Source: Picochlorum sp. SENEW3 (Eukaryota). Taken from it: DNA of 64,000 bases. Of this stretch, positions 1 through 64,000 are shown in pieces. The notes under the pieces are model-generated. The model was not told the origin of the DNA and did not search any database. It saw only the letters and a program-made list of their open reading frames with translations. Numbering within the stretch: the stretch's first letter is position 1; each line of letters begins with the position of its first letter. A program made the translations under genes and the position numbers. The stretch covers positions 744,001 through 808,000 of the forward strand of contig CP120453.1 of assembly GCA_034226945.1 (NCBI GenBank), in the 5' to 3' direction.

Positions 1-1565
1 AAACCAAGGTATGTCTTCTTTTTGGTCTTGAATCGGAGAGTATGCATTCACCCCTCGTTTCTCTGTGCAGAGCGTTGGTTAGGTTTATCAATATTGTGCT
101 TATTCTCGTGTTCGCGGCAATTCTGTTCGTGTACGGCGAATCGTTTTCTAGGTATGTGCATTTTTTGCTCAATTATAAACAGTTTTGATATTCTGGTATG
201 TATGGTATACCTTTGAATGCAGAAATGTGTTGGAAGGTGCCTCTGTGCTGCAACAGCAGGCAGTTGCGTCACCAGTAGAAAAGCCTTCAGAGTCTTTGGA
301 CGACAACCATACAACTAAAACTGTATTACAGACCGAAACATCACCACCTGTTACAACTGTGAGTCCACCCCAGAAAGAGAAGGACATTGTAGATGAGGTG
401 AAGCCACTGCAAGAGGAGAAGAGGGCAAAGGAAGAATCAGTGCAAGTGCCCACAGAACCCTCCCAAGAAGATGAGGATTATGATGAGCCTGAAGAAGCCG
501 ACAAGACTCAAAACGACACGGATTCTGATGGGAGCGAATTCCTCAAAGTCCTTGAGAAATGCAGGGACTTGATCTGCATTCAAGAGGCGCATGCAAAGCT
601 CCCCAGGAGTTCCGACATGTTCAACTTTCCACACTTTATGATTATCGGATTCCAGAAGGCAGCGACAACGTCATTAAAACAGTACGTGACATTCTTTTTT
701 AAATGCAAGGGAGAAGGTGTATACCATGTAGCGACTTTATGACTGCAGGTATTTAGAGAAGCATTCCCACATCATCAAACCAATGGTGAAAGAACCAAAC
801 TTTTTCCCATACGACTGCAAGGAAAAACCACCAGAGAAGTGCAGTGCGGCAAACACAACAAAATATATCACCAAAACATTACATCTTCAGCGATATATTG
901 ACGCAAAGGGGCAAGTGGCCACGTTTGAAGCGAGCACCCATATTGTTAGGGCAGGGCATAATTTGGCCCACAGAATGGCCAAGCTCATGCCTTGGCTCAG
1001 GATTATCATTCAACTTAGGGAACCAATCTCTCGAGCAGCATCCATGTTGATTCACAATAAGGATGTCAATTCCTTGGGATGCCTGATGCGCCAGGATATG
1101 GGCCACTGCCTGCTTCATCACTCTCAGATCACAGAGAAATCCACAACATCGTATCAACCAATTACATACACAGAGGCCCTACAACCATGGATTGACGCAT
1201 TCCCAAGGGACCAAATCCATGTTATCCAATACGAAGCGCTCACAAGCGAGAAATATGGGGAATCAGAACTGAAACGTGTGAAGAATTTCATTGGTGTGGA
1301 TGTCAATGAACACATGCAAGGGCTTGGGCTTCAAAATGCTCGGCGCTTCAGGATCAATCCCGAAGGATGGACCCTCAAAAGAAGTGAGTACGAAGAGCTC
1401 CTTGACATCGTCAGACCAGACACAGATTCATTTCTGGAACTCTTGTATGACAATGATTTGATAGATGACACCACGGACTGGAAGGAGATTTGGGAAGAGA
1501 TCTGGACCTCCAATTTGGATACCTGCAAAAATGAGAAAAATCGGTGCAATATCATGCTCTCGTGA
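1..1565 (+). CDS. Type II membrane PAPS-dependent sulfotransferase, copy 1 (5'-truncated by window; exons ..8, 71-151, 223-681, 749-1565)
   Basis: 5'-PSB motif IIGFQKAATTSL, KEPNFF and 3'-PB motif LREPISRAASM; TM exon (FINIVLILVFAAILFVY); GT..AG introns join ORFs 185-742 and 783-1565 in frame. Confidence 0.85.
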
Positions 1566-1675
1566 AAACGATTTTTATTTAGTAGAATAGATTTTAATGA
1601 TATATTGGAATTTTTTATCTCTTTAGAGGATGAATACGTTCAAAATAGCGTCGTTCCATTGACCGTTGCAACGAC

Positions 1676-2510
1676 ATGTCACAACACCGTTTGGGTACGA
1701 CACGATGCTTTCTCGACCAAGATATACTGGATATAACCAACCTTGCATACTTTTACAGGCATTTGTGAGACACCATTTACCTGGTCTCGGCTACAGGATG
1801 TGATTCAAGATGGTTCTTTGGAGGCTCTCAGCACTCTTGGGAGGACACCTGAGGTTTGGAGAGAATACCGCGATTTTAAAAACTCATACATACTGCAGCA
1901 TTATGCTTCTACGGTGGATTATCTCATGATACAGATTTTTCAATGCCCGTGCACGACAAACAATGGTATGCATTGAGTTTTTCCTTCTTGACATGGCAGG
2001 CATGTGAGCAGTGGCATCCTCATTCTTTCCTATCGCTGCAGAGGGAAAAAAGGTTCATATCAAACCAGAAGATTTTGAATCGAACCATAAGATCATCTGG
2101 AGGAAGAATGTACGTTACATTGGGGCAGCAATGTGGATTGCTGTTCTTTCATTGATGCATCCACAACAATGTGACTGAAACTGAGCTTGAGCAACCCATG
2201 GTGTGCAGGATTTCCCGTACAGTGTAGAGTCTGGGATTGAGCATTACATTCTCTGGGCAAACGTTCCTCTTGCAGAGAAGGATGTTGAGAGACATGTGCA
2301 GCAACAGTTTCCCAACAACACAAAGGACAGTTTGCTGTGGTTTGTCAATCCCATGGAGCTTCAATCAGTGCCAGAGGTGCGTTTGTTGTTTCCTGTGCTC
2401 TAGGTATATATATGCGAGTGCACTGACACGTTTCATCACCATGACAGTTATGGCATGCCCACATCATGGCCAACATGGAGACGAATGCACGTGTTTTGGA
2501 TGGAGTCTGA
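1676..2510 (+). CDS. DUF3605 / GIG1-like protein (multi-exon)
   Basis: Spliced ORF fragments give the family motifs LGR..Y, WRKNDFPY..GIEHYILW and WFVNPMELQSVPELWHAHI. Confidence 0.75.
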
Positions 2511-2629
2511 AAAGGACTGTGGCAGCAATGTATTTTTTTAGTGACTATTTATATAATTGTAGTACATGTAATTCGCATCTGATCTTGAAAATCTAGAACA
2601 CAGGGCAGAACTCCTAGTCCTGTCTACCC

Positions 2630-4033
2630 ATGGGAGTTGGGCGCAGATACAGGCAACCCGCAAGGTGTGTATCCCTATCTGAATGAAAAGATTGAAACTT
2701 TATGATAACCTATTGTTGCTTCTATGATCCGATAGTCGGTCTTTGTCGAATATCGTCTCTGCAGTGTTGGGGGCCGTTGTAACGATATTGATCTTCTACA
2801 TAGCAAACCTGCCCAGTATTCATGATGAGGCCCATGATTTTCATAATACCAGGTATGTATATATCTCACAGATTCGAGTAGAGTCTCTGTAGCGACGACT
2901 GATGCTTGCTTTCTTGCCCTTGCAGTGATTTTCCAACTGACACAACACCCTCCATTTCTTATCATACTGTGACCAGCACGCGTTCACCAGCTGAACAAGT
3001 AGAAGGAGGAGATATAGATGGTATTCCTGCAGAATTATATAGGCCTCCAGGACCACCAAATCCTAGAGCATCGAGCGAATTTTTAGACAAGATACCCACT
3101 TGTGATTCCCTAGAGTGCCTCAAGGAGGCTCACGAGTTACCACGGGGTGTTGCTAAATTCAACCACCCGCATTTCATTATCATAGGTTTTCAAAAGGCGG
3201 CAACCACATCATTATACTCTTATTTAGCGAGGCACAATGAGACACTTGCCTCTTCCATCAAGGAGCCTGAATTCTTTGTCAATGGATGCAAATCTCACAT
3301 TCCAGAGGGATGTTCGAAGAATGCAACAGTCAAATATATTCATTATACTCTGAGATCCTGGATATATTTAGATTGGAATGGGACAAAGGGTAGCTTTGAG
3401 GGCAGCACGCATATTGTGAGAGCAGGGGAAGAGCTGGCACCTCGATTGCTACACATGATGCCTTGGGTCAAGTTGATCGTATCATTGAGGGAGCCGATTT
3501 CACGGGCAGCATCCATGTTAATCCATAATGAAGATAGAAATAATATGGGATGTCTGGCGAGGTTTAATGACATGGGCAAGTGTCTTTTGAAGAGTTCACA
3601 ATTGAAAGATCCCAAAGATGGTGGACCAGATTCCTATCACGAGGCATTGGAGCCATGGATTTACACGTGGCCATCGACCCAATTATTCGTTGTTCAGTAC
3701 GAAGAGATGACAGATGAAGAGGACGGAGAACAGGAGCTTTTACGAGTAAAGCAGTACCTGGGCCTGGATCCAACATGGCCCAAGAATGGAGGACTTGAAA
3801 TGCGGAATGCCCGTCGGTTTAAGATCAAGCCAGAGGGATGGAGTATTTCTAGGCAGGACTATGAAACATTGGTAGACATTGCAAGGGAGGATATGAGAAA
3901 AACCTTGGATGTATTGGCAATCAAGTCATTGGTACAGCATAGAAAGTCCTGGGAGAGAAGATGGGAGAGCATATGGCAAAGCAACCTGGACTCGTGCGAT
4001 GATTCTGGAATGTGTAATATGGTGTTATCATAG
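2630..4033 (+). CDS. Type II membrane sulfotransferase, copy 2 (exons approx. 2630-2664, 2765-2852, 2926-4033)
   Basis: IIGFQKAATTSL, KEPEFF, LREPISRAASM; hydrophobic anchor in the upstream exon; C-terminal C-x4-C-x-LS ending like the other copies. Confidence 0.85.
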
Positions 4034-4293
4034 TCACTGTAAAGTAATACATTCGATCATCAAACCCCGCACTGATCCTGACAGGCAACATTTTTCCCCT
4101 GATTGACATGTCCAAGAGAGACTTGCCACATCATATGACCCATCCAAGAGAACTGTCCTAGAATTTGCATCCCCACAAGTTATCCAATGCTCAGAAGCGA
4201 AAATCTCGCCATTCATAAACTATTTGCAGTCTTCCAGCTACTTGTCTAGTCTTCGCTGCTACTATTTGTTTGTAGAACAACAACAGGATCAAT

Positions 4294-4554
4294 ATGAAGT
4301 TGTTTGCCGTCATCTGTGCTATGCTCATGATTGCATCAGCAGCATATGCCAAGGGCTTGGGTGACAAAGAGTTTTGCTATGCCAAGTCTGTTGAGTACAT
4401 CTGCGACACCATCAATGTGCTCGATGCATGCAGGGAAGCCTGCCCAGGTATCACTGACTGCGAATTGATCGTGGCAGTACCAAGAAGCAAGTGCAAGGCC
4501 TTTGCCTGGAAGCCAGGACCACAGTTCGAATGCGACCCAGCCTGCGGAAAGTAG
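4294..4554 (+). CDS. Small secreted cysteine-rich protein (86 aa, 8 Cys in mature part)
   Basis: Classical signal peptide MKLFAVICAMLMIASAAYA followed by a Cys-rich mature peptide; intronless ORF. Confidence 0.7.
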   Translation: MKLFAVICAMLMIASAAYAKGLGDKEFCYAKSVEYICDTINVLDACREACPGITDCELIVAVPRSKCKAFAWKPGPQFECDPACGK

Positions 4555-4830
4555 ACCCCCGTGCCTTGTCGCTTACAAACTGACAGAATCTGATTCACAC
4601 GAGTGCCCATCAATGTGTGAACATGCAGGAGATTCTTCATCCATTCCAGATGTCCTTGTTCAATGCTGACCATGATTGAATACTCCATTGACTGATCCGT
4701 GTAATCTTACCCATCTTTCACTTTTAATCTAATATAAATCTAGTATATGGGAAGAATTCAGCATAGAAATACCCCATATATGCTTGTTTCCTGCTTCTGA
4801 GCAGCAAGCAGTTGCAGATTTAGTTTTACG

Positions 4831-6492
4831 ATGGTTGTCCCGAATCCTCTAAAGACGGGATTCCAGAGGCCTATGCCGTACGTATATGACATAGATAATA
4901 TAAATATTACATAGTTTGAGCTCAGTGGACTCGTGTGTGCAGTTGGGCAATCATTTTGGGGATTGCGTTCGTTGGCGTTGTGTTGTTAAGCCCTTTGATT
5001 ATGACAATGGATAGAACAGAGATTAAAGAGACAATTATAGAGTCAAAAGGGTATGGTTGTGATGATATAGATGGCCCACCACTTTCAAACCCGTCGCTGT
5101 TGTTGCTATAGAGACGCCTCTTCTCTCTCTGTGTGCATACCTGACACTGTGTGTTTCTGTTCTTGTTGTTCAGGACTGCCCTGTCCTACTTGAATGCTTG
5201 GAGTGGTGGCAGTAAAGATGATGAAGATGGGAATGGGATGGAGATTGGTGATGATACGGTTGATTATGATGACTATGATGATGTGGAGAAGGTCCGTCAG
5301 GCACCCCCTTCTCCTAGGAAGATGGCGGTGGATGCAGAGGCTGTTGCGGAGAAATACTTTATGAAATCTCCTCCTCCTTCTTCTTCTCCTTCATCTTCTT
5401 CACAAGAAGAAGTAAAAAAGGATGAGGGGAAGAAGGTAGAAGTAGCAGATGGAAAAAAAAAGTCGAAAACATTTTTGCAAGCCTTGGCAGTGTGCAAGGA
5501 TATGGTGTGTGTGCGGGAGGCTCATCTGCTTCCTCGTGAGGAAGGTGTCACGTATAATTTCCCTCATTTTCTTATTATAGGATTCCAGAAGGCGGCTACA
5601 ACGTCTCTGCATGTGTACGTATGGCGTATGTTCTCGCGTGTTCTTCTGATGCTGACACCCTATATACATGCATATCTGTCTCTGCAGGCATTTGGGGAAA
5701 CATGATGATGCTCTGAGGCCTGCGAACAAGGAGCCCGAGTTTTTCACGAATGATTGCAAGAATAATCCTCCTGAAGGTTGCAAGAAGGGTACCAGTGAAA
5801 AGTACATTAAAGAAACCTTGCGACTGGATGATTTCATAGAATCCAAGGGTTCAAAGGCCACCTACGAGTCTAGCACACATGTTGTTCGTCGGGCTGAGAA
5901 GATGGCACCGGCACTGTACAAACTTATTCCTTGGACAAAGATTATTATATCACTTCGTGAACCAATCTCTAGAGCCGCTTCAATGCTGATTCATATGAAG
6001 GATGTGTATAATGAAGGGTGTTTGGCAGAGAAGGACCTTGGCTATTGCCTTCATGCCAGGTCCCAGATCCGTGGATTACATGATGGTACTAATACATATT
6101 ATGATGCTTTGAGTGAATGGTTTAAACATTGGCCAGCAGAACAGATTCATATTGTTCAGTATGAGGAGCTCACGAACCCAGACACAGAGGACTCTACAAT
6201 CTGGGATGTGAAGGAGTTTATTGGACTGGATCCCAAATTGCCCAAGGCTGGGTTGACCGTGATTAATGATAGACGATTTAGGATCCAACCTGATGGGTGG
6301 CCTATGGCAAAAAAGCAGTATGAGAAGGTCATCAATCTGGTAAAGCCGGATGTGGAGGCGACATTAGATTTGATGGAACGTCATGGAAAGGTCAAGGATA
6401 GAAAGAAATGGATGGAGCGATGGGAATCTGTGTGGGCCAAAAATTTGGAGACGTGTGATACAAATGACAAGTGTACCATCAATCTTTCATAG
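4831..6492 (+). CDS. Type II membrane sulfotransferase, copy 3 (exons approx. 4831-4877, 4943-5050, 5174-5614, 5688-6492)
   Basis: TM exon WAIILGIAFVGVVLLSPL, acidic/Pro stem, IIGFQKAATTSL, KEPEFF, LREPISRAASM; splice phases are consistent. Confidence 0.85.
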
Positions 6493-6678
6493 ACTGGATC
6501 GGTTCTGTAATAATGAACACATCAGTCATTCTCCATGGAATGGCCGGCCAACTGATAGCCACTTCGACATTAGTTGCTGCAACGACTTTGTCATATGTAT
6601 TCGCCGTGTTGTCTCTGCTGAGGCGTAAAGATTTCATCTTTTTTTATTATATTCATATACTATAATGGATACATAGTC

Positions 6679-8290
6679 ATGATGCGTTCGCCGAAAACAA
6701 AGCAGAGTGCAAGGTGCGTTTTGCTGTTTCCAAGACTCCTCAGAATCTCGAGTGAATGAATGGCGTCTTATTGAGGTTGGGATGAATAATTATGTACTAT
6801 GTCATGTAGATGGCTTAAGATGGCTGGATTTGCGGGTGCGGTGTGCGTGGCCCTGGTGCTCGTGTTCAGGTACGGTTGGCGTGGTTGGTGGAATGCTTTT
6901 CTCGTGGTGCTCATGTGTGGCTCTTGTTGTCTTATACAGTAATGTGGGGGAATATTCTGATCAGGAGGCGGCTGGGTATCCCGGTATCGCGATGAGGACT
7001 ATCAAAGGCCTCTCTGACGTTTTAACGTCCTTTACAAGACCAGAGTCATCTCTGCGTAGTGCTTCGGATGTAGCAAAGCCAGAGGATTCCTTCAGCCTGA
7101 AGAACCAGGAATCGATCATCACTGATGCCCAGAAACGAGTGAGATCTGCGGCCAATAGTGATAAAACGATTGAAACTATATCTCGTGCAGCAGATGAGGA
7201 AAGTGAGGAACGGGAAGCTGCTCTTGCAGCGATGATGGGAATCAACCATGGGTCGGAAGATACAAGTGCTGCTCCAATAGATAAGACAGCTGTTCGAGCG
7301 CGGCGATCTTTGGACAGGGTTGAAGCTGTACGAGGCTGTCACACACTGCAATGCTTGAGAGTGGCTCATGAAAAGCCTGCTGGGAAAGCAACCTTCAACT
7401 TTCCGCATTTCATGATTGTCGGATTTCAGAAATCTGCCACCACATCTCTTCATTATCATCTTGTCCGACATCCTAGTATAGCCAGACCTTGGGCGAAAGA
7501 GCCAGAGTTCTTTTCAGAGACATGTGGGTATGATATTGACCAATGTGATCCTGAGGATCTGAAAGACTACATCCAGAGAATTTTGAGGGTCAATAGATAT
7601 GCCGCATCTGATGGTCAGTTAGCTAATTATGAAGCTAGTACTCATTACTCCAGGGCGGGGCACAGATTGGCACCCATGATGGCACGAGAAATGCCTTGGT
7701 TGAAAGTCATCCTGTTGCTTAGAGAACCCATCTCTAGGGCTGCGTCCATGCTTGTGCACATCCTGGACAAAAATATGATGATAAAAAATCTCGGACCAGG
7801 AGGATGTCTGAAACATAGAAACATGGATTTGGGAGAATGCCTGTTGAGAACTTCTCAGATATCGGGACAGAGGAGTTTCCCAACAAACTACTCCACACCA
7901 TTAGAGGCGTGGCTCACGGCATTCCCGAAAGGGCAAGTGTATGTTGGACAATACGAAGCCCTCATTGATGATAAGACGCAGAAAGAAGAATTGAGGAAAA
8001 TCAAGAAATTCATCGGCATTGATCCAAACCTTCCCACTGGAGGTGATGCAGAGTTCATGTCTCGAAATTCTAGAAAAGGAAGCATAAACCCAGATGGGTG
8101 GCCTATGAAAAGGGATGTGTATCAGCACGCAATAGATATCGTTTTGGAGGATAGTAAGAAGGTTGCACGATTGGTTGACAAGTACGGATTCGCAGATGCC
8201 AGGACATGGTTGTCACGGTGGGAGGATGTCTGGCAAGCAAATATGGATTCGTGTGATGCCCAAGGGAATTGCAAAATTCAACTATCATGA
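6679..8290 (+). CDS. Type II membrane sulfotransferase, copy 4 (two short 5' exons, main exon from approx. 6939)
   Basis: IVGFQKSATTSL, KEPEFF, LREPISRAASM; TM exon MAGFAGAVCAVALVLVF-like hydrophobic anchor. Confidence 0.85.
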
Positions 8291-8366
8291 TCAACGATAT
8301 ACTATTCAGCACTTATATATGTTTCATATTCATTGGAAAAACAGAATATACGTATAAATAAAAATT

Positions 8367-9931
8367 TTACTCATTCACAGTATTTTTCTTCTTTGCCAGG
8401 GCCTGCTTAACTCCTCTGATGAGAAGCTGCGGCTCATACATCCTTCCGAATACCCCTTTATGAATCAAATCAAGTACAACATCCTTCTCATTCCAGACGA
8501 GACGCTCTTTGAAAAAGTCCATCAGTTCGTCATCATCTTTCAGGGAGGCTTCAAGGAAGGCAATCCGATCAAAATCCAAAATGAAACACTTCTCTGCATC
8601 CTGCTTCGTTGGAGCACAATCACATCTATCTCTTCTCGACTTCAAGTCGCTAAACTTATTGTACGTATAATGCAATACAGCCGCTTGCTCTGAAGACCAC
8701 TCCTTTGGCACAGATAGATAATTATGCCACCGGTGAGCACCGTTTGGTCTTAAACCTTCCTTCACCCTGGCTGCACTCTTACCATTCCCATAGGTCGTAA
8801 AATAATTTGGATTTCCCCTTGCAATAACGCCATAGTTTGAAAAGTATTCCTTCTGGTTGACATGTGCGTAGCTCTTCTTGAACAAAGTCACCTCCAAAAA
8901 CGGATCCTCCACATGCTCATGCTCTGCAAGCGACTCATAGTTTGGAAAGATCAATAGATCCACCGAATCAGGTACTTCCTGAAGTACCTCAATCAATGAG
9001 TAACTCTCAGATCCACTTGGGTATATCAATTCATCAGTATCAATGTGCAAGACCCAATCTACAGAGTCTTCCTTGGCAAATTGAATCCCCACTACAACGC
9101 ACACACACAAGATAGACGAATAAGATCACTGCTCCCATGACTAGTCAAAGTAAGGCCACTATAATATCAACGTACTTTCCATATTCAAACTCTGTTTGAC
9201 AAATAGCTCATGATTGCAGGGCTTGTTGAAAAACCCAGCCAACCATGTCTCATTCCATGCCCTACTTGTTGATTGCTTTTGCGTCAACTCTTCATCCCGA
9301 GGAATCACCTTTACCCCAGGCTCTTTTGATAACTGCTCTATTGATTCAGGAAGCCCTGCCACACCTTCAGCAAATATATAAAACAAAGACACACCAATGG
9401 CCCTATGGTATCCCATCCAGAGAATAATCTGATCTGGATGCTCAGATGTAGTCACCATGAAAGCAATTTTTAGTTTCTTACGCTCTCCTTCTGTTGGATC
9501 AAGATTCAAATGTATATTATTTTCAAAGGACACTGGCATGGGCCTTTGTCTCTTGGAGCTTCTTTCAAACGTATCACCCTTCCTCCCAAACGGCTTCTTC
9601 TTTGTGAGCATGGCCTCCAATTTCGGAATACCATCAACCTCGCGCATGAAATCCTTCTCACTACAAACATCGATTCGCAGATTCATCAGTATGGATGTAA
9701 AGGCATGCTAACGTAGCAAAGGACGTACTTGATTAGACCAGTCTCTGCAAGAAAAGGCACGCTATCCGAACTTCTCTCACTCATATGCAAGATGAGAGCA
9801 AATAATGCTAGCAAAAGAGGTATCAGAATAATAAATTTTACCAATGCCATGTTTTTTGAACTTATAGTGCCATTTTGTGATTTTGAGTACGAGTTACCAA
9901 CTATCACTGGAACTCCAGTCGTCCGAGCCAT
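8367..9931 (-). CDS. KOB1: KOBITO1/ELD1/ABI8-like glycosyltransferase-like protein (3 exons)
   Basis: Motifs WNETWLAGFFNKPCNHELFVKQSLNME, HIDTDELIYP (DxD), NYFTTYGNGKSAAR, GLRPNGAHRWHNY, LHYTY..FSDL.SRRDRC; N-terminal TM; introns approx. 9661-9728 and 9092-9175. Confidence 0.85.
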
Positions 9932-10344
9932 CTCGCAGCTCGATTATATCCGCCACGAACTCGTTCAATATCCTTGAATCAATATTTATCAATAAAAGAC
10001 TCAACCTTTGGTTCCTAGCGAGTGTACTGCTCCACAGAAGAGTGCTGCAACGTCTTTCTAGTACGTTGAAAAGCGCTCGTGACACATTCTGAGGACACTG
10101 TGACCAGATCTGATGCTATTCATGTACCATAAACCATTGCATTCTGTAGTAAACGCGCCTATGGTCTTGTTTAGGAGCAATGCTCGAGCATGTTTTAATG
10201 TATGTATTACGGAAGGGACCGGTCCTCAATGCCAATGCCAAATCCATATGCTGACTGTCGTGTATACCATGTACCTTAATATTTATTAGACCATCATTCT
10301 TCGTCCGCACAGGCATGGAATAGACGTATTCGGTTTCCATCTCA

Positions 10345-11502
10345 ATGTCTCTGGTACAACATTTCAGAAGAAGGAAATTCTTGACAGATATTTGCAAGAA
10401 AGCTATTCAATTAGGCCATGAGTATAAAACTAGCAAAGAATTAGTCAATAAGCGATCGTTTTTCTCGAGGTTCCAGCAAGGACAGACCGGCTCTTCTGTA
10501 TTGAGACCAAGTCAAAGGCCAAAGACACTGGTGCCTCAGAATCATCATGCGTGGCATGGATCGTATTATTATAATAGCTGGGGTCCTCGGAGAAGTGGAT
10601 ATGTTCGTTTTGACTCGGGTGGTAGGGCGCCACGGGACTGGATACAGAACAAAAGAAACCAGAGGATTGTTTTGATTGCTGGTGCTGGGTGTGTCTACAT
10701 CTATGTCTCTAGTAGACAGGAAATTCCCTATACGCATCGCTATCATTCTGTATTAGTGGATATAGATACAGAGAGGATGCTTGGTGAACAAACATTTCGG
10801 CAAATCCTTGCAGAGGCAAAGATGAACAGGTCTCTTTTGCCACCTCATCATATGGCATCACAGCTGGTGAGGCGGGTGGGCAAGAGAATTGCTGCTGTCG
10901 CAAGCGATGACTATGGAGGAGGATACAAAGAACAGATGAAGGGGATACAGTGGGAATTTGCTGTTATACAGTCGCCGGATGTAAATGCTTTTGTTGTCCC
11001 TGGAGGCAAGGTGGTTGTCTTCACTGGTCTATTAAATCTCATTCGATCTGAAGATGAGCTTGCCGCTGTTTTGGCACACGAAGTGGCTCATATTGTAGCA
11101 CGTCATGCTGCTGAACGAATGACGCAGGGGTCAGTGATTGAATTCATTAGGATGGTTGCCTACCTTGGGTTTGGCATTCCATTGTTCAGTGGACCATTGC
11201 AGGCATTGTTCTTTTTGCCAAACTCGCGCCAAGCTGAAACAGAAGCAGATACCATTGGAGTGCAACTAGCCGCTCGTGCTTGTTATGACGCGAGCGCTGC
11301 AGCAACAGTATTTGAAAAGCTTGGCAGGGAGGAGAAAAAGTCTGGCATGTCTTCCATCCCCGCATTTCTTAGAACACACCCTGTCACTGAGGAGCGAGTC
11401 AGGAATATCAAAGCCATGGTGCCGAAAACATCATTGCTTGCGGAAGAGAGTGGATGCAACGACATGCAGAGTTTTGCAGACTATGCTAAACGCATATTTT
11501 AA
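10345..11502 (+). CDS. OMA1: Mitochondrial metallopeptidase M48 (OMA1-like)
   Basis: VNAFVVPGGKVVVFTGLL, LAHEVAH (HExxH), ETEAD, FLRTHP motifs. Confidence 0.9.
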   Translation: MSLVQHFRRRKFLTDICKKAIQLGHEYKTSKELVNKRSFFSRFQQGQTGSSVLRPSQRPKTLVPQNHHAWHGSYYYNSWGPRRSGYVRFDSGGRAPRDWIQNKRNQRIVLIAGAGCVYIYVSSRQEIPYTHRYHSVLVDIDTERMLGEQTFRQILAEAKMNRSLLPPHHMASQLVRRVGKRIAAVASDDYGGGYKEQMKGIQWEFAVIQSPDVNAFVVPGGKVVVFTGLLNLIRSEDELAAVLAHEVAHIVARHAAERMTQGSVIEFIRMVAYLGFGIPLFSGPLQALFFLPNSRQAETEADTIGVQLAARACYDASAAATVFEKLGREEKKSGMSSIPAFLRTHPVTEERVRNIKAMVPKTSLLAEESGCNDMQSFADYAKRIF

Positions 11503-11527
11503 AGAAAAATCTAAAAAATTCAAATCC

Positions 11528-12880
11528 TCAGCTGAACCATCCTTTCTTCTTCTTTTTGCTGTCAGTCTCTTTCTGCATACCTTTTAATTGTTCTATCAGC
11601 TCCTTTTCCTCTCCACTGACACTCTTTGGAATCTTCACTTTGATGTGAACCAAATGGTCACCCCGGGCTGTGGATGCCCCCAACTTTGGCACACCCCTCT
11701 TGGACATGACCAATGTCGTCCCTGGCTGCGTTCCGGCAGGAACTTTTAAATCAACATCTCCATCAACCGTCGTCACTTGCACCGTTGTCCCCAAAATGGC
11801 ATCAATGTACGATATCTCCTTGTCAGAATGAATGGTTGTCCCTTCTCTTCTCAACTCTGGATGCGGTTTGACAGCAATGAATACATAAAGATCCCCATTA
11901 GGCCCTCCCTTCTTGCCTGCATCTCCCTCACCTCGTACACGCAGTCGACTTCCTTCGTCAACACCTGGTGGTACTCGTAATGAAATCTTCTTTGTTCCTC
12001 TCACACGCCCATCACCACTGCATGTACCACAAGGAGTAGATGTTTCACCCACACCGTTACAGGCTGGGCATGTGGAAACTTGCTGGAAAATACCAAGTGG
12101 GGTCCGCACTGCCTGAACCACCTGCCCTTGACCCTCACATGTTGCACATCTGCTTGGTGTCGTTCCTGGCTTCACACCAGACCCGTCACATGTGGAACAT
12201 TTCTCCAACCGAGACACCTCCACTTCCTTTTGACAACCAAACACGGCTTCAGAAAAGTCCAACTTGATATCATGGCGCCGATCATCCCCGGCAACAGGCC
12301 TATTCCTTGCTCTGGCTGCTCCTCCACCACCCATGCCACCCATACCTCCCATGCCTCCCATACCTCCCATACTCCCTCCAAAGAAACTCTCAAATATATC
12401 CATAGGATTGGTAAAATCAGATCCCATACCACCAAATCCAGCTCCTCCCATGCCTCCTCCTTTCAACCCATCCTCCCCAAATCGATCATAAATAGACTTT
12501 TTCTCTTCATCCGACAACACCTCATATGCTGCAGAAATATCCTTAAACTTGGCCTCAGCATCAGGCTCCTTATTCACATCAGGATGTAACTTTCTCGCCT
12601 TTTGGCGATACGCAGACTTGATCGTCTTTTTATCCGCATCCCGAGACACACCCAATATCTCATAAAAGTCTCTAGAAGCATATGTTACCACCGACGACCC
12701 CCGGCTCCTTCTCTGACAAGAGTGCCCACCATGCAGTCTACGACCACCTGATAACAGTATTGTACTACTAGGAATAGCAACACGTGCTCTACAAACGGCC
12801 ATCGACCTCCTCGTTCCACATGTGCTCCTAGCTGTCTGAGAGCAGCACAATGGCTGACGCATCATCATTCCACCGCACAA
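11528..12880 (-). CDS. dnaJ: Chloroplast class A DnaJ chaperone (possible tiny first exon near 13011-13015)
   Basis: Transit-like N-terminus, J-domain with HPD, G/F region, four CxxCxGxG repeats, C-terminal domain. Confidence 0.95.
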
Positions 12881-13652
12881 CCTGCATTATTATACAGCAT
12901 TATAGTAAAGTAATCAAATTAATGCATAAACAAGCCATGTATGTCAATAATGCCAACGCATTCACTGATTAAAAAGACAATGCACTTGTATACCACAAAC
13001 AAGCACGTACGTCATTCATACAATCGACTAGCCCAATAAAACAATGTATATTGAGTATCAGAAAAGAAATGAAGCATTCTGGAGGGCTCATTTGCTCATC
13101 TAGAGAGAGAATGCTGTTGCTGCATTGGTGGTGGTGGGCACAGTAGTGGACACGATATTCGGGAGACCTGTCTCAGAGGCGTCCTTTCCATTCTGATTCG
13201 TATGAATACACAAACTCACTGCCAGCCAACCAAACACTAGTAAAAATATCATGTACGTTGTTATGATTGCAGTTGTAGTAGACGGGGATGTGAGAAACAC
13301 ACGTGTTTACCCATTCGTCGTGGCGTGCGGCTGCGGCGAATTTTCTTTTGGCTGTTTCTGCTCTAGATTTGGGATGGGATGGGGCAGATGAACAGATTAT
13401 ATTTGTTATCTGATATTTAATGGGTCTTTGGTTGAGAAAGAGGCAACGTGTCGGCGCGGTGTTGAGCCTTTGTTGCGCAAGGCATCGCTCTTGCTTCTTC
13501 TTCTCTGCCCGATGGATCCATCGTCATGATATATATAGTACTACATATGATAACATCATGATAATAATGCTAGTATTCGTTGTGGTCTGACGCAATTCTG
13601 TTCTGATATGCAGTTCTTTGAGTAGTATTCATAGTTGCCAGACACAATAACC

Positions 13653-14234
13653 ATGGCTGCTGCCGAGATCAAGCTGTTTGGAAAATGGAGTTTCGATGAT
13701 ATCGAGGTGAATGATATCTCCCTCGAGGATTATATTGCTGTGAAGCCAAAGTATGCCAAGTTCACAGCTCATACCGCTGGTCGTTATCAGAAGAAGCGCT
13801 TCAGAAAGGCCCAGTGCCCAATTGTGGAGAGGCTCGTCAGCAGTTTGATGATGCACGGACGTAACAATGGAAAGAAATTGATGGCTGTCCGTATTGTCCA
13901 GCACACTTTCGATATCATCAACTTGCTCACAGACCAGAACCCAATTCAGGTTCTTGTTGACGCTGTCATCAACGGTGGGCCACGTGAAGATGCCACCCGT
14001 ATTGGAAGTGCCGGTGTGGTTCGCCGTCAGTCTGTTGATGTGTCTCCACTCCGCCGGGTGAACCAGTCCATCTGGCTTCTGACAACTGGAGCTCGTGAGG
14101 CTGCATTCCGTAACATCAAGACTATTGCCGAGTGCCTGGCTGATGAGTTGATCAATGCCGCCAAGGGATCTTCCAACTCTTATGCAATTAAGAAGAAGGA
14201 TGAGATAGAACGTGTTGCCAAGGCTAATCGTTAA
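13653..14234 (+). CDS. RPS5: 40S ribosomal protein S5 (uS7)
   Basis: [36 protein letters not shown] are near-identical to eukaryotic uS7. Confidence 0.98.
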
Positions 14235-14444
14235 GCATATTACCATCTATTACTGTATAGTAGCAGTAGTAGTTGTCCTATTAATTAAACAATGTAAGTA
14301 CATACCTAGGATGAGATCGTCTGCAGGCTGCAGCCATAAATAAATCTCCACATGTGGAGATATCGCCCATCAACGAGCGACTGTATGTTATAATCTTTCA
14401 AAATTCAACTATTACCCTAAAAGCTAGATATATATATATATCGT

Positions 14445-15416
14445 ATGGCGATATTTAGGATTGCAGGAAACCATCGTTGGTGGTCTCTTGCTGTGCAACA
14501 AGGTCGTTCACACGGCATAGCTGGAATAGCCTTCTCTCTCGAGGAATCCCAATATTTCATACAGAAATATGTATCTAATGTCGATAGTCGATGGGTTCAT
14601 TCGGAAAGGACCAGTCCTGTAGCGTGGATGAGGGATCATCGGCATCATGACCAGAAACAACGACAAGGAACGAAGGGTTTGTCCTCTTTATCTGGAATAT
14701 CAATGCTCGATGGTAGAATTAGTATTCAAAAAAGTCCTGTAATGGGTTTTAAGACGAGTTCAGAGGCTCTGTGGGCGGATTTGCAGGTCAAGGTCCCACC
14801 GTTGGGAGAGTCTATTACAGATGGCTCAGTGGCTGCTGTGTTGAAGCAGGAGGGTGATACTGTTGAGGAAGATGATCCTTTGATTCAGATAGAGACTGAT
14901 AAAGTGACTGTGGATGTTCGGTCGCCGGTGGCGGGGGTGGTCAAGTCTATTTTGGTGCAGGCTGATGAGACTGTTCATGTGGATAATGTGGTGGCTGTGG
15001 TGAAGGAAGGTGAGGCTGCTGGGAAGGCGGAGGGGAAGGTTCCTATGGCTGATACGCCTAAGAAAGAGACTGTTGTTTCTAGTGCACCGGCTGACGCTGC
15101 TGCGCCTTCATCTCCGCCAGCTGATGCGGGAGAAGGGACAAAGACACATGCGGTTGGCCACGGGAGACCTGTGTCTGCTGCACCTGGAGCGTATGTCCCA
15201 CGAATCTCATTCCCAACAAGGAGGACAGCAGATGGGAGAATTATTAGTGAGCTCTCTGCGGAAGAGCAGATGATTATTAGAAATGACGAGTTGGCTGCAA
15301 AGCATAGTGTCAACTTTTTCATGGCCAAACGGCAAGTGGAGAGGCCACCGTTGCCTCCTCGTCGCGAGCTTTCTGACAAAGAGATGGAAACAGTAATGCT
15401 TGGAGGTGCAGAGTAA
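14445..15416 (+). CDS. Mitochondrial lipoyl-domain protein with KGD4/MRPS36-like C-terminus and no acyltransferase domain
   Basis: E2o-type lipoyl domain VPPLGESITDG...IETDKVTVDV, Ala/Pro linker, then PRISFP and a terminal RRELSDKEMETVMLGGAE. Confidence 0.75.
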   Translation: MAIFRIAGNHRWWSLAVQQGRSHGIAGIAFSLEESQYFIQKYVSNVDSRWVHSERTSPVAWMRDHRHHDQKQRQGTKGLSSLSGISMLDGRISIQKSPVMGFKTSSEALWADLQVKVPPLGESITDGSVAAVLKQEGDTVEEDDPLIQIETDKVTVDVRSPVAGVVKSILVQADETVHVDNVVAVVKEGEAAGKAEGKVPMADTPKKETVVSSAPADAAAPSSPPADAGEGTKTHAVGHGRPVSAAPGAYVPRISFPTRRTADGRIISELSAEEQMIIRNDELAAKHSVNFFMAKRQVERPPLPPRRELSDKEMETVMLGGAE

Positions 15417-15450
15417 CATGATGATACAGAAATAAAAGAAAGGGATATGA

Positions 15451-17030
15451 CTACATCTTTGCAGCGGCTTTCAATGCATCCAATGTAAGGGATTTTGGTC
15501 TCTCAATTGGAAGACCCAATGCTCTTGACCATACTCCTTGTGACAGGACACCGAGGGCGCGCGACACACCAAATAAGACAGTGTAAAAGCTGTCTTCCTT
15601 TATTCCATAGTGCTGCAACAGCACTCCAGAGTGGGCATCAACATTAGGCCATGGGTTCTTCACCTTTCCAGTCTGCTTCAACACCTCTGGGACAACCTCA
15701 TACAAGAGGCTGACAAGCTTGAATAATTCATCGTTAGGCATATGCCTCGTGGCGAATGCTCGTTGGGCGGTATACCTTGGATCAGTCTTGCGCAACACAG
15801 CATGGCCATACCCTGGTACCACTTTGCCGCTCTTGAGCGTTGCCCACACAAAGTCTGTCAGCTGCTCCTTGGTTGGAGATGTTCCCAACTCAGACACCAC
15901 ACCAGAAAGCCATCGAAGAACTTCCTGATTTGCCAATCCATGCAATGGTCCAGCAAGACCTGTCAGACCAGCAGTGAATGACAAGTATGGATCAGACAGA
16001 GCAGATCCAACCAAATGTGTTGTGTGAGCACTCACATTACCACCCTCATGATCAGCGTGGATTGTCTGATACAACCGCATCATTTCCATGGCTCCCTCAG
16101 AGTCATATCCCATCATATGAGACAGATTACCAGCCCAATCCAAATTTGGATCAGCGTCAATCATCTTTCCTCCTTTATACGTGTTTCTGTAAATCAATGC
16201 AGCTATGGAAGGCAGCTTTGCAATCAAATCCAAAGAATCCTCCAGAGAATACTCCCACAACTTTGTCTTATGCACTCCCTCCCCATATGCAGCAGCAAAT
16301 TTCGATCCAGGCTGAAGTGCCAAAATGGCTGTTGCAAATTGAGTCATGGGGTGCGTACCCTCTGGCATGGCTGCCAACACAGAACCCACAGAAGACGGCA
16401 ACGCACTGCGCTCTCTCAGCATATCTGTCACACTTTGAACCTGAGCCTTGGTTGGAATATCCCCGGTGAACAACAACCACAAAAGCCCTTCTGGAAGAGG
16501 CTCCCCTCCCTCCTTTGCTCCTGGCAAGCTATGTTGAAGTTCTGGGATAGAATATCCTCTGAAACGAATACCTTCATCAGCATCGAGCAGTGATGTCTCC
16601 CAATACAACCCCTACAATACCACATGCTCGTGAGAACCCAATAAGAGTACATATAGAGAGAGATGTATAGTCACGTACAGGAATGCCTCTCATGCCACCA
16701 ATGGCCTGGTCCACCGTCACCTGACCAAGCACCGCACTCCCCATCTCCTTCTTAAATGTTTTCACTCTCTCCTACATAGCATGATATGTGACATCGGATC
16801 GATTGATCGCACCCAAACACCGAATCGCCCATGAATAGGTCTTCGCTTGATTGGTCATTTTCTCCCAGATGACGCACCTGCTCTGCTGGAATCTTTGATG
16901 ACAAGACTTCTTTCAAATCATTCTGAACCGATGACATGAAACGGGCCATGGATCCCTCGATCGAGACAGACACGCCCTGGTCCAGACCTGGGGCATGTCG
17001 CAAAAGATGCCTGGTTGAGTTGCGCAACAT
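15451..17030 (-). CDS. CS: Mitochondrial citrate synthase (3 exons)
   Basis: [54 protein letters not shown]. Confidence 0.97.
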
Positions 17031-17150
17031 GATGACTTCTGGAAACCCTTACGCAATATGAAAATGTAATACAAGAATACTATGAATTACATCGGAGGAA
17101 CTCATTGTATGGCCTAGGGACATGACTGCCATGAAATAGATGATGACCCA

Positions 17151-18090
17151 TCAATCCCTTTCACTAATCGCAACCAAGTGCGCATCTATTTGCTCTTCCG
17201 TCAACACCGTAAATCTTCCACCCTCAAACAACGCATCAGCAGTCTCCTCTCCGGTCAGAGGCACATGTGCAACACCTACTTCAATATCACTAGCTTTGAG
17301 GTCCTCTGAAAGGACATGCTGCAGTCCACTGATGGCCATTTGAATAATGTCATCGTGGGTTAGAGTTTTGAATCCATCGGACAATGCCCTGTGCTGCTTC
17401 TCCAGCCAATTAATGGACTCTTGATCCTTCACACCACATGATGTTGCCTTGTATCCCACAAAATACCCAGCAGGGTCGACTTTATACAGCTGTGGACCGT
17501 CTTCCTCATCGATACCAACAATAATAGGGATCACGCCAAGCGGTCTCATGTATGCATGCTGCGTATACACCTGTGCTTGGTCTGCAAGGATGCGTGCCAG
17601 CACCGCTGGCGTGATATCATACCCATACTTGAATTTGAACTCGGCAGACTCCGATCGAGCTTTCTGAACTAATGATCTAGCATCCCCATGTAATCCGATG
17701 GCAAGCATACCTATATTCTGTGTGATCCTGTGAATATTTGTGACACTGCTTGGAACCATGAGCTTGTCAGGGACTTTTTTCTGCGTCACAAAACAGACGG
17801 AATCCTTCCCGCGGATAGCTATACACGTATTACCGCTTGCTTTTACTGTTTTAAAAGCATATTCTGCGCAGTATTGGTGTGTTGTTAGAACATAGAGAAC
17901 AGAGAAGGCCGTGGTTGATTGCGATCACATCACGTTGGCTCTGTTGACGTATCGATACCCATCTTCATGGTTTATATTTGTTATGTGAGAAAATATAATG
18001 TGTTTTCAAGGACATACCGACTTGATAGAGTCTCCCTTCGGGACTAAAAATGGTAATGTGGCGATCATACCCAGAACTTCCCCGTGACAT
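17151..18090 (-). CDS. PAA1: 20S proteasome alpha subunit PAA / PSMA6 (2 exons)
   Basis: Exon 1 [24 protein letters not shown]; exon 2 [34 protein letters not shown]. Confidence 0.95.
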
Positions 18091-18494
18091 TGTAGATTGG
18101 CAATGTTCTCGTCGAGGAAGGAGTTTTTTCTTTGTCTCTAATAGTACTGTGATATTTTTTCAGACAACTGTGCTCCATTGGCTGCGACTGCCTATGTATT
18201 CAGGGTTCATGTTGGGAGTATTTGAAGTATTTTTTAGATGTTCGGTCAAAGGATGGCTTCAATGGTTGACTGCATGCCTTTGCGGAAAGGATTATGAGAA
18301 TGCGACAAATCGGAAGAATCTCATCATTCGTTGAATTTTGAAACAATTACGACTTCTTTATCAAAAAGTAACAACAACGTATATCGTGTTGCTCCATGTA
18401 TGAGAGATTTCTCTGAATAGCACCAATAGTAGAGCGACAAGGTATATTCTGTGTGTGATACAGAGAGAGAGTGGTTGGCGAAAGTTTCTCTAGC

Positions 18495-20120
18495 ATGGGT
18501 TCTGTCATCTCGCGCCGGATAATTGGGTATGTATATATCCTAATTCAGATTTTGGTGCACGGGATTGTGGCGGATCAGGCATCGTCGTCGTTTGAGGTAC
18601 CTTTGAAGAGAAGGAAGCAGGTTGGGGTCTTTGCTCCAGTGGAAGATGCACAGGGTAATTTGATTCCCTACACAGAGTGCGTGTTGATTCTTGTAGCTTT
18701 TGATAATGAATGATGGTCGTTTCATTGACAGTGTGGGTGTAGGTATTTGACCATTACATTGTTGGCATCACCCAGTATTGATGCCAGGTACAGAATTGAT
18801 GGATCCCAGACCTCTGCATATAATGCCGCTGAAATCGTCGTTGACACGGGGAGTGCATTGCTTAGTATGTATCTCAAGAACACGACTGTTCCCGAGGATT
18901 GTAAACAATTGTATGAGAGGTATCCAAATTCGACGATTGATCAGAGGTTGTTGACACCTTTGCCAGCAAACAGTCCAGAGTGTAGATCATTCACATATTC
19001 AGTTCCAGATCCCAACGGTGATGACTGCTTGTTTCGAATAACGTATGGGGGAGGATCGACTTCGTTGAATGGGTTTGCGGCGCAAGAGGAGTTTGCGTTT
19101 GAGAATAGTACGGCGGTGCTTGGATCAAGTGATGTGACACTGCCTTCAGCACCATTGGCGAATGCTGGGTTGGGTGGCATGATGACTATTGCTGCTGTGG
19201 AGAATGCGACGAATTGCGATGCTTTCCCAGGACTGGGTGGTATGGATAACAATGAAAATTCCGTTGTATCTCAACTTGTGAGCCAGGAGTTGATTGGTCG
19301 CCATGCACTCAGTGTCTGCACGAGTTTAAGAGATAATGCATCGTTTATTGTATTTGGACCTGCCATCCCCCAGAGTGCAGATCTGAATGACGTGATCATG
19401 TATAATGGGACGACAATACAATCTATTCAGACTGAAAGTGATGCCTTTGAACAGTCGATTGACCCGTTGAAAGAGACCGGGCTTTCAAGCCATTACTACG
19501 TGATTGTAAATGGCTTGCAAATTGGAGAGTCTGATGCCATCCAAGGTCCATTGAGTGCGATTATAGATACAGGATTCCCTGCATTTGGTGTGACGAAATC
19601 CATGTTGGACCAAGTGAATGCCCAAATATCGGCCAACGCACAGAAGAATAGTCTCCCTGTCGCAGGGCCTGGATGCTTTGCAGTAGGTCCAGATGTGTCT
19701 CTGCCAGAGATTGTGTCACGCGTGATCCCAAATGTGACCATCTTTTTCACAAATGAGACAAAAGTTGTGATTCCTGGTGCAGCATTCGCAGAGGTTGTGG
19801 TGATGGAGGACTCTGGTCGAGAGGTTTGTAGCACCCTGCTGGAGTCGAGTCCACAGCAGTTGGCACTTGGCACCGCATTCTTCTTGAATAGATTTGTTCA
19901 GCTGGACTCTGCCTTGGGCATTATGCGGACGAGTGAACTCGAGGTCTGCCCTTCTGTACCACCTGGAGAAGGAGGATGGACGGTGAGCGATTCAATCTCA
20001 GTCAAAGGAAGCTATACCTTCCCATACAATATTGCTGCAAGTGCTGCAGCACAGACACATGGCTTCGTCGTGATGATGGTTGCGTCTATTTTGATCTCAA
20101 TATTTTTTACATGCAATTGA
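18495..20120 (+). CDS. Secreted pepsin-like (A1) aspartic protease, probably GPI- or membrane-anchored (2 exons)
   Basis: Signal peptide, two catalytic motifs IVVDTGS and AIIDTGF, ITYGGG flap, LG..FF motif, hydrophobic C-terminal tail. Confidence 0.8.
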
Positions 20121-20189
20121 GTAGTAAGTCTTATTTGTACTTTTTGATAGATTACGTTGCGTATCACGCTTTTGAGTGTGCTTGTGAAT

Positions 20190-21281
20190 TTATGCAAACA
20201 TCAAGACCAGCCCGGCCACGGCCAAACCAGTTGTTCCCAAGGCAACACCAGTGGCGCCGCTGGCCTGCTCCGCCACGTCTGCCACTGTATCTCCTACTGT
20301 ATCAGCTACATTGGACATTCCATCGCCTTCCAGTACGACTCCATCAGGTGTAATCGTAGATCCACCGAGCAAACCACCAGTGTCTTTTACAGCCTCGACT
20401 TTTGGAGCTTCGTTGCTATTTGGCAGGGGCTGGAATACCTCGGCAATGAATCCTCGTTTCAAAAGGAATCCTTCTGGAATATCCTGAGTATTTCCTGTGG
20501 GGCATGGGATCGTTGCAGCAAACTGCACACGATAGTTTGTTCCTGCCACAACTTGAGAACAGGCCTGAGTGATCTGGACAGAGTTGACAAAGTCATTCTC
20601 AGTGGCACCGCATGCTTGGACAGCCTTCTTGAAATCGTCAGATTGATCATTTTCCCAATAAGACTGCGCTGCAAGCTTGGCAGAAGCAACCACCTGCTCA
20701 TTATCTGATGGATCAGTGACATCATTGAAGCCTCCTGCAAGACCAGCCTGGCCACAGAAATCATCTTGTGGAGACACACCCTGGACACCAGTCAATTCTG
20801 GAATCGGATTCTTTCCGTCTTCTGGAAGTGCTACGTATCCCTCCGCTCTGATAGTTCTCGTCAAATTCACTCCTGGTGGTAAAATCTTCTTGTTGGCATC
20901 GCTGCATGGAACAGTGATGGTAAATTCCACCAAATAATTTGTCCCTTGCACCACTTGTGAGCAAGCAGCGATAATATCGATGCTATCAACCAATTTCACC
21001 CTGTTTGCACCACACTGTTTCAATATTTCAGTGTCCTCAGGTGTCTGCGCTGCTGGAGTGAAGAGGTAATCAATGGCTGCAAGACGGGCAATTTCTTCCA
21101 CATCTATATTTTTCTGAGGATCTTCAACTGGTGCATAGCCACCAACTGGTGCATTTGGTCCTAATGATGCTGGATCAGCACAGAGGCCATTGCCCCCCAC
21201 CATGGTATCAGCCAGAGCAACCTGCCCACCTGCTGCCAAGAGGGCAGCCAAGCAGAGAGAGGTAACCTGTGCTGTTCTCAT
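20190..21281 (-). CDS. Secreted tandem cystatin-like domain protein, probably GPI-anchored
   Basis: Signal peptide; two repeats each with GG(Y/F) and ACSQVV(Q/A)GTNY (cystatin QxVxG loop); hydrophobic C-terminus. Confidence 0.75.
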   Translation of the reverse strand: MRTAQVTSLCLAALLAAGGQVALADTMVGGNGLCADPASLGPNAPVGGYAPVEDPQKNIDVEEIARLAAIDYLFTPAAQTPEDTEILKQCGANRVKLVDSIDIIAACSQVVQGTNYLVEFTITVPCSDANKKILPPGVNLTRTIRAEGYVALPEDGKNPIPELTGVQGVSPQDDFCGQAGLAGGFNDVTDPSDNEQVVASAKLAAQSYWENDQSDDFKKAVQACGATENDFVNSVQITQACSQVVAGTNYRVQFAATIPCPTGNTQDIPEGFLLKRGFIAEVFQPLPNSNEAPKVEAVKDTGGLLGGSTITPDGVVLEGDGMSNVADTVGDTVADVAEQASGATGVALGTTGLAVAGLVLMFA

Positions 21282-21946
21282 CCTTGTGAATAGTCTTCTT
21301 CTTTACTGCAACAAGAAATTATCTTAAATTAGAATACAACCGCGTCAGCATTGTTCACCGATCAAGTACCAGTGTGGTGAGAGGGGATCGTCCAGGACGA
21401 GCCGCGGGGGCCCAACGCCGCGTGACACGTTGCAAAACTTTAGGCGCTGGGAGTCTTCCTTTTCTTCTCGTTTCGACGACAATGGCATTGAAAATATATT
21501 TAATTCTGTGTGTATTGCAACACAAAGCAATCATACGCAAAACCCGAGATGGGCAACCGTTGCAGTCCTGAGATCCCCCTTGGTGGTGTTCCGATAAGAC
21601 GGTATTGTCCATCAACAGAACACAAGAATCACTATAACATAAATATCTCACCTTTGATGATTATATGATTCACACGCAAAGTATGATTTGTTTGTGGAGA
21701 GACACTGTGCTCTGGTTTCTCCACATCAGCACAGGGAACAGCACACGATTATGAGATCTCATGGAAAGTCCCATCAACGCACATCCTGGATAGGTAGTGA
21801 TACCATTCAACCATCCAACACTGCCTTGGACCGAAGAACATACGCAATCGAGGGTGAGAGGCCTTCGACGCACAGCCATGGCCACAATGTGCCATCCATA
21901 CTCTGCGAACAATGCCGATAAATACACAACATTAATTGATATAAAC

Positions 21947-22619
21947 ATGAATGCTCTTCAGAAGAATCAGTTCCTCAGTGGACAGGGTCTTGCCTCTGCA
22001 GCAAAGGCTTCCGCCGTCCGTGGAGGAGTCCGCCCAGCACGTTTGGTAGTCCAGGCAGGCCGCATTGTACGTGATACATTGTGATTCAAGTAATTTCTTG
22101 GTGTTCTTCGGTGTTTTATTGGTGGAATCAATGCCGCTAGCGTCAAATCGTCTTACGCCACAAAGACTCCAACACCGGCACTCGCAGTCTTACGGTAGAT
22201 TGCACACAGCAATGCATGATTGACATGTATTTACTATTATGTAGGGCCCAGGAAAGGATTGGGAGCAGCGTAAGCTGACGAAGAATGGCAAGCCAGTGTT
22301 GCTGGACCTCCATGTCAAGACTGGAGACATGGTCAAAGTGATTGCTGGAAGCGATAAAGGAAAGGTTGGAAAGATTTCCAAGGTGGACAGGAAGAGTGGA
22401 CAGGTTGTGATGGAGGGTGTGAATATTAGAACAAAGCACGTGAAGCCAATGGGAGACGAAGAAGAGGGCCAAATCCTGCGCACAGAGTTCCCAATTCACC
22501 ACTCCAACGTGCAGCATTATTCAGAGGCACAGGGAGTTGTCAGTAGAATTGGCCATAAAGTTGAGGGAGGAAAAAAGGTTAGGTATCTCAAAAAGACTGG
22601 AGAGGTGTTGGCAAAGTAA
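21947..22619 (+). CDS. rpl24: Plastid 50S ribosomal protein L24 (exons 21947-22066, 22245-22619)
   Basis: Transit peptide exon; HVKTGDMVKVIAGSDKGKVG (KOW), EGVN, PIHHSNV. Confidence 0.95.
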
Positions 22620-22873
22620 AACCATATGTTTATTCTAGATTTCTTTCTTTCTTTGTAAAAGACACCAAAAGGTGCAATTCATCCTTTTTGATATCACGAT
22701 GGGCTTTCCATCTCCTGAAACAGATGTTGCTAGTGATGTTCATGAATCGTCACTGATTGATGATGAATTGCAGTGGTCTGCAGCTAGCTGAATGCAAGGC
22801 AGATTGGGTACCTCGCACATTTTAAAATCTGTCCACTATTCGAGGGAATTGAAGTTTCCAAAAGATAATAGAT

Positions 22874-23497
22874 ATGAATAGTGTTCGAGTAGCATCTCAT
22901 TCTACCCGGGCTCCTGGGAATAGCTGGAACAACAAGCGCTCCGCTTCTCGACGAGCCCGTCTCTGCCACAGTCGTCATGGTGCAATTAAGACGGAATGTG
23001 CGGGATTTGGAGGGTCAACATCGGGTAAAAATAGTAAGAAAGCGCCTAAACTGACGAGATATTTAGATATTGAAGAGAAAACGCAGACATCCGAGGGGAG
23101 CTCAGACGGGTGGTTCAAAGTGCCAGACGTCTCTTACAAGTCCACATTTCTCAGCAAGCCCATAAAAGCAGTGATTCTCGAGTCTGGAAGGGCTATATGT
23201 CTGTATAAAGTAAATGATACGATCTACTGTACAGATGCGAACAGCACAGCGTTTAAATATCCATTAGCAGATGCATCCATCCTTCAGCTCGACAAGACTG
23301 GCCCAGCAGTGGAAGTGAAACTCGACGGTACAGTGTATGATTTGGCCACGGGAAAGGTCATGTCTTGGTGTCCCAAGAATAATCCTATCCGTTCGGTGCT
23401 GGGGTCTTTGAAAGACAAGTCAGAACCAGAAGACCTGCCAGTGTTTCCAGTACAGGTCAAGGGTGACGATATTTGGGTCAATCTCTCAGTCGTATAA
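22874..23497 (+). CDS. Plastid Rieske-fold protein lacking canonical Fe-S ligands
   Basis: Transit peptide; GRAICLY..IYCTD, GTVYDLATGKVMSWCP, LPVFPV resemble Rieske ferredoxins, but both CxH boxes are absent. Confidence 0.7.
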   Translation: MNSVRVASHSTRAPGNSWNNKRSASRRARLCHSRHGAIKTECAGFGGSTSGKNSKKAPKLTRYLDIEEKTQTSEGSSDGWFKVPDVSYKSTFLSKPIKAVILESGRAICLYKVNDTIYCTDANSTAFKYPLADASILQLDKTGPAVEVKLDGTVYDLATGKVMSWCPKNNPIRSVLGSLKDKSEPEDLPVFPVQVKGDDIWVNLSVV

Positions 23498-23525
23498 CAT
23501 CATCATTCATGTAAAAAGAAGAAAA

Positions 23526-23970
23526 TTATTGCATAAACGCTTCTGGTGGAGGAGGCTGCAGCTCCCCTCCTCTCATATCCATGACTTGCACAAGAGCCAA
23601 ATACGCCAGACCAAACACAATGGAAATAACTCCCGTGACAATGGCAGTTCCTTGCCCTTTGGCCAATCCTTTCTTCTGTTGAGCCTCCGGAATTTCTGCC
23701 TCTTCCTGAGGACGTGCATCCGGTTGGTCACCAGAGTCACTCATCTGAACAACTGTAGAAGGCAACAGTCTTTTCCCTCCTTGGCTACCACTGCTACGCA
23801 GTCCTGTGTTGATTCTGCATATGTATTGAAATTTATGGTATCAAATACCACAATGTGGTTGTACACAATGAATACACGTACCTGAAAGCAAGAAGAGCAG
23901 GACCAACAGTTCCTGCCTTGTGGTGCCTGTGAACCACAGACTGCAGCCTTGTCTGTACCACAACATTCAT
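23526..23970 (-). CDS. Small plastid single-TM protein resembling a conserved cyanobacterial/plant family (2 exons)
   Basis: Transit-like exon 1; C-terminus GTAIVTGVISIVFGLAYLALVQVMDMRGGELQPPPPEA. Confidence 0.65.
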
Positions 23971-24160
23971 TGCGACTATCCACTATGTATTTACGATGGA
24001 TGAAAATTATTCAAAAATTATAGGCATGCCGTCAGTCGCCCATTCTATGCATGTCTCATGGGCATGTGGAGACCGTAAAAAGAACATTTAAAAGCACGTG
24101 GACATCACGCCCATGATACATGGTGGTGGAGCCGTAGCATATCTATGAATGCAATAGAAA

Positions 24161-25029
24161 ATGGATACTTCAGGACCTCCCGCGGATGAGCCACGTGGTT
24201 TGGCCAAGTCTTTGGATGATTTAATCTCAGAGCAACGGAAAAAACAACGCCAGAGCAAAGGGAAGAAGAAGAAGCAGACCTATAACGACAGACAACATCG
24301 AAACAATAACAATTATCAGGAGGGACGGGATGGGAAAAGACGGGAGGAGGTAGAAAAGATTTTGCACGAAAAGGTGTTTCGAGTGAAGCAATTACCTTCT
24401 CATAAAAGACGATATACGCCTCGACATGAGCAGTATGGAGGCAGAAATCAGCACAGATATAGGGATGAAGATCACGGGCGTAGAGAACCTCGATATTCTC
24501 GCGGGCGTGGAAGAGGAAGGGGGAGAGGCAGAGGGAGAGGAAGGCAGCAACATGACGGGTCCATGAATACCGAATATGCTGAACATACTGATCCCGCAGC
24601 GGAACAGGAGAAAGCGGCTTTGGCTGGTTTACAGGTGTGTGCGGATGTTTTTAACAGCAGTCATGTATTGTGCGCAAATGATCACGTGATGATGGTGTCT
24701 GAATACTCTCGTATCCACTGCAGAGACAAAATTGTTATTTGAATAATGAGGGAAATGTTGCGATAGGATTTGATGGAACTGATGTTGTACAAATTGCTCA
24801 GAATGGAGATGTAAAAATCCACCTCGACGGGAAGAGAGATGATGAACTTGTCGAGTCACTGAATTACACATTGACTCCCATAGGCATCAAGTTGACAAAG
24901 AAGGGAGAGGAAATGAGTGTTTCTGATGGACGTGCATTGGTAAGATACCATGATGGAATAGTGTTGGGAGGAAAGGGGAATATGTTTCGAGGATCCATGG
25001 TCATGACTGCTTTCCATGGGCAGCAATGA
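24161..25029 (+). CDS. RG-rich protein with N-terminal UAP56-binding-like motif (2 exons)
   Basis: LAKSLDDLI motif, (RG)n tract, GT..AG intron approx. 24635-24724 linking to ORF 24739-25029. Confidence 0.55.
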
Positions 25030-25188
25030 CATTGGTAGAGCAGAATAGATTTTCGCTGGATACCCCTCGCTGTTGTCACATATTATAATTTATAAAATAC
25101 TTGTTACATGTAAGGGATGACATTATGGTCACAACGAGCTTGTAGTGCGTCGTAACTGCCGAAAGTCGAGAAATTTACACGACTCAGT

Positions 25189-28100
25189 ATGTGGCCTCAG
25201 CCATCGCAAGATGGGAATCAGAGTGCATTTTTTAATAATAATGGTACCATGAATAATTCTACTCAGCCCCCTGAGGTTGGTGGTTTCGGTGCTGGTTCGA
25301 CATTTCAGAGTGGCCCGACGCAGAATGCTGTGTTTGGGCAGCCTGCAGGCTTTGGAGCTCCTCCCCAGGGTCCGGTACAGAGGATGAAATTCGGGTCGCA
25401 GGCTACTGGCTCTACGGGCGGCGATGGGGGCGGTCAATCTCAACCAACGACACAAGGCTTTGGGGGAATTGGTGGACAGGCATCTCAGGGCATGGATGCG
25501 GATGAGATGAAGAAAAAGGAACGTGCAGCTCGCTTTTTGACGGTATCGACATCTGCTATTGATACCAGGAGAGCAGAGGGGCAGCAGCAACAGCAGGAAC
25601 AGCAACGGGATACTGGAGAGGACACCATGCTTGCCAAAAAAGCCATTGTTGGGACGTGTGAGGACATGTGTCCTGCGGCAGAGCGAGAGCGGCGACAAAA
25701 TATGTCTGATATTCAGATATTCGAAAGAGTGTATCCTGATAATATGAACGTGACGTCTGCTGAACTGGCAGTGAAAAGGTTTGCGAGGACAGTTGATGAT
25801 CCTCACCCATCTGATTTTAGGACACGGGGTGCTTTGCAGCGGACTATGATATACCTGCGGAGTCTTTTGGACAGAGAGGGTATGATTGATTGTATCCATG
25901 TCAAGTACGATGGGAATCGTCATGAGCCACGTGCTTTGTATTGATGCAGATGTGAGATTTGGACTGGTTCATAAGTTTTTGTGGGACAGATACCGTTCCA
26001 TTCGGCAAGATTTATACATTCAGGGTATCACAGATCAGTTTGCTATTTCAATATTTGAAGAGATTGTGAGATTTCATGTGCTGTGTGAACATGAACTGAG
26101 TGGAGATGACCAGAATGGTATGTCTATATGTGTATCAAAAATGGAAACATGAGCCTCATGATGCATACGTGCCCATCTTGCGTGCAGTAACCGACATGGA
26201 GGGATTCAATTCTCATTTGAATATGGAGCAAATGAATAAGGCTTTAATATCTCTGAATGATATGTACGAGAAGGCAGCAGAAAAAGGAGAACATTGCCCT
26301 AATGGTTCGTTGGCTGAGCTTCCTGCCATGTGTGTGACAAATGTGACTTTGTTGACATCTTGATCGTTATACAATGCAGAATCTGAATTTAGATCGTACC
26401 ACTTGCTTTCGCTCATGTCACAGCATGGTAAATTCAAAGGTGATCAGCAAGCATTTTTATCAACAATACAGTCGCTGCGTCAGGAAGTTAGGGATAGTGC
26501 AAATATACAATGGGTTTTACAACTACGATCAGCCTTTGTCTTTGGTAACTTTGCCAGATTCTTTACTTTGATCAAGAAAGCCCCTTATTTATTAGCTTGC
26601 CTTAGTCACGTATACTTTCCACAGATGCGATCAAAGTGCTTTAGGGTCATGTCAGAGAGTATTGTGCCTGGTAGACCAGCCATGTTGGAAGCATCGTGGC
26701 TGATGAAAACTCTCTTATTGGACTCGGAAGAGGAAGCGTTGCAGTTGGGAAAGCAGCACGGCTTTGAGTCTTCGTTGGACGATCGTGGAGCACCTGCAGT
26801 GGTCCTCGTAAAGGGTGATTTTGTGCCGTTGCCCACCCCAGTTGTCCGGTACCCTTCAAAATTCATCTCTCGTATGGCCCCTGGAAAGCGAAGCACAGCC
26901 GTGACATCTTCTGATAACTCAATAGTTGCCAATCAGCCGGTGAGTGAAGAAGAAGAACAGAGACGCATGCAGGAGATGCAAAGGCAGCAGGAGCAACAAA
27001 TGCTGCTGTTGCAAGAGGAAAGAAAAAGGCAGCAACGAGTTCGAGAGGAAGCAGAGCGACAGAGGAAGATCCAAGAGGAAAACAATGCCATGATAGAAGC
27101 GGAAAGGAGAAGGATTGCATTGGAGGAAGAAGCTCGCAAGGAGAGATTGTTGGAGGAGAAACGGCAGGAAGAAAGGAGGAAGCAAGAAGCACGAATTGCT
27201 GCAGAGGAGGAAGCCAGGCGACTGGCAGCGATTGAGGCTGAGAAACAAAGAAAAATAGCAGAAGCTGAGGAAGCACGACGGCGTGCTGCGGAGGCAGAGG
27301 CGAGAAGACTTGCAGAATTAGAGAGACAGCGTAGGGAGGAGGAAGAGCGACGACGAAAAGAGGAAGAAGAGAGGAGGAGAAGGCTCATAGACAAATTAAA
27401 AGAAGCCATTATATCTAAAAAGTACTGGGATATGTGGCTAGAAGAAACTCGATATAGAATGAAAGAGAGAGAGAGAGCTAGGCTCGCAGCGATCAACCTG
27501 AAGTCCTGCAGAGTTGGAATTGTGAGTAGGAGTAACAAGCGATCACGGGTATGTGCTGCATTTCTGGTTTTTTTTTGTTTTGAATGAACTGTAGAAACCA
27601 GACTATTATTCGCAAATATCGTAATATATTTATTTGGTCTGCAGAACACCATGGTTGAGATGGAATGGGAGGATGATATTGACAATAGTCCATCTAAAAA
27701 GCAGTGCTGTGACGAAATGCTGCTGAAATTGTCCGAGCTGATACATCCAATCCTGGCTGAGAAAGATGGCAATGCAGCTGAAATCCATTGGAAAGCTACG
27801 GTTCTTTCATTTCATGATAACTTTGTGAATGATCCTTTGGCTCGTTATGTGCACAAATTCGCTGCTCTTGATGCATGCAAAACAAGGGTCACAGAGCAGG
27901 AGAATGACGAGATTGTGTACCAAGACTCGCAACTGGAAAACTCTCATCTGAACGCCTGCCTCCATTTCAGATCCAAATGTGAACTAAATATAGATACTTT
28001 GAAGGGATCTTCTGCTATTATTATGACAGTTGAGGATTACTCGTCCAGGGAAGCAGAAATCAAGTCATTCCTGAACTTGAGCTCAAAATGGAAAGGGCCT

Positions 28101-29042
28101 TCCATACCAATCTTGATCCTCTCAAGAGGGATTGATCCTTGTGAATTTTCTAAAGAGAATATGATGGCACGGATAATTTCCATAGAGTCGCTTGCTGGAT
28201 CACCCAATGATAGATTACTTCTCGAGGATGGACTCAGATGGAGTGCAAGATATTCCCCAGAGGAACCGTCTTTTACAGTCGTTCCTCTCAAGCAAACCAT
28301 CTCGCAAGGAATTCGATCATTCTTAAGAGAAGAAGAAGTCTCAAAAGGTCTCCAAATCGTGGGTCATATGGCGCATGATAAGGCCATTGAATTGGTTCTA
28401 GAGGCAATCGATGCAGCATTCAAGTCAACAGAGGCATCATGGGCATGGCCCCCACAGGAATTTGATCTGGATGCTCTTTCTGATTGGTACACGGTAGATA
28501 AGTATTCATCTTTAGTACATGCAGTCAAGGAAATCTACACTGAGATGAATCAGGCAGGCAGAGAGTATCTCTCGCTGTTGTCAATGAATGCACTGATGGA
28601 CAGGGCATGCCCCAAGGACATTCAGCTAGTCATACCAGACAAGATTTCGTCCCCATTAAGTCGTATCTTGTTCTTGCAGAACATACCATCACCAAATAAA
28701 ATACTGTCAGAGGATAGATCACGAAGACCTCAGACACAGCAGCAGCCCCTTGCCCCTATACACAGCAATAGCGATTCGGTTGCAAGGAATGCAAAGTTGC
28801 GTCACCAAATCCATGGTTTGGAAGAAGAATTGAATTTACAACGAATGTTAGATAAAGATATGGTGAGAGAATCATCTCGGTATTCGATTTGGAAGCCCAT
28901 GCACCGACCAGATCTCAAGAAGAACACTCGTCAGTCGGTGGCAGGTGATGATGATTTGAATAGTCGAGTCAATGATGAGAAGGAGGCATCAACCTCATTT
29001 GTGAATAGGCTCCGGAAACTCCGCGATATGATGTTCTTTTAA
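25189..29042 (+). CDS. SAC3: SAC3/GANP family mRNA-export factor (multi-exon)
   Basis: N-terminal FG-rich region, IVGTCEDMCPAAER, AVKRFART, FLWDRYRSIRQDL, GNFARFF, long charged coiled coil; short introns link ORFs 25189, 25886, 26100, 26403 and 27651. Confidence 0.9.
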
Positions 29043-29046
29043 TGTA

Positions 29047-29391
29047 TCAAACTGTAAACAAATTCAGGGTCTCCAACAACGTATCATCTCCATCAGTCAC
29101 GGGCATTCCTTCAATCATCACAGCACCAGATGGACCATACAGTGTCACCTGTGAGACCGTCGTCGCAGCGTGCTCGCAGTACTGAAAATTCATGCTCGAC
29201 TTGCTCGCGTTCACCACCACCACTGTGAATCTATTATCCAGTTTTTCCAAAGCAGATTCTATAGAAATACGCGACTCATACCCATCCATCGTCAGGTATA
29301 CGACCAAATACGTGCCCCTGCTGCAGCTGGCCTTTCTCACCTCTTCCAACTCCAACGCACCCTCCTGAATATGAATAACCATATTATACAA
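29047..29391 (-). CDS. Hypothetical protein, 3' exon only (5' structure unresolved)
   Basis: 114-aa ORF with an AG acceptor near 29365, ending 4 nt from the SAC3 stop; no recognisable motif. Confidence 0.3.
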   Translation of the reverse strand: MYNMVIHIQEGALELEEVRKASCSRGTYLVVYLTMDGYESRISIESALEKLDNRFTVVVVNASKSSMNFQYCEHAATTVSQVTLYGPSGAVMIEGMPVTDGDDTLLETLNLFTV

Positions 29392-29952
29392 ATCAATATT
29401 AATTTAATGCAATATTAATGCCAAAGATTGCACCTTTATGGCACACGTGTGCCCAGGCCAAATGTGTCCAATTTGCCATGGTACATGGCATCCTCACTTG
29501 ATGCATCAGAATGTCACGAACAGTATCTCCCATCCAACAAACTCTGTAACGGGACCTTTATATCGACTTTAGTTCTCATGGGTCTTTCTCCAAAACAAAC
29601 AAGAGATATCCACAAAATACAGACAGAAACAGTAGATACTGTCGTATAGAAATTGTAGGTGCAGATTATGTCCGCGCGAACCGTGAAAATGACATTCCTG
29701 CGCACAACTGCCATGACACCTGGCACAACCAGACGCACCATGGTACTCCCCTTCCCAGGCTCTCTTGGACCGTTCGAGAGGGACGCGCCCAAGTGTCGTC
29801 CAGGTGTCAAATGCTACACAATTTACACTGGATCTGTCTGCTCAACACGTTGCATCAGTTGTGGCATCGCATGTATAATGATGGCGGTGAGTACATGGAG
29901 CACCAATCATATTATCAAATAAGTATTTCTGACAAGCGTACAATTGCAAAGC

Positions 29953-30705
29953 ATGAAGGCCTATATCATCGCAATAGTATGTGGTCTACTTGCCACATGC
30001 AATGGTCATCGCAACCTCTTGCAATGCTCCAGTTCAGCAGTAAGCTCTGCAAACTCCTTCGCGAAGAATGCTATTTCTGAAGCAGTATCAGATGCATTTG
30101 CCCAATGTACATCATGTCCTTGTGAAAATCAGGCTCAGACCGCTGCAGAATCAGTGGCTTTTGCTATTGCTCGAGCTCTCGCAGACACACAGTTGACTGT
30201 GATTGGTACCCCAGGGTGCCAGGGCACAGCTTCAGGAAGTGCCAGTGCCAAGAGTGTCGCACAAGCATCTGCTACTGCCTTTGCCAATGCTTTGGCTGAT
30301 GCGTGCGGAACAAAAGCGTCCAGTCAAAACAAAGCTGTTCAAAAGGCCCTGGCGGAAGCTGCTGCTTCTGTCAGCGCAGAGATTGTTGGGAATGGAGGGA
30401 ATGCTGCAGCTGCAGCACAGGCTGCTTCGGAGAATATCAAGCCTGCCATTGCCAAGGCTACATCCCAGGCATTGGCAAGATGCTCTTGTTCAGGAGAGAA
30501 TGCCAACCAAGCCGGAGCAGGAACATCAGCCGAGGCCAGCACCAACAACCCTGGTGATGCCATGCCCAATGTGGGTGGGACTGGGACCCCCTCCAACACC
30601 TTTGTGCCCCCTCAGCGACCTGACTTTGGTGACATTCTGGACTTTGATGATGCAGAATTCCCTAGCTTTTCGTCATCAGGATCATCTGGATCATCGTTCT
30701 GGTAG
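29953..30705 (+). CDS. Secreted Ala/Ser-rich, Cys-containing protein
   Basis: Signal peptide, RNLLQ processing-like motif typical of green-algal secreted proteins, repeated AxAxAxA helices. Confidence 0.7.
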   Translation: MKAYIIAIVCGLLATCNGHRNLLQCSSSAVSSANSFAKNAISEAVSDAFAQCTSCPCENQAQTAAESVAFAIARALADTQLTVIGTPGCQGTASGSASAKSVAQASATAFANALADACGTKASSQNKAVQKALAEAAASVSAEIVGNGGNAAAAAQAASENIKPAIAKATSQALARCSCSGENANQAGAGTSAEASTNNPGDAMPNVGGTGTPSNTFVPPQRPDFGDILDFDDAEFPSFSSSGSSGSSFW

Positions 30706-30930
30706 ACATGTGGTCCTGTCGTGACTCTTTTTACAATCAGAAGCATCCATTCCATATGTCCTTTTTAACGTGCATTCTTCCATTGATCCCTCTATTGATC
30801 CTTCCATCGATACTACAACACAATTACATTGTAACTATATATCTATAAATCGATCGAATATGAAAACGATTCGATAGCTGAGACAAGAAGAAGAAGGAGA
30901 CTACAAATTTTACATTAATTAATCCCGCCC

Positions 30931-31344
30931 ATGTCGACACGTCAGAGAGCGTTGCGGGGGGAAGGGGTAACAGAATTCACTGGCATAGTTAGAAAATGGA
31001 AGAGAGTGGAGCAATATCACGATTTCAGGTCGAATGGTTCTTCAAAACCGTTTGGGTATCGATGGGAGTCCCCCAAAGAAGACGCTTATAGTAAAGGTAT
31101 ACTGCGTCTATACATTTAGATAGTATGTACAAAGCCTTGAAATCATAATACAAATACTCATAATGCAGATGAATCGATAGAAAAAGAGTCTGCTCCAAAG
31201 CGGCGACGTCTCGTCCATGTCTCAGCACTGTCCCGACAGCAAGAGCCTCCTAATAATCATCCTGGAGGAGTAGAGCAGAAGCCGGCGACGATACAGACCT
31301 CTTCGAAGAAACTAAAGCTAAAGATTTTGTCTAAGCCACTTTGA
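30931..31344 (+). CDS. BCL7/BDH-like SWI/SNF accessory subunit (exons 30931-31096, 31169-31344)
   Basis: TEFTGIVRKWKR..YRW resembles plant BDH 'TVFTGPVRKWKK..YKW'; exon 2 has PKRRRLVHVSAL; splice is in frame. Confidence 0.6.
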
Positions 31345-32051
31345 TGAGCCTCCATCGCTGTAAATCAGAGTCAGGATCTGGTTTTGCCAATCCTACTCGG
31401 AGATCATTGCAATCCTGGGATGCTGCAAAGACGCGATTCTCGTGAACGATATTGACGCAGTCATATTCATCTGCGAGGCGAAGGCTGAATATCTCACGAT
31501 CCTTTTGTGAGAGGTACAACTCTGACTTGGCAGGTGTGATGTATGCTTCCTCACATCGAGGCTGAGGCTTTTTTGGATAGTACATTTGGATTGTCACTTG
31601 GGCTGAGGATTGTGTTTTGTTGGAAAATTCCAGTTTCCAGGACTTCCAATTTCTAGAATCGCTGAAATCCCTGAGAATGGGGCCATATTTCTTTGAACAG
31701 GTCTTGTTCCTAAACCCAATATACTCTGCACGATAACGCAGCCATTTTTTCACGTGAAACCATGATTTGTACGTATAATGTACTTTTATCCACCAGTAAG
31801 ACGCGTACCTTCGAAATCGAGACACCGAGGCCAAATAGCACAGAGCCTCAGCCTATACACCCCGTTCTTCAACGTTCGAAAGTCCAACTTCTCGGGAGCA
31901 GTCCCGACCCCTACGCACATGAATAAATATCAAATCTTTTCTTCTTTCGACAGGTCATCCGCGGCCACCTCAATACAGTACCTTGTCGTGTCGCCAAAGA
32001 GAGGGTACTACGGACGAGCAGGCATATGAGAACTACGGCAATGTGTAGCAT
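31331..32051 (-). CDS. Secreted protein of unknown function (3 exons), possibly beta-trefoil-like
   Basis: Signal peptide MLHIAVVLICLLVRSTLS; two GT..AG introns give a continuous frame into ORF 31331-31834; ends in QRWRL. Confidence 0.55.
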
Positions 32052-32373
32052 TCGGTGATAGTATTTTGCTCCTCTCCAATGAATGAAATTTTATATAAAG
32101 AATTTCTTTAATATAAAGAAATGCATCCTGTCGGTTCTGTGCCGGAACTAGATCAATAAGAAGTGATTTGGCTCCTCCAGCTGCTGCAAGGCAATGAAGC
32201 CACTCTCTCGTAGTATTCTACTGTCCAACCCCACCCTATATTATTAGGATATTCTACCATGCATAGTTTTACGTCATTCCATCGTTCAAGCGCTTCCAGA
32301 TTGCGCCACCAGGCAGGTCCACATTGTATTATACTGTCGGAAATTCGAAAAGTAACGCTATCTGTGTCGAATG

Positions 32374-32466
32374 AGGAAAAGGTCGCGCGTTCGAGCCGCG
32401 TAGCGGGTGGTCAAACAACTTTACACTCAGCCCGCTTAGCTCAGCTGGAAGAGCGTTTCCTTCCTA
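32374..32466 (+). tRNA. trnR-CCU: Circularly permuted tRNA-Arg(CCU): 3' half 32374-32409, 20-nt spacer, 5' half 32430-32466
   Basis: Reassembled 73-nt cloverleaf: acceptor GCCCGCT/AGCGGGT+G73, D arm GCTC-AGCTGGAA-GAGC (G18 G19 A20), anticodon stem TTTCC/GGAAA with loop TT-CCT-A|A, T arm GCGCG-TTCGAGC-CGCGT. Confidence 0.9.
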
Positions 32467-32478
32467 GATCAGAATTCC

Positions 32479-32483
32479 TTTTT
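32479..32483 (+). terminator. Pol III oligo-T terminator of the permuted tRNA-Arg
   Basis: TTTTT 12 nt after the end of the 5' half. Confidence 0.6.
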
Positions 32484-32757
32484 GCTCTCCTCTTAAGAGG
32501 AAAGAAGCTTCTTCTATGTCCAGAAAACATAGAAGAAGGAGTTGCCAAGGCATCACAGATTTCTCGTCCCATCAATGCTATCCGATGATGGGCTGAATGT
32601 GCGTTCCATCCCTGAAGAGGACAGATTGGGTGGTGCCATCATCTGGATAGTTCATGTATCCATAGAACGCTATAGTAGGATACATTAATCTTTTACTTCA
32701 AGAAACGTAACCAATTCGGATAGCAATACCAAGAGAGGAGTATTCGGCGCACCGTTC

Positions 32758-33158
32758 ATGGTAAACACCACGCTATTCTGTCCCACGTGCGCGAATCTCT
32801 TACAGGGTACGTCGGTTTACAGATTTGGGTGATTACTATTGCAGATGAACTAATACAACGAACGTTTGTTGCAGTTGAAAAGGTACAAGGGCTGCATTAT
32901 CAAAAGTGTTCGTCCTGTCCCTACGTGTTTGAAATCAGCAGCACCATTTCAAAGCAGGTGGCGTTGGAAAGAAAAGAGGTTGACGACGTATTAGGCGGTG
33001 AAGACGCGTGGAAGAACGTCCAGAAGGCATCTGCTGTGTGCGAATCCTGTGGAAACAAGGAAGCTTACTTTAGGGAAATTCAGACAAGGTCTGCAGATGA
33101 GCCAGCAACACTGTTTTTCCGGTGTACAAAGTGCGCCAAAGTTTGGAAAGAGAACTAG
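32758..33158 (+). CDS. RPC11: RNA polymerase III subunit C11 (exons 32758-32806, 32875-33158)
   Basis: LFCPTCANLL, CSSCPY, EVDDVLGGEDAWKNV, TFIIS-like zinc ribbon QTRSADEPATLFFRC..C. Confidence 0.95.
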
Positions 33159-33165
33159 TATACTA

Positions 33166-34200
33166 ATGATGCGTTCGGCTCTGTCATTGCAAAAGGGCTG
33201 TGGTGTTTTCCGTGTCCGAACGAGCAACAAAAAGCAGCATGTGTGCCGCTCGTCTCAGACAGAAACAGCCGGAGATGTCGCTCAGTTGAGGGAGGAGGTG
33301 GCTGCTCGGACGGCAGCCATGGCTAATTTGGAGAAGCAGCTTCTCCATGTAGAAAATCTGAGGGCAGAGGAGTTGAGGACTGCCATATCGAGGTTTGAGG
33401 AACTCGAGGAGGCCCTGCTGATGGCTGAAAAGAGTATTTTGAAGGAAGAAGAATCAGTAGCTCTGCTGACGAAGCAACTGGAGGCGAAAGATAAGGAGAT
33501 TTCTGAAGGATTGAAAAAGCTCGAGGTTGCGATGAAGCAAATGCATGCATTCAAAAAGGAAGCAGAGGATGCTAAAGCTCGGGAAGAGGAGGTCCGTGAT
33601 GCTGCCAAGGCAGAACTGGAGGCTTCTCAGAATCTTGTGGCGAAAGCGTATGCCCTCCTGACGGAATGGAAGGAGGATCAAAAGGTAATTGTGACAACGG
33701 ACAAGGATAACAGCAACAGCAATGGGAGTGTCCTCAAGGAGGATGAGCTGGAGACTGTTCTTGCAGAGCTAGATTTGCTGAGGGGAGAGCTTGAAGCAGA
33801 GTTAGAGACAAATGAGGATGCCATTGCACGAGCCGAGGCAGCCGAGGCTGAACTGGAAGAGATCCGAAAGGGAGCGCTCAAGCCTTCCAAAGCTCTTGAT
33901 CCTGCAGAGATGGAACAAATTGCAAAGAAGCTGGCAGCATCCCAACAGGAGTTGACTGCATCCAAAACAGAGGAGGCTCGCTTGAGAATTCTTGTTGAAA
34001 AGCTGGAAGCTGAAAAGGCAGAGATGGAGCAGCAGAAATTAAGCTTAGAAAGCGTAAATAACAAGGTTTCCATGTCCAAGTATACAAAAGAACTCGAGGA
34101 ACGCAATAGAGAGCTTGTTGGGGATCTCTCAAAGAGCAAAACAGCCTTGGAGCAAGCCAAGAATCTCCTTGTCTCATCCTCTTCGTCCATCTTATCCTAA
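33166..34200 (+). CDS. Coiled-coil protein with plastid transit-like N-terminus
   Basis: ATG 7 nt after the RPC11 stop; MMRSALSLQKGCGVFRVR..VCRSS transit-like segment, then a long heptad-rich region. Confidence 0.7.
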   Translation: MMRSALSLQKGCGVFRVRTSNKKQHVCRSSQTETAGDVAQLREEVAARTAAMANLEKQLLHVENLRAEELRTAISRFEELEEALLMAEKSILKEEESVALLTKQLEAKDKEISEGLKKLEVAMKQMHAFKKEAEDAKAREEEVRDAAKAELEASQNLVAKAYALLTEWKEDQKVIVTTDKDNSNSNGSVLKEDELETVLAELDLLRGELEAELETNEDAIARAEAAEAELEEIRKGALKPSKALDPAEMEQIAKKLAASQQELTASKTEEARLRILVEKLEAEKAEMEQQKLSLESVNNKVSMSKYTKELEERNRELVGDLSKSKTALEQAKNLLVSSSSSILS

Positions 34201-34299
34201 TCTTGTAAATTCACGTATAAAAGAGTTGACACAGTGTTCGACAGGTCTCATGGTAGATTGGCGTCCTCAATGGCAAAAGCAAAAGTAAGCGTTGAAATA

Positions 34300-34396
34300 T
34301 TCTAATCAAGCCCCATGGACCGGACTCGGGCACGACCGCATTGCATGTGCATCGCGGTCGACAGGATTCGAACCTGCGCAGCTTGCGCTACTTGAT
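34300..34396 (-). tRNA. trnS-AGA: Circularly permuted tRNA-Ser(AGA): 3' half 34396-34353, 13-nt spacer, 5' half 34339-34300
   Basis: Reassembled 84-nt class II cloverleaf: acceptor GCGGTCG/CGACCGC+G73, D arm CCC...GGG, anticodon stem CTTGA/TCAAG with loop TT-AGA-A|A, variable arm AGC-GCAA-GCT, T arm GCAGG-TTCGAAT-CCTGT; T4 runs follow at approx. 34284-34275. Confidence 0.92.
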
Positions 34397-34664
34397 CATT
34401 AGATATATGCATTTGGCAAAATATTCACGAATAATAAAATATCGAGTTCCAGGGGCGGACCCATATTCGCCGATATACAGCGTCCGTGATACAATAATAA
34501 CCCACTAGGAATATGCGCCAACGTATAGATATGCTGTCCAAGCATAACGCACACCATACACCAGTATATACATGGTCCCAACACGAATGCGTTCCTTACT
34601 GTCTCCTGTCTGGAGCTTTCTACACAAAGAATTTTGTTCTCAAAAGGATATCTTTACAAATAAT

Positions 34665-35738
34665 TTATTTACTAGTCAATTCTTTCTCCAATTCCTCCAA
34701 CGCATACACCACCTCATTATCCTGCTCAGAGTATCCCTGAAGCCTTGCTATCTTGGCACCCTGTGTCGCAGCCTCAGCAGCACTTTCCAATTCTCCCCCA
34801 GCTTTATACGCCACCGCTAACAAGAGCCATACATCTGGAACAGCATCATTCTCCTCCAAAAGACCCTCCAAAATATCCGCCGCAGTTGCTGTCGAGTCAT
34901 CCAATTCCAACAACAGCTTGGCCGTCTCAAAACGAAATTCATACGATGGCAGCATACGTTCACCCTTCTTCTCATCGCCATTGCCATCTTCATCTTCTTC
35001 TTCTTCATCATTATCATCATCATCCCACCATAACTGCAATGATTCCTTCAACAGCCCCAATGCCTCTTCCTCTCTCCCTTGAATCACCCGCAAACTACAA
35101 AGAGCCTGCAACGGCTCTGGATTCTTACTCGTTCCACTTCCAGCTTCATGTAAAAGAGATTCAACCTCAATATAAAGACGAGACACCTCCTCTTCAGAAT
35201 CATCCTCTGCCTCATCCAGTGCATCATGAATCAAACCCATCAACAGCTCCGCCAGCGAGCACAATGCCGACGTCAGATACTCTTCACTATTCTCATCATC
35301 CATATTCCTCAAAATCCCAACCCCCTGTCGCATCGCAGCCTCTGCCTCCTCCGTCCTCCCACAGGCGTCCAACACCTGTCCCAAATACATGAACTTTTCA
35401 AACCCAGTCATGGGAGCCAAATCACAAGCCTTCTGAAGAACCTTTATCGCCTCATCCTTTCTATCATTCGCAAACTCGGCCAGAAAAGATCCATACCCAT
35501 CCAAAAACTCGACATTCTCGGGCTCCCGGAGCACACACTCCTTGTACAGGGCCTCTGCCTGAGCCAAATCTTCACTCATCAGCGCAATCTCTGCTTGCAT
35601 GAATAATTCCTCACAAGACTTTCTAGTACCATGTTGTTCATTTTTATTCTTTCGTCGCTGCGTTTGACCCTTACTATTGCTCCCATGCTGTTGCTGTGCA
35701 TGGCGATGTTGGTGGTGATACCCCATCGTATTCTCCAC
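34665..35738 (-). CDS. ACL4: TPR protein, assembly chaperone of RPL4 (ACL4-like)
   Basis: TPR helices; GFEKFMYLGQ, ALCSLAEL, EPLQALCSLR, LPSYEFRFETAKLLLEL. Confidence 0.75.
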   Translation of the reverse strand: MENTMGYHHQHRHAQQQHGSNSKGQTQRRKNKNEQHGTRKSCEELFMQAEIALMSEDLAQAEALYKECVLREPENVEFLDGYGSFLAEFANDRKDEAIKVLQKACDLAPMTGFEKFMYLGQVLDACGRTEEAEAAMRQGVGILRNMDDENSEEYLTSALCSLAELLMGLIHDALDEAEDDSEEEVSRLYIEVESLLHEAGSGTSKNPEPLQALCSLRVIQGREEEALGLLKESLQLWWDDDDNDEEEEDEDGNGDEKKGERMLPSYEFRFETAKLLLELDDSTATAADILEGLLEENDAVPDVWLLLAVAYKAGGELESAAEAATQGAKIARLQGYSEQDNEVVYALEELEKELTSK

Positions 35739-36227
35739 TCCTCACATACGACACGCCACGAAATCACAACGTTTACTATGATTCAAAAATTTTGGAATAT
35801 TGGAAGCAGGTGAAACATGCCTCGACAGACAGAGCACAGAGGGTTCAAAGATCGATACCAATGCTCCCCATCAACCGATTGATTCAATCGGAATTTCCAT
35901 TCCACTAGTAGGATATGGATGAAGCAACTTGCTGGGGGCAACACAATGAAAAATGTGCCATGCCATGCATCATCATGACATTCCACTCGAATACAAACCC
36001 TCCTCTCTTCCTACTAATCCTACTAGCGATAGAAGGAGTCTGGTGTGATGCACGGGTAAGACCCAGTAGCCATCACTAGATGTGATTTGATTTGAGGTGA
36101 TTTTTCACCAGTGTGTGAGGAGTGGGCATGTCAATGTGCCTCTGGCAATTATTATTGGGACCATTTTAAATGAAATGTTGGTATACACACAATCACATTC
36201 ATAGATTATAATATAAAAATCATAAAC

Positions 36228-38093
36228 ATGCGGGTTATATCCCAGCATAACGGACATGGCGTGGCCACGAGGAAACACGTGGTCAGCAGAACAACTCTTG
36301 GGCGACGTCGTGTTCTTTCAGTTTCAGCAGCTGTGGCGAGTCCTACTACTTCTGGTAAATCCATGAATGCCATAACGACAAAGGAGCAGGAGCAATTGCA
36401 GATGGAGATGGGTTTTTGTCGAATTAATCAACCATATTCTCCAGACTTGCTTCAGCAGCAGGTTTTTTCGGATGCTTCTTCGATTCTTTCGACAGTATCC
36501 AGGTCAATATACATGTTTTCAAATATACTTGGATTTGCATTCAATTTATACATGGATAGAGGGAATGATACGCCGAGTCTGGTCAAGCGCCGTGCGACGG
36601 AACTGAGGGATATGTTGACAAAGCTTGGTCCGACCTTTATTAAAGCCGGTCAGGTCCTAGCCAATCGGCCAGATATTCTGAGGGAGGATTATATGAATGA
36701 GCTGATTGTGTTGCAAGACGATGTTCCGCCTTTTTCTGATGAAGAGGCGTTTAAGATTTTAGAATTGCAGCTTGGGAGACCATTGGGGGAGGTGTTTTCA
36801 TCAATCTCAGAGCAGCCTGTGGCTGCTGCGTCTCTGGGGCAGGTGTACAAAGGGGTGCTTCGCGATACAGGAGAAGCTGTTGCTGTCAAGATACAGAGGC
36901 CTGGAGTGGAGCCTATTATTTATAGAGATTTGTTTATTTTCAGGGCAATTGCCAAGATGCTCAATCCGTTTGCTTTGGCTCGGTTGGGATGCAATGCAGA
37001 GTTGATTGTGGATGAGTTTGGAGAAAAGCTGTTGGAGGAATTAGATTATGTTCAAGAGGCGAGAAATCTGGAGGATTTTAGGAGTAATTTCATGAATGAT
37101 GATTATGTGAAGATTCCGTGGGTGCGACGGGATTTGAGTGGTCCAAAAGTGTTGGTGATGGAATGGATTGATGGGATTCGTTGTACTGATGTGGCACAGC
37201 TCAAGTCGTCCGGGATTAATTTAGATGAGTTTATTAGAGTGGGTGTGGTGTCTGGCCTTCGACAGTTGTTGGAGTTTGGACTGTTTCATGGAGATCCCCA
37301 CCCAGGAAATATTTTTGCCATGAGGGATGGGAGGATTGCGTATGTGGATTTTGGAAACGTGGCAGAACTGTCACAAACGAATAAAGAAGTACTCATAGAT
37401 GCAGTTGTACATGCTGTGAATAAGGATTATCAGGCCATGGCCCAGGATTTCATCAAGTTGGGATTCTTGGCTCCGGGGACGGATGTGAGACCCATTGTGC
37501 CAGCCTTGGAGAAGATTTGGGCGGATTCTATGGGTCGCTCGCTTGCAGATTTTAACTTTAGAACGGTCACGAGCAAGTTTAATGAAGCTGTGTATGAATA
37601 TCCTATTCGGATTCCTGAAAGGTTTTCGCTCGTGATTCGATCCTTGTTGACTCAGGAAGGAATTTGTTTGACGCTCAAGGCAGATTTTCACTTTTTAGAA
37701 GTTGCATATCCCTACGTTGCTCGAAGGCTGTTGACCGATGAAGACCCGGCGTTGCGGCAGCGATTGTTCCAGGTGCTTTTCCAAGATGGTAAATTTAGAT
37801 GGGATCGATTGGAGAATCTCCTCACCCTGGCAAACCAGTCGAGCGGCTCTGTTGATTTATCATCCACCGTTGCAGATGGTGCTAGACTGGTTCTTCTGGA
37901 TGAAGAGCTCAGGCAGCAGCTGCTCATAGCGTTCACCGAAGACGATCGCCTGCATTTTGAGGAGTTGCAGCGGATACTCAATTTGTTGCCCTCCAACAGA
38001 GGAAGTGACATCCTGAGGTCCAGTGCAAGAAACTTTCCAAAGATTGCCCGTGATTTGGCCATTCAATGGTCTGATAGAATCCTAGAAAATTAA
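36228..38093 (+). CDS. ABC1K1: Plastid ABC1 atypical kinase, ABC1K1-like
   Basis: LGPTFIKAGQVLANRPDI, AAASLGQVY, VAVKIQRPG, FHGDPHPGN, DFG. Confidence 0.88.
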   Translation: MRVISQHNGHGVATRKHVVSRTTLGRRRVLSVSAAVASPTTSGKSMNAITTKEQEQLQMEMGFCRINQPYSPDLLQQQVFSDASSILSTVSRSIYMFSNILGFAFNLYMDRGNDTPSLVKRRATELRDMLTKLGPTFIKAGQVLANRPDILREDYMNELIVLQDDVPPFSDEEAFKILELQLGRPLGEVFSSISEQPVAAASLGQVYKGVLRDTGEAVAVKIQRPGVEPIIYRDLFIFRAIAKMLNPFALARLGCNAELIVDEFGEKLLEELDYVQEARNLEDFRSNFMNDDYVKIPWVRRDLSGPKVLVMEWIDGIRCTDVAQLKSSGINLDEFIRVGVVSGLRQLLEFGLFHGDPHPGNIFAMRDGRIAYVDFGNVAELSQTNKEVLIDAVVHAVNKDYQAMAQDFIKLGFLAPGTDVRPIVPALEKIWADSMGRSLADFNFRTVTSKFNEAVYEYPIRIPERFSLVIRSLLTQEGICLTLKADFHFLEVAYPYVARRLLTDEDPALRQRLFQVLFQDGKFRWDRLENLLTLANQSSGSVDLSSTVADGARLVLLDEELRQQLLIAFTEDDRLHFEELQRILNLLPSNRGSDILRSSARNFPKIARDLAIQWSDRILEN

Positions 38094-38094
38094 C

Positions 38095-38601
38095 TTACAC
38101 TTTCCTCATTAACAAGTAAATATTATTATCAACATCCAAATCTTCTAATCTCTTGGGATCTCCCGAGAGCTGCATCAATAACCCACCAAAAGACACAAAA
38201 ACATCTGCCTTGACATGACCACTCGCCAAGGCATCCTTGTACTTGAACACCTTGCCGAACATCACGTAGTCGTACTTGTCCGCCAGACTCTCTCGCGTGC
38301 CTATACTTGTGTCATAAATCTGCTGCCCAGGATCTCCTGTAGGCATGGGACTCCCATCCTTATTCAACGTTGGGGACAGACATACAGTCACCTTTTCTCC
38401 ACTCTTGACAGGGTACACATCCACATTGATGTCCAATATCAGGTCCATCTCGTACAAATCGCTCCTCGCTTTTATTCTACTAACTTTATCAAACTTCTTT
38501 CCATCAGGATCTACCTCTAGAATCTCAAATGTATCCTCTAGAAAGGTAGAACCGCTTCCAGTGTTGATACCCGTCGTTGCATGGTGTTCTGCAGAGGCCA
38601 T
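38095..38601 (-). CDS. RPB8: RNA polymerase I/II/III common subunit RPB8
   Basis: DPDGKKFDKVSRI, LADKYDYVMFGKVFK, VSFGGLLM. Confidence 0.95.
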   Translation of the reverse strand: MASAEHHATTGINTGSGSTFLEDTFEILEVDPDGKKFDKVSRIKARSDLYEMDLILDINVDVYPVKSGEKVTVCLSPTLNKDGSPMPTGDPGQQIYDTSIGTRESLADKYDYVMFGKVFKYKDALASGHVKADVFVSFGGLLMQLSGDPKRLEDLDVDNNIYLLMRKV

Positions 38602-38764
38602 TTTTCTCTTACTTTCCAATCGTATTACGAATTAATGGTTCAATATAAATATGAAAATTATTTTCATAGCTCTTTTGGTGTTTTGTGAGACGTACATTGC
38701 ATAAAACGGTGTTACATTGTTACCTTATTAAGGAATTTTCCTGCCACCATCGCATCTTGGTCTT

Positions 38765-39874
38765 GTGACAATGTGCCGCAGCTCGTTTCTCATTAAATTA
38801 TGTTTATCATATGATATGGTGGTGATGGTGGTTGGAATGTCTCATCAACGGTGTTGTGGTCGTCTTCACGCTTCTACTTGCATACCAAGGACCAAGAATT
38901 GCTTCCTGCTCAGGGATTCATCGACACATTTTTCGACTCGTATTCGACAGAGACGTACTAGAAGAAATATTTCTGACTTTGTTGTTCGAGTTCATGCGTT
39001 GGATGCCGCAATGTCGTTTGATAAAGAAACGAAACTGCGGGAGGAGATCTCAAACAAGTCCAAATTGAAAATTGGGATTGTAGGATTTGGTAATTTTGGA
39101 CAGTTTTTGGCCAAGAGATTTGTGATGGCTGGGCACGACGTGATTGGGACCTCTCGAGGAGATTATGTGGACGTTGCAAAGGACATGGGTGCAACGTTTT
39201 ACAAGGATGTGGATGACTTTTGTGAACAGCATCCTGATGTGGTGGTGCTGGCATCTTCTATTTTATCATTTGACAATGTTGTCAGAAAGATTCCCGTTCA
39301 AAGATTGAAGCGATCGACCTTATTTGTCGACGTATTGTCTGTCAAGGTATTTCCAAAGAATTTGCTGTTGGGAGTCTTGCCAGAAGAGGTTGATATTCTG
39401 TGCACTCATCCCATGTTTGGTCCGGATTCTGGAAAGGGATCATGGGAGGGGTTGAACTTTATGTATGAGAAAGTGCGTATCGGGGAAGAAAAGGATAGGC
39501 AGGAAAGGGTGGACTCGTTTTTGAGCATCTTTAGGGACGAGGGGTGCAGGATGGTGGAGATGACGTGTGAGGAGCATGATAGGGATGCTGCATCTACACA
39601 ATTCATTACACATTCGGTGGGAAGGACTTTGGGTGCCATGAAACTACAGAAAACTGATATTGATACAAAGGGATACGAATCGCTTCTGTCTTTGGTTGAG
39701 AATACGGCAAATGATTCATTTGACCTCTATTATGGCTTGTTCTTGTACAATCCAAATGCAACTGAGGAACTGGAGAGGTTGGAACAAGCATTTGACAAGG
39801 TGAAGAGGAGGTTATTTAGCCAGTTACATGAGAAATTACGAGAACAACTAAATGTCAATGAATCGAATAAATGA
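38765..39874 (+). CDS. TYRAAT: Plastid arogenate dehydrogenase (true start probably a downstream Met)
   Basis: KIGIVGFGNFGQFLA, DVLSVK, ILCTHPMFGPDSG, EEHD, DSFDLYYGLF. Confidence 0.93.
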   Translation: MTMCRSSFLIKLCLSYDMVVMVVGMSHQRCCGRLHASTCIPRTKNCFLLRDSSTHFSTRIRQRRTRRNISDFVVRVHALDAAMSFDKETKLREEISNKSKLKIGIVGFGNFGQFLAKRFVMAGHDVIGTSRGDYVDVAKDMGATFYKDVDDFCEQHPDVVVLASSILSFDNVVRKIPVQRLKRSTLFVDVLSVKVFPKNLLLGVLPEEVDILCTHPMFGPDSGKGSWEGLNFMYEKVRIGEEKDRQERVDSFLSIFRDEGCRMVEMTCEEHDRDAASTQFITHSVGRTLGAMKLQKTDIDTKGYESLLSLVENTANDSFDLYYGLFLYNPNATEELERLEQAFDKVKRRLFSQLHEKLREQLNVNESNK

Positions 39875-39888
39875 ATGTAATGGAAAAA

Positions 39889-42291
39889 TCAAGCACCAGT
39901 GAGCTGTGCCTCTTTATTCTCTGCTGCCTTCACTTTGATCAGGTTGATCATGGCAAACACACCAAAGAGGCCAGCTCCTGTAAAGGATGCCGATGCTGCA
40001 ATGCCCATGGCGCTCACTGATAGGACGGTTCCAATGTTGACGAGCATAGAAGCCATGATGGTGGACATGGTGGCCTTTTGCATCATGGCGACACGACTCA
40101 ATGCTCTTTCTGCCTCCAAGGAGCGAACTCTCAGTTTCAAATCTCCACGTTCAAGCTGTCTCATAATTGTATACACGTCTTCAATCATGTTGGGTCCTTT
40201 GAATAGGTTCACGACGGCCCTATTCTGGAGCTCAAGTCGCTTGCCCCATTCCTCCTGAAGTTTTGCATACTGAGGTGATCCTTCCAGAAGAAGTTCTCTT
40301 GCATATGGAGCTGAAATCTCTGAAATATCAAAACGATTGTCCAATGCCTTACCAATTCCATCGAGAACGGTGAATGATCGGACAACAAAGGTAAAGGTTG
40401 CTGGGAATCTGAATGGTTTATCGGCAGATGCCACCAAAAGATCTTCCCCAATGGATGCAAGTATCTGCTTCCTTCGTTGCTTTGCTTCTTCCTTTGATCT
40501 TTGTGGTTTGAACGAATCAGAATACGCCTCATCTTTCTGACGCTGCTCTCTCTGCTCTTTCAGCCTCTCCTCGAAGGAATTCAGGAAGAATTCTCCTGTT
40601 CGCCTCACAGCAGTTCTGTCACCTCCCTCAACAAGCACACCCATTTTCACCAACGCATCCAAACATCCATCCACATTCTTCTTATACACTCCGTAAAAGA
40701 GTTCCAAAAGTCCACTCCTAACATCATTTGGAATCGTTCCCATCATACCAAAGTCATAATAAATCAAACGGCCGCCTCCCTCGGCATCAACAGCAATATT
40801 CCCTGGGTGCGGATCCGCATGGAAGAAACCATACGTCAATAATTGCTGAAGATACGACTCGACAGTACGACGCGCAAGAAGTTGGCGATCGACGCCCATC
40901 GCATCCAATTCACTGGCCCTGTTAATCTTTGTGCCTGGTACATACTCCAGAGTCAACACCTCTGATGTTGTGTAATCCCACAATACCTTTGGCACCTTGA
41001 TCCACGGTGTGTCTTTAAAGTTTTCTCTGAATCGATCTGCATTCTTCCCTTCGAGGGTATAATCAATTTCCTGGTACAGAATTCTGGAGCACTCGTCATA
41101 AATAGCCACCCAATCACGTGCTGCACCGTCAGATTTGGGGTCAACCTTTTGCAACCACTCTGCAAGCACTCTCACATTCTTCAAATCGATATCAAACAAA
41201 TCCTTTAATCCGGGGCGTTGCACCTTCACCACCACCCGCTCTCCATTCAACTTGGCAACATGAACCTGTCCGAGCGATGCTGCTGCGATCGGCTCTGGAT
41301 CAAACTCTTCAAACACCTCATTCACTGGCTTCCCCAACCCTCTCTCCACAATCTCGATCGATTTCTGTGAAGAAAATGGAGGCACATTATCCTGAAGCTT
41401 TTCCAACTCTTTAATAAACTCTGGTGACAACACATCCACCCTGGTGGAGAACTGCTGTCCAATCTTGATAAACGTCGGACCAAGCTTCACAAGCCCTTCC
41501 CTCAACCACACAGCTAGCTCCTTCTTTCTCTCCGTCACAGCAGCTTCCGTCATACCATTCTTCTTGTACGTGAACTTTTGATTCACAAGCCACAACTTGA
41601 AGAAAAAGGTGAATGCAAAACTCCAAATCTCCCATGTCCTTTGGAACGTCGAGTACGATTTGAAACGACCCCATCTCCCTCCAGGCTCTCGATAGGGCAT
41701 CTGAGCTTTGCTGGACGCAGGTGATGTCGAAGGAGCAGCAGCGGTCGCAGCCCCACCATTCACACTTTCTCTATCCTTCTTTGCCAGTGCCTCCTGAGCA
41801 GCTGTTTCCAAATGTCCAGCATCATCCGCAGACAAGTACCCATCAATCTCATTGCTCAAACTGGCCCCATTACTTTCCACAACAACAACAGCACTGCCGT
41901 TCCCGTTGGCAGAAGCGCCATTCACGGAAGCGCCATTCCCATTCGCTGAAGACGACGTGGAAGAAGCAGTCTCTTGTTCCGCACTCGCAGCCTTCAAAAA
42001 CACCAGAAATAAATTAATGTGCCATAAAATCACGCCATTCAACCTCATAATCGTAGAAACAGGGATAAGATAACGTACTTCTCGAAGCTGCAAACGCTTC
42101 GCATTTCCGAGTACAGGAACCGTATTTCCACCCAAAAATCCATGATTATTTCTTCTTAATACATGGAAAGGTGATACAGAGCCAGTGATTGGGCTCTTGG
42201 AAATAGACAGGGCAATCTGTCGCCTGTGTCCAGGCAGGACGACATGCCGTGGATTTCCCAAACCAACTCTCTGCATTACATATACTTGCAT
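39889..42291 (-). CDS. ABC1K8: Plastid ABC1 kinase, ABC1K8/OSA1-like (probable in-frame intron approx. 41992-42077)
   Basis: YSTFQRTWEIW, LGPTFIKIGQQFSTRVD, DGAARDWVAIYDEC, FHADPHPGN, C-terminal TM helices. Confidence 0.88.
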   Translation of the reverse strand: MQVYVMQRVGLGNPRHVVLPGHRRQIALSISKSPITGSVSPFHVLRRNNHGFLGGNTVPVLGNAKRLQLREVRYLIPVSTIMRLNGVILWHINLFLVFLKAASAEQETASSTSSSANGNGASVNGASANGNGSAVVVVESNGASLSNEIDGYLSADDAGHLETAAQEALAKKDRESVNGGAATAAAPSTSPASSKAQMPYREPGGRWGRFKSYSTFQRTWEIWSFAFTFFFKLWLVNQKFTYKKNGMTEAAVTERKKELAVWLREGLVKLGPTFIKIGQQFSTRVDVLSPEFIKELEKLQDNVPPFSSQKSIEIVERGLGKPVNEVFEEFDPEPIAAASLGQVHVAKLNGERVVVKVQRPGLKDLFDIDLKNVRVLAEWLQKVDPKSDGAARDWVAIYDECSRILYQEIDYTLEGKNADRFRENFKDTPWIKVPKVLWDYTTSEVLTLEYVPGTKINRASELDAMGVDRQLLARRTVESYLQQLLTYGFFHADPHPGNIAVDAEGGGRLIYYDFGMMGTIPNDVRSGLLELFYGVYKKNVDGCLDALVKMGVLVEGGDRTAVRRTGEFFLNSFEERLKEQREQRQKDEAYSDSFKPQRSKEEAKQRRKQILASIGEDLLVASADKPFRFPATFTFVVRSFTVLDGIGKALDNRFDISEISAPYARELLLEGSPQYAKLQEEWGKRLELQNRAVVNLFKGPNMIEDVYTIMRQLERGDLKLRVRSLEAERALSRVAMMQKATMSTIMASMLVNIGTVLSVSAMGIAASASFTGAGLFGVFAMINLIKVKAAENKEAQLTGA

Positions 42292-42435
42292 ACTATGTAA
42301 TAAAAATGATTCAGTCCCATGGAATGCGTATCATATCACATTCACCCCCCGCATGCATCCAGTCTGGACGATGTTGGCATCATGCCATTATCAGAGAGAA
42401 TTCCTCTGTCTCTCTTTGAATTCATTCGATTCTTC

Positions 42436-43572
42436 TCATTCGTCTTCTTTTACGAATCGATCCTTTCGAAGACCGGTCAAAAACCTCATCAAAATCTGAG
42501 AATACGCCTTGACTGGCGTCAAAAATTTAATATATTGACCATTAAACATATTGGGCAGCATGGATCCTTCCACCTTTCCAGGAACCTCTCTGATAGCTGG
42601 CACCAAAAAGTTTGCCATGGTCTCTGGCGTCTCAGCCAAACAATTAATCATTAATCTAGAGATTTTAGAGTCTGCCCCCGCCATGAGAAGATCCGTGGTG
42701 ACCATGCCCGGACTGATGGCATGCACACACACATTTGGAATCTTGGCTATACTGAGCTCAGCACGCATGCTTTTATTAAACTGATCCAGAGATCTTTTCG
42801 TCGCACCATACGCTGCGAATCGAGGGGTCGCATTCCCATCGGCGCCGGCGCCATCCATGTTGAATATATGCCCCCCATTGGGCTGATTCTTCATACAATT
42901 AATAGCAGCCTTGGTCCCATACATGACTCCCAAAACATTCGTCGACACCACTGATTGAATATCTTCATCACTTTGTTCAAAAAATGGCTTGAATGAATAC
43001 CCATTCGTCCCAGCATTGTTCACCCAGATATCCACAGATCCAAATGACTCGGAGGCAAAGGCAGCCACAGCAGTCATATCTGACGCATTCGTCACATCCG
43101 CCCGCATCCCCACGACTTTATTGGAGTCACCTGTGTATTGCTGCAACTCTTCTACAGTAGCCCGGACTCTCTCCTCATTACGTGAACACACCACAACATT
43201 GTCTCCACACTCTAAAAACTTTTGAGCAAGCGCCTTGCCAGCACCCTTGGTTGCCCCGGTAATGACAACATTAAATCGTCTACCACTGCCCTCTTCATGC
43301 AGTATACTCGTACTCGGAGGATATTCTTGCTGCTCCTGTCGATCAGACACGGCTCGAGTTGTTGTTGTACCAAGGGTTGTCCTTTGTACTACTTGCACCC
43401 CACGTCTACTTCCTACCACAGGCACCCCGTGATGCCCGTTCTTCCCGTATATGCATGTATCTGTCCTAGATGTATTGCAATAGGTATAGATTGAAGGATG
43501 AGAATGAATATAATGCCTCGCCATGGAAGACTGCAACGCAACATGGCAGTGCCGTGGTACTCCCTGCTGCAT
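42436..43572 (-). CDS. NOL: Chlorophyll(ide) b reductase, NOL-like SDR
   Basis: VVITGATKGAG, WVNNAG, GHIFNMDGAGADGNATPRFAAYGATKR, SPGMVTTDLL. Confidence 0.9.
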   Translation of the reverse strand: MQQGVPRHCHVALQSSMARHYIHSHPSIYTYCNTSRTDTCIYGKNGHHGVPVVGSRRGVQVVQRTTLGTTTTRAVSDRQEQQEYPPSTSILHEEGSGRRFNVVITGATKGAGKALAQKFLECGDNVVVCSRNEERVRATVEELQQYTGDSNKVVGMRADVTNASDMTAVAAFASESFGSVDIWVNNAGTNGYSFKPFFEQSDEDIQSVVSTNVLGVMYGTKAAINCMKNQPNGGHIFNMDGAGADGNATPRFAAYGATKRSLDQFNKSMRAELSIAKIPNVCVHAISPGMVTTDLLMAGADSKISRLMINCLAETPETMANFLVPAIREVPGKVEGSMLPNMFNGQYIKFLTPVKAYSQILMRFLTGLRKDRFVKEDE

Positions 43573-43984
43573 TCTGCTACTTTTTACCTGTGAATCAAAT
43601 ATATGGGTACAAGAATTACTTTATGTGGTCTCTTTTAGGAAACTATTGAGGCTGGAAATCAAGAAAAGTTTGTATTTGTAGAGAAACAGGAATGAAACAT
43701 AATCTCCCATCAACGATTGCCTAGGACCGGAGAAGAATATCAGCGTCTATTTCATAACAACACGCAGAAAACATGGTGGACAACCACCTATGCCTGCTTT
43801 CTCTGTTCAGGACTTTGTGAGAAAAATTCCGTTGATATTTCTGCAGCACTGGGTGGTCAACTGCAAGACAGAATCCTCCGTGGACCGCAAAACGAGGGGT
43901 TCTCAATCATTCCTGGTTCAGCTGTCTTCTGATTGTGTGGTGACTCTCTTTCGACTGTAGTTGATTGTATTCTTGCTATCAGGT

Positions 43985-45904
43985 ATGGCTGCTGGAGCGA
44001 CGACCCCTGGCGGTGCAGCTGTGAACGCCGTTCAGCAACCTTCCCCCGCTGCAGCTGTGGCCATGTTGGGAGCGACCCAGGAGGAGCGTCAGAGGCGGAA
44101 ACAGGCCTTGGAATCTGAATTAGAGGTGGTGAGAAATCAGAAGGCCAAGGTGCTTCGATCAATCCAACAGATTGCAAAGAAGCAGAAACTCGGAGGAGGG
44201 GAGGCGGCGATGCAGAATACTGTCGAGGCGAAAATTGACGCTGAGAAACGGCATCATGCTGAGGTACAGAAGAAATTATGGCAGGGGTGTACGCGGATTG
44301 TGGCAGAGTTGTTGAAGAACCAGAACACAAAGGTGTACTTTGGGGAACCTGTGCGTGCAGACTTGTATCCAAATTATTACGAGATGATTAAAAATCCTAG
44401 GGATTTGGGAACGATAAAAAAGAATTTGGATACTCCTGGGTATTATAAGAATGTGTATGAGTTTAGAGATGATGTTCGGTTGTGCTTTGAGAATTGTCGA
44501 ACATTCAATCCTGTGAATAATCATGTGAGAAAGGTTGGAGATGGGGCATCGAGTTCGTTTGAGAAGAAGTGGGCTGCAAAGCGTATTGAAGAGGAGTGGG
44601 AGGGTGAATTGAAGAGGCATGAGCTATCGATGACGAGATTGGAGGCTGAGGCTAAATCATTGCCGGATAAGATTAAAGAGGTAGATGAAGAGTTGCAGTC
44701 TCTGGCGTCAAAGGCTGCCGAGCGACATGCGCCGAAAGTGCCAGGCCCCGATAGAGCGATGACATTCGAAGAGAAGAGAAAGTTGAGTCATTCTATTGCG
44801 CAGCATGTGGATGGGGATCAAATGGGAAGGATTTTAGAGCTCATCATGGCCAGTCCAAATGCACCAAAGAGTGAAGGTGATGAGGAGGTGGAAGTAGATA
44901 TTGATGCGTTGGATGACGATACATTGTGGAAGATCCAGGCGTATGTGGATACTATTATTGCAGAGGCTGCGGCAAAGCAGCCTCCACGTCCAGATGCGCA
45001 GCAGGCGGTAACAGCAACTGGGGAGACGCCAACAGTTGATAGCAACCATGAGCGCACTGGGGAGGTTCATGGAGAAGGAGTAGGAAGTGGTTCAGAAGGT
45101 ATGGCATCAAACCCCAAGAAAGACTCGACAGCTGATCCACAGGCCACTGTGACTGAAGAAAATGCAAATACTGATGACAAAACTGCTGACAATAATGACA
45201 TGACTGCACCCATGCAAACTGACGACCAATAATCCGTTTTCTTCACCTGTGGCTTCGAGTTCTCTTGGTAGGAGTTGCGCATTGGTGTGTATGATTCTCC
45301 TCAATCCCAATGTCCTACTGGTTGTGATGCAGGAGGTGGAGCAAAAGCGCATGATTTGACAACTTTTGTTTCTGCAACTGGACCAGGAACGCAGCCACAG
45401 ATAATAAAATCTTCGGGACAGAAGAAGGATGTACAAATTCAGGATGCCAAAGGCTGGGCGGATTTGTCAAAGGAGGCTGGAAAGGATACAGAAAAGCCTG
45501 CGGGGGAAGAAAATGACACCCTGTGGACTGAATTCAAAGGAAAAGAGGAGGAGCAAAAACTGTTGACGGAACAAAGAAAAGCGCTAGAAGAGGAAGAGCA
45601 AAGAAAAAAGAAGGAGGCTGCTAGATTGGCAGAGGAAGAGGCTGCGAGAAAGGCAGAAGAGGAGAAGAGGCGTGCCGAGGAGCAAGCTGCAGAAGCCAGG
45701 AAAAAGGAGGAAGAAATGCGAAGGAAAGAAGCAGAAGAGCTCGAGGTGATGAATACACAGGCAGAGGAAGATGCCGAACTCGATATGATGAGGCAAGCTG
45801 GGCATGAAGACGGCAATGACCACCTGAATGACATGGACATTGTAGATGATGTAGACGATGGAGACGATGACGACGCTTCAGAAGAAGAACCCATGGACAT
45901 TTAA
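43985..45904 (+). CDS. Bromodomain + ET (GTE/BET) transcription factor; long form via intron 45099-45332
   Basis: Bromodomain (FGEPV, YYEMIKNPRDLGTI, CFENCRTFN), ET domain (MTFEEKRKLS..EVEVDIDALDDDTLWKI), charged C-terminal exon; 5' end uncertain. Confidence 0.85.
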
Positions 45905-46477
45905 CTGCATGTATGTATTGATGTAAGACGTACCTTACGAATATCGCACAGGGCATTGTCATGAATGCACGTGTCCCTAAGGGTGGGTGGCGCCCGGATC
46001 TGATGAGTCAGCAGGGCGCAACCATAATGATGCAGGATTGGCTACATGGCCTCAGCATCCCACAGACACAGGTCACTTTTAATTCTCATATTATCGTGTT
46101 CCATTAGGTACATCAAAGCCATTTAGGTAGTATATATACACTAGGTAGAAAAGCGCTCTATACACTCTTGTGTCACACGTTTACAGATCTTTTGCAATCG
46201 AGCACCATCTTAGGTAGGTTTCGTTCACGCGCTATAATACGCTTCCTGAGGTTCTTCTACCTGAATCTTTTATCTGCAAGTCATCGTTGATGCGAAATCG
46301 CGGTGTTTCTCTTGAGTGACGACAAAGATCTGTGACTGCTGTTGGTAGATCTCAACGGCCATTGTCACGGGCGTCGAGTCATTTCTCGAAAACACACATC
46401 TCTGCCTTATATTGACATACAATAACCCTCTAATACCATAATATGCGCAGATATTCAGTCAGATTGTGCGAATTCCA

Positions 46478-47422
46478 ATGATGTTGAGTTTCAATATGTT
46501 CAAGGCAGGCGTGCTGTTCCTGCTTGCTTCAGGGACTGTCTCTTCTGTCGATGCAATATATCCTCACACAAGGAAGCTCAAGGGAGATGTTTGCCGTGGT
46601 GAAGAAGTGTGTTTGAATCAAGTGTGTGACCCAACGTCATATCAGTACAATATTGACACGTCAGGGGACGAGTTTCCATTTGAGATTTCTCACAAGGTCT
46701 CTGATGGATTTATCACATTTACCGTTTGTCCATCGAAAGACGCAAAGTCATCATGCTCTTATGGATCTGATGGCTGCTCGACTTTGAGAAGCGTAAAGAT
46801 TAGAATGAGAAATGACATGTTGTCTCTCGGAAGAGATTTGGTCACAGAGCCTCAGGGCCAGATGTGGGCTTCTTGTACACCTCATGGTCCAGGGCATGTT
46901 TGGAACTTTGAAGATTTGGGAACATTGTCTTCTCAATCCCCAGATAAGGCATCTTGCACAGATTTGACGGTGGTGGTCAATTCAGATGTTGAAAGGAAGG
47001 CAAGGCTCAAGGACATTTGCCAACAGGATATCAAGATTGTGGAAAACACTGGATGGACAGTATTTGATCAGAAAGCAAAGCCAGATTCATGCATGTTTGT
47101 CCTGGAGACAGCAAAAGGAAGAATTGGGTATGCTGCAGTTGGAGGCAAGACTGTCAAACCAGAAAAAGAAGAAGAAGAAAAGAAAACAGACAAGGAAGAG
47201 GAGAAAGCAGACGCCATGGAGACCAGCGATGATGACTCCACACCAGTCCCAGAAAGTTCATCCAAGTCTCCCTCTGTTTATGGAGGTAGAGTTGGTGTGA
47301 ATTCGTATGGAATGAGGGCCGCTGCCATGAATGTGTATGGGCAGAGGGCTAGTGTGAGTGCATATGGCCAGCGCAGAAGAGTCCTCAACAGACAGCGCTA
47401 CAGAGGTCGAAGAATGATGTAA
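46478..47422 (+). CDS. Secreted Cys-containing protein with C-terminal YGxR repeats
   Basis: Signal peptide, RKLK site, Cys-rich domain, acidic linker, YGGR/YGMR/YGQR/YGQR repeats and basic tail. Confidence 0.6.
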   Translation: MMLSFNMFKAGVLFLLASGTVSSVDAIYPHTRKLKGDVCRGEEVCLNQVCDPTSYQYNIDTSGDEFPFEISHKVSDGFITFTVCPSKDAKSSCSYGSDGCSTLRSVKIRMRNDMLSLGRDLVTEPQGQMWASCTPHGPGHVWNFEDLGTLSSQSPDKASCTDLTVVVNSDVERKARLKDICQQDIKIVENTGWTVFDQKAKPDSCMFVLETAKGRIGYAAVGGKTVKPEKEEEEKKTDKEEEKADAMETSDDDSTPVPESSSKSPSVYGGRVGVNSYGMRAAAMNVYGQRASVSAYGQRRRVLNRQRYRGRRMM

Positions 47423-47519
47423 TTCAAGAGGTATATTTTTGTTGATATCTACTTTTGAGTCGTCTTGAAATTAAGGACTTTTTCTTTGTTTTTTCACACG
47501 TGTAAAGCAAGATTTATTA

Positions 47520-48854
47520 TTACTGTTTTTCCTTTTTTCCTCCACTCATCTTGGCCAACGCAGCGCCAATGGCATCATGATACTCATCTGGAAGAATATC
47601 AAAAAGCTGGGACGATGTCTTCGTAGCATCGTTGGCGTGTGCTACCCTCTTGCCAGGCCGCTGCTCTTCATCAAGGAGCTGCATACTGCTGCTATCAAAG
47701 CTAAATGGATACACATGGTGCTTGGAACTCTCCTTCGCCTCTGCATGCTGAACGACTATATTCGAGTGTATTTTGCTCATACAATCCTTTATTGTATCAC
47801 ATATTTTACTCAGAGAGAATTCAACATGCCAGCCACAAGACTCTGTGCATTCTCGTGATGGGGCATTCAGGCTCTTGGTCAGACGATCTTGTACCTCCTC
47901 ATGCTCTACATCTATCACATGAATATGCACCGGGAACTTTTCTATAGGATGCTTCAGCGTCGATATAGACCTGTAGTCCTGTTCTAATACGTCATCGTCT
48001 TCGTCATGATCATCTTCATCCTCCCCAGAACTCTGGTGTTGCTGTTTATCAGTCAGAGTGATGACATGATACACGGATGACTGTCTCTCATGTCGAGGAT
48101 CGTACCCTTTCCGAACCCATGAATACCTCCATGGTCCAGACGAAAACCGATAACATAATGCTGCCAGCTGTTCATTCACATCTTCATCTGTAAACACCTG
48201 GCCTTGAGATTCCTCCAACAGCACGGGCGCTAAAGCAGAGTTCATATACACGGGTTTTTTTTTGAAAATCTTTCTCAAAACATGCCCCGCAGCAGACAAC
48301 CTTGGATCAGAATCATCCACGTCATCGTGAAAATACCCAGCAACATCCTTTGGAGCAGAAGGAGCGCCATACTCGAGGAGCACTACACCACTCCTCATCG
48401 TGGAATACATCCGAGACCGCACCGCATCTCGACCAGACCCATACGCATCCACAGCATACTCTACGCTATCCTCCACCTGAAACACTGGCGGAATGCACTG
48501 CAAGGTGCCTTTCGTCTCCTCCACCTGCATATCTGCAGGAGACTCAAACGCATAACACTGCGTCACAGGTATCGTATGAGCCGTCTCTTCCTCTATGTTC
48601 AACCTCAGCAACATCATGTTTGGCTTCCGGACATCATTACTCACGACAGCATGACAAAACTCGTCTTCAGGACGAAGTTTGACACTGATATTCCGAGAGT
48701 GACTTTTACGCTGTTTCTGCAACCCTTCTAGGCCTCCAAAAGTCTCCAAAGCCTTTTCTGGATTAGATAAATCTTCCAGATAGCCAGGAAACTCGACTGC
48801 AAAATACGACGTGTCAGCTGTTGCCTCTGGAACAGTGACTGGAGTGTCCTTCAT
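47520..48854 (-). CDS. GTF3C5: TFIIIC subunit 5 (tau95/TFC1-like)
   Basis: FAVEFPGY, ALETFGG, LRPEDEFCH and YRFSSGPWR...VRKGYDPR motifs of tau95. Confidence 0.85.
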   Translation of the reverse strand: MKDTPVTVPEATADTSYFAVEFPGYLEDLSNPEKALETFGGLEGLQKQRKSHSRNISVKLRPEDEFCHAVVSNDVRKPNMMLLRLNIEEETAHTIPVTQCYAFESPADMQVEETKGTLQCIPPVFQVEDSVEYAVDAYGSGRDAVRSRMYSTMRSGVVLLEYGAPSAPKDVAGYFHDDVDDSDPRLSAAGHVLRKIFKKKPVYMNSALAPVLLEESQGQVFTDEDVNEQLAALCYRFSSGPWRYSWVRKGYDPRHERQSSVYHVITLTDKQQHQSSGEDEDDHDEDDDVLEQDYRSISTLKHPIEKFPVHIHVIDVEHEEVQDRLTKSLNAPSRECTESCGWHVEFSLSKICDTIKDCMSKIHSNIVVQHAEAKESSKHHVYPFSFDSSSMQLLDEEQRPGKRVAHANDATKTSSQLFDILPDEYHDAIGAALAKMSGGKKEKQ

Positions 48855-49163
48855 TTTTTCAAACCATTGATCGAACCAATGGATGCTCTAATTATTCCTG
48901 TCGTTTCGTATATATTGAATACCAATCTGCCAGGTAACAGCCAGGCATCGGGTTTGTACACAGTCGTTCCTGTGTCAAAAAATTTGAATGGCATATTGTC
49001 CACATGAGAAAGACCGGTCAATTGATTGATTGACCGATCAGTCTGGAAAATAGACGCAGAGACATGAGTCCGTCTTGTTTTTTGTCACAAAACGGCAGAT
49101 TTTTATTTTGTTTCTTGATAATTTTTCATCATCTTTGTTTCTAGAGACGTGATACGATAAAAC

Positions 49164-49430
49164 ATGTCTGTTTTATGGCGTGCTCGAGTGTCTTCCTTCT
49201 TGGCTGGAGTTGGTGTAGCAACCCTTGCCTGTATGTATCAGCTCAAGAGTGATATTGACGAGAGTTATTCTCTCGTTCTGGATGCGGTATGTTCGATGTA
49301 GACTTGGAGATTGTATGTGCATATCGTCATGGCCATGCATGTGATGCAGATGAAGGTAGAGACACAGGGTCTGGAGAAGAGGGTACAGGCTCTTGAAAAG
49401 GCCCTTGAGAGTGGCAAGACAGTGGGATAG
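49164..49430 (+). CDS. Small single-TM + coiled-coil protein, probably mitochondrial (exons 49164-49286, 49350-49430; missing from ORF track)
   Basis: Spliced product MSVLWRARVSSFLAGVGVATLACMYQLKSDIDESYSLVLDA/MKVETQGLEKRVQALEK..; GTATGT..TGCAG intron; resembles small plant 'RLASFFAG..RISxLE' proteins. Confidence 0.7.
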
Positions 49431-49463
49431 CTCTTTGTATTTAATCTTTGTATGTAAAAAGCC

Positions 49464-51326
49464 TTATGTTGGAGGAACATTTCCAATGATGAGTTGGTTC
49501 AGTTCAGGAGCGCCCTGAACGACGAGACCGTGCTCATTTGCCAAGTGAAGGACGCAGATGAAGCACAAGTGCACTGATAAATCTTCAAGCCTTCCAGCGT
49601 GGTTGTCTTCTGGGACAGTTGATAGCACGCGTGAAAATTCAATGCCGTTGTATGGGTCAGGTACTCCTTCTTCTTTTCGTTGTTGCACTGTATGTTGGAT
49701 TCCAGCCCACATGAGCTCCTTGAGTGCCTTGACGTCAACCTGCTTGGCAGCTTTGCAATACGACACTTCAACCTGTTCGACTTTATGGGATGCTTGAGCG
49801 AGCTCCAGATCCGTGTCTGGATTATCACCTCCCCAGTCTGCGTCATCCCCAAACGAGTCTCCGGCAAACATGCCATCATCAGGGTGGAAATCCCCTTTGT
49901 ACCCCGACACATGTCTGCTTCGCAGGAGGGATATAAAGCCAGGACGCAGGCAGTATCGACCCAGCATGCTTGCAGAGTATTTGTAATCTTCTGGAAGAAG
50001 CGTCTTGGATTCTTTCAAAGAGTCGTCTTTCTTGTGTGATGAAGCCTTTTTCCTCCTCTTTGATCTGTCCATTGCAATTGTTGGAGCTTCAATCTCCAAC
50101 AGGACGGTGAAATCGAGAGGCTCTGGAGCGTTCCTTTGTCTCGACGAGGCGCGTGTGGAGGATGAAGTACCAGAGGCTGTTTCAGGGGCCGATCTGTATT
50201 TCCAATGAGACGCCCCTGTCCATGATGTATTCTTTTGAGTCTCCAAGGTACCAGATCCAGCTTCAACCAACCATTGTATGGCTTCTTCTTCCAACCCGAT
50301 GGGGTTTTCGCTCCCAACATGGTGCTGATAATAATCATCTCCACCGTCATACTGATCGTCAACGTCTCCGCCATCGTAGATGGCACTGTCTATAATGTCA
50401 TGCTCTGGTACATCTTGGGACACTTCCCGAGTACCAAAGACATTCATGTCGTCCAGCATGACGTGCGCACTTGATTCGGCTGCATCCTGTGCTTTATTTA
50501 TAATACTTTCAATCGGAGGGCCAGTCATGGTACCGGATACAGACGCGATGTTCGTAATATCGTCCAAGACTGGTGCAATCCGTGCACCAGCCAACTCATC
50601 CAAGCATGACACCATAGCATCCACCTCTCCACGAATGCACGCAGATGACTCCTCTCTGCATACGACGTCATGTTTTGCATCTACTGCTTCATCAGGAATA
50701 TCCATCGAATCAAACACAATAGAACATCCCTGATACACTGACAGGTTGTTCAACAACAATCCATGAGCTCCACCTTCATCAAACTGAGCAGACGTCTTGT
50801 GAAACAATGGATCCACAGCAAACGCCAGGTCAAACTTTTTCACATTCAATGCGTCCAACGTAGGCTCCAACGTAGACTCTGGGTTCAGTTCTCCCCCACG
50901 CCTCTTTCTCTTTGACGGGCTTGCTTGTCCAACACCCCCATCACCAAGCTCTCCCTCTTGTTGACCATCCTCTGGCCCCGAAGCTCTCCCTAAACCACCG
51001 AGCATTTTAAAAGTCTCAGTATGAACAGAATCCACACGATATGAATAAATCTTCACCCCCGCATCCAATGTCACAGATGCCTTTTGAAAATTAGTATTCC
51101 TCCCAGCATGCCCTTCCTCCTGAATCAAATCATCCAAATGCTCAATAAGAGGCAACCCCCATGTATTATGAGCAGTAATCTTATTCTCTGATGCCATCTT
51201 CAGGCACTGCCCCAGCATCATTTTCAGTTCTCCACGACTCAACAGGGCATCCTGACCTGCAGCATTCCCCTTTCCCCCTGCAGCAACGCGCTGCTGCAAA
51301 TTTTCTTTATCATCAACTGTTGTCAT
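49464..51326 (-). CDS. CAPH: Condensin I kleisin subunit (CAP-H/Barren)
   Basis: CLKMASENKIT..NTW, NFQKASVTLDAGVKIYSYRVDSVH, VDPLFHKTSAQFDEGG, CFICVLHLANEHGL. Confidence 0.95.
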   Translation of the reverse strand: MTTVDDKENLQQRVAAGGKGNAAGQDALLSRGELKMMLGQCLKMASENKITAHNTWGLPLIEHLDDLIQEEGHAGRNTNFQKASVTLDAGVKIYSYRVDSVHTETFKMLGGLGRASGPEDGQQEGELGDGGVGQASPSKRKRRGGELNPESTLEPTLDALNVKKFDLAFAVDPLFHKTSAQFDEGGAHGLLLNNLSVYQGCSIVFDSMDIPDEAVDAKHDVVCREESSACIRGEVDAMVSCLDELAGARIAPVLDDITNIASVSGTMTGPPIESIINKAQDAAESSAHVMLDDMNVFGTREVSQDVPEHDIIDSAIYDGGDVDDQYDGGDDYYQHHVGSENPIGLEEEAIQWLVEAGSGTLETQKNTSWTGASHWKYRSAPETASGTSSSTRASSRQRNAPEPLDFTVLLEIEAPTIAMDRSKRRKKASSHKKDDSLKESKTLLPEDYKYSASMLGRYCLRPGFISLLRSRHVSGYKGDFHPDDGMFAGDSFGDDADWGGDNPDTDLELAQASHKVEQVEVSYCKAAKQVDVKALKELMWAGIQHTVQQRKEEGVPDPYNGIEFSRVLSTVPEDNHAGRLEDLSVHLCFICVLHLANEHGLVVQGAPELNQLIIGNVPPT

Positions 51327-51698
51327 GGCTCAGTCAAGAATGGATGAATAGCGTGGCTGTATGAAGAATACGTCCATGTATCAGATTCCTCTCCTGAGAC
51401 CGACAGATGATCCTTCCCTCGGGTATTTCTCAGATCCCGTTCTCTGATATTTATGTGTACTATATATTGGGGGAGAAAAGGAAACAGCCAGGTCTATATG
51501 GCACGAATGCTCATCAACGACCATCGACGGTTGGACAGGCCACGAAAGAGGCGCCACCCATAATCGCAGTACCATTGTTGTCTATTTCACAGTACCTACC
51601 AATCTTCCTCCGACAACGCCTACAGTCCACCAATCGTCCCTCCGATTGACACTAAAATTACGCACATTCTACTGCATTTTACAGTATTAGTAATAATA

Positions 51699-52169
51699 AT
51701 GTCTCAGTTTATGGGAATGTCACTCAGCTCTTCCCCTCAGGTGAGAGGTGGAGAGTGCCGGCTGCTGGCACCACGCACGCAGGGTAGTAGAGGTATTGCA
51801 CAGAGAATGGGCATGGAGAAATTGACAATCGAAGCTGCTCATAAAAAAGGAGCTGGATCAACCAAGAATGGTAGAGATTCCAACAGTAAGAGGAGAGGTG
51901 TCAAGGTGTATGGTGGACAGCCAGTGCCTGCTGGTGGAATCATCATTAGACAGCTGGGAACCAAGGTGCACCCAGGAAAGAATGTTGGATTGGGAAAGGA
52001 TTATACATTGTTCTCATTGATCGATGGTGTGGTCAAGTTTGAGAAGAATTCCAAGTTGAAGAAGGTGAATGTGGTGCCATTTGAGGAGTATGAGATTCCA
52101 GAGGGACAGAGGCTCCAGGAGGGTAGCAGAAAGCACAAGAGGAGAACTGCTGCGACTGCTTCACAGTAA
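51699..52169 (+). CDS. rpl27: Plastid 50S ribosomal protein L27
   Basis: Transit peptide then [35 protein letters not shown]. Confidence 0.96.
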
Positions 52170-52231
52170 TAATGTATATAGGAAAGAATATTAGTTTACA
52201 ACATAGTCATGTAACAAGGAAAAATGAGGTC

Positions 52232-53588
52232 TCAAAATGTATTTGCTGCGAGACAGCTGCCTGAGGCATCTCTCCATTGAATCATAATGGAGCATGCCTT
52301 GTAATGAACCATGGCTGCAATAACAACTGCGACGTGGAAAAGCTGGTGTGAGTGAAATGCGACGTCAAAAGCACCAGGTCTCCAGCGTTCTGGTATTTTA
52401 AATGTGTAAAAGGCTGCGCCGATGAGGTATATGATGCCCATGATAATGTCTAGGACAAGTGCATGGTGAACTTCTGCTATAGAGCTCTGCATTCTCCATC
52501 CATGAACGAGGGGAACTATTCCAAAAAGTCCCAAGGATGCGAAGACTCCAGCACGCCAGGCATGGTAGGAGGGATGCTGGAACTTTGGGTGCAGAGTAAT
52601 GGCAATTGTCCCAATTCCCAACACAGTGATCAAGCTCAAATATAATACTGCGTATACGGGTCTGCAGAGGAATCCGTAGTAGACTGGTGGATAAAATGAA
52701 GCCACGATGAGTACGGCAATGCCAGCGTAATCAAACTGCCACATAATCATGGCAATGTGCGCAGAACAGCAACCGAACAAATGGCACACGGACGACGTTA
52801 GTAAACAAATCATCGCTCCAGAAGTAAAGACGTACATGGGCCATCTGTGCACTGGCCATGTCACGTCTACCATGGATGCAAGAGCCCGATAGACTGCCAT
52901 TTCTGCATCATGAAATGCCTTCTGACTGTAGTTTGACAATGCTTCTTCTGCATGCATGAGCTCTTCCACCCCACTTGCCTTGTACTCTGCTAGTTTTTCC
53001 TTCACATTTGAAAAGGCTTGGGCAATATCGCTAATGTTGTGTCGGCTGATGGATCGAAGGACATACTCTACCCCAGGAAGAAGATGGTGGTCAGCAGAAA
53101 AGGCACCAGCACCCTTCACAACATCATATAAATTATCCGATCCGAACTGAGACCACTTCTCCTCCAACATTGATGCATATTCTCTCCCTATCGCCAGTGG
53201 ATGTGGAGGTCTGTAGTATATTGCAGCGGTAAGAAGCACAAAAATAATGAAACCTGTACAGCAACAGTGTCGTTGTTGTTCAAACCATGGGTACTCGTAT
53301 GAATCCTCAATACAATTCCACCATACCAACTAAATGACTCCATATATTTCCAGTCTCATTATGAAGCTTCAATGCTGATATCAGGGCAGCTTTGAAGTCA
53401 TGCCCGACTCTGTATCCTTTCAGGATGAATTTATTGTCTCTCAGATGCGAGGGGGCTTGCTCGAATGTGGTATAAAATGCCGATCCAGTCTTATTTTTCT
53501 TCCTCCTTGGAACATTCTTAATGCTATCCACAAGACTTGTTGCAGTCTGACGACGACGTTGTGTCAGTTGGTTCGTAGGCATGGCCAA
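52232..53588 (-). CDS. Heptahelical PAQR / hemolysin-III family membrane protein (2 exons)
   Basis: DNKFILKGYR, HNETGNIWSHL, SSVCHL, DYAGI, IPERW.PG.FD..FHSHQLFH. Confidence 0.92.
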
Positions 53589-53671
53589 CAGAGACTTTAT
53601 TCGATGCTATAGTGCCATACTATGCTTTCAAATAAATAATTATTACAGATTAATGTCATCGATGTGGTACA

Positions 53672-55309
53672 CTAGCGGAATTGTTGATTGAAGGACTGAA
53701 ATTGCTGACCTGCGATCTGCAGGTTTTCTTTCCATAGGCATGCGCGGGATTTCAACAGACCCATGAGGGAATGGTACTCAGTGCAGTTGGATACTGGATC
53801 CCTGGTGTACTCTCGACTCAGAGTATCTGACAGAATGTCCTTGTAATCACCAAAAACTGTGTTGAATGGTTCAGAGTCTAGCACATCCTGTGGTTTTATC
53901 ACAAGAAACTCTTGAGCATTTGATGCCATCAACACAAAATTTGAGATTCTGTCTTCTTCTGCCTCCTCTCTATATATACGGAGTCCTCGGAAGTTATTTT
54001 TGATAATTGTATGGAGCCTCGCAAGCTGGTATCCCTCCCTGCCAAAATAGTTTACCACAAGGATTGAATCTTGTGACTGAATCATTGCCAATGAGATTGA
54101 CCTGAAGAATGCTTCCTGCTGCAATAGACCCATATGGACATCCCCAGAGAAAATATCAACGATGATGATATCATAAGATCCGAGAGGCATGCGTTGAATA
54201 ATCTCTCCGGCATCACCAATTTGGCATGCACAGTTACTCAGCTCAAAGAATTGTTTGGCTGCTTGGACCACCTCTGGGTGAATTTCGACACAATCTGTCG
54301 TATATCCTAATTGTTGTAATACCTTAACAGATCCTCCGCTACCCAGACCGATGTGAAGAGATCTTTTATCCTTTTTTTGTGGGTGTTTGAAAAAGAGTGC
54401 TCCCGAGGCTTGTAGATGAAATGCTGAAAATATTGGCACACCACGGATGGACTCGGGCTCGATCCAAGATCCACCAATCATTGAATTTCCTAAACGCATG
54501 GCACGCAGACTATACTCTAGATTCTCAACATGCGGCATGCCTTGAACAATTTCTAAAACTCCACCCAATGCCAGTGGACATTTCCACACAACATGTAGCA
54601 GTCCTTTTGATGTAGTTTCAGCAGCAGTCATTTGCCCGCAATACGTGCACAATATATACGTATTTATAGTATATGATACTCCAGAGGCGACTACCACGGA
54701 TGCAATCAATCTCAACTGCTTTGGGGTCTCGATCAGAAAACTCATGCTGGAGGCAACAACTCCCCCAAGTGGTAGCGTGCAATCTGGATGGCGCAGGAAA
54801 CTAGGCTGAACCCCAATCGAAGACGATATAGAAATTATGACTAATACAATTGACCATATGAATGCATCACGCTTGCGTGAGGCAAAGCTGGTGCAATAGG
54901 AGCCTATCACATAGCCAAGGCACACCCCAGGTGCCCATGATGAGGCACATGTGACAAAAGAACATCTCCAGAGAATCTCAACGTCCGTGGAATCTGCTCG
55001 GCTATGTAATGAATGATCTGACACTACCTGATTGATATACTTGACATCAGAGAACCCCACACCGACAACCACCCATGAGACACTTTGTAACAACCAGCTG
55101 CCAGAAGGATTCAATGTGACACCTAGAACAACCCCAGCTGTTACTGGGAATGACACGAGCAGTATTGAATTTCTAGCATACCAGTCTCCAAATATTTCTG
55201 TGAGTGATCGGTACTCCAACTGAGAGAACAAATACACGCATACAAGAGACAGCAAGAGCAGAAAAGCCCTTTTGCTGTTTCTGCTGACCAACAATGTCGG
55301 AAGTGGCAT
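53672..55309 (-). CDS. Membrane-anchored SAM-dependent methyltransferase / spermidine-synthase-like protein
   Basis: Hydrophobic N-terminal half; SLHIGLGSG, VEIHPEVVQAAKQFF, GDA, YDIIIVDIFSG. Confidence 0.75.
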   Translation of the reverse strand: MPLPTLLVSRNSKRAFLLLLSLVCVYLFSQLEYRSLTEIFGDWYARNSILLVSFPVTAGVVLGVTLNPSGSWLLQSVSWVVVGVGFSDVKYINQVVSDHSLHSRADSTDVEILWRCSFVTCASSWAPGVCLGYVIGSYCTSFASRKRDAFIWSIVLVIISISSSIGVQPSFLRHPDCTLPLGGVVASSMSFLIETPKQLRLIASVVVASGVSYTINTYILCTYCGQMTAAETTSKGLLHVVWKCPLALGGVLEIVQGMPHVENLEYSLRAMRLGNSMIGGSWIEPESIRGVPIFSAFHLQASGALFFKHPQKKDKRSLHIGLGSGGSVKVLQQLGYTTDCVEIHPEVVQAAKQFFELSNCACQIGDAGEIIQRMPLGSYDIIIVDIFSGDVHMGLLQQEAFFRSISLAMIQSQDSILVVNYFGREGYQLARLHTIIKNNFRGLRIYREEAEEDRISNFVLMASNAQEFLVIKPQDVLDSEPFNTVFGDYKDILSDTLSREYTRDPVSNCTEYHSLMGLLKSRACLWKENLQIAGQQFQSFNQQFR

Positions 55310-55607
55310 ATCTCACCTACACGGATCAATCATCGCCCTCTAGTAAAATTTATGGCATTTTCTGAACATAGAATGGGGTATTTCGGGGACAGATGATATC
55401 TAGTCGATTGGAGGGATCCGTTGCACATTATAATACCTAATTAGGCCCAAGGAGCATGGCATGCATGCTCATTGGTTGAACAATGCTTTTTTGACATGTT
55501 CTGGCCCAGATACGACAAAAAAGGTATTGTAAAATAGATATTTTATAGTACTTTGGTCTCATGCATTGCAGTTTGCATCGTTTGTGATTTGCTCTCTGCA
55601 TGTAGAC

Positions 55608-58280
55608 ATGGGAAAGAAGAAGGAGAACGGAGCTCCTCGTGAGCCGAAACCAGGGAAACAGGAGGATCCAACACTATTAGATGATATTAAAAAGTATGCT
55701 GCTGAATTGGGATTCCCTTCAGCACATGGTCAGGAGTCTGACTTTGGTGACTTTGCACCTAGCAAAGCCAAGAAGAAGGTGAAAGATGCGTCCCGTTCTG
55801 GCGATGCGGGGGAACATAATAATACAGAAAAAGATCATAAGAAGGAAAAGAAACAGCGTCATCAGATGGATGAGAAGAAGACGAAAAAGAACAAGGAGAA
55901 TGCAAAGAAGAATGAACCATTGTCTTTTCTTCCATCCATTCCAAAGGATGCAGGCAACATGAAGAGTGTCTTTTCCCTGAAAGATGAGGGCGCGTGGTAT
56001 GAGCTGATGCCAGATATACCTCGAGATTCTCCTGATTCTACGTATGATGACGAGGCATACCTGTCCAAGCTAAGGGGGAGGGCAGCCAGGTTGCTTGAGG
56101 TTGAGTCAATAGTGGCTGCAAAGCAGGATGCGCTGTCAAAAAATTCTAGTGTAGCTTGGCTGCAGCAAGCAAAGCAGGGGGGTACTACATCGGATAAAGT
56201 AGCCGCGATGGCTGTGCTTGTGCAGGAATTTCCTATTGCCCATCTTGCAAGCTTGGATGGGTTGGTGTCCATGGCAGGGAAGCGAGGAGGAGCCAGGGCT
56301 GTGGTTGGGGTGGCCTTGGATGCTCTACTAGAGTTATGGAAAGATGTGCTTTTGCCATCAGATAGAAAGTTAAAATATTTTATTCAGCAGCCACTCTCTA
56401 AACTCCCATCTGGAAAGGCTGCTGACAAGTGCCTCGTCCTTTGGGAATTTGAAGATAGACTCAAGGCAAAATATGCCACCTTCGTGGAACAGCTCGCGGT
56501 ACTCTCCACAGATAATTTAGATTTCATCAAAGAGAAAGCGACAAAGATTGCGTTTGAGCTCTTGCTGAATATTCCAGAGCAGGAGGGACAGTTGTTGCGA
56601 ATTGTAGTGAACAAGTTGGGGGACCCAGATAGGAAGATTGCATCGAATGCCGGGTATTTGATCACAAAATTGTTAGCTCATCACGATGGTATGAAACATG
56701 TCGTTGTTCGAGAGATTGAAAATTTTATATACAGGCCAGGCCTTCAGGACAGAGCGAGATATTATGCTGTTGTGTACCTGAACCAAATTGTCCTCTCAAA
56801 CCGAGACAAGCCCATGTCATTACCCAATAAAAAGTCCATCACGTTGGGGAAAAGACTCGTTGATATATATTTCACACTTTTCAAACTCATCATTGATGGC
56901 GTTCTAGGCACATCTGCATCAATAGCACAGGCAAAGCAGGAGAAGAAGGAAAAGCGGCAACAAGAAAAGGCTTTGAAGCGGGGAAAGAAGAAAGCAAATG
57001 CAAATGGAAAAGAAGAGGAAAAGACCGTCACTGGTGATCGAAAAGGTGCCATGGACTCGAGAATGCTTTCTGCTCTCATTACAGGTATCCGACGAGCATT
57101 TCCATATGTTTCCGCAGAAGAAGTGGAGCCTTTGATTGATGCGCATGCAGATGCGCTCTTCAAACTCATCCACACGGGTTCATTTGGCGTCGCAACTCAG
57201 GCACTGCTTCTCTTATATCAGCTCATGTCCTCTCAGTCCTCGATCTCTGATCGATTTTACAGGGCTTTGTACTCTGTGTTGCTGTCCCGGGAGCTCCCAA
57301 CATCCACAAAAGCACCTCTGTTCTTGTCCCTCTTCCTCAAGGCCATCAAGGATGATGTTAGCAATAAAAGAGTCATATCCTTCTTGAAGCGGCTGTTACA
57401 AGTCTCGCTAGCTGCTCCTGCAAACTTTGCGTGTGGATGTCTCATCGTTGTCTCTCAGATATGCAAAGACAGTCCAGGACTGTGGAACACAATATCAGAT
57501 CCTGAAGAGTTACTGGATGACGCTGTCCCGGCTGACGAGCACGACAGAGATCAGATATATGATCCAAGCAAAAGAGACCCAAAATACGCGAATGCTGAGA
57601 AGTCGTGCCTATGGGAACTGGTTCCACTTTCCAAACATGCACATCCATCTGTGGCAGCCATGGCAAAAACACTTCTCGCTGGAGTTCCGATTCAATACAA
57701 TGGGGATCCACTCAAGGACTTTGTACTCGCCCAGTTCTTGGATAAATTCATTTCGAAGAAGTCAAAGCCACGCACGACAACCGGAGGTGACTCCATGATG
57801 CAGCCAACAAGAGGAAGACAGTCCACGCACACACCAGTGCTGGATACATTGGAAAGCAAACAGGTTGCTCCAGATGAGGCATTCTTCCACCAGTTCTTCA
57901 AAATTGCTCAGGAACGTGGAAAACCAGTCAAGAGAAAGGCAAAGTATCAAGACGTTCACAGCGATGATGATTCCTCGCTTGCCGAGGATGACTTCTTGGC
58001 AGGCGAAGAGGGCGATGATGCAGCTTATGGAGATGTGGATGACACATTTGACTATTCTCAACTCGCCGAGGCAATGGAAGAGGATCGAGGAACCCTCACT
58101 CAGCCAGATAAATCTGACGACGATGATTCCATGTCTTCCCTTGAAGGAGAAGAATTCCCTTCAGAGAGTGATGAGGATGATATTGATGGCCCAGTCCATG
58201 GTGAAGATGAAGATGATGACAATGTCTTTGCAAGCTTGGAAGACTATTCTGATATGATTGCAAAAGATATGGATACATAA
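55608..58280 (+). CDS. NOC1: CEBPZ/NOC1/MAK21 ribosome biogenesis factor
   Basis: GTTSDKVAA, PEQE..LL..VNKLGDP, DRFYRALY, YDPSKRDPKYANA..LWEL..HAHPSV, FLDKF. Confidence 0.93.
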   Translation: MGKKKENGAPREPKPGKQEDPTLLDDIKKYAAELGFPSAHGQESDFGDFAPSKAKKKVKDASRSGDAGEHNNTEKDHKKEKKQRHQMDEKKTKKNKENAKKNEPLSFLPSIPKDAGNMKSVFSLKDEGAWYELMPDIPRDSPDSTYDDEAYLSKLRGRAARLLEVESIVAAKQDALSKNSSVAWLQQAKQGGTTSDKVAAMAVLVQEFPIAHLASLDGLVSMAGKRGGARAVVGVALDALLELWKDVLLPSDRKLKYFIQQPLSKLPSGKAADKCLVLWEFEDRLKAKYATFVEQLAVLSTDNLDFIKEKATKIAFELLLNIPEQEGQLLRIVVNKLGDPDRKIASNAGYLITKLLAHHDGMKHVVVREIENFIYRPGLQDRARYYAVVYLNQIVLSNRDKPMSLPNKKSITLGKRLVDIYFTLFKLIIDGVLGTSASIAQAKQEKKEKRQQEKALKRGKKKANANGKEEEKTVTGDRKGAMDSRMLSALITGIRRAFPYVSAEEVEPLIDAHADALFKLIHTGSFGVATQALLLLYQLMSSQSSISDRFYRALYSVLLSRELPTSTKAPLFLSLFLKAIKDDVSNKRVISFLKRLLQVSLAAPANFACGCLIVVSQICKDSPGLWNTISDPEELLDDAVPADEHDRDQIYDPSKRDPKYANAEKSCLWELVPLSKHAHPSVAAMAKTLLAGVPIQYNGDPLKDFVLAQFLDKFISKKSKPRTTTGGDSMMQPTRGRQSTHTPVLDTLESKQVAPDEAFFHQFFKIAQERGKPVKRKAKYQDVHSDDDSSLAEDDFLAGEEGDDAAYGDVDDTFDYSQLAEAMEEDRGTLTQPDKSDDDDSMSSLEGEEFPSESDEDDIDGPVHGEDEDDDNVFASLEDYSDMIAKDMDT

Positions 58281-58336
58281 TACAAATCGTTCTATTGTAA
58301 CAACATTCATTCGTCAGTATTCATTCGTTCCCTCTA

Positions 58337-59133
58337 TCACGTGTAACGCATCATAACCTGCTCTGCCTTATCTCGCTCGTTAGCCTCCCGTGCCAACCTC
58401 TCCTGCCGCAATGACTCATACACCTGCATCTTGCTTTTCTTCTTCTTTCTCCTCTTCTTCTTCTCTTCAGTTCTTTGAGTCATTGTTGTCTCACGCCGTG
58501 CATCCACTACCTTGACATACCCCAAACATGACCTTGACGCCACATGCTTCCCTTTTTCTTCTTCTCCTTTTCCTTGCTCTACTTTCCATGGAATACCATC
58601 GTCACCCCGCGCATCCAGTCCAGATCCTCTCCCTCCATCATCAGCATGGTTCCCACACCACCAAGGCCTCTCCTGCATCCCCTTCGCAAACCGAAAACTC
58701 TGATCAAACGCCGCGTCACTCGTCCTCGTCAACGGATCTCCTCTCCTTTCTTCTTCCTCTTGTTCTCGCTCTCGCTTCCATCTGTCCACTCCTCGTCTCT
58801 CCACGCCTGCTTCTTCCTCAGTCCTCTTCTCCCGAACCACGTCTGTTCCCTCAACCCCCATCCCATCCAACACAACCACATTCTTCGACCCCTTGGCACA
58901 TAATGCCCTATACCGAGCCTCCCGCTCCCGCTCCCGCCTCTCAGCCCGCTCCTTTTCCTTCTTCTCTGCATACTCCTTCTCGTCCCTTGCCACCCGCAAC
59001 CTATTTTCCCTCCCATACACTACACAGAACAACATTAATAAACACATTGAAATATTAATGACCTATTTCAATACAGCACCCTACCATTCCATTTCTTTTG
59101 AGGTAAAATGTTCAATCCTCCGTGCCCACCCAT
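58337..59133 (-). CDS. LENG1-like CIR N-terminal domain protein (2 exons)
   Basis: Exon 1 MGGHGGLNILPQKKWN spliced to VYGRENRLRVARDE; C-terminal LRQERLARE. Confidence 0.8.
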
Positions 59134-59244
59134 CGTTCCTTTATTTCTTCATATGATTCTTCTTCTTCTTTGACGAATATCTAATCTAAATATTACAATA
59201 ATAATGTATTACTATAAAAGCACCTGACCGGCGATTTGTCCGCA

Positions 59245-60160
59245 TCACTGCTCCTCCTCCATCGGACGAACACCCTCCTCCTCTGCCTCCTGGTCATCAG
59301 CCTCTTGCAGTATCTCCTCAATCCACCCACGCAATGCCTCCCCTTCCAGCAATGTAAATGGCTGATCCTCACCCACCACCGCCACAGAGCAATTACGCAC
59401 ATTCAAATCCCCATCCTGCAGCGTCGAATGCAGTGACCTCAACGCATGCCCTATCAACTCCTCCTTGCTCATCGCCTCCCGCCCCTCAGACACACGCCGC
59501 TCCAAATACGTCCGCGCTGCTTGCGACCGAGACCCCATCGCAAACGCTTTATACTCATAATAGTTCCCAGAAGGACAGTTATAGTACACATGAGCCCCAT
59601 TCTCATCGTACCCAGCACTCATCAACCCCACCCCATAGGGCCTCTTCCAACTCCGCTGCGTCCCCACCTGAGCCTTATCAGCCACCTGACGCACCAACCG
59701 ACCCACAGACATGGCAGAATCAAATACATATCTATGATTCAGGCATTCATTCCTCATATATCGACACAAGATACGCCCATCCGCAGTCAGCCCAGAGATT
59801 GCAATCCCCATGTGATCATCTATTTTAAAAATCTTCCTCTGATAACTCGAAAGCTCCGAAGGAGACCGTTTAATCGTCCCAATAACAGCATATTTTGAAT
59901 TTTTAATCCCAACAGCCACAGAGCCCTGTTTCACTGCCTCCATCGCGTATTCCACTTGGAAAATACGCCCCTGTGGGCTCCATGTCACCACATCCGTGTC
60001 ATACTGCATTCATATTTGCATATTATTAATTACCTGTCTTTATTACATCACATAAAGATCCACATAAACGCATTCAGAGGACAAGAATACAATCGATCAA
60101 TCACATCAGTCAGACAGTCCATGGTGTGGATGGATATCGGCGTACCTGATTCCTAAACAT
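59245..60160 (-). CDS. PAF1: 20S proteasome alpha subunit PAF / PSMA1 (exon 1 60160-60146)
   Basis: [52 protein letters not shown]. Confidence 0.96.
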
Positions 60161-60388
60161 TGTATTTGACTAGATAATACTACAAGGAGGTATCCACAGA
60201 GCAGCAGGTATCACATACCTAGACACGAGAAATCTGCATTTTTTGTCGTAATACGAGAGAATAAAAATGCGCTCCGTGTTTGGATAGAATAAAAATCTAG
60301 GAAAAAAGCCATGTGCTTGAAACACCATGCAGCCAGCGTTCAAAAGAATCAATTAATTATCTCTCTTGAACGATAAAGCAATATCAGC

Positions 60389-61741
60389 ATGGTACAGTAT
60401 TTAGCAACAGGAGGAAGAATGTATGCGGGACCTTGGTCCACGGGCCAACGTCGGAACAGTGGAGCACACGGCATAGTACCGTGTCGACAGAGATATGATG
60501 GTACAAACCCATATACTATGAGGTATGTGAAACAAAATCCAAGGGTTTGGACGGGAGTGCGTGCGACAGAGGTGGAAGAAGATTACTTGCCACCGTCGAA
60601 TCGAGGATCGAATTCCGAATTGGACGCATTGGAGAGGTTTAGTGTGGTTATACCTGACACTCAATTGTCTCTTGGGACGGATATGGTTACTGCTGGGGAT
60701 AAAAAGAAGGGGCAGTGTGCTCCAAAGTCTGGGGTGGTGTCTCGGAGAATTTTGGCGGGGGTGATGGCCAATCCGACGTGCTTTGGTCGAATGAAGTTCA
60801 GTATCGAGCAGGCTCGTTTATATAAAAATGAAGAGTTGGAGCGTTCAAGTGGGAGAAGTAGGAGTCAGTTGCAGGTGGATAAAGCTCTGGTGAATGTGGC
60901 TGGGTTGCTGGTGGATGAGATTCTTGACGAATCGACCAAGGGTCGAGTGTCGATTGAGGTGGATCCGCGGCTTGCGTATGATGTGGATGGGCTTGTGAGG
61001 CAGGGAGGGGAGGTTATTTGGTCCATGTGCGCGGAGATTGGGATTCCAATGGATAGAATACTGATTCAAATGCCTGCAACGTGGGAGGCCATGGAGGCTG
61101 CCAAGAGGCTCGAGTTGCAAGGGTTGGAGACGCATTTGGTTGGGATTTATAGCTATGAGCAAGCAGTTGCTGCGTCGGATCATGATGTGTCTGTTATTCA
61201 GGTGAACGTGGGGCGTATTAATGATTGGTTTGATAAAAACCCAGGGGCTGTTCGTGACCCAAATGGGCCACGGGAGGTGCAGGCCATGGCGATTGCTGGG
61301 TATGGCGGTCCTTTGGAGAATCCTGGATTGCCAATGGTGAAGAAGATTTATACATATATGCATCATGCCGGGGGTAAGACCAAGGTGGTGGCATCTGGGA
61401 TGAGGACCAAGAAGGAGACGTTGGCCCTGGCTGGATGCGACTATTTGGTGGTTGGTGAGCACATTTTGAAGAGCTTGAAGTCAACGAGTACGCTGGATGG
61501 GTATAATGATGGGCTGCGTGCTGCACAGGATACGGACTACAGAGGATCTCTTCAGCCTGCAATGAGCCCAGAGTTGGCAGCAGAGGCTGAGATTGACAAG
61601 GTGTCTGTGTACAGTGGTAATTTCAGCGAAGCTCTTGGCTTGATTGGAAGAGATTTATTGTCGAGTGATATTCAAAGGGCTGTAGAGGATGCGACTCGAT
61701 TGGAACCAATCTTTTTAAACAGGGCGACGGGTCAGGAATGA
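60389..61741 (+). CDS. Plastid transaldolase-like protein (divergent active site)
   Basis: VIPDT, GRVSIEVDPRLAYD, RILIQMPATWEAMEAA, VGRINDW, NPG, LAGCDYL transaldolase scaffold. Confidence 0.85.
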   Translation: MVQYLATGGRMYAGPWSTGQRRNSGAHGIVPCRQRYDGTNPYTMRYVKQNPRVWTGVRATEVEEDYLPPSNRGSNSELDALERFSVVIPDTQLSLGTDMVTAGDKKKGQCAPKSGVVSRRILAGVMANPTCFGRMKFSIEQARLYKNEELERSSGRSRSQLQVDKALVNVAGLLVDEILDESTKGRVSIEVDPRLAYDVDGLVRQGGEVIWSMCAEIGIPMDRILIQMPATWEAMEAAKRLELQGLETHLVGIYSYEQAVAASDHDVSVIQVNVGRINDWFDKNPGAVRDPNGPREVQAMAIAGYGGPLENPGLPMVKKIYTYMHHAGGKTKVVASGMRTKKETLALAGCDYLVVGEHILKSLKSTSTLDGYNDGLRAAQDTDYRGSLQPAMSPELAAEAEIDKVSVYSGNFSEALGLIGRDLLSSDIQRAVEDATRLEPIFLNRATGQE

Positions 61742-61840
61742 TGCATATGCAGAGTGACGAGGGATTACCCTAATCGGCGACGTAATTAGGGTTTTGGATA
61801 CGACTCCTATCCTGTAGAATCAAATACTTTAAAACGTTTC

Positions 61841-63456
61841 ATGGGTAAAGTTAAAAAAGTTGTCCGAATTCAGGACGTGGAAAAGAAGGATCTCGATCTG
61901 AGTTCCGCGATGGCGTCGTCGGACGACGATACGCTGCATGGCGCAAGCAACGTGGGTCAGTCTCTTCACGGCGATACGGTACGCTCATCTGAATTCAAAA
62001 TATATATTTGTAATATCGACGCTGTACCCACCATTCATCCTCGATGGATTCGTGCAGGCTGCGAAACGAAGGGCAATTACAGAATTGCTGTTTTTTGCGA
62101 GCGTGGGAGATTTGAAACGATGTCAAAGGATTGTTAGACTATGGCATTTGGATATCAAAGATCAGACCTGCTGTGATTATGATCGACGGACGCCATTGTA
62201 TGTTGTGTTGTATTTCCCTTCCCAGGTCAAGAGTGACCTCACGAGTGAGCATGTTGTCTTGCAGGCATTTAGCGGCGAGCGAGGGTGCGTATAAAGTGAC
62301 AGAGTGGTTGATTTCAGAAGGTGTAAACATCAATTCGTTGGATCGATTTGGGAGGACACCCTTGGAGGATGCTGTGAGGGGAGAGTATCGCGAAGTGATT
62401 AAATTGCTTGTAGATAATGGAGGAAAGGTTCTGGAGGATAAGAAGCTGGTAGATTTGACAGACAGTGCTCTTGCTGGTACTCTTGGTGTTCCTCCACAGA
62501 AACTCGCGGATATCGATCCGGAATGGGAATTGGATCCTGGAAACTTGGTGGTGATGGAAAAGCTGGGTGAGGGTGAGTTTGGTATTGTGCACAAATCTCG
62601 TTGGTTTGGGACGAATGTGGCTGCCAAGATATTGAAGGGGTCTTCTGATATCGCCCTTGGTGATTTTAGAGGAGAGATTGATATTCTCAGGCGGGTGCAT
62701 CATCCAAATGCAGTACAATTCTTGGGAGCGTGTTCCAAGAGGGAACCATACATTCTTGTGACAGAGCTCATGTGTGGTGGATCCCTTGCGGATGCCTTCC
62801 GTAGACCAGAAGCATTTCCTATGAGACGTGCGGTTGAGGTTGCTTTGGATGCCGCCCGTGGTTTGGCGTATTTGCATAACCGAAGACCATCACCCATTAT
62901 CCACAGAGACTTGAAGCCAGGAAATCTCATGTTTTCTGGGAGTCCGTACCAGACGCAGAAACAGATCATATATCAGACAGGTATCGTAAAACTTGCTGAT
63001 TTCGGTCTGTCGAAGACGTTGCCCGTGAATAAGCATGCAGACTTTGGATACCTTGATTCCAAGTTCAGAATGACTGGAGAGACTGGCTCATACAGATACA
63101 TGGCCCCAGAAGTCTTCCGACACGAGCCTTACAACTCATCCGTCGATGTATACTCCTATTCAATGATTATATACCAGCTTTTTGAGACGAATCCGCCATT
63201 CTCTGGAATGGACCCTATCAGTGCTGCAAAGAATGCTGCCATGTATGATCTCAGACCACAGTTTGTGCAACTCAGTGGAGACACTGCATCAAAAAGAGAA
63301 ATCAAGGAATTGATAGAGTCGTGCTGGAGACCAAATGCAGAGATGCGACCTTCTTTTGAATCAATCGTTGTATCCCTGGAAACAATACTGTCAAAGCTTC
63401 CTGGAAGCAAAAGCAGTGGCTCTGCCGAGGGAGGTGGATGCTGCTCCATTGCCTAG
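61841..63456 (+). CDS. Ankyrin-repeat protein kinase (integrin-linked kinase/VIK-like; multi-exon)
   Basis: Ankyrin motifs DYDRRTPL-HLAASEG and DRFGRTPL; kinase GEGEFG, VAAK, HRDLKPGN, DFG, GETGSYRYMAPE. Confidence 0.92.
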
Positions 63457-63700
63457 TGCTCTGTTTTGATGATACCGTATTCATTTTGGTGATTTAATAC
63501 ACACTTGAATCATCATTGGTTATTAGTAGAATTGTGTATATGTCCTACAGTGATCGCTCATGGCATGATCATACCATGTGTCATCAAATGATCCATCATC
63601 ATCCTGATATCATGGTGGGTGGGAGGATTTCCCAATTCGTCTTCTTCATCATGGTTGATCACGCACTGCAACCATTAATTCATTAAATATTTATTTCAGA

Positions 63701-64000
63701 ATGCTAATGCGATCAGTCAGAATAGCTCAGCCGCAGCCTTTAAAGGCTACTCTGGGTAGAAGGTTGCCAATCCGACGCATCTGCCATGTCCACGCAGCCT
63801 CTTCGCCAGGATCTTCTGGAGAGAATGCATACCAGGTATGACAATATATATGACATGATCATGGTGATTCAGATGACGATGAAAGCAGAGATGTTACTGA
63901 TATCCTTGCTCTCCTACAGGTACTCGGCCTCCCAGAGAATGCAGACTACAATGCGATTCAGAGAGCCTACAAGAAGAAACTGAGCGAATGTAGAGGAGAT
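63701..64000 (+). CDS. CPP1-like (chaperone-like protein of POR1) J-like protein, 3'-truncated by window
   Basis: Transit-like exon 63701-63835 spliced at GTATGA..TACAG to give ENAYQ|VLGLPENADYNAIQRAYKK. Confidence 0.65.

Follow-up and report, generated by a model that had tools for sequence, protein, structure and literature searches.

A probably functional, circularly permuted tRNA-Arg(CCU) gene with a 37/38 break in a Picochlorum-like green alga

Introduction

Two halves of a tRNA-Arg(CCU) lie on one strand of the DNA of a Picochlorum-like alga in reversed order, with the 3' half first. Do they make up a working gene, and how would one continuous tRNA be obtained from it? The locus (positions 32340 to 32483, plus strand) is part of a 64,000-nucleotide stretch of DNA that we analyzed as a whole and call the window. 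All positions are counted from the first nucleotide of the window.

Permuted tRNA genes have been known since 2007. Table 1 of a 2014 review holds 34 of them, and the spacers between the halves of known permuted genes range from 1 to 74 nt (PMC3978253). According to the same review, the genes of Ostreococcus, Micromonas, and the Bigelowiella natans nucleomorph are of type II with one exception, and they encode Ser, Leu, Cys, iMet, Asn, and Arg(TCT) tRNAs. A preliminary description of the locus, made from the sequence alone, gave Cyanidioschyzon, prasinophytes, a chlorarachniophyte nucleomorph, and the archaeon Thermofilum as the known occurrences. That list was incomplete. It lacked Bathycoccus, for which seven permuted tRNA genes are reported, together with Bathycoccus virus(es) (PMC3673656). 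It also lacked Auxenochlorella UTEX 250-A, for which the report describes an incomplete tRNAscan-SE set with permuted genes filling the gap, Pro(UGG) being the example (Plant Cell 2025; PMC12636532).

Results

Architecture of the locus

Read in linear order, the 64-kb window appeared to hold no tRNA gene at all. ARAGORN called 0 tRNAs, also when introns were allowed, and 0 Rfam families reached the gathering score. The expectation that standard scans would miss the gene was therefore borne out. We then rejoined the halves at the exact 37/38 boundaries; ARAGORN run over all slice combinations was far too permissive. The segments 32374 to 32409 and 32430 to 32466 rejoined into a 73-nt cloverleaf, which ARAGORN called over positions 1 to 73 as tRNA-Arg(cct), the identity given in the preliminary description. 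As that description had also proposed, all stems pair across the halves. The acceptor stem has 7 bp and starts with a G1:U72 wobble, the D stem has 4 bp, and the anticodon and T stems have 5 bp each.

The two halves are defined by their sequence, by the ARAGORN call on the rejoined halves, and by covariation (see below). The 3' half (nt 38 to 73; 32374 to 32409) consists, in order, of A38, GGAAA, AGGTC, the T arm GCGCG/TTCGAGC/CGCGT, AGCGGGT, and G73. The 5' half (nt 1 to 37; 32430 to 32466) contains the acceptor 5' strand, U8, a D arm with G18G19 and A20, the 5' strand of the anticodon stem, U33, CCU, and A37. The D loop reads AGCTGGAA, and the arginine determinant A20 is present in it. The 5' half ends in CCT-A37 and the 3' half opens with A38, so the break is at 37/38 within the anticodon loop; there is no intron. 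Both halves are on one strand, the 3' half first, with 20 nt between them. This is the known type II layout, and the spacer (32410 to 32429) has no T4 run. On these grounds a split tRNA gene of the Nanoarchaeum type was rejected. The spacer would be removed after circularization.

Upstream of the 3' half, by 41 to 47 nt, lies a TATA-like, AT-rich element, TATTATA (32327 to 32333), for which the C. merolae model suggests a promoter role (PMC3978253). The predicted precursor leader (32340 to 32373) includes the segment GAAATTCGAAAAG (32340 to 32352), the outer-helix strand TCTGTGTC (32361 to 32368), the GAA that follows it (32369 to 32371), and a bulge UG (32372 to 32373) directly before the cut at nt 38. 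The GAA is a possible partner of U32-U33-C34. On the downstream side, the trailer (32467 to 32478) leads to a T5 run (32479 to 32483), a candidate RNA polymerase III terminator; T4+ runs also stand near most of the other permuted loci. All these features are on the plus strand. Direct reading of the window confirmed each sequence element listed in the preliminary description, TATTATA and the candidate T5 terminator included.

The surrounding DNA is eukaryotic. The window encodes condensin subunit 2, CBF/Mak21, and ABC1 kinases, is gene-dense, with 53 open frames of at least 180 aa, and is about 44 to 48% G+C. The closest named relatives of its condensin subunit are from Chlorellaceae (Chlorella, Micractinium, Nannochloris, and Auxenochlorella). 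The protein encoded by the open frame that separates the two tRNA genes of the window (see below) matches an NCBI protein of Picochlorum sp. SENEW3 with 99% identity, and on this homology we take the source to be a Picochlorum-like trebouxiophyte. A protein atlas gave only bacterial ABC1 clusters. At a distance of about 290 nt past the tRNA begins a gene for an RPC10/C11-type RNA polymerase III small subunit with a Zn_ribbon_TFIIS domain (32758 to 33158, plus strand). It has a GT..AG intron (32806 to 32873) that is confirmed by an RNA contig, and this adjacency of tRNA and RPC10 recurs in two of the related loci described below, L001 and L002. Public protein models fuse the RPC10-type gene with a downstream coiled-coil open frame (33100 to 34197), which looks like a separate gene.

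Two further observations concern the immediate flanks. A contig of the public run X9 stops at 32311 and continues as an A-rich tail, about 60 nt before the tRNA 3' half; position 32311 could be the polyadenylation site of an upstream plus-strand gene. Just past the tRNA terminator, an inverted repeat (32507 to 32539) forms a 12- to 13-bp stem with a 7-nt loop. Its matches to miRNA families are at chance level, and it is not conserved in L001.

A second permuted gene in the window

A structural scan of both strands required a T arm followed by the acceptor 3' strand and then, after 2 to 89 nt, the complementary acceptor 5' strand with U8 and a D arm. Two places in the window matched, the Arg locus and a Ser locus, versus 5 matches in total over 30 dinucleotide shuffles. 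A candidate from a loose scan (17029 to 16996, minus strand) was dropped, being the start of a reading frame and lacking a T arm.

The Ser locus is a permuted tRNA-Ser(AGA) gene (34300 to 34396, minus strand), about 2 kb from the Arg(CCU) gene and on the opposite strand. Besides the structural scan, it was detected by an ARAGORN sliding scan of 220-nt windows treated as circles, and it was called again after rejoining. Its 3' half (34396 to 34353) and 5' half (34339 to 34300) are separated by a 13-nt spacer (34352 to 34340), with the break at 37/38 as in the Arg gene. The gene has an intact long variable arm, and its central helix UUAG:CUAA consists of four perfect pairs. After the gene comes the candidate terminator TTTTGCTTTT (34275 to 34284, minus strand).

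Could the reversed order be an assembly artefact, a normal tRNA gene mis-joined with its halves swapped? The stretch from 31800 to 34800 is present in public runs of 12 studies, four of which we compared. All of these are Logan contigs and not raw reads, which is the one point in favor of an artefact. However, the independent salt-lake run X10 has a 239-nt contig over 32385 to 32617 that bridges the Arg spacer with 0 differences from the window. The related locus L001, on a contig from a different source, has the same order of halves with a different spacer, and three more lineages are alike in this. The Ser gene gives the window a second case of the same architecture. We therefore attach almost no probability to a mis-joined assembly. 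The Ser gene itself is covered by independent contigs from two runs, and a 333-nt contig of the salt-lake run X10 holds it whole. Over this gene the X9 run, from a differently labelled organism, differs once, in the T loop, where it carries A57 in place of G57. The tRNA consensus at position 57 is a purine, which A57 keeps.

Conservation in relatives

An alignment search of metagenome contigs with the neighbouring protein yielded nine loci (L001 to L009). Two independent scans, the structural one and ARAGORN on circular windows, agreed on nine permuted genes in seven of these nine loci. Permuted Arg(CCU) with the same 37/38 break is found in L001, L002, L007, and L008, and permuted Ser(AGA) in L002, L004, L005, L007, and L009. 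L003 and L006 have kept the neighbouring RPC10 and coiled-coil genes and have no permuted tRNA in the contig DNA; in L005, the neighbouring genes are present and the Arg gene is absent. The synteny of the tRNA genes with these neighbours is not universal. Together with the window, 11 permuted genes gave full-length ARAGORN calls when rejoined at 37/38, five as Arg(cct) and six as Ser(aga), and the 37/38 break is common to all of them. The best named matches of a kinase encoded at L008 are from Chlamydomonas, Gonium, Haematococcus, Myrmecia, and Prototheca (44 to 54% identity), and on these protein matches the L008 lineage can be narrowed to green algae.

Searches by DNA pattern were less productive. 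The exact Arg pattern, with a gap of 2 to 32 allowed, had 0 matches in the metagenome contigs. It missed L001 because the gap was one base short, the discriminator plus spacer of L001 being 33 nt. A looser pattern had 12 matches in viral contigs, none of them permuted: 10 were neighbouring ordinary tRNAs in phage tRNA clusters, and the other two, L016 and L020, were odd tRNA-like pairs in the ordinary order. At both of the latter (viral contigs >300 kb, ~250-420), two tRNA-like sequences are adjacent, and ARAGORN calls neither. One of these sequences appears to have additional nucleotides in its anticodon region.

The mature Arg(CCU) sequences share 50 to 59 of 73 nt between lineages; those of the window and L001 are identical. 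In the five Arg genes, 21 of 21 cloverleaf pairs are standard in every sequence, so that the four helices are 100% paired. Nine pairs change on both sides in the five-gene alignment. For example, the acceptor 5' strand ends in -GCT, -TCG, -CAG, or -CCA, and the 5' strand of the anticodon stem is TTTCC, TAGCC, TGTCC, or TCTCC. The covariation score is 0.492. Shuffled partners averaged 0.186, with none of 500 shuffles reaching 0.492, and slid partners scored at most 0.112, these controls being coarse with only five related sequences. As far as sequence comparison can tell, this pair pattern is what a working tRNA shows. The G1:U72 wobble (window positions 32430 and 32408) is present in all five permuted Arg(CCU) genes, while three other acceptor pairs covary.

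The six Ser(AGA) genes, that of the window and those of five relatives, likewise differ in sequence without losing the pairing of any acceptor, D, anticodon, variable, or T stem. These stems were counted by script coordinates; when aligned with MAFFT, the six Ser loci had their acceptor strands in the wrong place.

The comparison of the window with L001, the two being 79% identical in the neighbouring protein, outlines the parts of the gene that have been kept. About 50 nt upstream, a CACATT and T/A-rich block is conserved and aligns with the TATTATA region. The 33 nt before nt 38 differ at only two aligned positions, so the leader is near-identical, and both halves are conserved. The spacers (20 nt in the window, 32 nt in L001) can barely be aligned. 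After the spacer, conservation returns in the 5' half, in the first 8 nt of the trailer, which are identical, and in the T5-GC terminator, where the similarity ends. This is the footprint expected of one transcription unit from which the spacer is discarded. Across the other Arg genes the spacers are 23 nt (L002), 46 nt (L007), and 7 nt (L008), and the spacers are unrelated in sequence. A T4 run occurs in the spacer of none of the 11 permuted loci; past the 5' half, 10 of them have a T4+ run no more than 16 nt away. Spacers without T4 and trailers with T4 fit a single transcript.

One element of the leader stands apart. Within GAAATTCGAAAAG lies a TTCGA motif (32345 to 32349). Five of the 11 permuted loci have TTCGA at a distance of 12 to 30 nt before nt 38 (the window Arg gene and the Ser genes of L004, L005, L007, and L009). 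One-base variants are present in L001 and L008 at -30, the window's own distance. The motif could be a start-site or promoter-proximal element.

These data bear on whether the locus is a non-functional relic, scrambled by a local rearrangement or by duplication and deletion and now out of use, the decoding of AGG being left to another tRNA. A relic would agree with the imperfect central helix at the Arg junction (see below) and with the finding that no RNA contig lies over the Arg locus in the four public contig runs. However, in five genes from at least four lineages with distinct sequences, no cloverleaf pair has been lost despite nine double-sided changes, while their spacers diverge freely. 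The window and L001 also have the leader, trailer, and terminator in common. A dead gene would not be expected to show this pattern. Five covarying permuted genes with unrelated spacers and the salt-lake contig across the spacer make misassembly and a dead relic unlikely, and we regard a relic as very improbable. The locus has the structure of a permuted tRNA gene and has been conserved under structural constraint.

A different possibility is that the conserved object is a tRNA-like RNA module that acts outside translation, such as a YrlA/Y RNA-like domain, or a processing or insulator element beside the RNA polymerase III subunit gene. At relaxed thresholds, the Rfam scan returned one suggestive match, to YrlA (RF02553; E 0.0032). 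The match covers model positions 23 to 85 of 114, which are the tRNA-like module, and the YrlA model has the T arm, acceptor, and D arm in the same swapped order as the Arg(CCU) locus. The RPC10/C11-type gene about 290 nt downstream, an adjacency repeated in L001 and L002, also speaks for such a module. However, the 24.6 bits of the YrlA match are far under the gathering score of 69, so the family threshold was not reached, and the match is limited to the T arm, acceptor, and D arm, which any permuted tRNA would share. In addition, the anticodon arm is complete and conserved in the five Arg genes, with its stem, a 7-nt loop with U33 and CCU, and A37/A38; a mimic needs none of these. A module outside translation thus seems to us even less probable than a relic, and we return to the reading as a tRNA gene.

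Junction and predicted maturation

The preliminary description had the leader pairing both with the trailer GATCAGA (32467 to 32473) and, through its GAA, with UUC of the anticodon loop, in a relaxed bulge-helix-bulge at 37/38. The first of these pairings was recovered. RNAcofold of the window Arg flanks gave the anticodon stem, an internal loop with both cut sites, and a leader-trailer helix of 7 bp with one bulged U. The second pairing, GAA:UUC, is possible but absent from the minimum-energy fold, which favors another local pairing over the central helix. With that helix drawn in, the junction consists of the anticodon stem, a 3-nt bulge (UG|A38), a central helix with 3 of 4 pairs, and the 7-bp leader-trailer helix with its one bulge. 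If formed, the motif is relaxed, as claimed. Folded whole and without constraint, the Arg precursor was not clearly better than shuffles (z = -1.65), and such unconstrained folds did not recover the cloverleaf for Arg.

The central helix varies among the permuted loci. It has 4 of 4 pairs in the L002 Arg and window Ser genes; 3 of 4 in the Arg genes of the window, L001, and L007 and in four Ser genes; 2 of 4 in the L007 Ser gene; and 1 of 4 in L008. Some contacts are more constant. In 10 of the 11 loci, nt 32 has its pairing partner in the leader, 3 nt ahead of the cut, with a covarying C32:G in the L002 Ser gene, and nt 33 is likewise paired in 10 of 11. The yeast endonuclease uses an anticodon-intron pair of the kind formed by nt 32 and the leader (PMC3978253). 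In the same review, the green-algal type II genes are given the relaxed hBH form, and the eukaryotic endonuclease is considered to recognize, besides a relaxed hBH, the mature domain and the anticodon-intron pair. From the modeled folds, we rate the bulge-helix-bulge motif at the Arg junction as probably present but relaxed, of the hBH type.

By analogy with Cyanidioschyzon merolae, maturation may proceed as follows. RNA polymerase III would start below the AT-rich element and stop at the T5 run, producing one linear transcript of leader, 3' half, spacer, 5' half, and trailer. The acceptor, T, D, and anticodon stems would then form across the halves, and the leader and trailer would pair beside the anticodon stem into the relaxed hBH-type bulge-helix-bulge. 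The tRNA splicing endonuclease would cut after A37 and before A38, and an RNA ligase would join 37 to 38 into a circular RNA. In the last steps, cleavage by RNase P and RNase Z at G1 and G73 would release the 20-nt spacer, and the 3' end would receive its CCA. Transcription, circularization, end processing, and charging of the Arg(CCU) tRNA are thus what we infer from the C. merolae case, in which circular intermediates and aminoacylation were demonstrated for permuted tRNAs (PMC3978253).

This scheme could in principle end earlier, with a nicked, two-piece tRNA that is cut and never ligated at 37/38, its halves being held together by the stems. Such tRNAs exist in cells (PMC10159003), and the ligation at 37/38 in our scheme is itself taken over by analogy. 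Nevertheless, a tRNA broken in its anticodon loop, directly beside the anticodon, could not decode normally, and the homologous gene type of C. merolae matures via a ligated circle and is aminoacylated (PMC3978253). We see only a very small chance of a permanently nicked product, smaller than that of a module outside translation, and we favor the ligated tRNA. In the four public runs, taken as contigs, no RNA contig covers the Arg locus, a back-joint, or a CCA-tailed end, and these runs are uninformative on expression. An RNA match of 26 nt (32430 to 32455) was discarded as not from this gene; it continues into an ordinary foreign tRNA.

Discussion

Our results indicate that positions 32374 to 32466 of the window (plus strand) are, very probably, a functional circularly permuted nuclear tRNA-Arg(CCU) gene of type II (37/38) in a Picochlorum-like alga (Trebouxiophyceae, Chlorellales). 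Permuted tRNA genes as a kind are already known, and the Arg(CCU) locus leaves their mechanism unchanged. What seems unrecorded is the occurrence of permuted tRNA genes in a second genus of Chlorellales and, for green algae, the combination of anticodon and junction, Arg(CCU) with 37/38.

The lineage was a surprise to the preliminary description, which knew of no permuted tRNA genes in it. Our full-text literature searches gave no report of permuted tRNA genes for Picochlorum, and the word "permuted" is absent from the Picochlorum genome papers with tRNAscan-SE annotation that we consulted. At the level of the order, the surprise did not last: permuted genes were already reported in 2025 for Auxenochlorella, also of Chlorellales, which makes the lineage less unexpected. 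That alga is of a different genus, and the anticodon illustrated for it is Pro(UGG) instead of Arg(CCU) (PMC12636532). The further statement that no permuted Arg(CCU) is known from green algae agrees with Table 1 of the 2014 review, which has no 37/38-permuted or green-algal Arg(CCU), its nearest Arg gene being the Arg(TCT) of O. tauri (PMC3978253). The later Bathycoccus and Auxenochlorella sets may hold one.

Among the known systems, the type II genes of Ostreococcus, Micromonas, and B. natans are the most similar in design. They share with the Arg(CCU) gene the order of the halves, the 37/38 junction, an AT-rich upstream region, a T stretch, and probably the relaxed hBH, and the 20-nt Arg spacer is inside the known range. 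Ser(AGA) of type II, the second gene of the window, is listed for M. pusilla and B. natans in Table 1 of the review (PMC3978253). The host of our gene is different, a Picochlorum-like trebouxiophyte and not a prasinophyte. The permuted Arg(CCT) gene of C. merolae (Soma et al. 2007, as given in PMC3978253) has the same anticodon, a TATA-like upstream element, and a downstream T stretch. However, it is of type IV, broken at 59/60 in the T loop, with a 23-nt spacer and a 27-nt intron at 14/15, whereas the gene described here is broken at 37/38 and has no intron. The Arg(CCU) permutations of the two algae likely arose independently. Thermofilum pendens (Chan, Cozen, and Lowe 2011; PMC3218864) has in common with our locus a circular permutation that is resolved by the splicing endonuclease. 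It differs in being archaeal and, in Table 1 of the review, in its 59/60 breaks, its iMet and Tyr genes, its spacers of 1 to 7 nt, and its extra introns (PMC3978253).

How old is the arrangement? The contigs that bear on this have 43 to 47% and 58 to 63% G+C, and their neighbouring proteins are down to about 34% identical. We put forward, tentatively and as a possibility that we do not consider the probable one, that permuted Arg(CCU) and Ser(AGA) genes flanking the RPC10-type and coiled-coil pair form an arrangement of old date that has been inherited stably and that several green-algal lineages, deeply diverged from one another, have in common. If this is true, permutation in Chlorellales-like algae would be ancient and widespread and not sporadic, a large share of the "missing" Picochlorum tRNA set would be encoded back to front, and a common origin with the permuted Ser genes of prasinophytes would become testable. 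Whatever its age, the comparative set (five Arg genes and six Ser genes) combines spacers that vary freely with leaders that are conserved and stems that covary, and it points to the precursor parts that are under selection.

Species of Picochlorum serve as production strains; they grow fast, tolerate salt and heat, and have compact genomes. To our knowledge, tRNAscan-SE cannot see permuted tRNA genes. For Picochlorum SENEW3, 24 nuclear tRNAs were counted with this program (Table 1 of PMC6141220), and so small a number fits the idea that many genes were missed. Since annotation in the genome papers that we consulted relied on a tool that is blind to permuted genes, their tRNA lists probably lack the tRNA that decodes AGG as well as one or more serine tRNAs. 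Gaps of this kind distort codon-usage analyses and the design of transgenes in these algae.

Follow-up and report, generated by a model that had tools for sequence, protein, structure and literature searches.

The 64-kb window of Picochlorum DNA analysed here holds two tRNA loci in which the order of the gene halves is reversed (Table 1). In both, the 3' half comes first and the 5' half follows on the same strand, after a short spacer of 20 nt in the Arg locus and 13 nt in the Ser locus; the Arg locus of a relative that is about 80% identical in DNA (L001) has the same layout with a spacer of 32 nt. When the halves are rejoined between positions 37 and 38, ARAGORN recognizes a full-length 73-nt tRNA-Arg(cct) at the first locus (32374-32466, plus strand) and a full-length 84-nt tRNA-Ser(aga) at the second (34396-34300, minus strand). 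The sequence-only reading had proposed two permuted tRNAs split at 37/38, and both are found where it placed them. Each rejoined tRNA matches the canonical cloverleaf, with seven nucleotides in the anticodon loop, and U8, A14, G18G19, U33 and a TTCGA T loop are visible in both sequences. CCA is not encoded after G73 in either gene.

Table 1. Features of the two permuted tRNA loci and neighbouring genes in the 64-kb window.
Feature	Positions	Strand	Remarks
AT-rich, TATA-like run TATTATA	32327-32333	+	-47 to -41, counted from the first base of the Arg 3' half; may serve Pol III as an upstream promoter element
Arg leader	32352-32373	+	last 13 bases (32361-32373) form the predicted BHB leader strand; ends in TCGAATG
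Arg 3' half	32374-32409	+	runs from A38 to the discriminator base G73; carries T arm and B box
Arg intervening sequence	32410-32429	+	closes the acceptor stem; RNase P and tRNase Z would remove it
tRNA-Arg(CCT) 5' half	32430-32466	+	contains G1 to A37: A box, D arm, anticodon CCT
Arg trailer	32467-32483	+	predicted BHB strand at +1 to +7; T5 Pol III terminator at 32479-32483
RPC11 (Pol III subunit C11/RPC10), exon 1	32758-32806	+	
RPC11, exon 2	32875-33158	+	includes the stop codon (coding to 33155); Pfam Zn_ribbon_TFIIS, E 6.5e-19
367-codon ORF	33097-34200	+	codons to 34197; between RPC11 and tRNA-Ser; no Pfam family; rich in Glu, Lys and Leu
Ser trailer	34275-34299	-	predicted BHB strand at +1 to +3; two T4 runs at 34281-34284 and 34275-34278
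tRNA-Ser(AGA) 5' half	34300-34339	-	G1 to A37
Ser intervening sequence	34340-34352	-	
Ser 3' half	34353-34396	-	A38 to G73; long variable arm; B box GGTTCGAATCC
Ser leader strand of the predicted BHB	34397-34404	-	ends in TCTAATG
AT-rich run, 13 bases	34430-34442	-	-46 to -34, counted from the Ser 3' half; may likewise be an upstream promoter element
RPB8, subunit common to Pol I, II and III	38098-38631	-	context only; Pfam RNA_pol_Rpb8, E 4.3e-49
TFIIIC tau95 (TFC1/GTF3C5)	47523-48887	-	context only; Pfam Tau95, E 3e-16, and Tau95_N, E 2.2e-12

Standard annotation misses these two genes: in the unmodified window of 64 kb that holds them, ARAGORN called no tRNA with introns allowed or not, Rfam gave no match at the gathering score, and Rfam at permissive E-values gave no tRNA fragment. 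A permutation scan of the whole window started from 186 T-arm plus acceptor candidates and 166,656 joins; two candidates yielded whole tRNAs, and these are the Arg and Ser loci, with 393 and 197 accepted joins at the two. Among 30 dinucleotide shuffles, 29 contained no locus and one contained a single weak locus with 14 joins. Genes permuted at a late junction, in the T stem or T loop, were also sought, over 48 body candidates (227 pairs, 69,916 joins), with no hit. The T-arm plus acceptor string of each gene, Ser and Arg, was searched for as an exact match in viral_contigs and had 0 hits in both cases.

The leaders of both genes end in AATG immediately before A38, as had been noticed, and the match extends further, to T-7 C-6 N-5 A-4 A-3 T-2 G-1. 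Judged by the pairing that the sequences allow, this shared TCNAATG before A38 is one strand of the bulge-helix-bulge (BHB) splice motif and is almost wholly explained as such. Leader bases A-3 and A-4 pair with U32 and U33, and TG together with A38 forms the 3' bulge. In the Ser gene, four Watson-Crick pairs read from the sequence make up the central helix (U32:A-3, U33:A-4, A34:U-5 and G35:C-6), the two bulges are of 3 nt each (U-2 G-1 A38, and A36 A37 U+1), and the outer helix has just two pairs (A+2:U-7 and U+3:A-8). This geometry recurs in the Arg gene, where C34 pairs with G-5 and C35 is mismatched with C-6, giving a central helix of three pairs and one mismatch; the Arg outer helix is longer (A+2:U-7 and U+3:G-8, then +4 to +7 with -10 to -13), with six pairs and one bulged base. 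Position -5, the only leader difference between the two genes, faces anticodon base 34 and co-varies with it. The shared bulge TG and the C at -6 are not accounted for, in a comparison of two independent leaders. The common processing signature proposed earlier thus stands as a BHB strand recognised by the tRNA splicing endonuclease, but not as a new signal: a BHB leader strand has already been described for algal permuted tRNAs (Soma 2014, in the part of PMC3978253 that treats them), and because TCNAATG before A38 is that motif, the junction signature teaches nothing new.

Because ARAGORN accepts so many joins at each locus, the exact position of the junction was set by tRNA numbering and the geometry of the BHB. 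tRNAs that read A-starting and U-starting codons carry A at position 37, the site of t6A and i6A. The identity of A37 favours the 37/38 join, since a join at 36/37 would place G at 37. Unconstrained folding of the permuted loci did not recover the cloverleaf, and folding with the cloverleaf imposed preferred an extended anticodon stem (32:38, 33:-1) over the central BHB helix.

Candidate promoter and terminator signals lie around each gene. The AT run lies at -47 in the Arg gene of the window, at -46 in the Ser gene and at -51 in the Arg gene of L001; downstream, T5 or T4 runs fall at +13 to +25, and inside the Arg and Ser transcription units there is no run of four or more T. An upstream AT element with a downstream T-stretch is the published model for algal permuted tRNAs, as presented in PMC3978253. 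The sequence-only reading had noted the inverted order of the A and B boxes and proposed reliance on upstream AT-rich elements. The anatomy for this is in place (AT runs, T-runs and no internal T4), and the model may operate in this alga. The retention of tau95 counts against the promoter part of our interpretation: with tau95 encoded in the window, this alga has not lost TFIIIC as reported for C. merolae, where homologs of TFC1 (tau95) and TFC3 are described as not found (PMC3978253). By the same token, Picochlorum is a useful contrast to C. merolae for Pol III initiation with reversed A and B boxes.

The three RNA polymerase and TFIIIC genes recognized earlier, RPC11, RPB8 and TFIIIC tau95, are confirmed by Pfam. 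For tau95, the triple-barrel N and HTH domains score 47.8 and 60.9 bits against curated cut-offs of 23.1 and 23.7. RPC11 has a C-terminal zinc ribbon of the TFIIS type and is further identified by its PDB matches, which are best to human and yeast RPC10, the Pol III subunit (E 2e-22 to 3e-21), and weaker to RPA12 (E 1.6e-7) and RPB9 (E 4.9e-4 or weaker). RNA contigs from a related strain cover RPC11 and the following ORF, and one joins across 32807-32874, an RPC11 intron with GT..AG ends. The contigs of this run reach neither tRNA locus, and assembled contigs would in any case reveal neither RNA ends nor circles; a second run is probably of DNA. The tRNA genes do converge, as described, about 1.8 kb apart (32466 to 34300, 1.83 kb), but RPC11 shares the interval with the 367-codon ORF, the true start of which is probably a later ATG.

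tRNA-Arg lies upstream of RPC11 on the same strand, its end 291 nt from the RPC11 ATG, and this order is kept in L001 and in a second relative, L002, whose RPC11 protein is 73% identical. Such an arrangement raises the idea that adjacent tRNA genes are coupled to RPC11, with Pol III occupancy modulating Pol II transcription or dosage of RPC11 and so feeding back on subunit supply. A parallel comes from spirotrich ciliates, where a standard tRNA-Gly(GCC) lies 129-283 nt past the RPC11 stop on the same strand in 9/9 loci; RPC11 and tRNA-Gly share a nanochromosome in all nine, although the third gene varies and identity between the RPC11 proteins falls as low as 48%. There is also a mammalian precedent, in which a Pol III-transcribed MIR inside Polr3e alters Polr3e expression by transcriptional interference (PMC5358760, on mouse and human). 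Both cases have a Pol III-transcribed unit in or beside a Pol III subunit gene, but the MIR is antisense and intronic and its interference was demonstrated by experiment, whereas the Picochlorum tRNA is upstream, runs in the same direction and is seen from sequence (compared with the MIR as described in PMC5358760).

Several observations weigh against this coupling. The gene after RPC11 is collinear in both relatives, as homologous ORFs, and L001 is also collinear upstream of the tRNA; this amounts to ordinary synteny, and conservation does not single out a special bond between tRNA and RPC11. In the alga the tRNA precedes RPC11, whereas in the ciliates it follows, and the isoacceptors differ. 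Two other RPC11 loci are without a tRNA, one over 6 kb on each side (L012) and one over 1.1 kb in all (L013). Oxytricha nanochromosomes often carry tRNA and protein genes together, by the account in PMC3558436, and the coupling idea arose after the data were seen. We consider it improbable that Pol III occupancy acts on RPC11 in this way, and the broader proposition suggested by the cross-lineage comparison, that a stable linkage between RPC11 and a tRNA gene transcribed by Pol III recurs and would sense Pol III activity and adjust RPC11 expression or copy number to it, appears just as doubtful. tRNA-Arg probably stands beside RPC11 by chance, as part of a conserved gene order in a compact genome. 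The earlier caution that the Pol III linkage might be coincidental is favoured in this respect.

Comparison with relatives bears on the tRNA genes themselves. Between the window and L001, the Arg halves are identical at 73/73 bases (36/36 in the 3' half and 37/37 in the 5' half) and the leader at 22/22, whereas the spacer is replaced by an unrelated 32-nt sequence (16/32 columns identical) and the flanks agree in 54/85 and 192/303 columns. On this alignment, the Arg halves and leader are under purifying selection and the spacer is free to vary. Among near relatives, none of the 40 substitutions listed falls in any of the four halves, while those listed in the spacers comprise three substitutions, at 32416 and 32426 in the Arg gene and at 34347 in the Ser gene, together with a 5-nt deletion for which one possible placement is entirely within the Ser spacer. 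The Ser leader from -1 to -9 has no change among those listed. L002 carries a homologous Arg 5' half at 44-80, ending in CCTA and followed by GAT. The lineage-wide permuted-tRNA system suggested earlier finds support in the Arg gene of L001 and L002 and, for green algae, in the literature. The L001 contig ends inside the ORF after RPC11, and that of L002 continues for 85 nt past the ORF stop, a stretch in which no Ser sequence occurs.

These comparisons tell against reading the loci as decayed relics, making no tRNA, of tRNA genes that had been rearranged or duplicated in tandem. The silence of standard finders at both loci would fit such decay, but both Arg halves have remained identical despite DNA divergence of about 20%, over which the spacer between them was replaced, no change listed for near relatives falls in any half, each gene retains a full cloverleaf with the conserved bases as well as an intact BHB, AT run and terminator, and the flanks hold no trace of missing partner halves; we regard decay as very unlikely. 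Equally hard to credit is that the halves are made as separate RNAs and joined in trans like archaeal split tRNAs: in L002 the 43 bases between the contig start and the 5' half lack a 3' half, which would suit either a long spacer or halves lying apart, but in the window the halves share one strand at 20 and 13 nt from each other (32 nt in L001), and the spacers lack both AT-rich runs and stretches of four or more T, the sole AT run and the terminator lying outside each pair. We conclude that the window very probably contains two functional nuclear permuted tRNA genes, split at 37/38 as in the type II class of green algae, as far as sequence can tell.

Expression of such permuted genes may proceed as follows. 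Directed by the AT-rich element near -46, Pol III would begin about 15-25 bases before the 3' half and produce one RNA with leader, 3' half, spacer, 5' half and trailer, terminating at the T-run. The acceptor stem would close round the spacer as the tRNA body folds, and leader and trailer, paired both to the anticodon loop and to one another, would form a BHB atop the anticodon stem. The tRNA splicing endonuclease would then cut after A37 and before A38, and a ligase would join these ends into a circle, from which RNase P and tRNase Z would excise the spacer before CCA addition.

Permuted tRNA genes of this type are already known in algae, and Picochlorum adds one more lineage. Type II genes (37/38) have been described in the prasinophytes Ostreococcus, Micromonas and Bathycoccus and in the Bigelowiella natans nucleomorph (Maruyama et al. 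2010, as cited in PMC3978253), and a count of permuted tRNAs for Bathycoccus is given in PMC3673656. According to the description in PMC3978253, the Picochlorum genes share with these the 37/38 junction, a BHB-type motif on the anticodon stem and an AT-rich upstream region; the spacers listed there span 5-64 bp, against 13, 20 and 32 in Picochlorum and L001. tRNA-Ser(AGA) is likewise permuted at 37/38 in M. pusilla and B. natans (PMC3978253, among the genes listed). Arg(CCT) is absent from the 21 green-algal and nucleomorph genes tabulated in PMC3978253, where Arg(TCT) is listed for O. tauri; measured against that table, Arg-CCT at 37/38 would be a new permuted isoacceptor for green algae. Unlike the prasinophytes, Picochlorum belongs to the Trebouxiophyceae. 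So does Auxenochlorella, another genus, in which permuted genes were found after tRNAscan-SE had given an incomplete set and in which tRNA-Pro(UGG) is the permuted gene shown (Plant Cell 2025, PMC12636532). Picochlorum would thus be the second trebouxiophyte lineage on the short list of organisms with permuted tRNAs. Our literature search, which lacked many subscription papers, found no report of permuted tRNAs in Picochlorum.

The red-algal system reviewed in PMC3978253, that of C. merolae, resembles the Picochlorum loci in its upstream TATA-like sequence, downstream T-stretch and BHB at the junction. It differs in that junctions occur at four positions, some genes also contain introns and Arg(CCT) is of type IV (59/60), by the same source. 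A circular intermediate was demonstrated by experiment in C. merolae (PMC3978253), whereas the Picochlorum loci are known from their sequence.

Picochlorum is a fast-growing production alga, and its tRNA set will appear incomplete to annotators and engineers unless permuted genes are sought. Weak matches arose at two places in the window. A hairpin at 5367-5445 with weak matches to miRNA families on both strands proved to be a low-complexity inverted repeat of pyrimidine-rich and purine-rich sequence (z -2.6) and was dropped. An Rfam match to YrlA at 32377-32458 (E 0.67) was at chance level and was rejected. The tRNA-like part of YrlA runs in the order T-arm, stem, D-arm, as does the permuted Arg locus.

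We identified two permuted tRNA genes in the window, tRNA-Arg(CCT) and tRNA-Ser(AGA), whose halves lie in reversed order in two separate regions; the sequence-only reading had described both, and its description is real and correct. ARAGORN returned no tRNA across the 64-kb window, whether or not introns were allowed, and Rfam gave no match there at gathering score. When the halves were joined by script at 37/38, ARAGORN called each join over its full length, as tRNA-Arg(cct) of 73 nt and as tRNA-Ser(aga) of 84 nt. The Arg 3' half runs from the 3' side of the anticodon stem through a variable region of 5 nt and the T arm to the 3' side of the acceptor stem and closes with discriminator G; CCA is encoded in neither gene. 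By all sequence-level criteria of the class, both would belong to type II, the permuted tRNA genes with a 37/38 junction. The window has a G+C content of 44-48% and encodes eukaryotic proteins, with short introns now and then. Its ABC1-kinase ORF is 99% identical to a protein that one source assigns to a Picochlorum strain, the next named relatives being those of Chlorella and other trebouxiophytes.

Features of the window and of related metagenome loci (leader positions are negative, counted back from A38; trailer positions are positive, counted on from A37)
Feature	Position	Strand	Remark
Arg 3' half	32374-32409	+	tRNA positions 38-73
Arg spacer	between the two halves	+	20 nt
Arg 5' half	32430-32466	+	tRNA positions 1-37
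AT-rich run ahead of Arg	-47		7 bases
T-run after Arg	+13		T5
Ser 3' half	34396-34353	-	positions 38-73, long variable arm
Ser spacer	between the two halves	-	13 nt
Ser 5' half	34339-34300	-	tRNA positions 1-37
AT-rich run ahead of Ser	-46		13 bases
T-runs after Ser	+16 and +22		T4 each
RPC11 intron	32807-32874		GT..AG ends
ABC1-kinase ORF	36228-38090		
tau95 (TFC1) homolog	47523-48887	-	
Sulfotransfer_1 ORFs	732-1562, 2903-4030, 5656-6489, 6683-8287	+	neighbours within 732-8287
Inverted repeat	5367-5445		pyrimidine-rich/purine-rich
AT-rich run ahead of Arg in L001, a relative	-51		11 bases
Arg 5' half in L002, a relative	L002:44-80		contig start 43 nt ahead
RPC11 of a ciliate nanochromosome	L010:258-578		
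tRNA of the same nanochromosome	L010:788-858		

On both strands of the window, candidates were sought in which a T arm leads into an acceptor 3' strand and a complementary 5' strand, itself followed by T8, lies within 300 nt. This yielded 186 candidates, and every join of plausible length (166,656 in total) was given to ARAGORN. Whole-length tRNAs came from the Arg and Ser loci only (393 and 197 accepted joins). The identical pipeline, run on 30 dinucleotide-preserving shuffles, returned nothing in 29; the remaining one produced one locus, with 14 joins accepted. A scan of the window for T-stem/T-loop junctions (48 body candidates, 227 pairs, 69,916 joins) gave none. The two permuted loci are thus more than chance, and the set is complete for the window. 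Separately, positions 32377-32458 (+) within the permuted tRNA-Arg matched YrlA, a bacterial Y-like RNA, in Rfam at chance level (24.6 bits, E 0.67). This match seems to arise because the permuted gene places the T arm first, the closing stem next and the D arm last; it is a reminder that permissive searches may bring up permuted tRNAs.

With so many accepted joins at each locus, the junction is not fixed by ARAGORN, and its assignment to 37/38 is based on standard numbering, the geometry of the bulge-helix-bulge (BHB) splice motif and an A at position 37. With standard numbering, this join yields a loop of 7 nt that has U33 and holds the anticodon at 34-36. A join at 36/37 would instead place a G at 37; A37 is carried by tRNAs for codons starting with A or U. 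Both leaders had been said to end in AATG before A38, and the shared ending proves longer, reading TCNAATG in both genes, while both trailers read NAT after A37. When the leader and trailer bases are set on the anticodon stem, a BHB motif can be read from the sequence of each gene. In Ser, the central helix consists of U32:A-3, U33:A-4, A34:U-5 and G35:C-6, with a 3' bulge of U-2, G-1 and A38 (predicted cut before A38), a 5' bulge of A36, A37 and U+1 (predicted cut after A37) and an outer helix of A+2:U-7 and U+3:A-8. The Arg geometry is the same except for C34:G-5 and a C35/C-6 mismatch, and its outer helix, also found in the fold prediction, extends through A+2:U-7, U+3:G-8, C+4:G-10, A+5:U-11, G+6:C-12 and A+7:U-13, with U-9 bulged. 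Unconstrained folding did not return the cloverleaf, and when it was imposed, the energy model favoured a longer anticodon stem over the BHB central helix.

Most of the shared leader follows from this pairing. The AA is accounted for by U32 and U33, T-7 by A+2, and the variable base by the anticodon: position -5, the sole leader position that differs between Arg and Ser, lies opposite base 34 of the anticodon and complements it in both genes. All that this leaves unexplained is the TG of the bulge and the C at -6, and by our own arithmetic their sharing by two independent leaders is a coincidence of 1 in 64 at most. The junction signature is an already known splice motif, since permuted pre-tRNAs of green algae and nucleomorphs have been described with a 37/38 junction and a BHB-type motif (Soma review, PMC3978253).

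Because of the gene order, the B boxes lie upstream of the A boxes. AT-rich runs precede both genes and T-runs follow them, and runs of at least four T are absent from inside the Arg, Ser and L001 Arg units. In the published model for permuted genes, an upstream element recruits TFIIIB without TFIIIC (PMC3978253). The layout in the window matches that description, with the AT-rich runs as candidate promoter elements. In Cyanidioschyzon merolae, TFC1 and TFC3 homologs were reported as not found (PMC3978253), whereas the Picochlorum window has a gene for a tau95 (TFC1) homolog, both of whose Pfam domains score above threshold.

Relatives of the locus were sought in metagenome contigs by a protein-guided scan with RPC11 exon 2, in which 326 pattern matches reduced to 13 loci. 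One of them, L001 (RPC11 protein 97% identical, DNA of the region about 80%), has this permuted tRNA-Arg ahead of RPC11 as well. The 3' half (36/36), the 5' half (37/37) and the last 22 leader bases (22/22) are identical to those of the window, as compared with 16/32 columns in the spacer (32 nt against 20 nt), 54/85 in the upstream region from -100 to -23, 21/26 in the trailer and 192/303 between the trailer end and the RPC11 ATG. Functional exons with a constrained leader and a spacer free to vary would be expected to give such a pattern. In L002 (RPC11 protein 73% identical), the tRNA-Arg(CCT) 5' half ends, like that of the window, in CCTA with GAT after it, with a T9 run at +31 and the RPC11 ATG about 450 nt past the tRNA-Arg region; the 3' half falls outside the contig, past its start. 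Among near relatives, contigs from four public runs were aligned to 32250-34500. Of the 40 substitutions listed, none falls in the four tRNA halves. The spacers take two for Arg (32416, 32426) and one for Ser (34347), the trailers one for Arg (+8) and two for Ser (+9, +10), and the Ser leader region takes four (-10, -16, -22, -37). A 5-nt deletion can be placed wholly within the Ser spacer. The table has 62 more rows, so the listed substitutions lend support without being exhaustive.

Several lineages are already known to have permuted tRNA genes. A 2014 table lists 34, from C. merolae, Ostreococcus, Micromonas, the Bigelowiella natans nucleomorph and Thermofilum pendens (PMC3978253); Bathycoccus has seven, and a prasinovirus also carries them (PMC3673656), as does Auxenochlorella (PMC12636532). 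In the 2014 table, M. pusilla and B. natans also have Ser(AGA) with a 37/38 junction, and no green alga has Arg(CCT) with one (PMC3978253). We found no report of permuted tRNAs in Picochlorum in the literature searched.

The identification of RPC11 between the two tRNAs was borne out by a TFIIS-type zinc ribbon and by Pol III RPC10 as its best solved relative (E 2e-22; RPA12 reaches 1.6e-7, RPB9 no better than 4.9e-4), and its intron was confirmed by a related-strain RNA contig that joins across it. RPB8, 3.7 kb past tRNA-Ser, and tau95, 13 kb past it, are likewise real. RPC11 shares the interval between the tRNAs with a second ORF without a Pfam family. A metatranscriptome RNA contig runs unbroken over 33122-33296, from the RPC11 end into the region where the next ORF starts; the two transcripts may overlap or run on, a two-gene contig being no proof of a single transcript. 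The order tRNA-Arg, RPC11, second ORF is shared by L001 and L002, and in L001 the DNA upstream of tRNA-Arg is also collinear with the window. Given this general collinearity, the linkage to Pol III genes is read as coincidental, as the sequence-only reading had allowed. Two tRNA genes less than 2 kb apart are also unremarkable, as roughly 0.4 such pairs within 2 kb would be expected by chance on the rough assumption of some 50 tRNA genes in a genome of about 13 Mb.

Nine of the 13 RPC11 loci are macronuclear nanochromosomes of spirotrich ciliates, with C4A4 telomere repeats at the start in six and at both ends in three, with TAA and TAG codons in frame and with TGA as the stop codon. All nine carry a standard tRNA-Gly(GCC) (called by ARAGORN; Rfam 47-65 bits) 129-283 nt past the RPC11 stop on the same strand, followed by a T-run. 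Pairwise identity of their RPC11 proteins falls to 48%. The third gene is a WD40-cyclophilin in five, a DnaJ protein in one and an ORF without a Pfam family in two; L010, a complete molecule of 1,075 bp, holds RPC11 and the tRNA only. Oxytricha nanochromosomes often hold tRNA genes together with protein genes (PMC3558436), and Polr3e/MIR offers a precedent for a Pol III unit coupled to a Pol III subunit gene (PMC5358760). RPC11 as a tRNA partner across such divergence is a coincidence worth recording beside the algal case and Polr3e/MIR; a functional coupling of RPC11 with its neighbouring tRNA gene we regard as very improbable. The remaining two loci, L012 and L013, show no tRNA. The latter, a 1.1-kb contig with a partial RPC11-like match (46% identity), starts with CCCTAAA-type repeats (L013:1-32) that look like plant or green-algal telomere repeats.

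Elsewhere in the window, the inverted repeat can form a long hairpin (z -2.6) and matches two plant miRNA families on both strands, far below thresholds; it is probably low-complexity sequence. The four Sulfotransfer_1 ORFs are a tandem array of sulfotransferase paralogs.

Follow-up and report, generated by a model that had tools for sequence, protein, structure and literature searches.

The gene reported here has its closest described counterparts in Micromonas pusilla and in the nucleomorph of Bigelowiella natans, each with a permuted tRNA-Ser(AGA) gene. Both genes are listed as type II in Table 1 of a review by Soma (2014; PMC3978253), from Maruyama et al. (2010), with an intervening sequence of 64 bp in the former and 5 bp in the latter, and these two entries substantiate the statement, made in an initial annotation of the present locus, that serine tRNAs split between positions 37 and 38 had been reported before. 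The permuted tRNA genes of green algae are described in the same review as being of type II, with a junction of the relaxed hBH form, an AT-rich region upstream and a T stretch downstream, and class II tRNAs are said there to tend toward permutation. In C. merolae, on the review's account, junctions occur at four positions (20/21, 37/38, 50/51 and 59/60) and some genes carry extra introns, and the title of the earlier paper by Soma et al. (2007), which the review describes, refers to expression through a circular RNA intermediate.

Within the Trebouxiophyceae, the paper on Auxenochlorella UTEX 250-A (Plant Cell 2025; PMC12636532) states that the set of tRNAs returned by tRNAscan-SE was incomplete and goes on to describe permuted tRNA genes discovered afterwards, the example in its Fig. 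S1 being trnP-UGG. The trait was therefore already in print for this class. A review from 2026 (PMC13578239) names no carriers other than Ostreococcus tauri, B. natans and red algae. No report of a permuted tRNA in Picochlorum was found in the literature searched, in which the Auxenochlorella paper was the sole relevant match.

The host and its demand for tRNA-Ser(AGA)

The window, by which is meant the whole 64-kb stretch of DNA that was analysed, is gene-dense and eukaryotic, with genes for condensin subunit 2, CBF/Mak21 and ABC1 kinases. For one of the ABC1 kinases (36228-38093) the nearest named match, at 99% identity, is a protein of Picochlorum sp. BPE23, and the next named matches, in Chlorella and other trebouxiophytes, stand at 72% or lower; the placement of the host is based on this one protein. 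Picochlorum belongs to the class Trebouxiophyceae and lies outside the prasinophytes. The suggestion in the initial annotation that permuted serine tRNAs might here be extended to another chlorophyte class is thus right in so far as the alga is a trebouxiophyte and not a prasinophyte, but as an extension of the trait it had been pre-empted by Auxenochlorella (PMC12636532). TCT and TCC together make up 346 of the 863 serine codons in the 23 long open reading frames of the window, so that a tRNA-Ser(AGA) is needed.

Detection of permuted genes and chance controls

Neither ARAGORN nor Rfam (at the gathering threshold) found a conventional tRNA in the unjoined 64-kb window, and the Rfam tRNA model gave no match, not even a partial one, to the unjoined segment 34100-34600 at E values up to 10. 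Permuted genes were sought by a junction scan in which both strands were searched for a 7-nt segment followed by one base, by 0-120 bases and then by an acceptor-type complement; the flanks of each candidate were swapped and the resulting constructs were given to ARAGORN with anticodon-loop introns allowed, an approach that detects junctions at 37/38 only. Two of the 10,265 candidate junctions in the window yielded a tRNA across the joint, namely tRNA-Ser(AGA) and tRNA-Arg(CCT), against none of the 30,475 candidates in control copies of the window, one of them reversed and two dinucleotide-shuffled. At other loci the scan was seen to report intact conventional tRNAs lying within one flank as well, a caveat that is harmless for the window because there is no conventional tRNA there and both matches span the joint. 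When canonical T-arm hairpins, with a 5-bp stem and a TTCRANY loop, were counted across the window, there were two, one in each permuted gene. The tRNA-Ser(AGA) locus is more than a chance resemblance.

Anatomy of the permuted tRNA-Ser(AGA) gene

The serine gene lies on the minus strand, where the 3' half comes first and a short spacer separates it from the 5' half (Table 1); with its junction at 37/38, the gene is of type II. When the halves were joined by their coordinates with a script, ARAGORN recognised a tRNA-Ser(aga) of 84 nt in which the acceptor stem (7 bp) and the anticodon stem (5 bp) are perfect, while the D stem (4 bp) and the T stem (5 bp) have one G-U pair each. The consensus features U8, G18G19, U33, the T loop TTCGAAT, the long variable arm and G73 are all intact. 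A long variable arm and the discriminator G73 are identity elements of tRNA-Ser, and the 13-nt variable region with its stem-loop, G73 and the anticodon AGA together characterise the molecule as a class II tRNA-Ser. In the initial annotation the boundaries of the halves and the spacer had been placed exactly to the base, as was seen on re-reading the minus strand and running ARAGORN on the joined halves; the two perfect stems, the long variable arm and G73 of the 3' half and the T4 runs beyond the gene were also as it had described them.

Table 1. Coordinates of the permuted tRNA-Ser(AGA) gene, its flanking features and the companion tRNA-Arg(CCT) gene in the window
Feature	Position	Strand	Remarks
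AT-rich TATA-like stretch TTTTATTATT	34430..34439	-	34-43 nt upstream of the Ser 3' half; TTTTAT core kept in L016
Upstream box GAATATTT	34419..34426	-	Identical in L016; may belong to the promoter region
Leader CATATATCTAATG, ending CTAATG	34397..34409	-	13 nt; CTAA = 34402-34399; TG = 34398-34397
3' half, positions 38-73	34353..34396	-	44 nt: 3' strand of anticodon stem, long variable arm, T arm, 3' strand of acceptor stem, G73
Spacer between G73 and G1	34340..34352	-	13 nt; without a T4 run
5' half, positions 1-37	34300..34339	-	40 nt: 5' strand of acceptor stem, U8, D arm with G18G19, 5' strand of anticodon stem; ends in A37
Anticodon AGA	34306-34304	-	Within the Ser 5' half
Trailer	34285..34299	-	First T joins A36 and A37 in the 3-nt bulge of the predicted 5' cleavage site
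Two T4 runs, likely RNA polymerase III terminator	34284-34281 and 34278-34275	-	16 nt past the junction
Permuted tRNA-Arg(CCT)	32374..32466	+	3' half 32374-32409, 20-nt spacer 32410-32429, 5' half 32430-32466; 2 kb from the Ser gene

ARAGORN fits the rejoined halves to a canonical cloverleaf with eukaryotic consensus nucleotides, whereas the minimum free energy (MFE) structure from RNAfold prefers a competing helix. The MFE of the serine pre-tRNA is -45.4 kcal/mol (z = -2.49, with 3 of 200 shuffles folding as well), and the corresponding fold retains the acceptor, T and variable arms as well as the helix between leader and anticodon loop. The cloverleaf as drawn, with its hBH motif, has a free energy of -20.1 kcal/mol, or -32.8 kcal/mol with those pairs enforced. 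The competitor is a 7-bp helix that displaces the D arm and anticodon stem in precursor and mature RNA alike, the MFE of the latter being -36.1 kcal/mol as against -27.2 kcal/mol for its cloverleaf. The failure of RNAfold to pick the cloverleaf is regarded here as a limitation of nearest-neighbour models when applied to tRNAs, and the folding results are not taken as support for the gene.

The junction motif and putative signals for transcription

The CTAA of the leader pairs perfectly with positions 32-35 of the tRNA (U32 U33 A34 G35), forming a 4-bp central helix atop the anticodon stem, and this helix is flanked by bulges of 3 nt, TG|A38 at the 3' site and A36A37|T at the 5' site. The outer helix amounts to 2 bp in the window and is absent in the related metagenome contig L016 described below, and the motif is for that reason a relaxed hBH, with the anticodon stem as its inner helix, and not a strict hBHBh'. 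The central helix itself is perfect over its 4 bp and in exact register in both sequences, with the 3-nt bulges on either side. The pairing, the bulges and the shortness of the outer helix had all been pointed out in the initial annotation, and its description of them was accurate. The geometry is that of a canonical 37/38 intron, and ordinary eukaryotic tRNA genes with such introns have the same cleavage sites and the same base pair between position 32 and the residue that precedes the 3' site by 3 nt, a pair whose role was reportedly the subject of work by Baldi et al. in 1992. With the exon order swapped, the 'intron' becomes a free leader and a free trailer, and an extra step by RNase P and tRNase Z would be called for to open the circle.

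An AT-rich stretch, TTTTATTATT, is found at -43 to -34 relative to the 3' half, T4 runs follow the gene, and the unit itself, from the leader through to A37, contains none. It is proposed that TTTTATTATT is a putative upstream promoter element for RNA polymerase III, by its likeness to the TATA-like elements of permuted tRNA genes (PMC3978253). The A box, in the 5' half, and the B box, in the 3' half, occur in reversed order, which makes it probable that transcription depends on the AT-rich element upstream. A further T4 run stands at 34422-34419 (-26 to -23), so that the start would be expected downstream of it and the leader would be at most about 22 nt long.

The companion tRNA-Arg(CCT) gene

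The second permuted gene gives, on joining of its halves, a tRNA-Arg(cct) of 73 nt in ARAGORN, with a G1-U72 wobble pair and a T5 run 12 nt past the junction. Its helix between leader and anticodon loop is only 3 bp long and has a C-C mismatch at position 35. Both of the tRNA genes in the 64-kb window are thus permuted, and both have their junction at 37/38. The two share a further detail, in that the leader ends in AATG directly before A38 (34400-34396 on the minus strand and 32370-32374 on the plus strand) and the A that precedes the predicted cut by three bases is paired with U32; this resemblance could reflect a common signature for processing or be coincidental.

Conservation in relatives

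Relatives were sought with two patterns, of which one was strict (T arm, exact acceptor strand, gap, exact acceptor strand, D arm) and the other looser (T arm, gap, D arm). The strict pattern found no locus in the metagenome collection. The looser pattern gave 20 loci there, one of which, on the contig designated L016, is a permuted tRNA-Ser(AGA) gene; the other 19 were rejected, being either conventional tRNAs with a chance or tandem match behind them or a tRNA-like repeat. The same looser pattern gave no permuted gene among five loci in prokaryote genomes, nor at the single locus on a viral contig.

L016 represents the syntenic locus in a related alga and is 82% identical to the window over 1,705 nt that include the neighbouring TPR gene. 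Conservation is concentrated in the permuted unit, with 43 of 44 positions identical in the 3' half and 39 of 40 in the 5' half (82/84 together) and all 13 in the leader, compared with 21 of 37 in the next stretch upstream and 18 of 40 in the 40 nt of trailer sequence past the junction. The two differences within the halves (C69 to T and G4 to A) form one compensatory change in the acceptor stem, G4-C69 to A4-U69, although the covariation comprises this single pair because only one diverged relative was found. The spacer has 12 nt instead of 13 and has diverged in its middle part, and a T6 run is found at a distance similar to that of the T4 runs of the window. The unit as a whole is therefore kept in L016 with its stems maintained, and the pattern is what selection on the separate halves for mutual pairing, and on the leader for processing, would be expected to produce.

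Contigs assembled from public sequencing runs of other studies also bear on the locus. Four such runs (X1, X5, X7 and X8), out of 19 entries, were used, and the serine gene is covered by the contigs of X1 and X5, those of X7 and X8 being without it. None of the four showed a joint between the halves, a result that, coming from assembled contigs, has no bearing on expression either way. The five differences listed for the X5 contig (34290, 34291, 34347, 34406 and 34433) all fall outside the halves, that at 34347 being in the spacer, and the X1 contig has one difference within the halves, at 34369, where G57 in the T loop is replaced by A and a purine is thus kept. Run X5 also contains a separate contig of 217 nt over 34250-34440, consisting of the tRNA gene with about 45-50 nt on each side. 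This contig is unjoined to those of the neighbouring genes, has adapter letters at one end and is indistinguishable from stray DNA; it was not counted as evidence of transcription because the RNA status of the run is a guess and the contig passes the T4 terminators.

Two sets of sequences encountered among the matches deserve mention in their own right. Nine contigs of one assembly set (L001, L002, L005, L006, L007, L009, L012, L018 and L020) have in common a tRNA-like 3' part whose T arm reads GGTTCGAATCC. Next to it comes a conserved segment of some 100 nt that contains GAGAAGCCGAGTCCGGTAGGGAGCTC, and ARAGORN finds no tRNA across the whole; this looks like a repeated tRNA-derived element. 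L004 and L011, two records of the same sequence, hold a dense array of tRNA genes for Ile, Ser-GGA, Ser-TGA, Val and Ser-GCT, the introns of Ser-GGA and Ser-TGA measuring 44 and 22 nt respectively, and this array was rejected as a candidate for permutation, the genes being conventional and intron-containing.

Weighing the explanations

The interpretation that best accounts for these observations is that a Picochlorum-type green alga has at this locus a nuclear gene for tRNA-Ser(AGA) that is circularly permuted, of type II (37/38) and functional, and to this reading, judging from sequence, we would assign a probability of roughly 0.85. The central proposal of the initial annotation, a permuted tRNA-Ser(AGA) with a 4-bp central helix in a BHB-type junction, is in this way supported by ARAGORN, by the control scans and by the syntenic contig with its compensatory change. 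An important consideration is whether the locus might instead be a non-functional relic, left behind when two intron-containing tRNA-Ser genes in tandem were stripped of their outer halves, with the 3'-5' remainder now decaying unused. Duplication and loss is indeed the published scenario for the origin of permuted genes (PMC3978253), and an exact 8-nt copy of CCTGTCGA, a part of the 3' half from the T stem and acceptor, is found at 34238-34245 on the minus strand, some 54 nt past the 5' half. However, 28 of 500 shuffles score as well, so that the copy is non-significant, and it is not kept in L016, while upstream similarity to a lost 5' half was not found (474 of 500 shuffles being equal or better). 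A decaying remainder is also difficult to reconcile with consensus tRNA features that are all intact, with halves that have kept 82 of 84 positions and one compensatory pair between flanks of 45-57% identity, and with the full conservation of the leader on which the cleavage motif depends. This explanation is accordingly considered improbable.

It is less probable still that the two halves give rise to separate RNAs, whether as a split tRNA joined in trans or as stand-alone small RNAs resembling tRNA halves. Split tRNA genes do occur in some archaea (PMC13578239), but the gap between the halves is only 13 nt, without a T4 run and too short for a promoter, the first terminator comes after the 5' half, the acceptor strands pair directly over the spacer and the leader pairs with the loop in the exact register for splicing. 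As for chance resemblance or an artefact of assembly, the lack of a match with standard tRNA finders could be cited, and there is nothing else in its favour; the same arrangement is present in an independent metagenome contig and in the contigs of two runs from other studies, and the control scans gave 0/30,475. That reading is effectively refuted already by L016, the run contigs and the controls, and its residual probability is close to negligible.

Proposed expression and processing

If the locus is a functional permuted gene, its expression can be envisaged along the lines of the processing model in the review of permuted tRNAs by Soma (2014; PMC3978253). RNA polymerase III would start from the upstream AT-rich element and stop at the T4 runs, producing a transcript in the order leader, 3' half, 13-nt spacer, 5' half and trailer. 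The halves would fold into the tRNA body across the spacer, and the CTAA of the leader would pair with positions 32-35 to give the relaxed hBH on the anticodon stem. The tRNA-splicing endonuclease would then be expected to cut after A37 and before A38, and tRNA ligase to join A37 to A38, yielding a circular RNA, from which RNase P and tRNase Z would remove the spacer and so open the acceptor end. Addition of CCA and deamination of A34 to inosine would presumably follow. The run A36-A37-A38 is the recognition motif for the formation of i6A37, and in the serine tRNA it would arise only upon ligation.

Comparison with known genes, origin and significance

As tabulated and described in the 2014 review, the genes of M. 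pusilla and of the B. natans nucleomorph are like that of Picochlorum in isoacceptor, in having a type II junction at 37/38 without an extra intron, in the hBH motif, and in the AT-rich region upstream and T stretch downstream. They differ from it in the intervening length, which is 13 nt in Picochlorum as against 64 bp and 5 bp, the comparison being one of tabulated descriptions and not of sequence, and in the host, which is a trebouxiophyte as opposed to a mamiellophyte in the case of M. pusilla and a nucleomorph in that of B. natans. C. merolae, according to the same source, shares the upstream TATA-like element, the T-stretch terminator and a BHB-type junction that is proposed to be cut and ligated to a circle, but it uses four junction positions, whereas both genes of the window use 37/38 only. 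The Auxenochlorella genes, as far as they are presented in that paper, resemble the present one in belonging to a member of the Trebouxiophyceae, in being missed by a standard finder and in having the 3' part before the 5' part; the example given is, however, trnP-UGG, and Picochlorum is a different lineage within the class. The layout of the Picochlorum tRNA-Ser(AGA) gene is a rare one, but the kind of gene and the presumed processing pathway have already been described.

After Auxenochlorella, Picochlorum becomes the second trebouxiophyte lineage with permuted tRNA genes, and wider phylogenetic sampling of this kind bears on the question of whether permutation in green algae is an ancestral trait or one of repeated origin. 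Since the serine gene is missed by standard tRNA finders, annotations of Picochlorum are likely to be without tRNA-Ser(AGA), tRNA-Arg(CCT) and perhaps others. Table 1 of a Picochlorum genome paper (PMC6141220) gives only 42 and 24 nuclear tRNAs for two genomes of the genus, counts low enough to suggest that several tRNA genes were missed. Missing tRNAs would distort analyses of the tRNA set and of codon adaptation in a genus that is used in biotechnology.

A broader possibility, which must be regarded as tentative and on present evidence rather doubtful, is that the 37/38 permutation of tRNA-Ser(AGA) goes back to one ancient event, an origin of the age that the initial annotation had also suggested, and is common by descent to the Mamiellophyceae, the Trebouxiophyceae and the green alga from which the Bigelowiella nucleomorph came, and that the nuclear tRNA set of Picochlorum is permuted in large share. 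The permutation of two out of two tRNA genes in the window fits with this, as do the published tRNAscan-SE counts, which are consistent with it but are no proof. If it is true, the permutation of tRNA genes would run deep in the Chlorophyta, where it would have been widely overlooked, and would not be a prasinophyte oddity.
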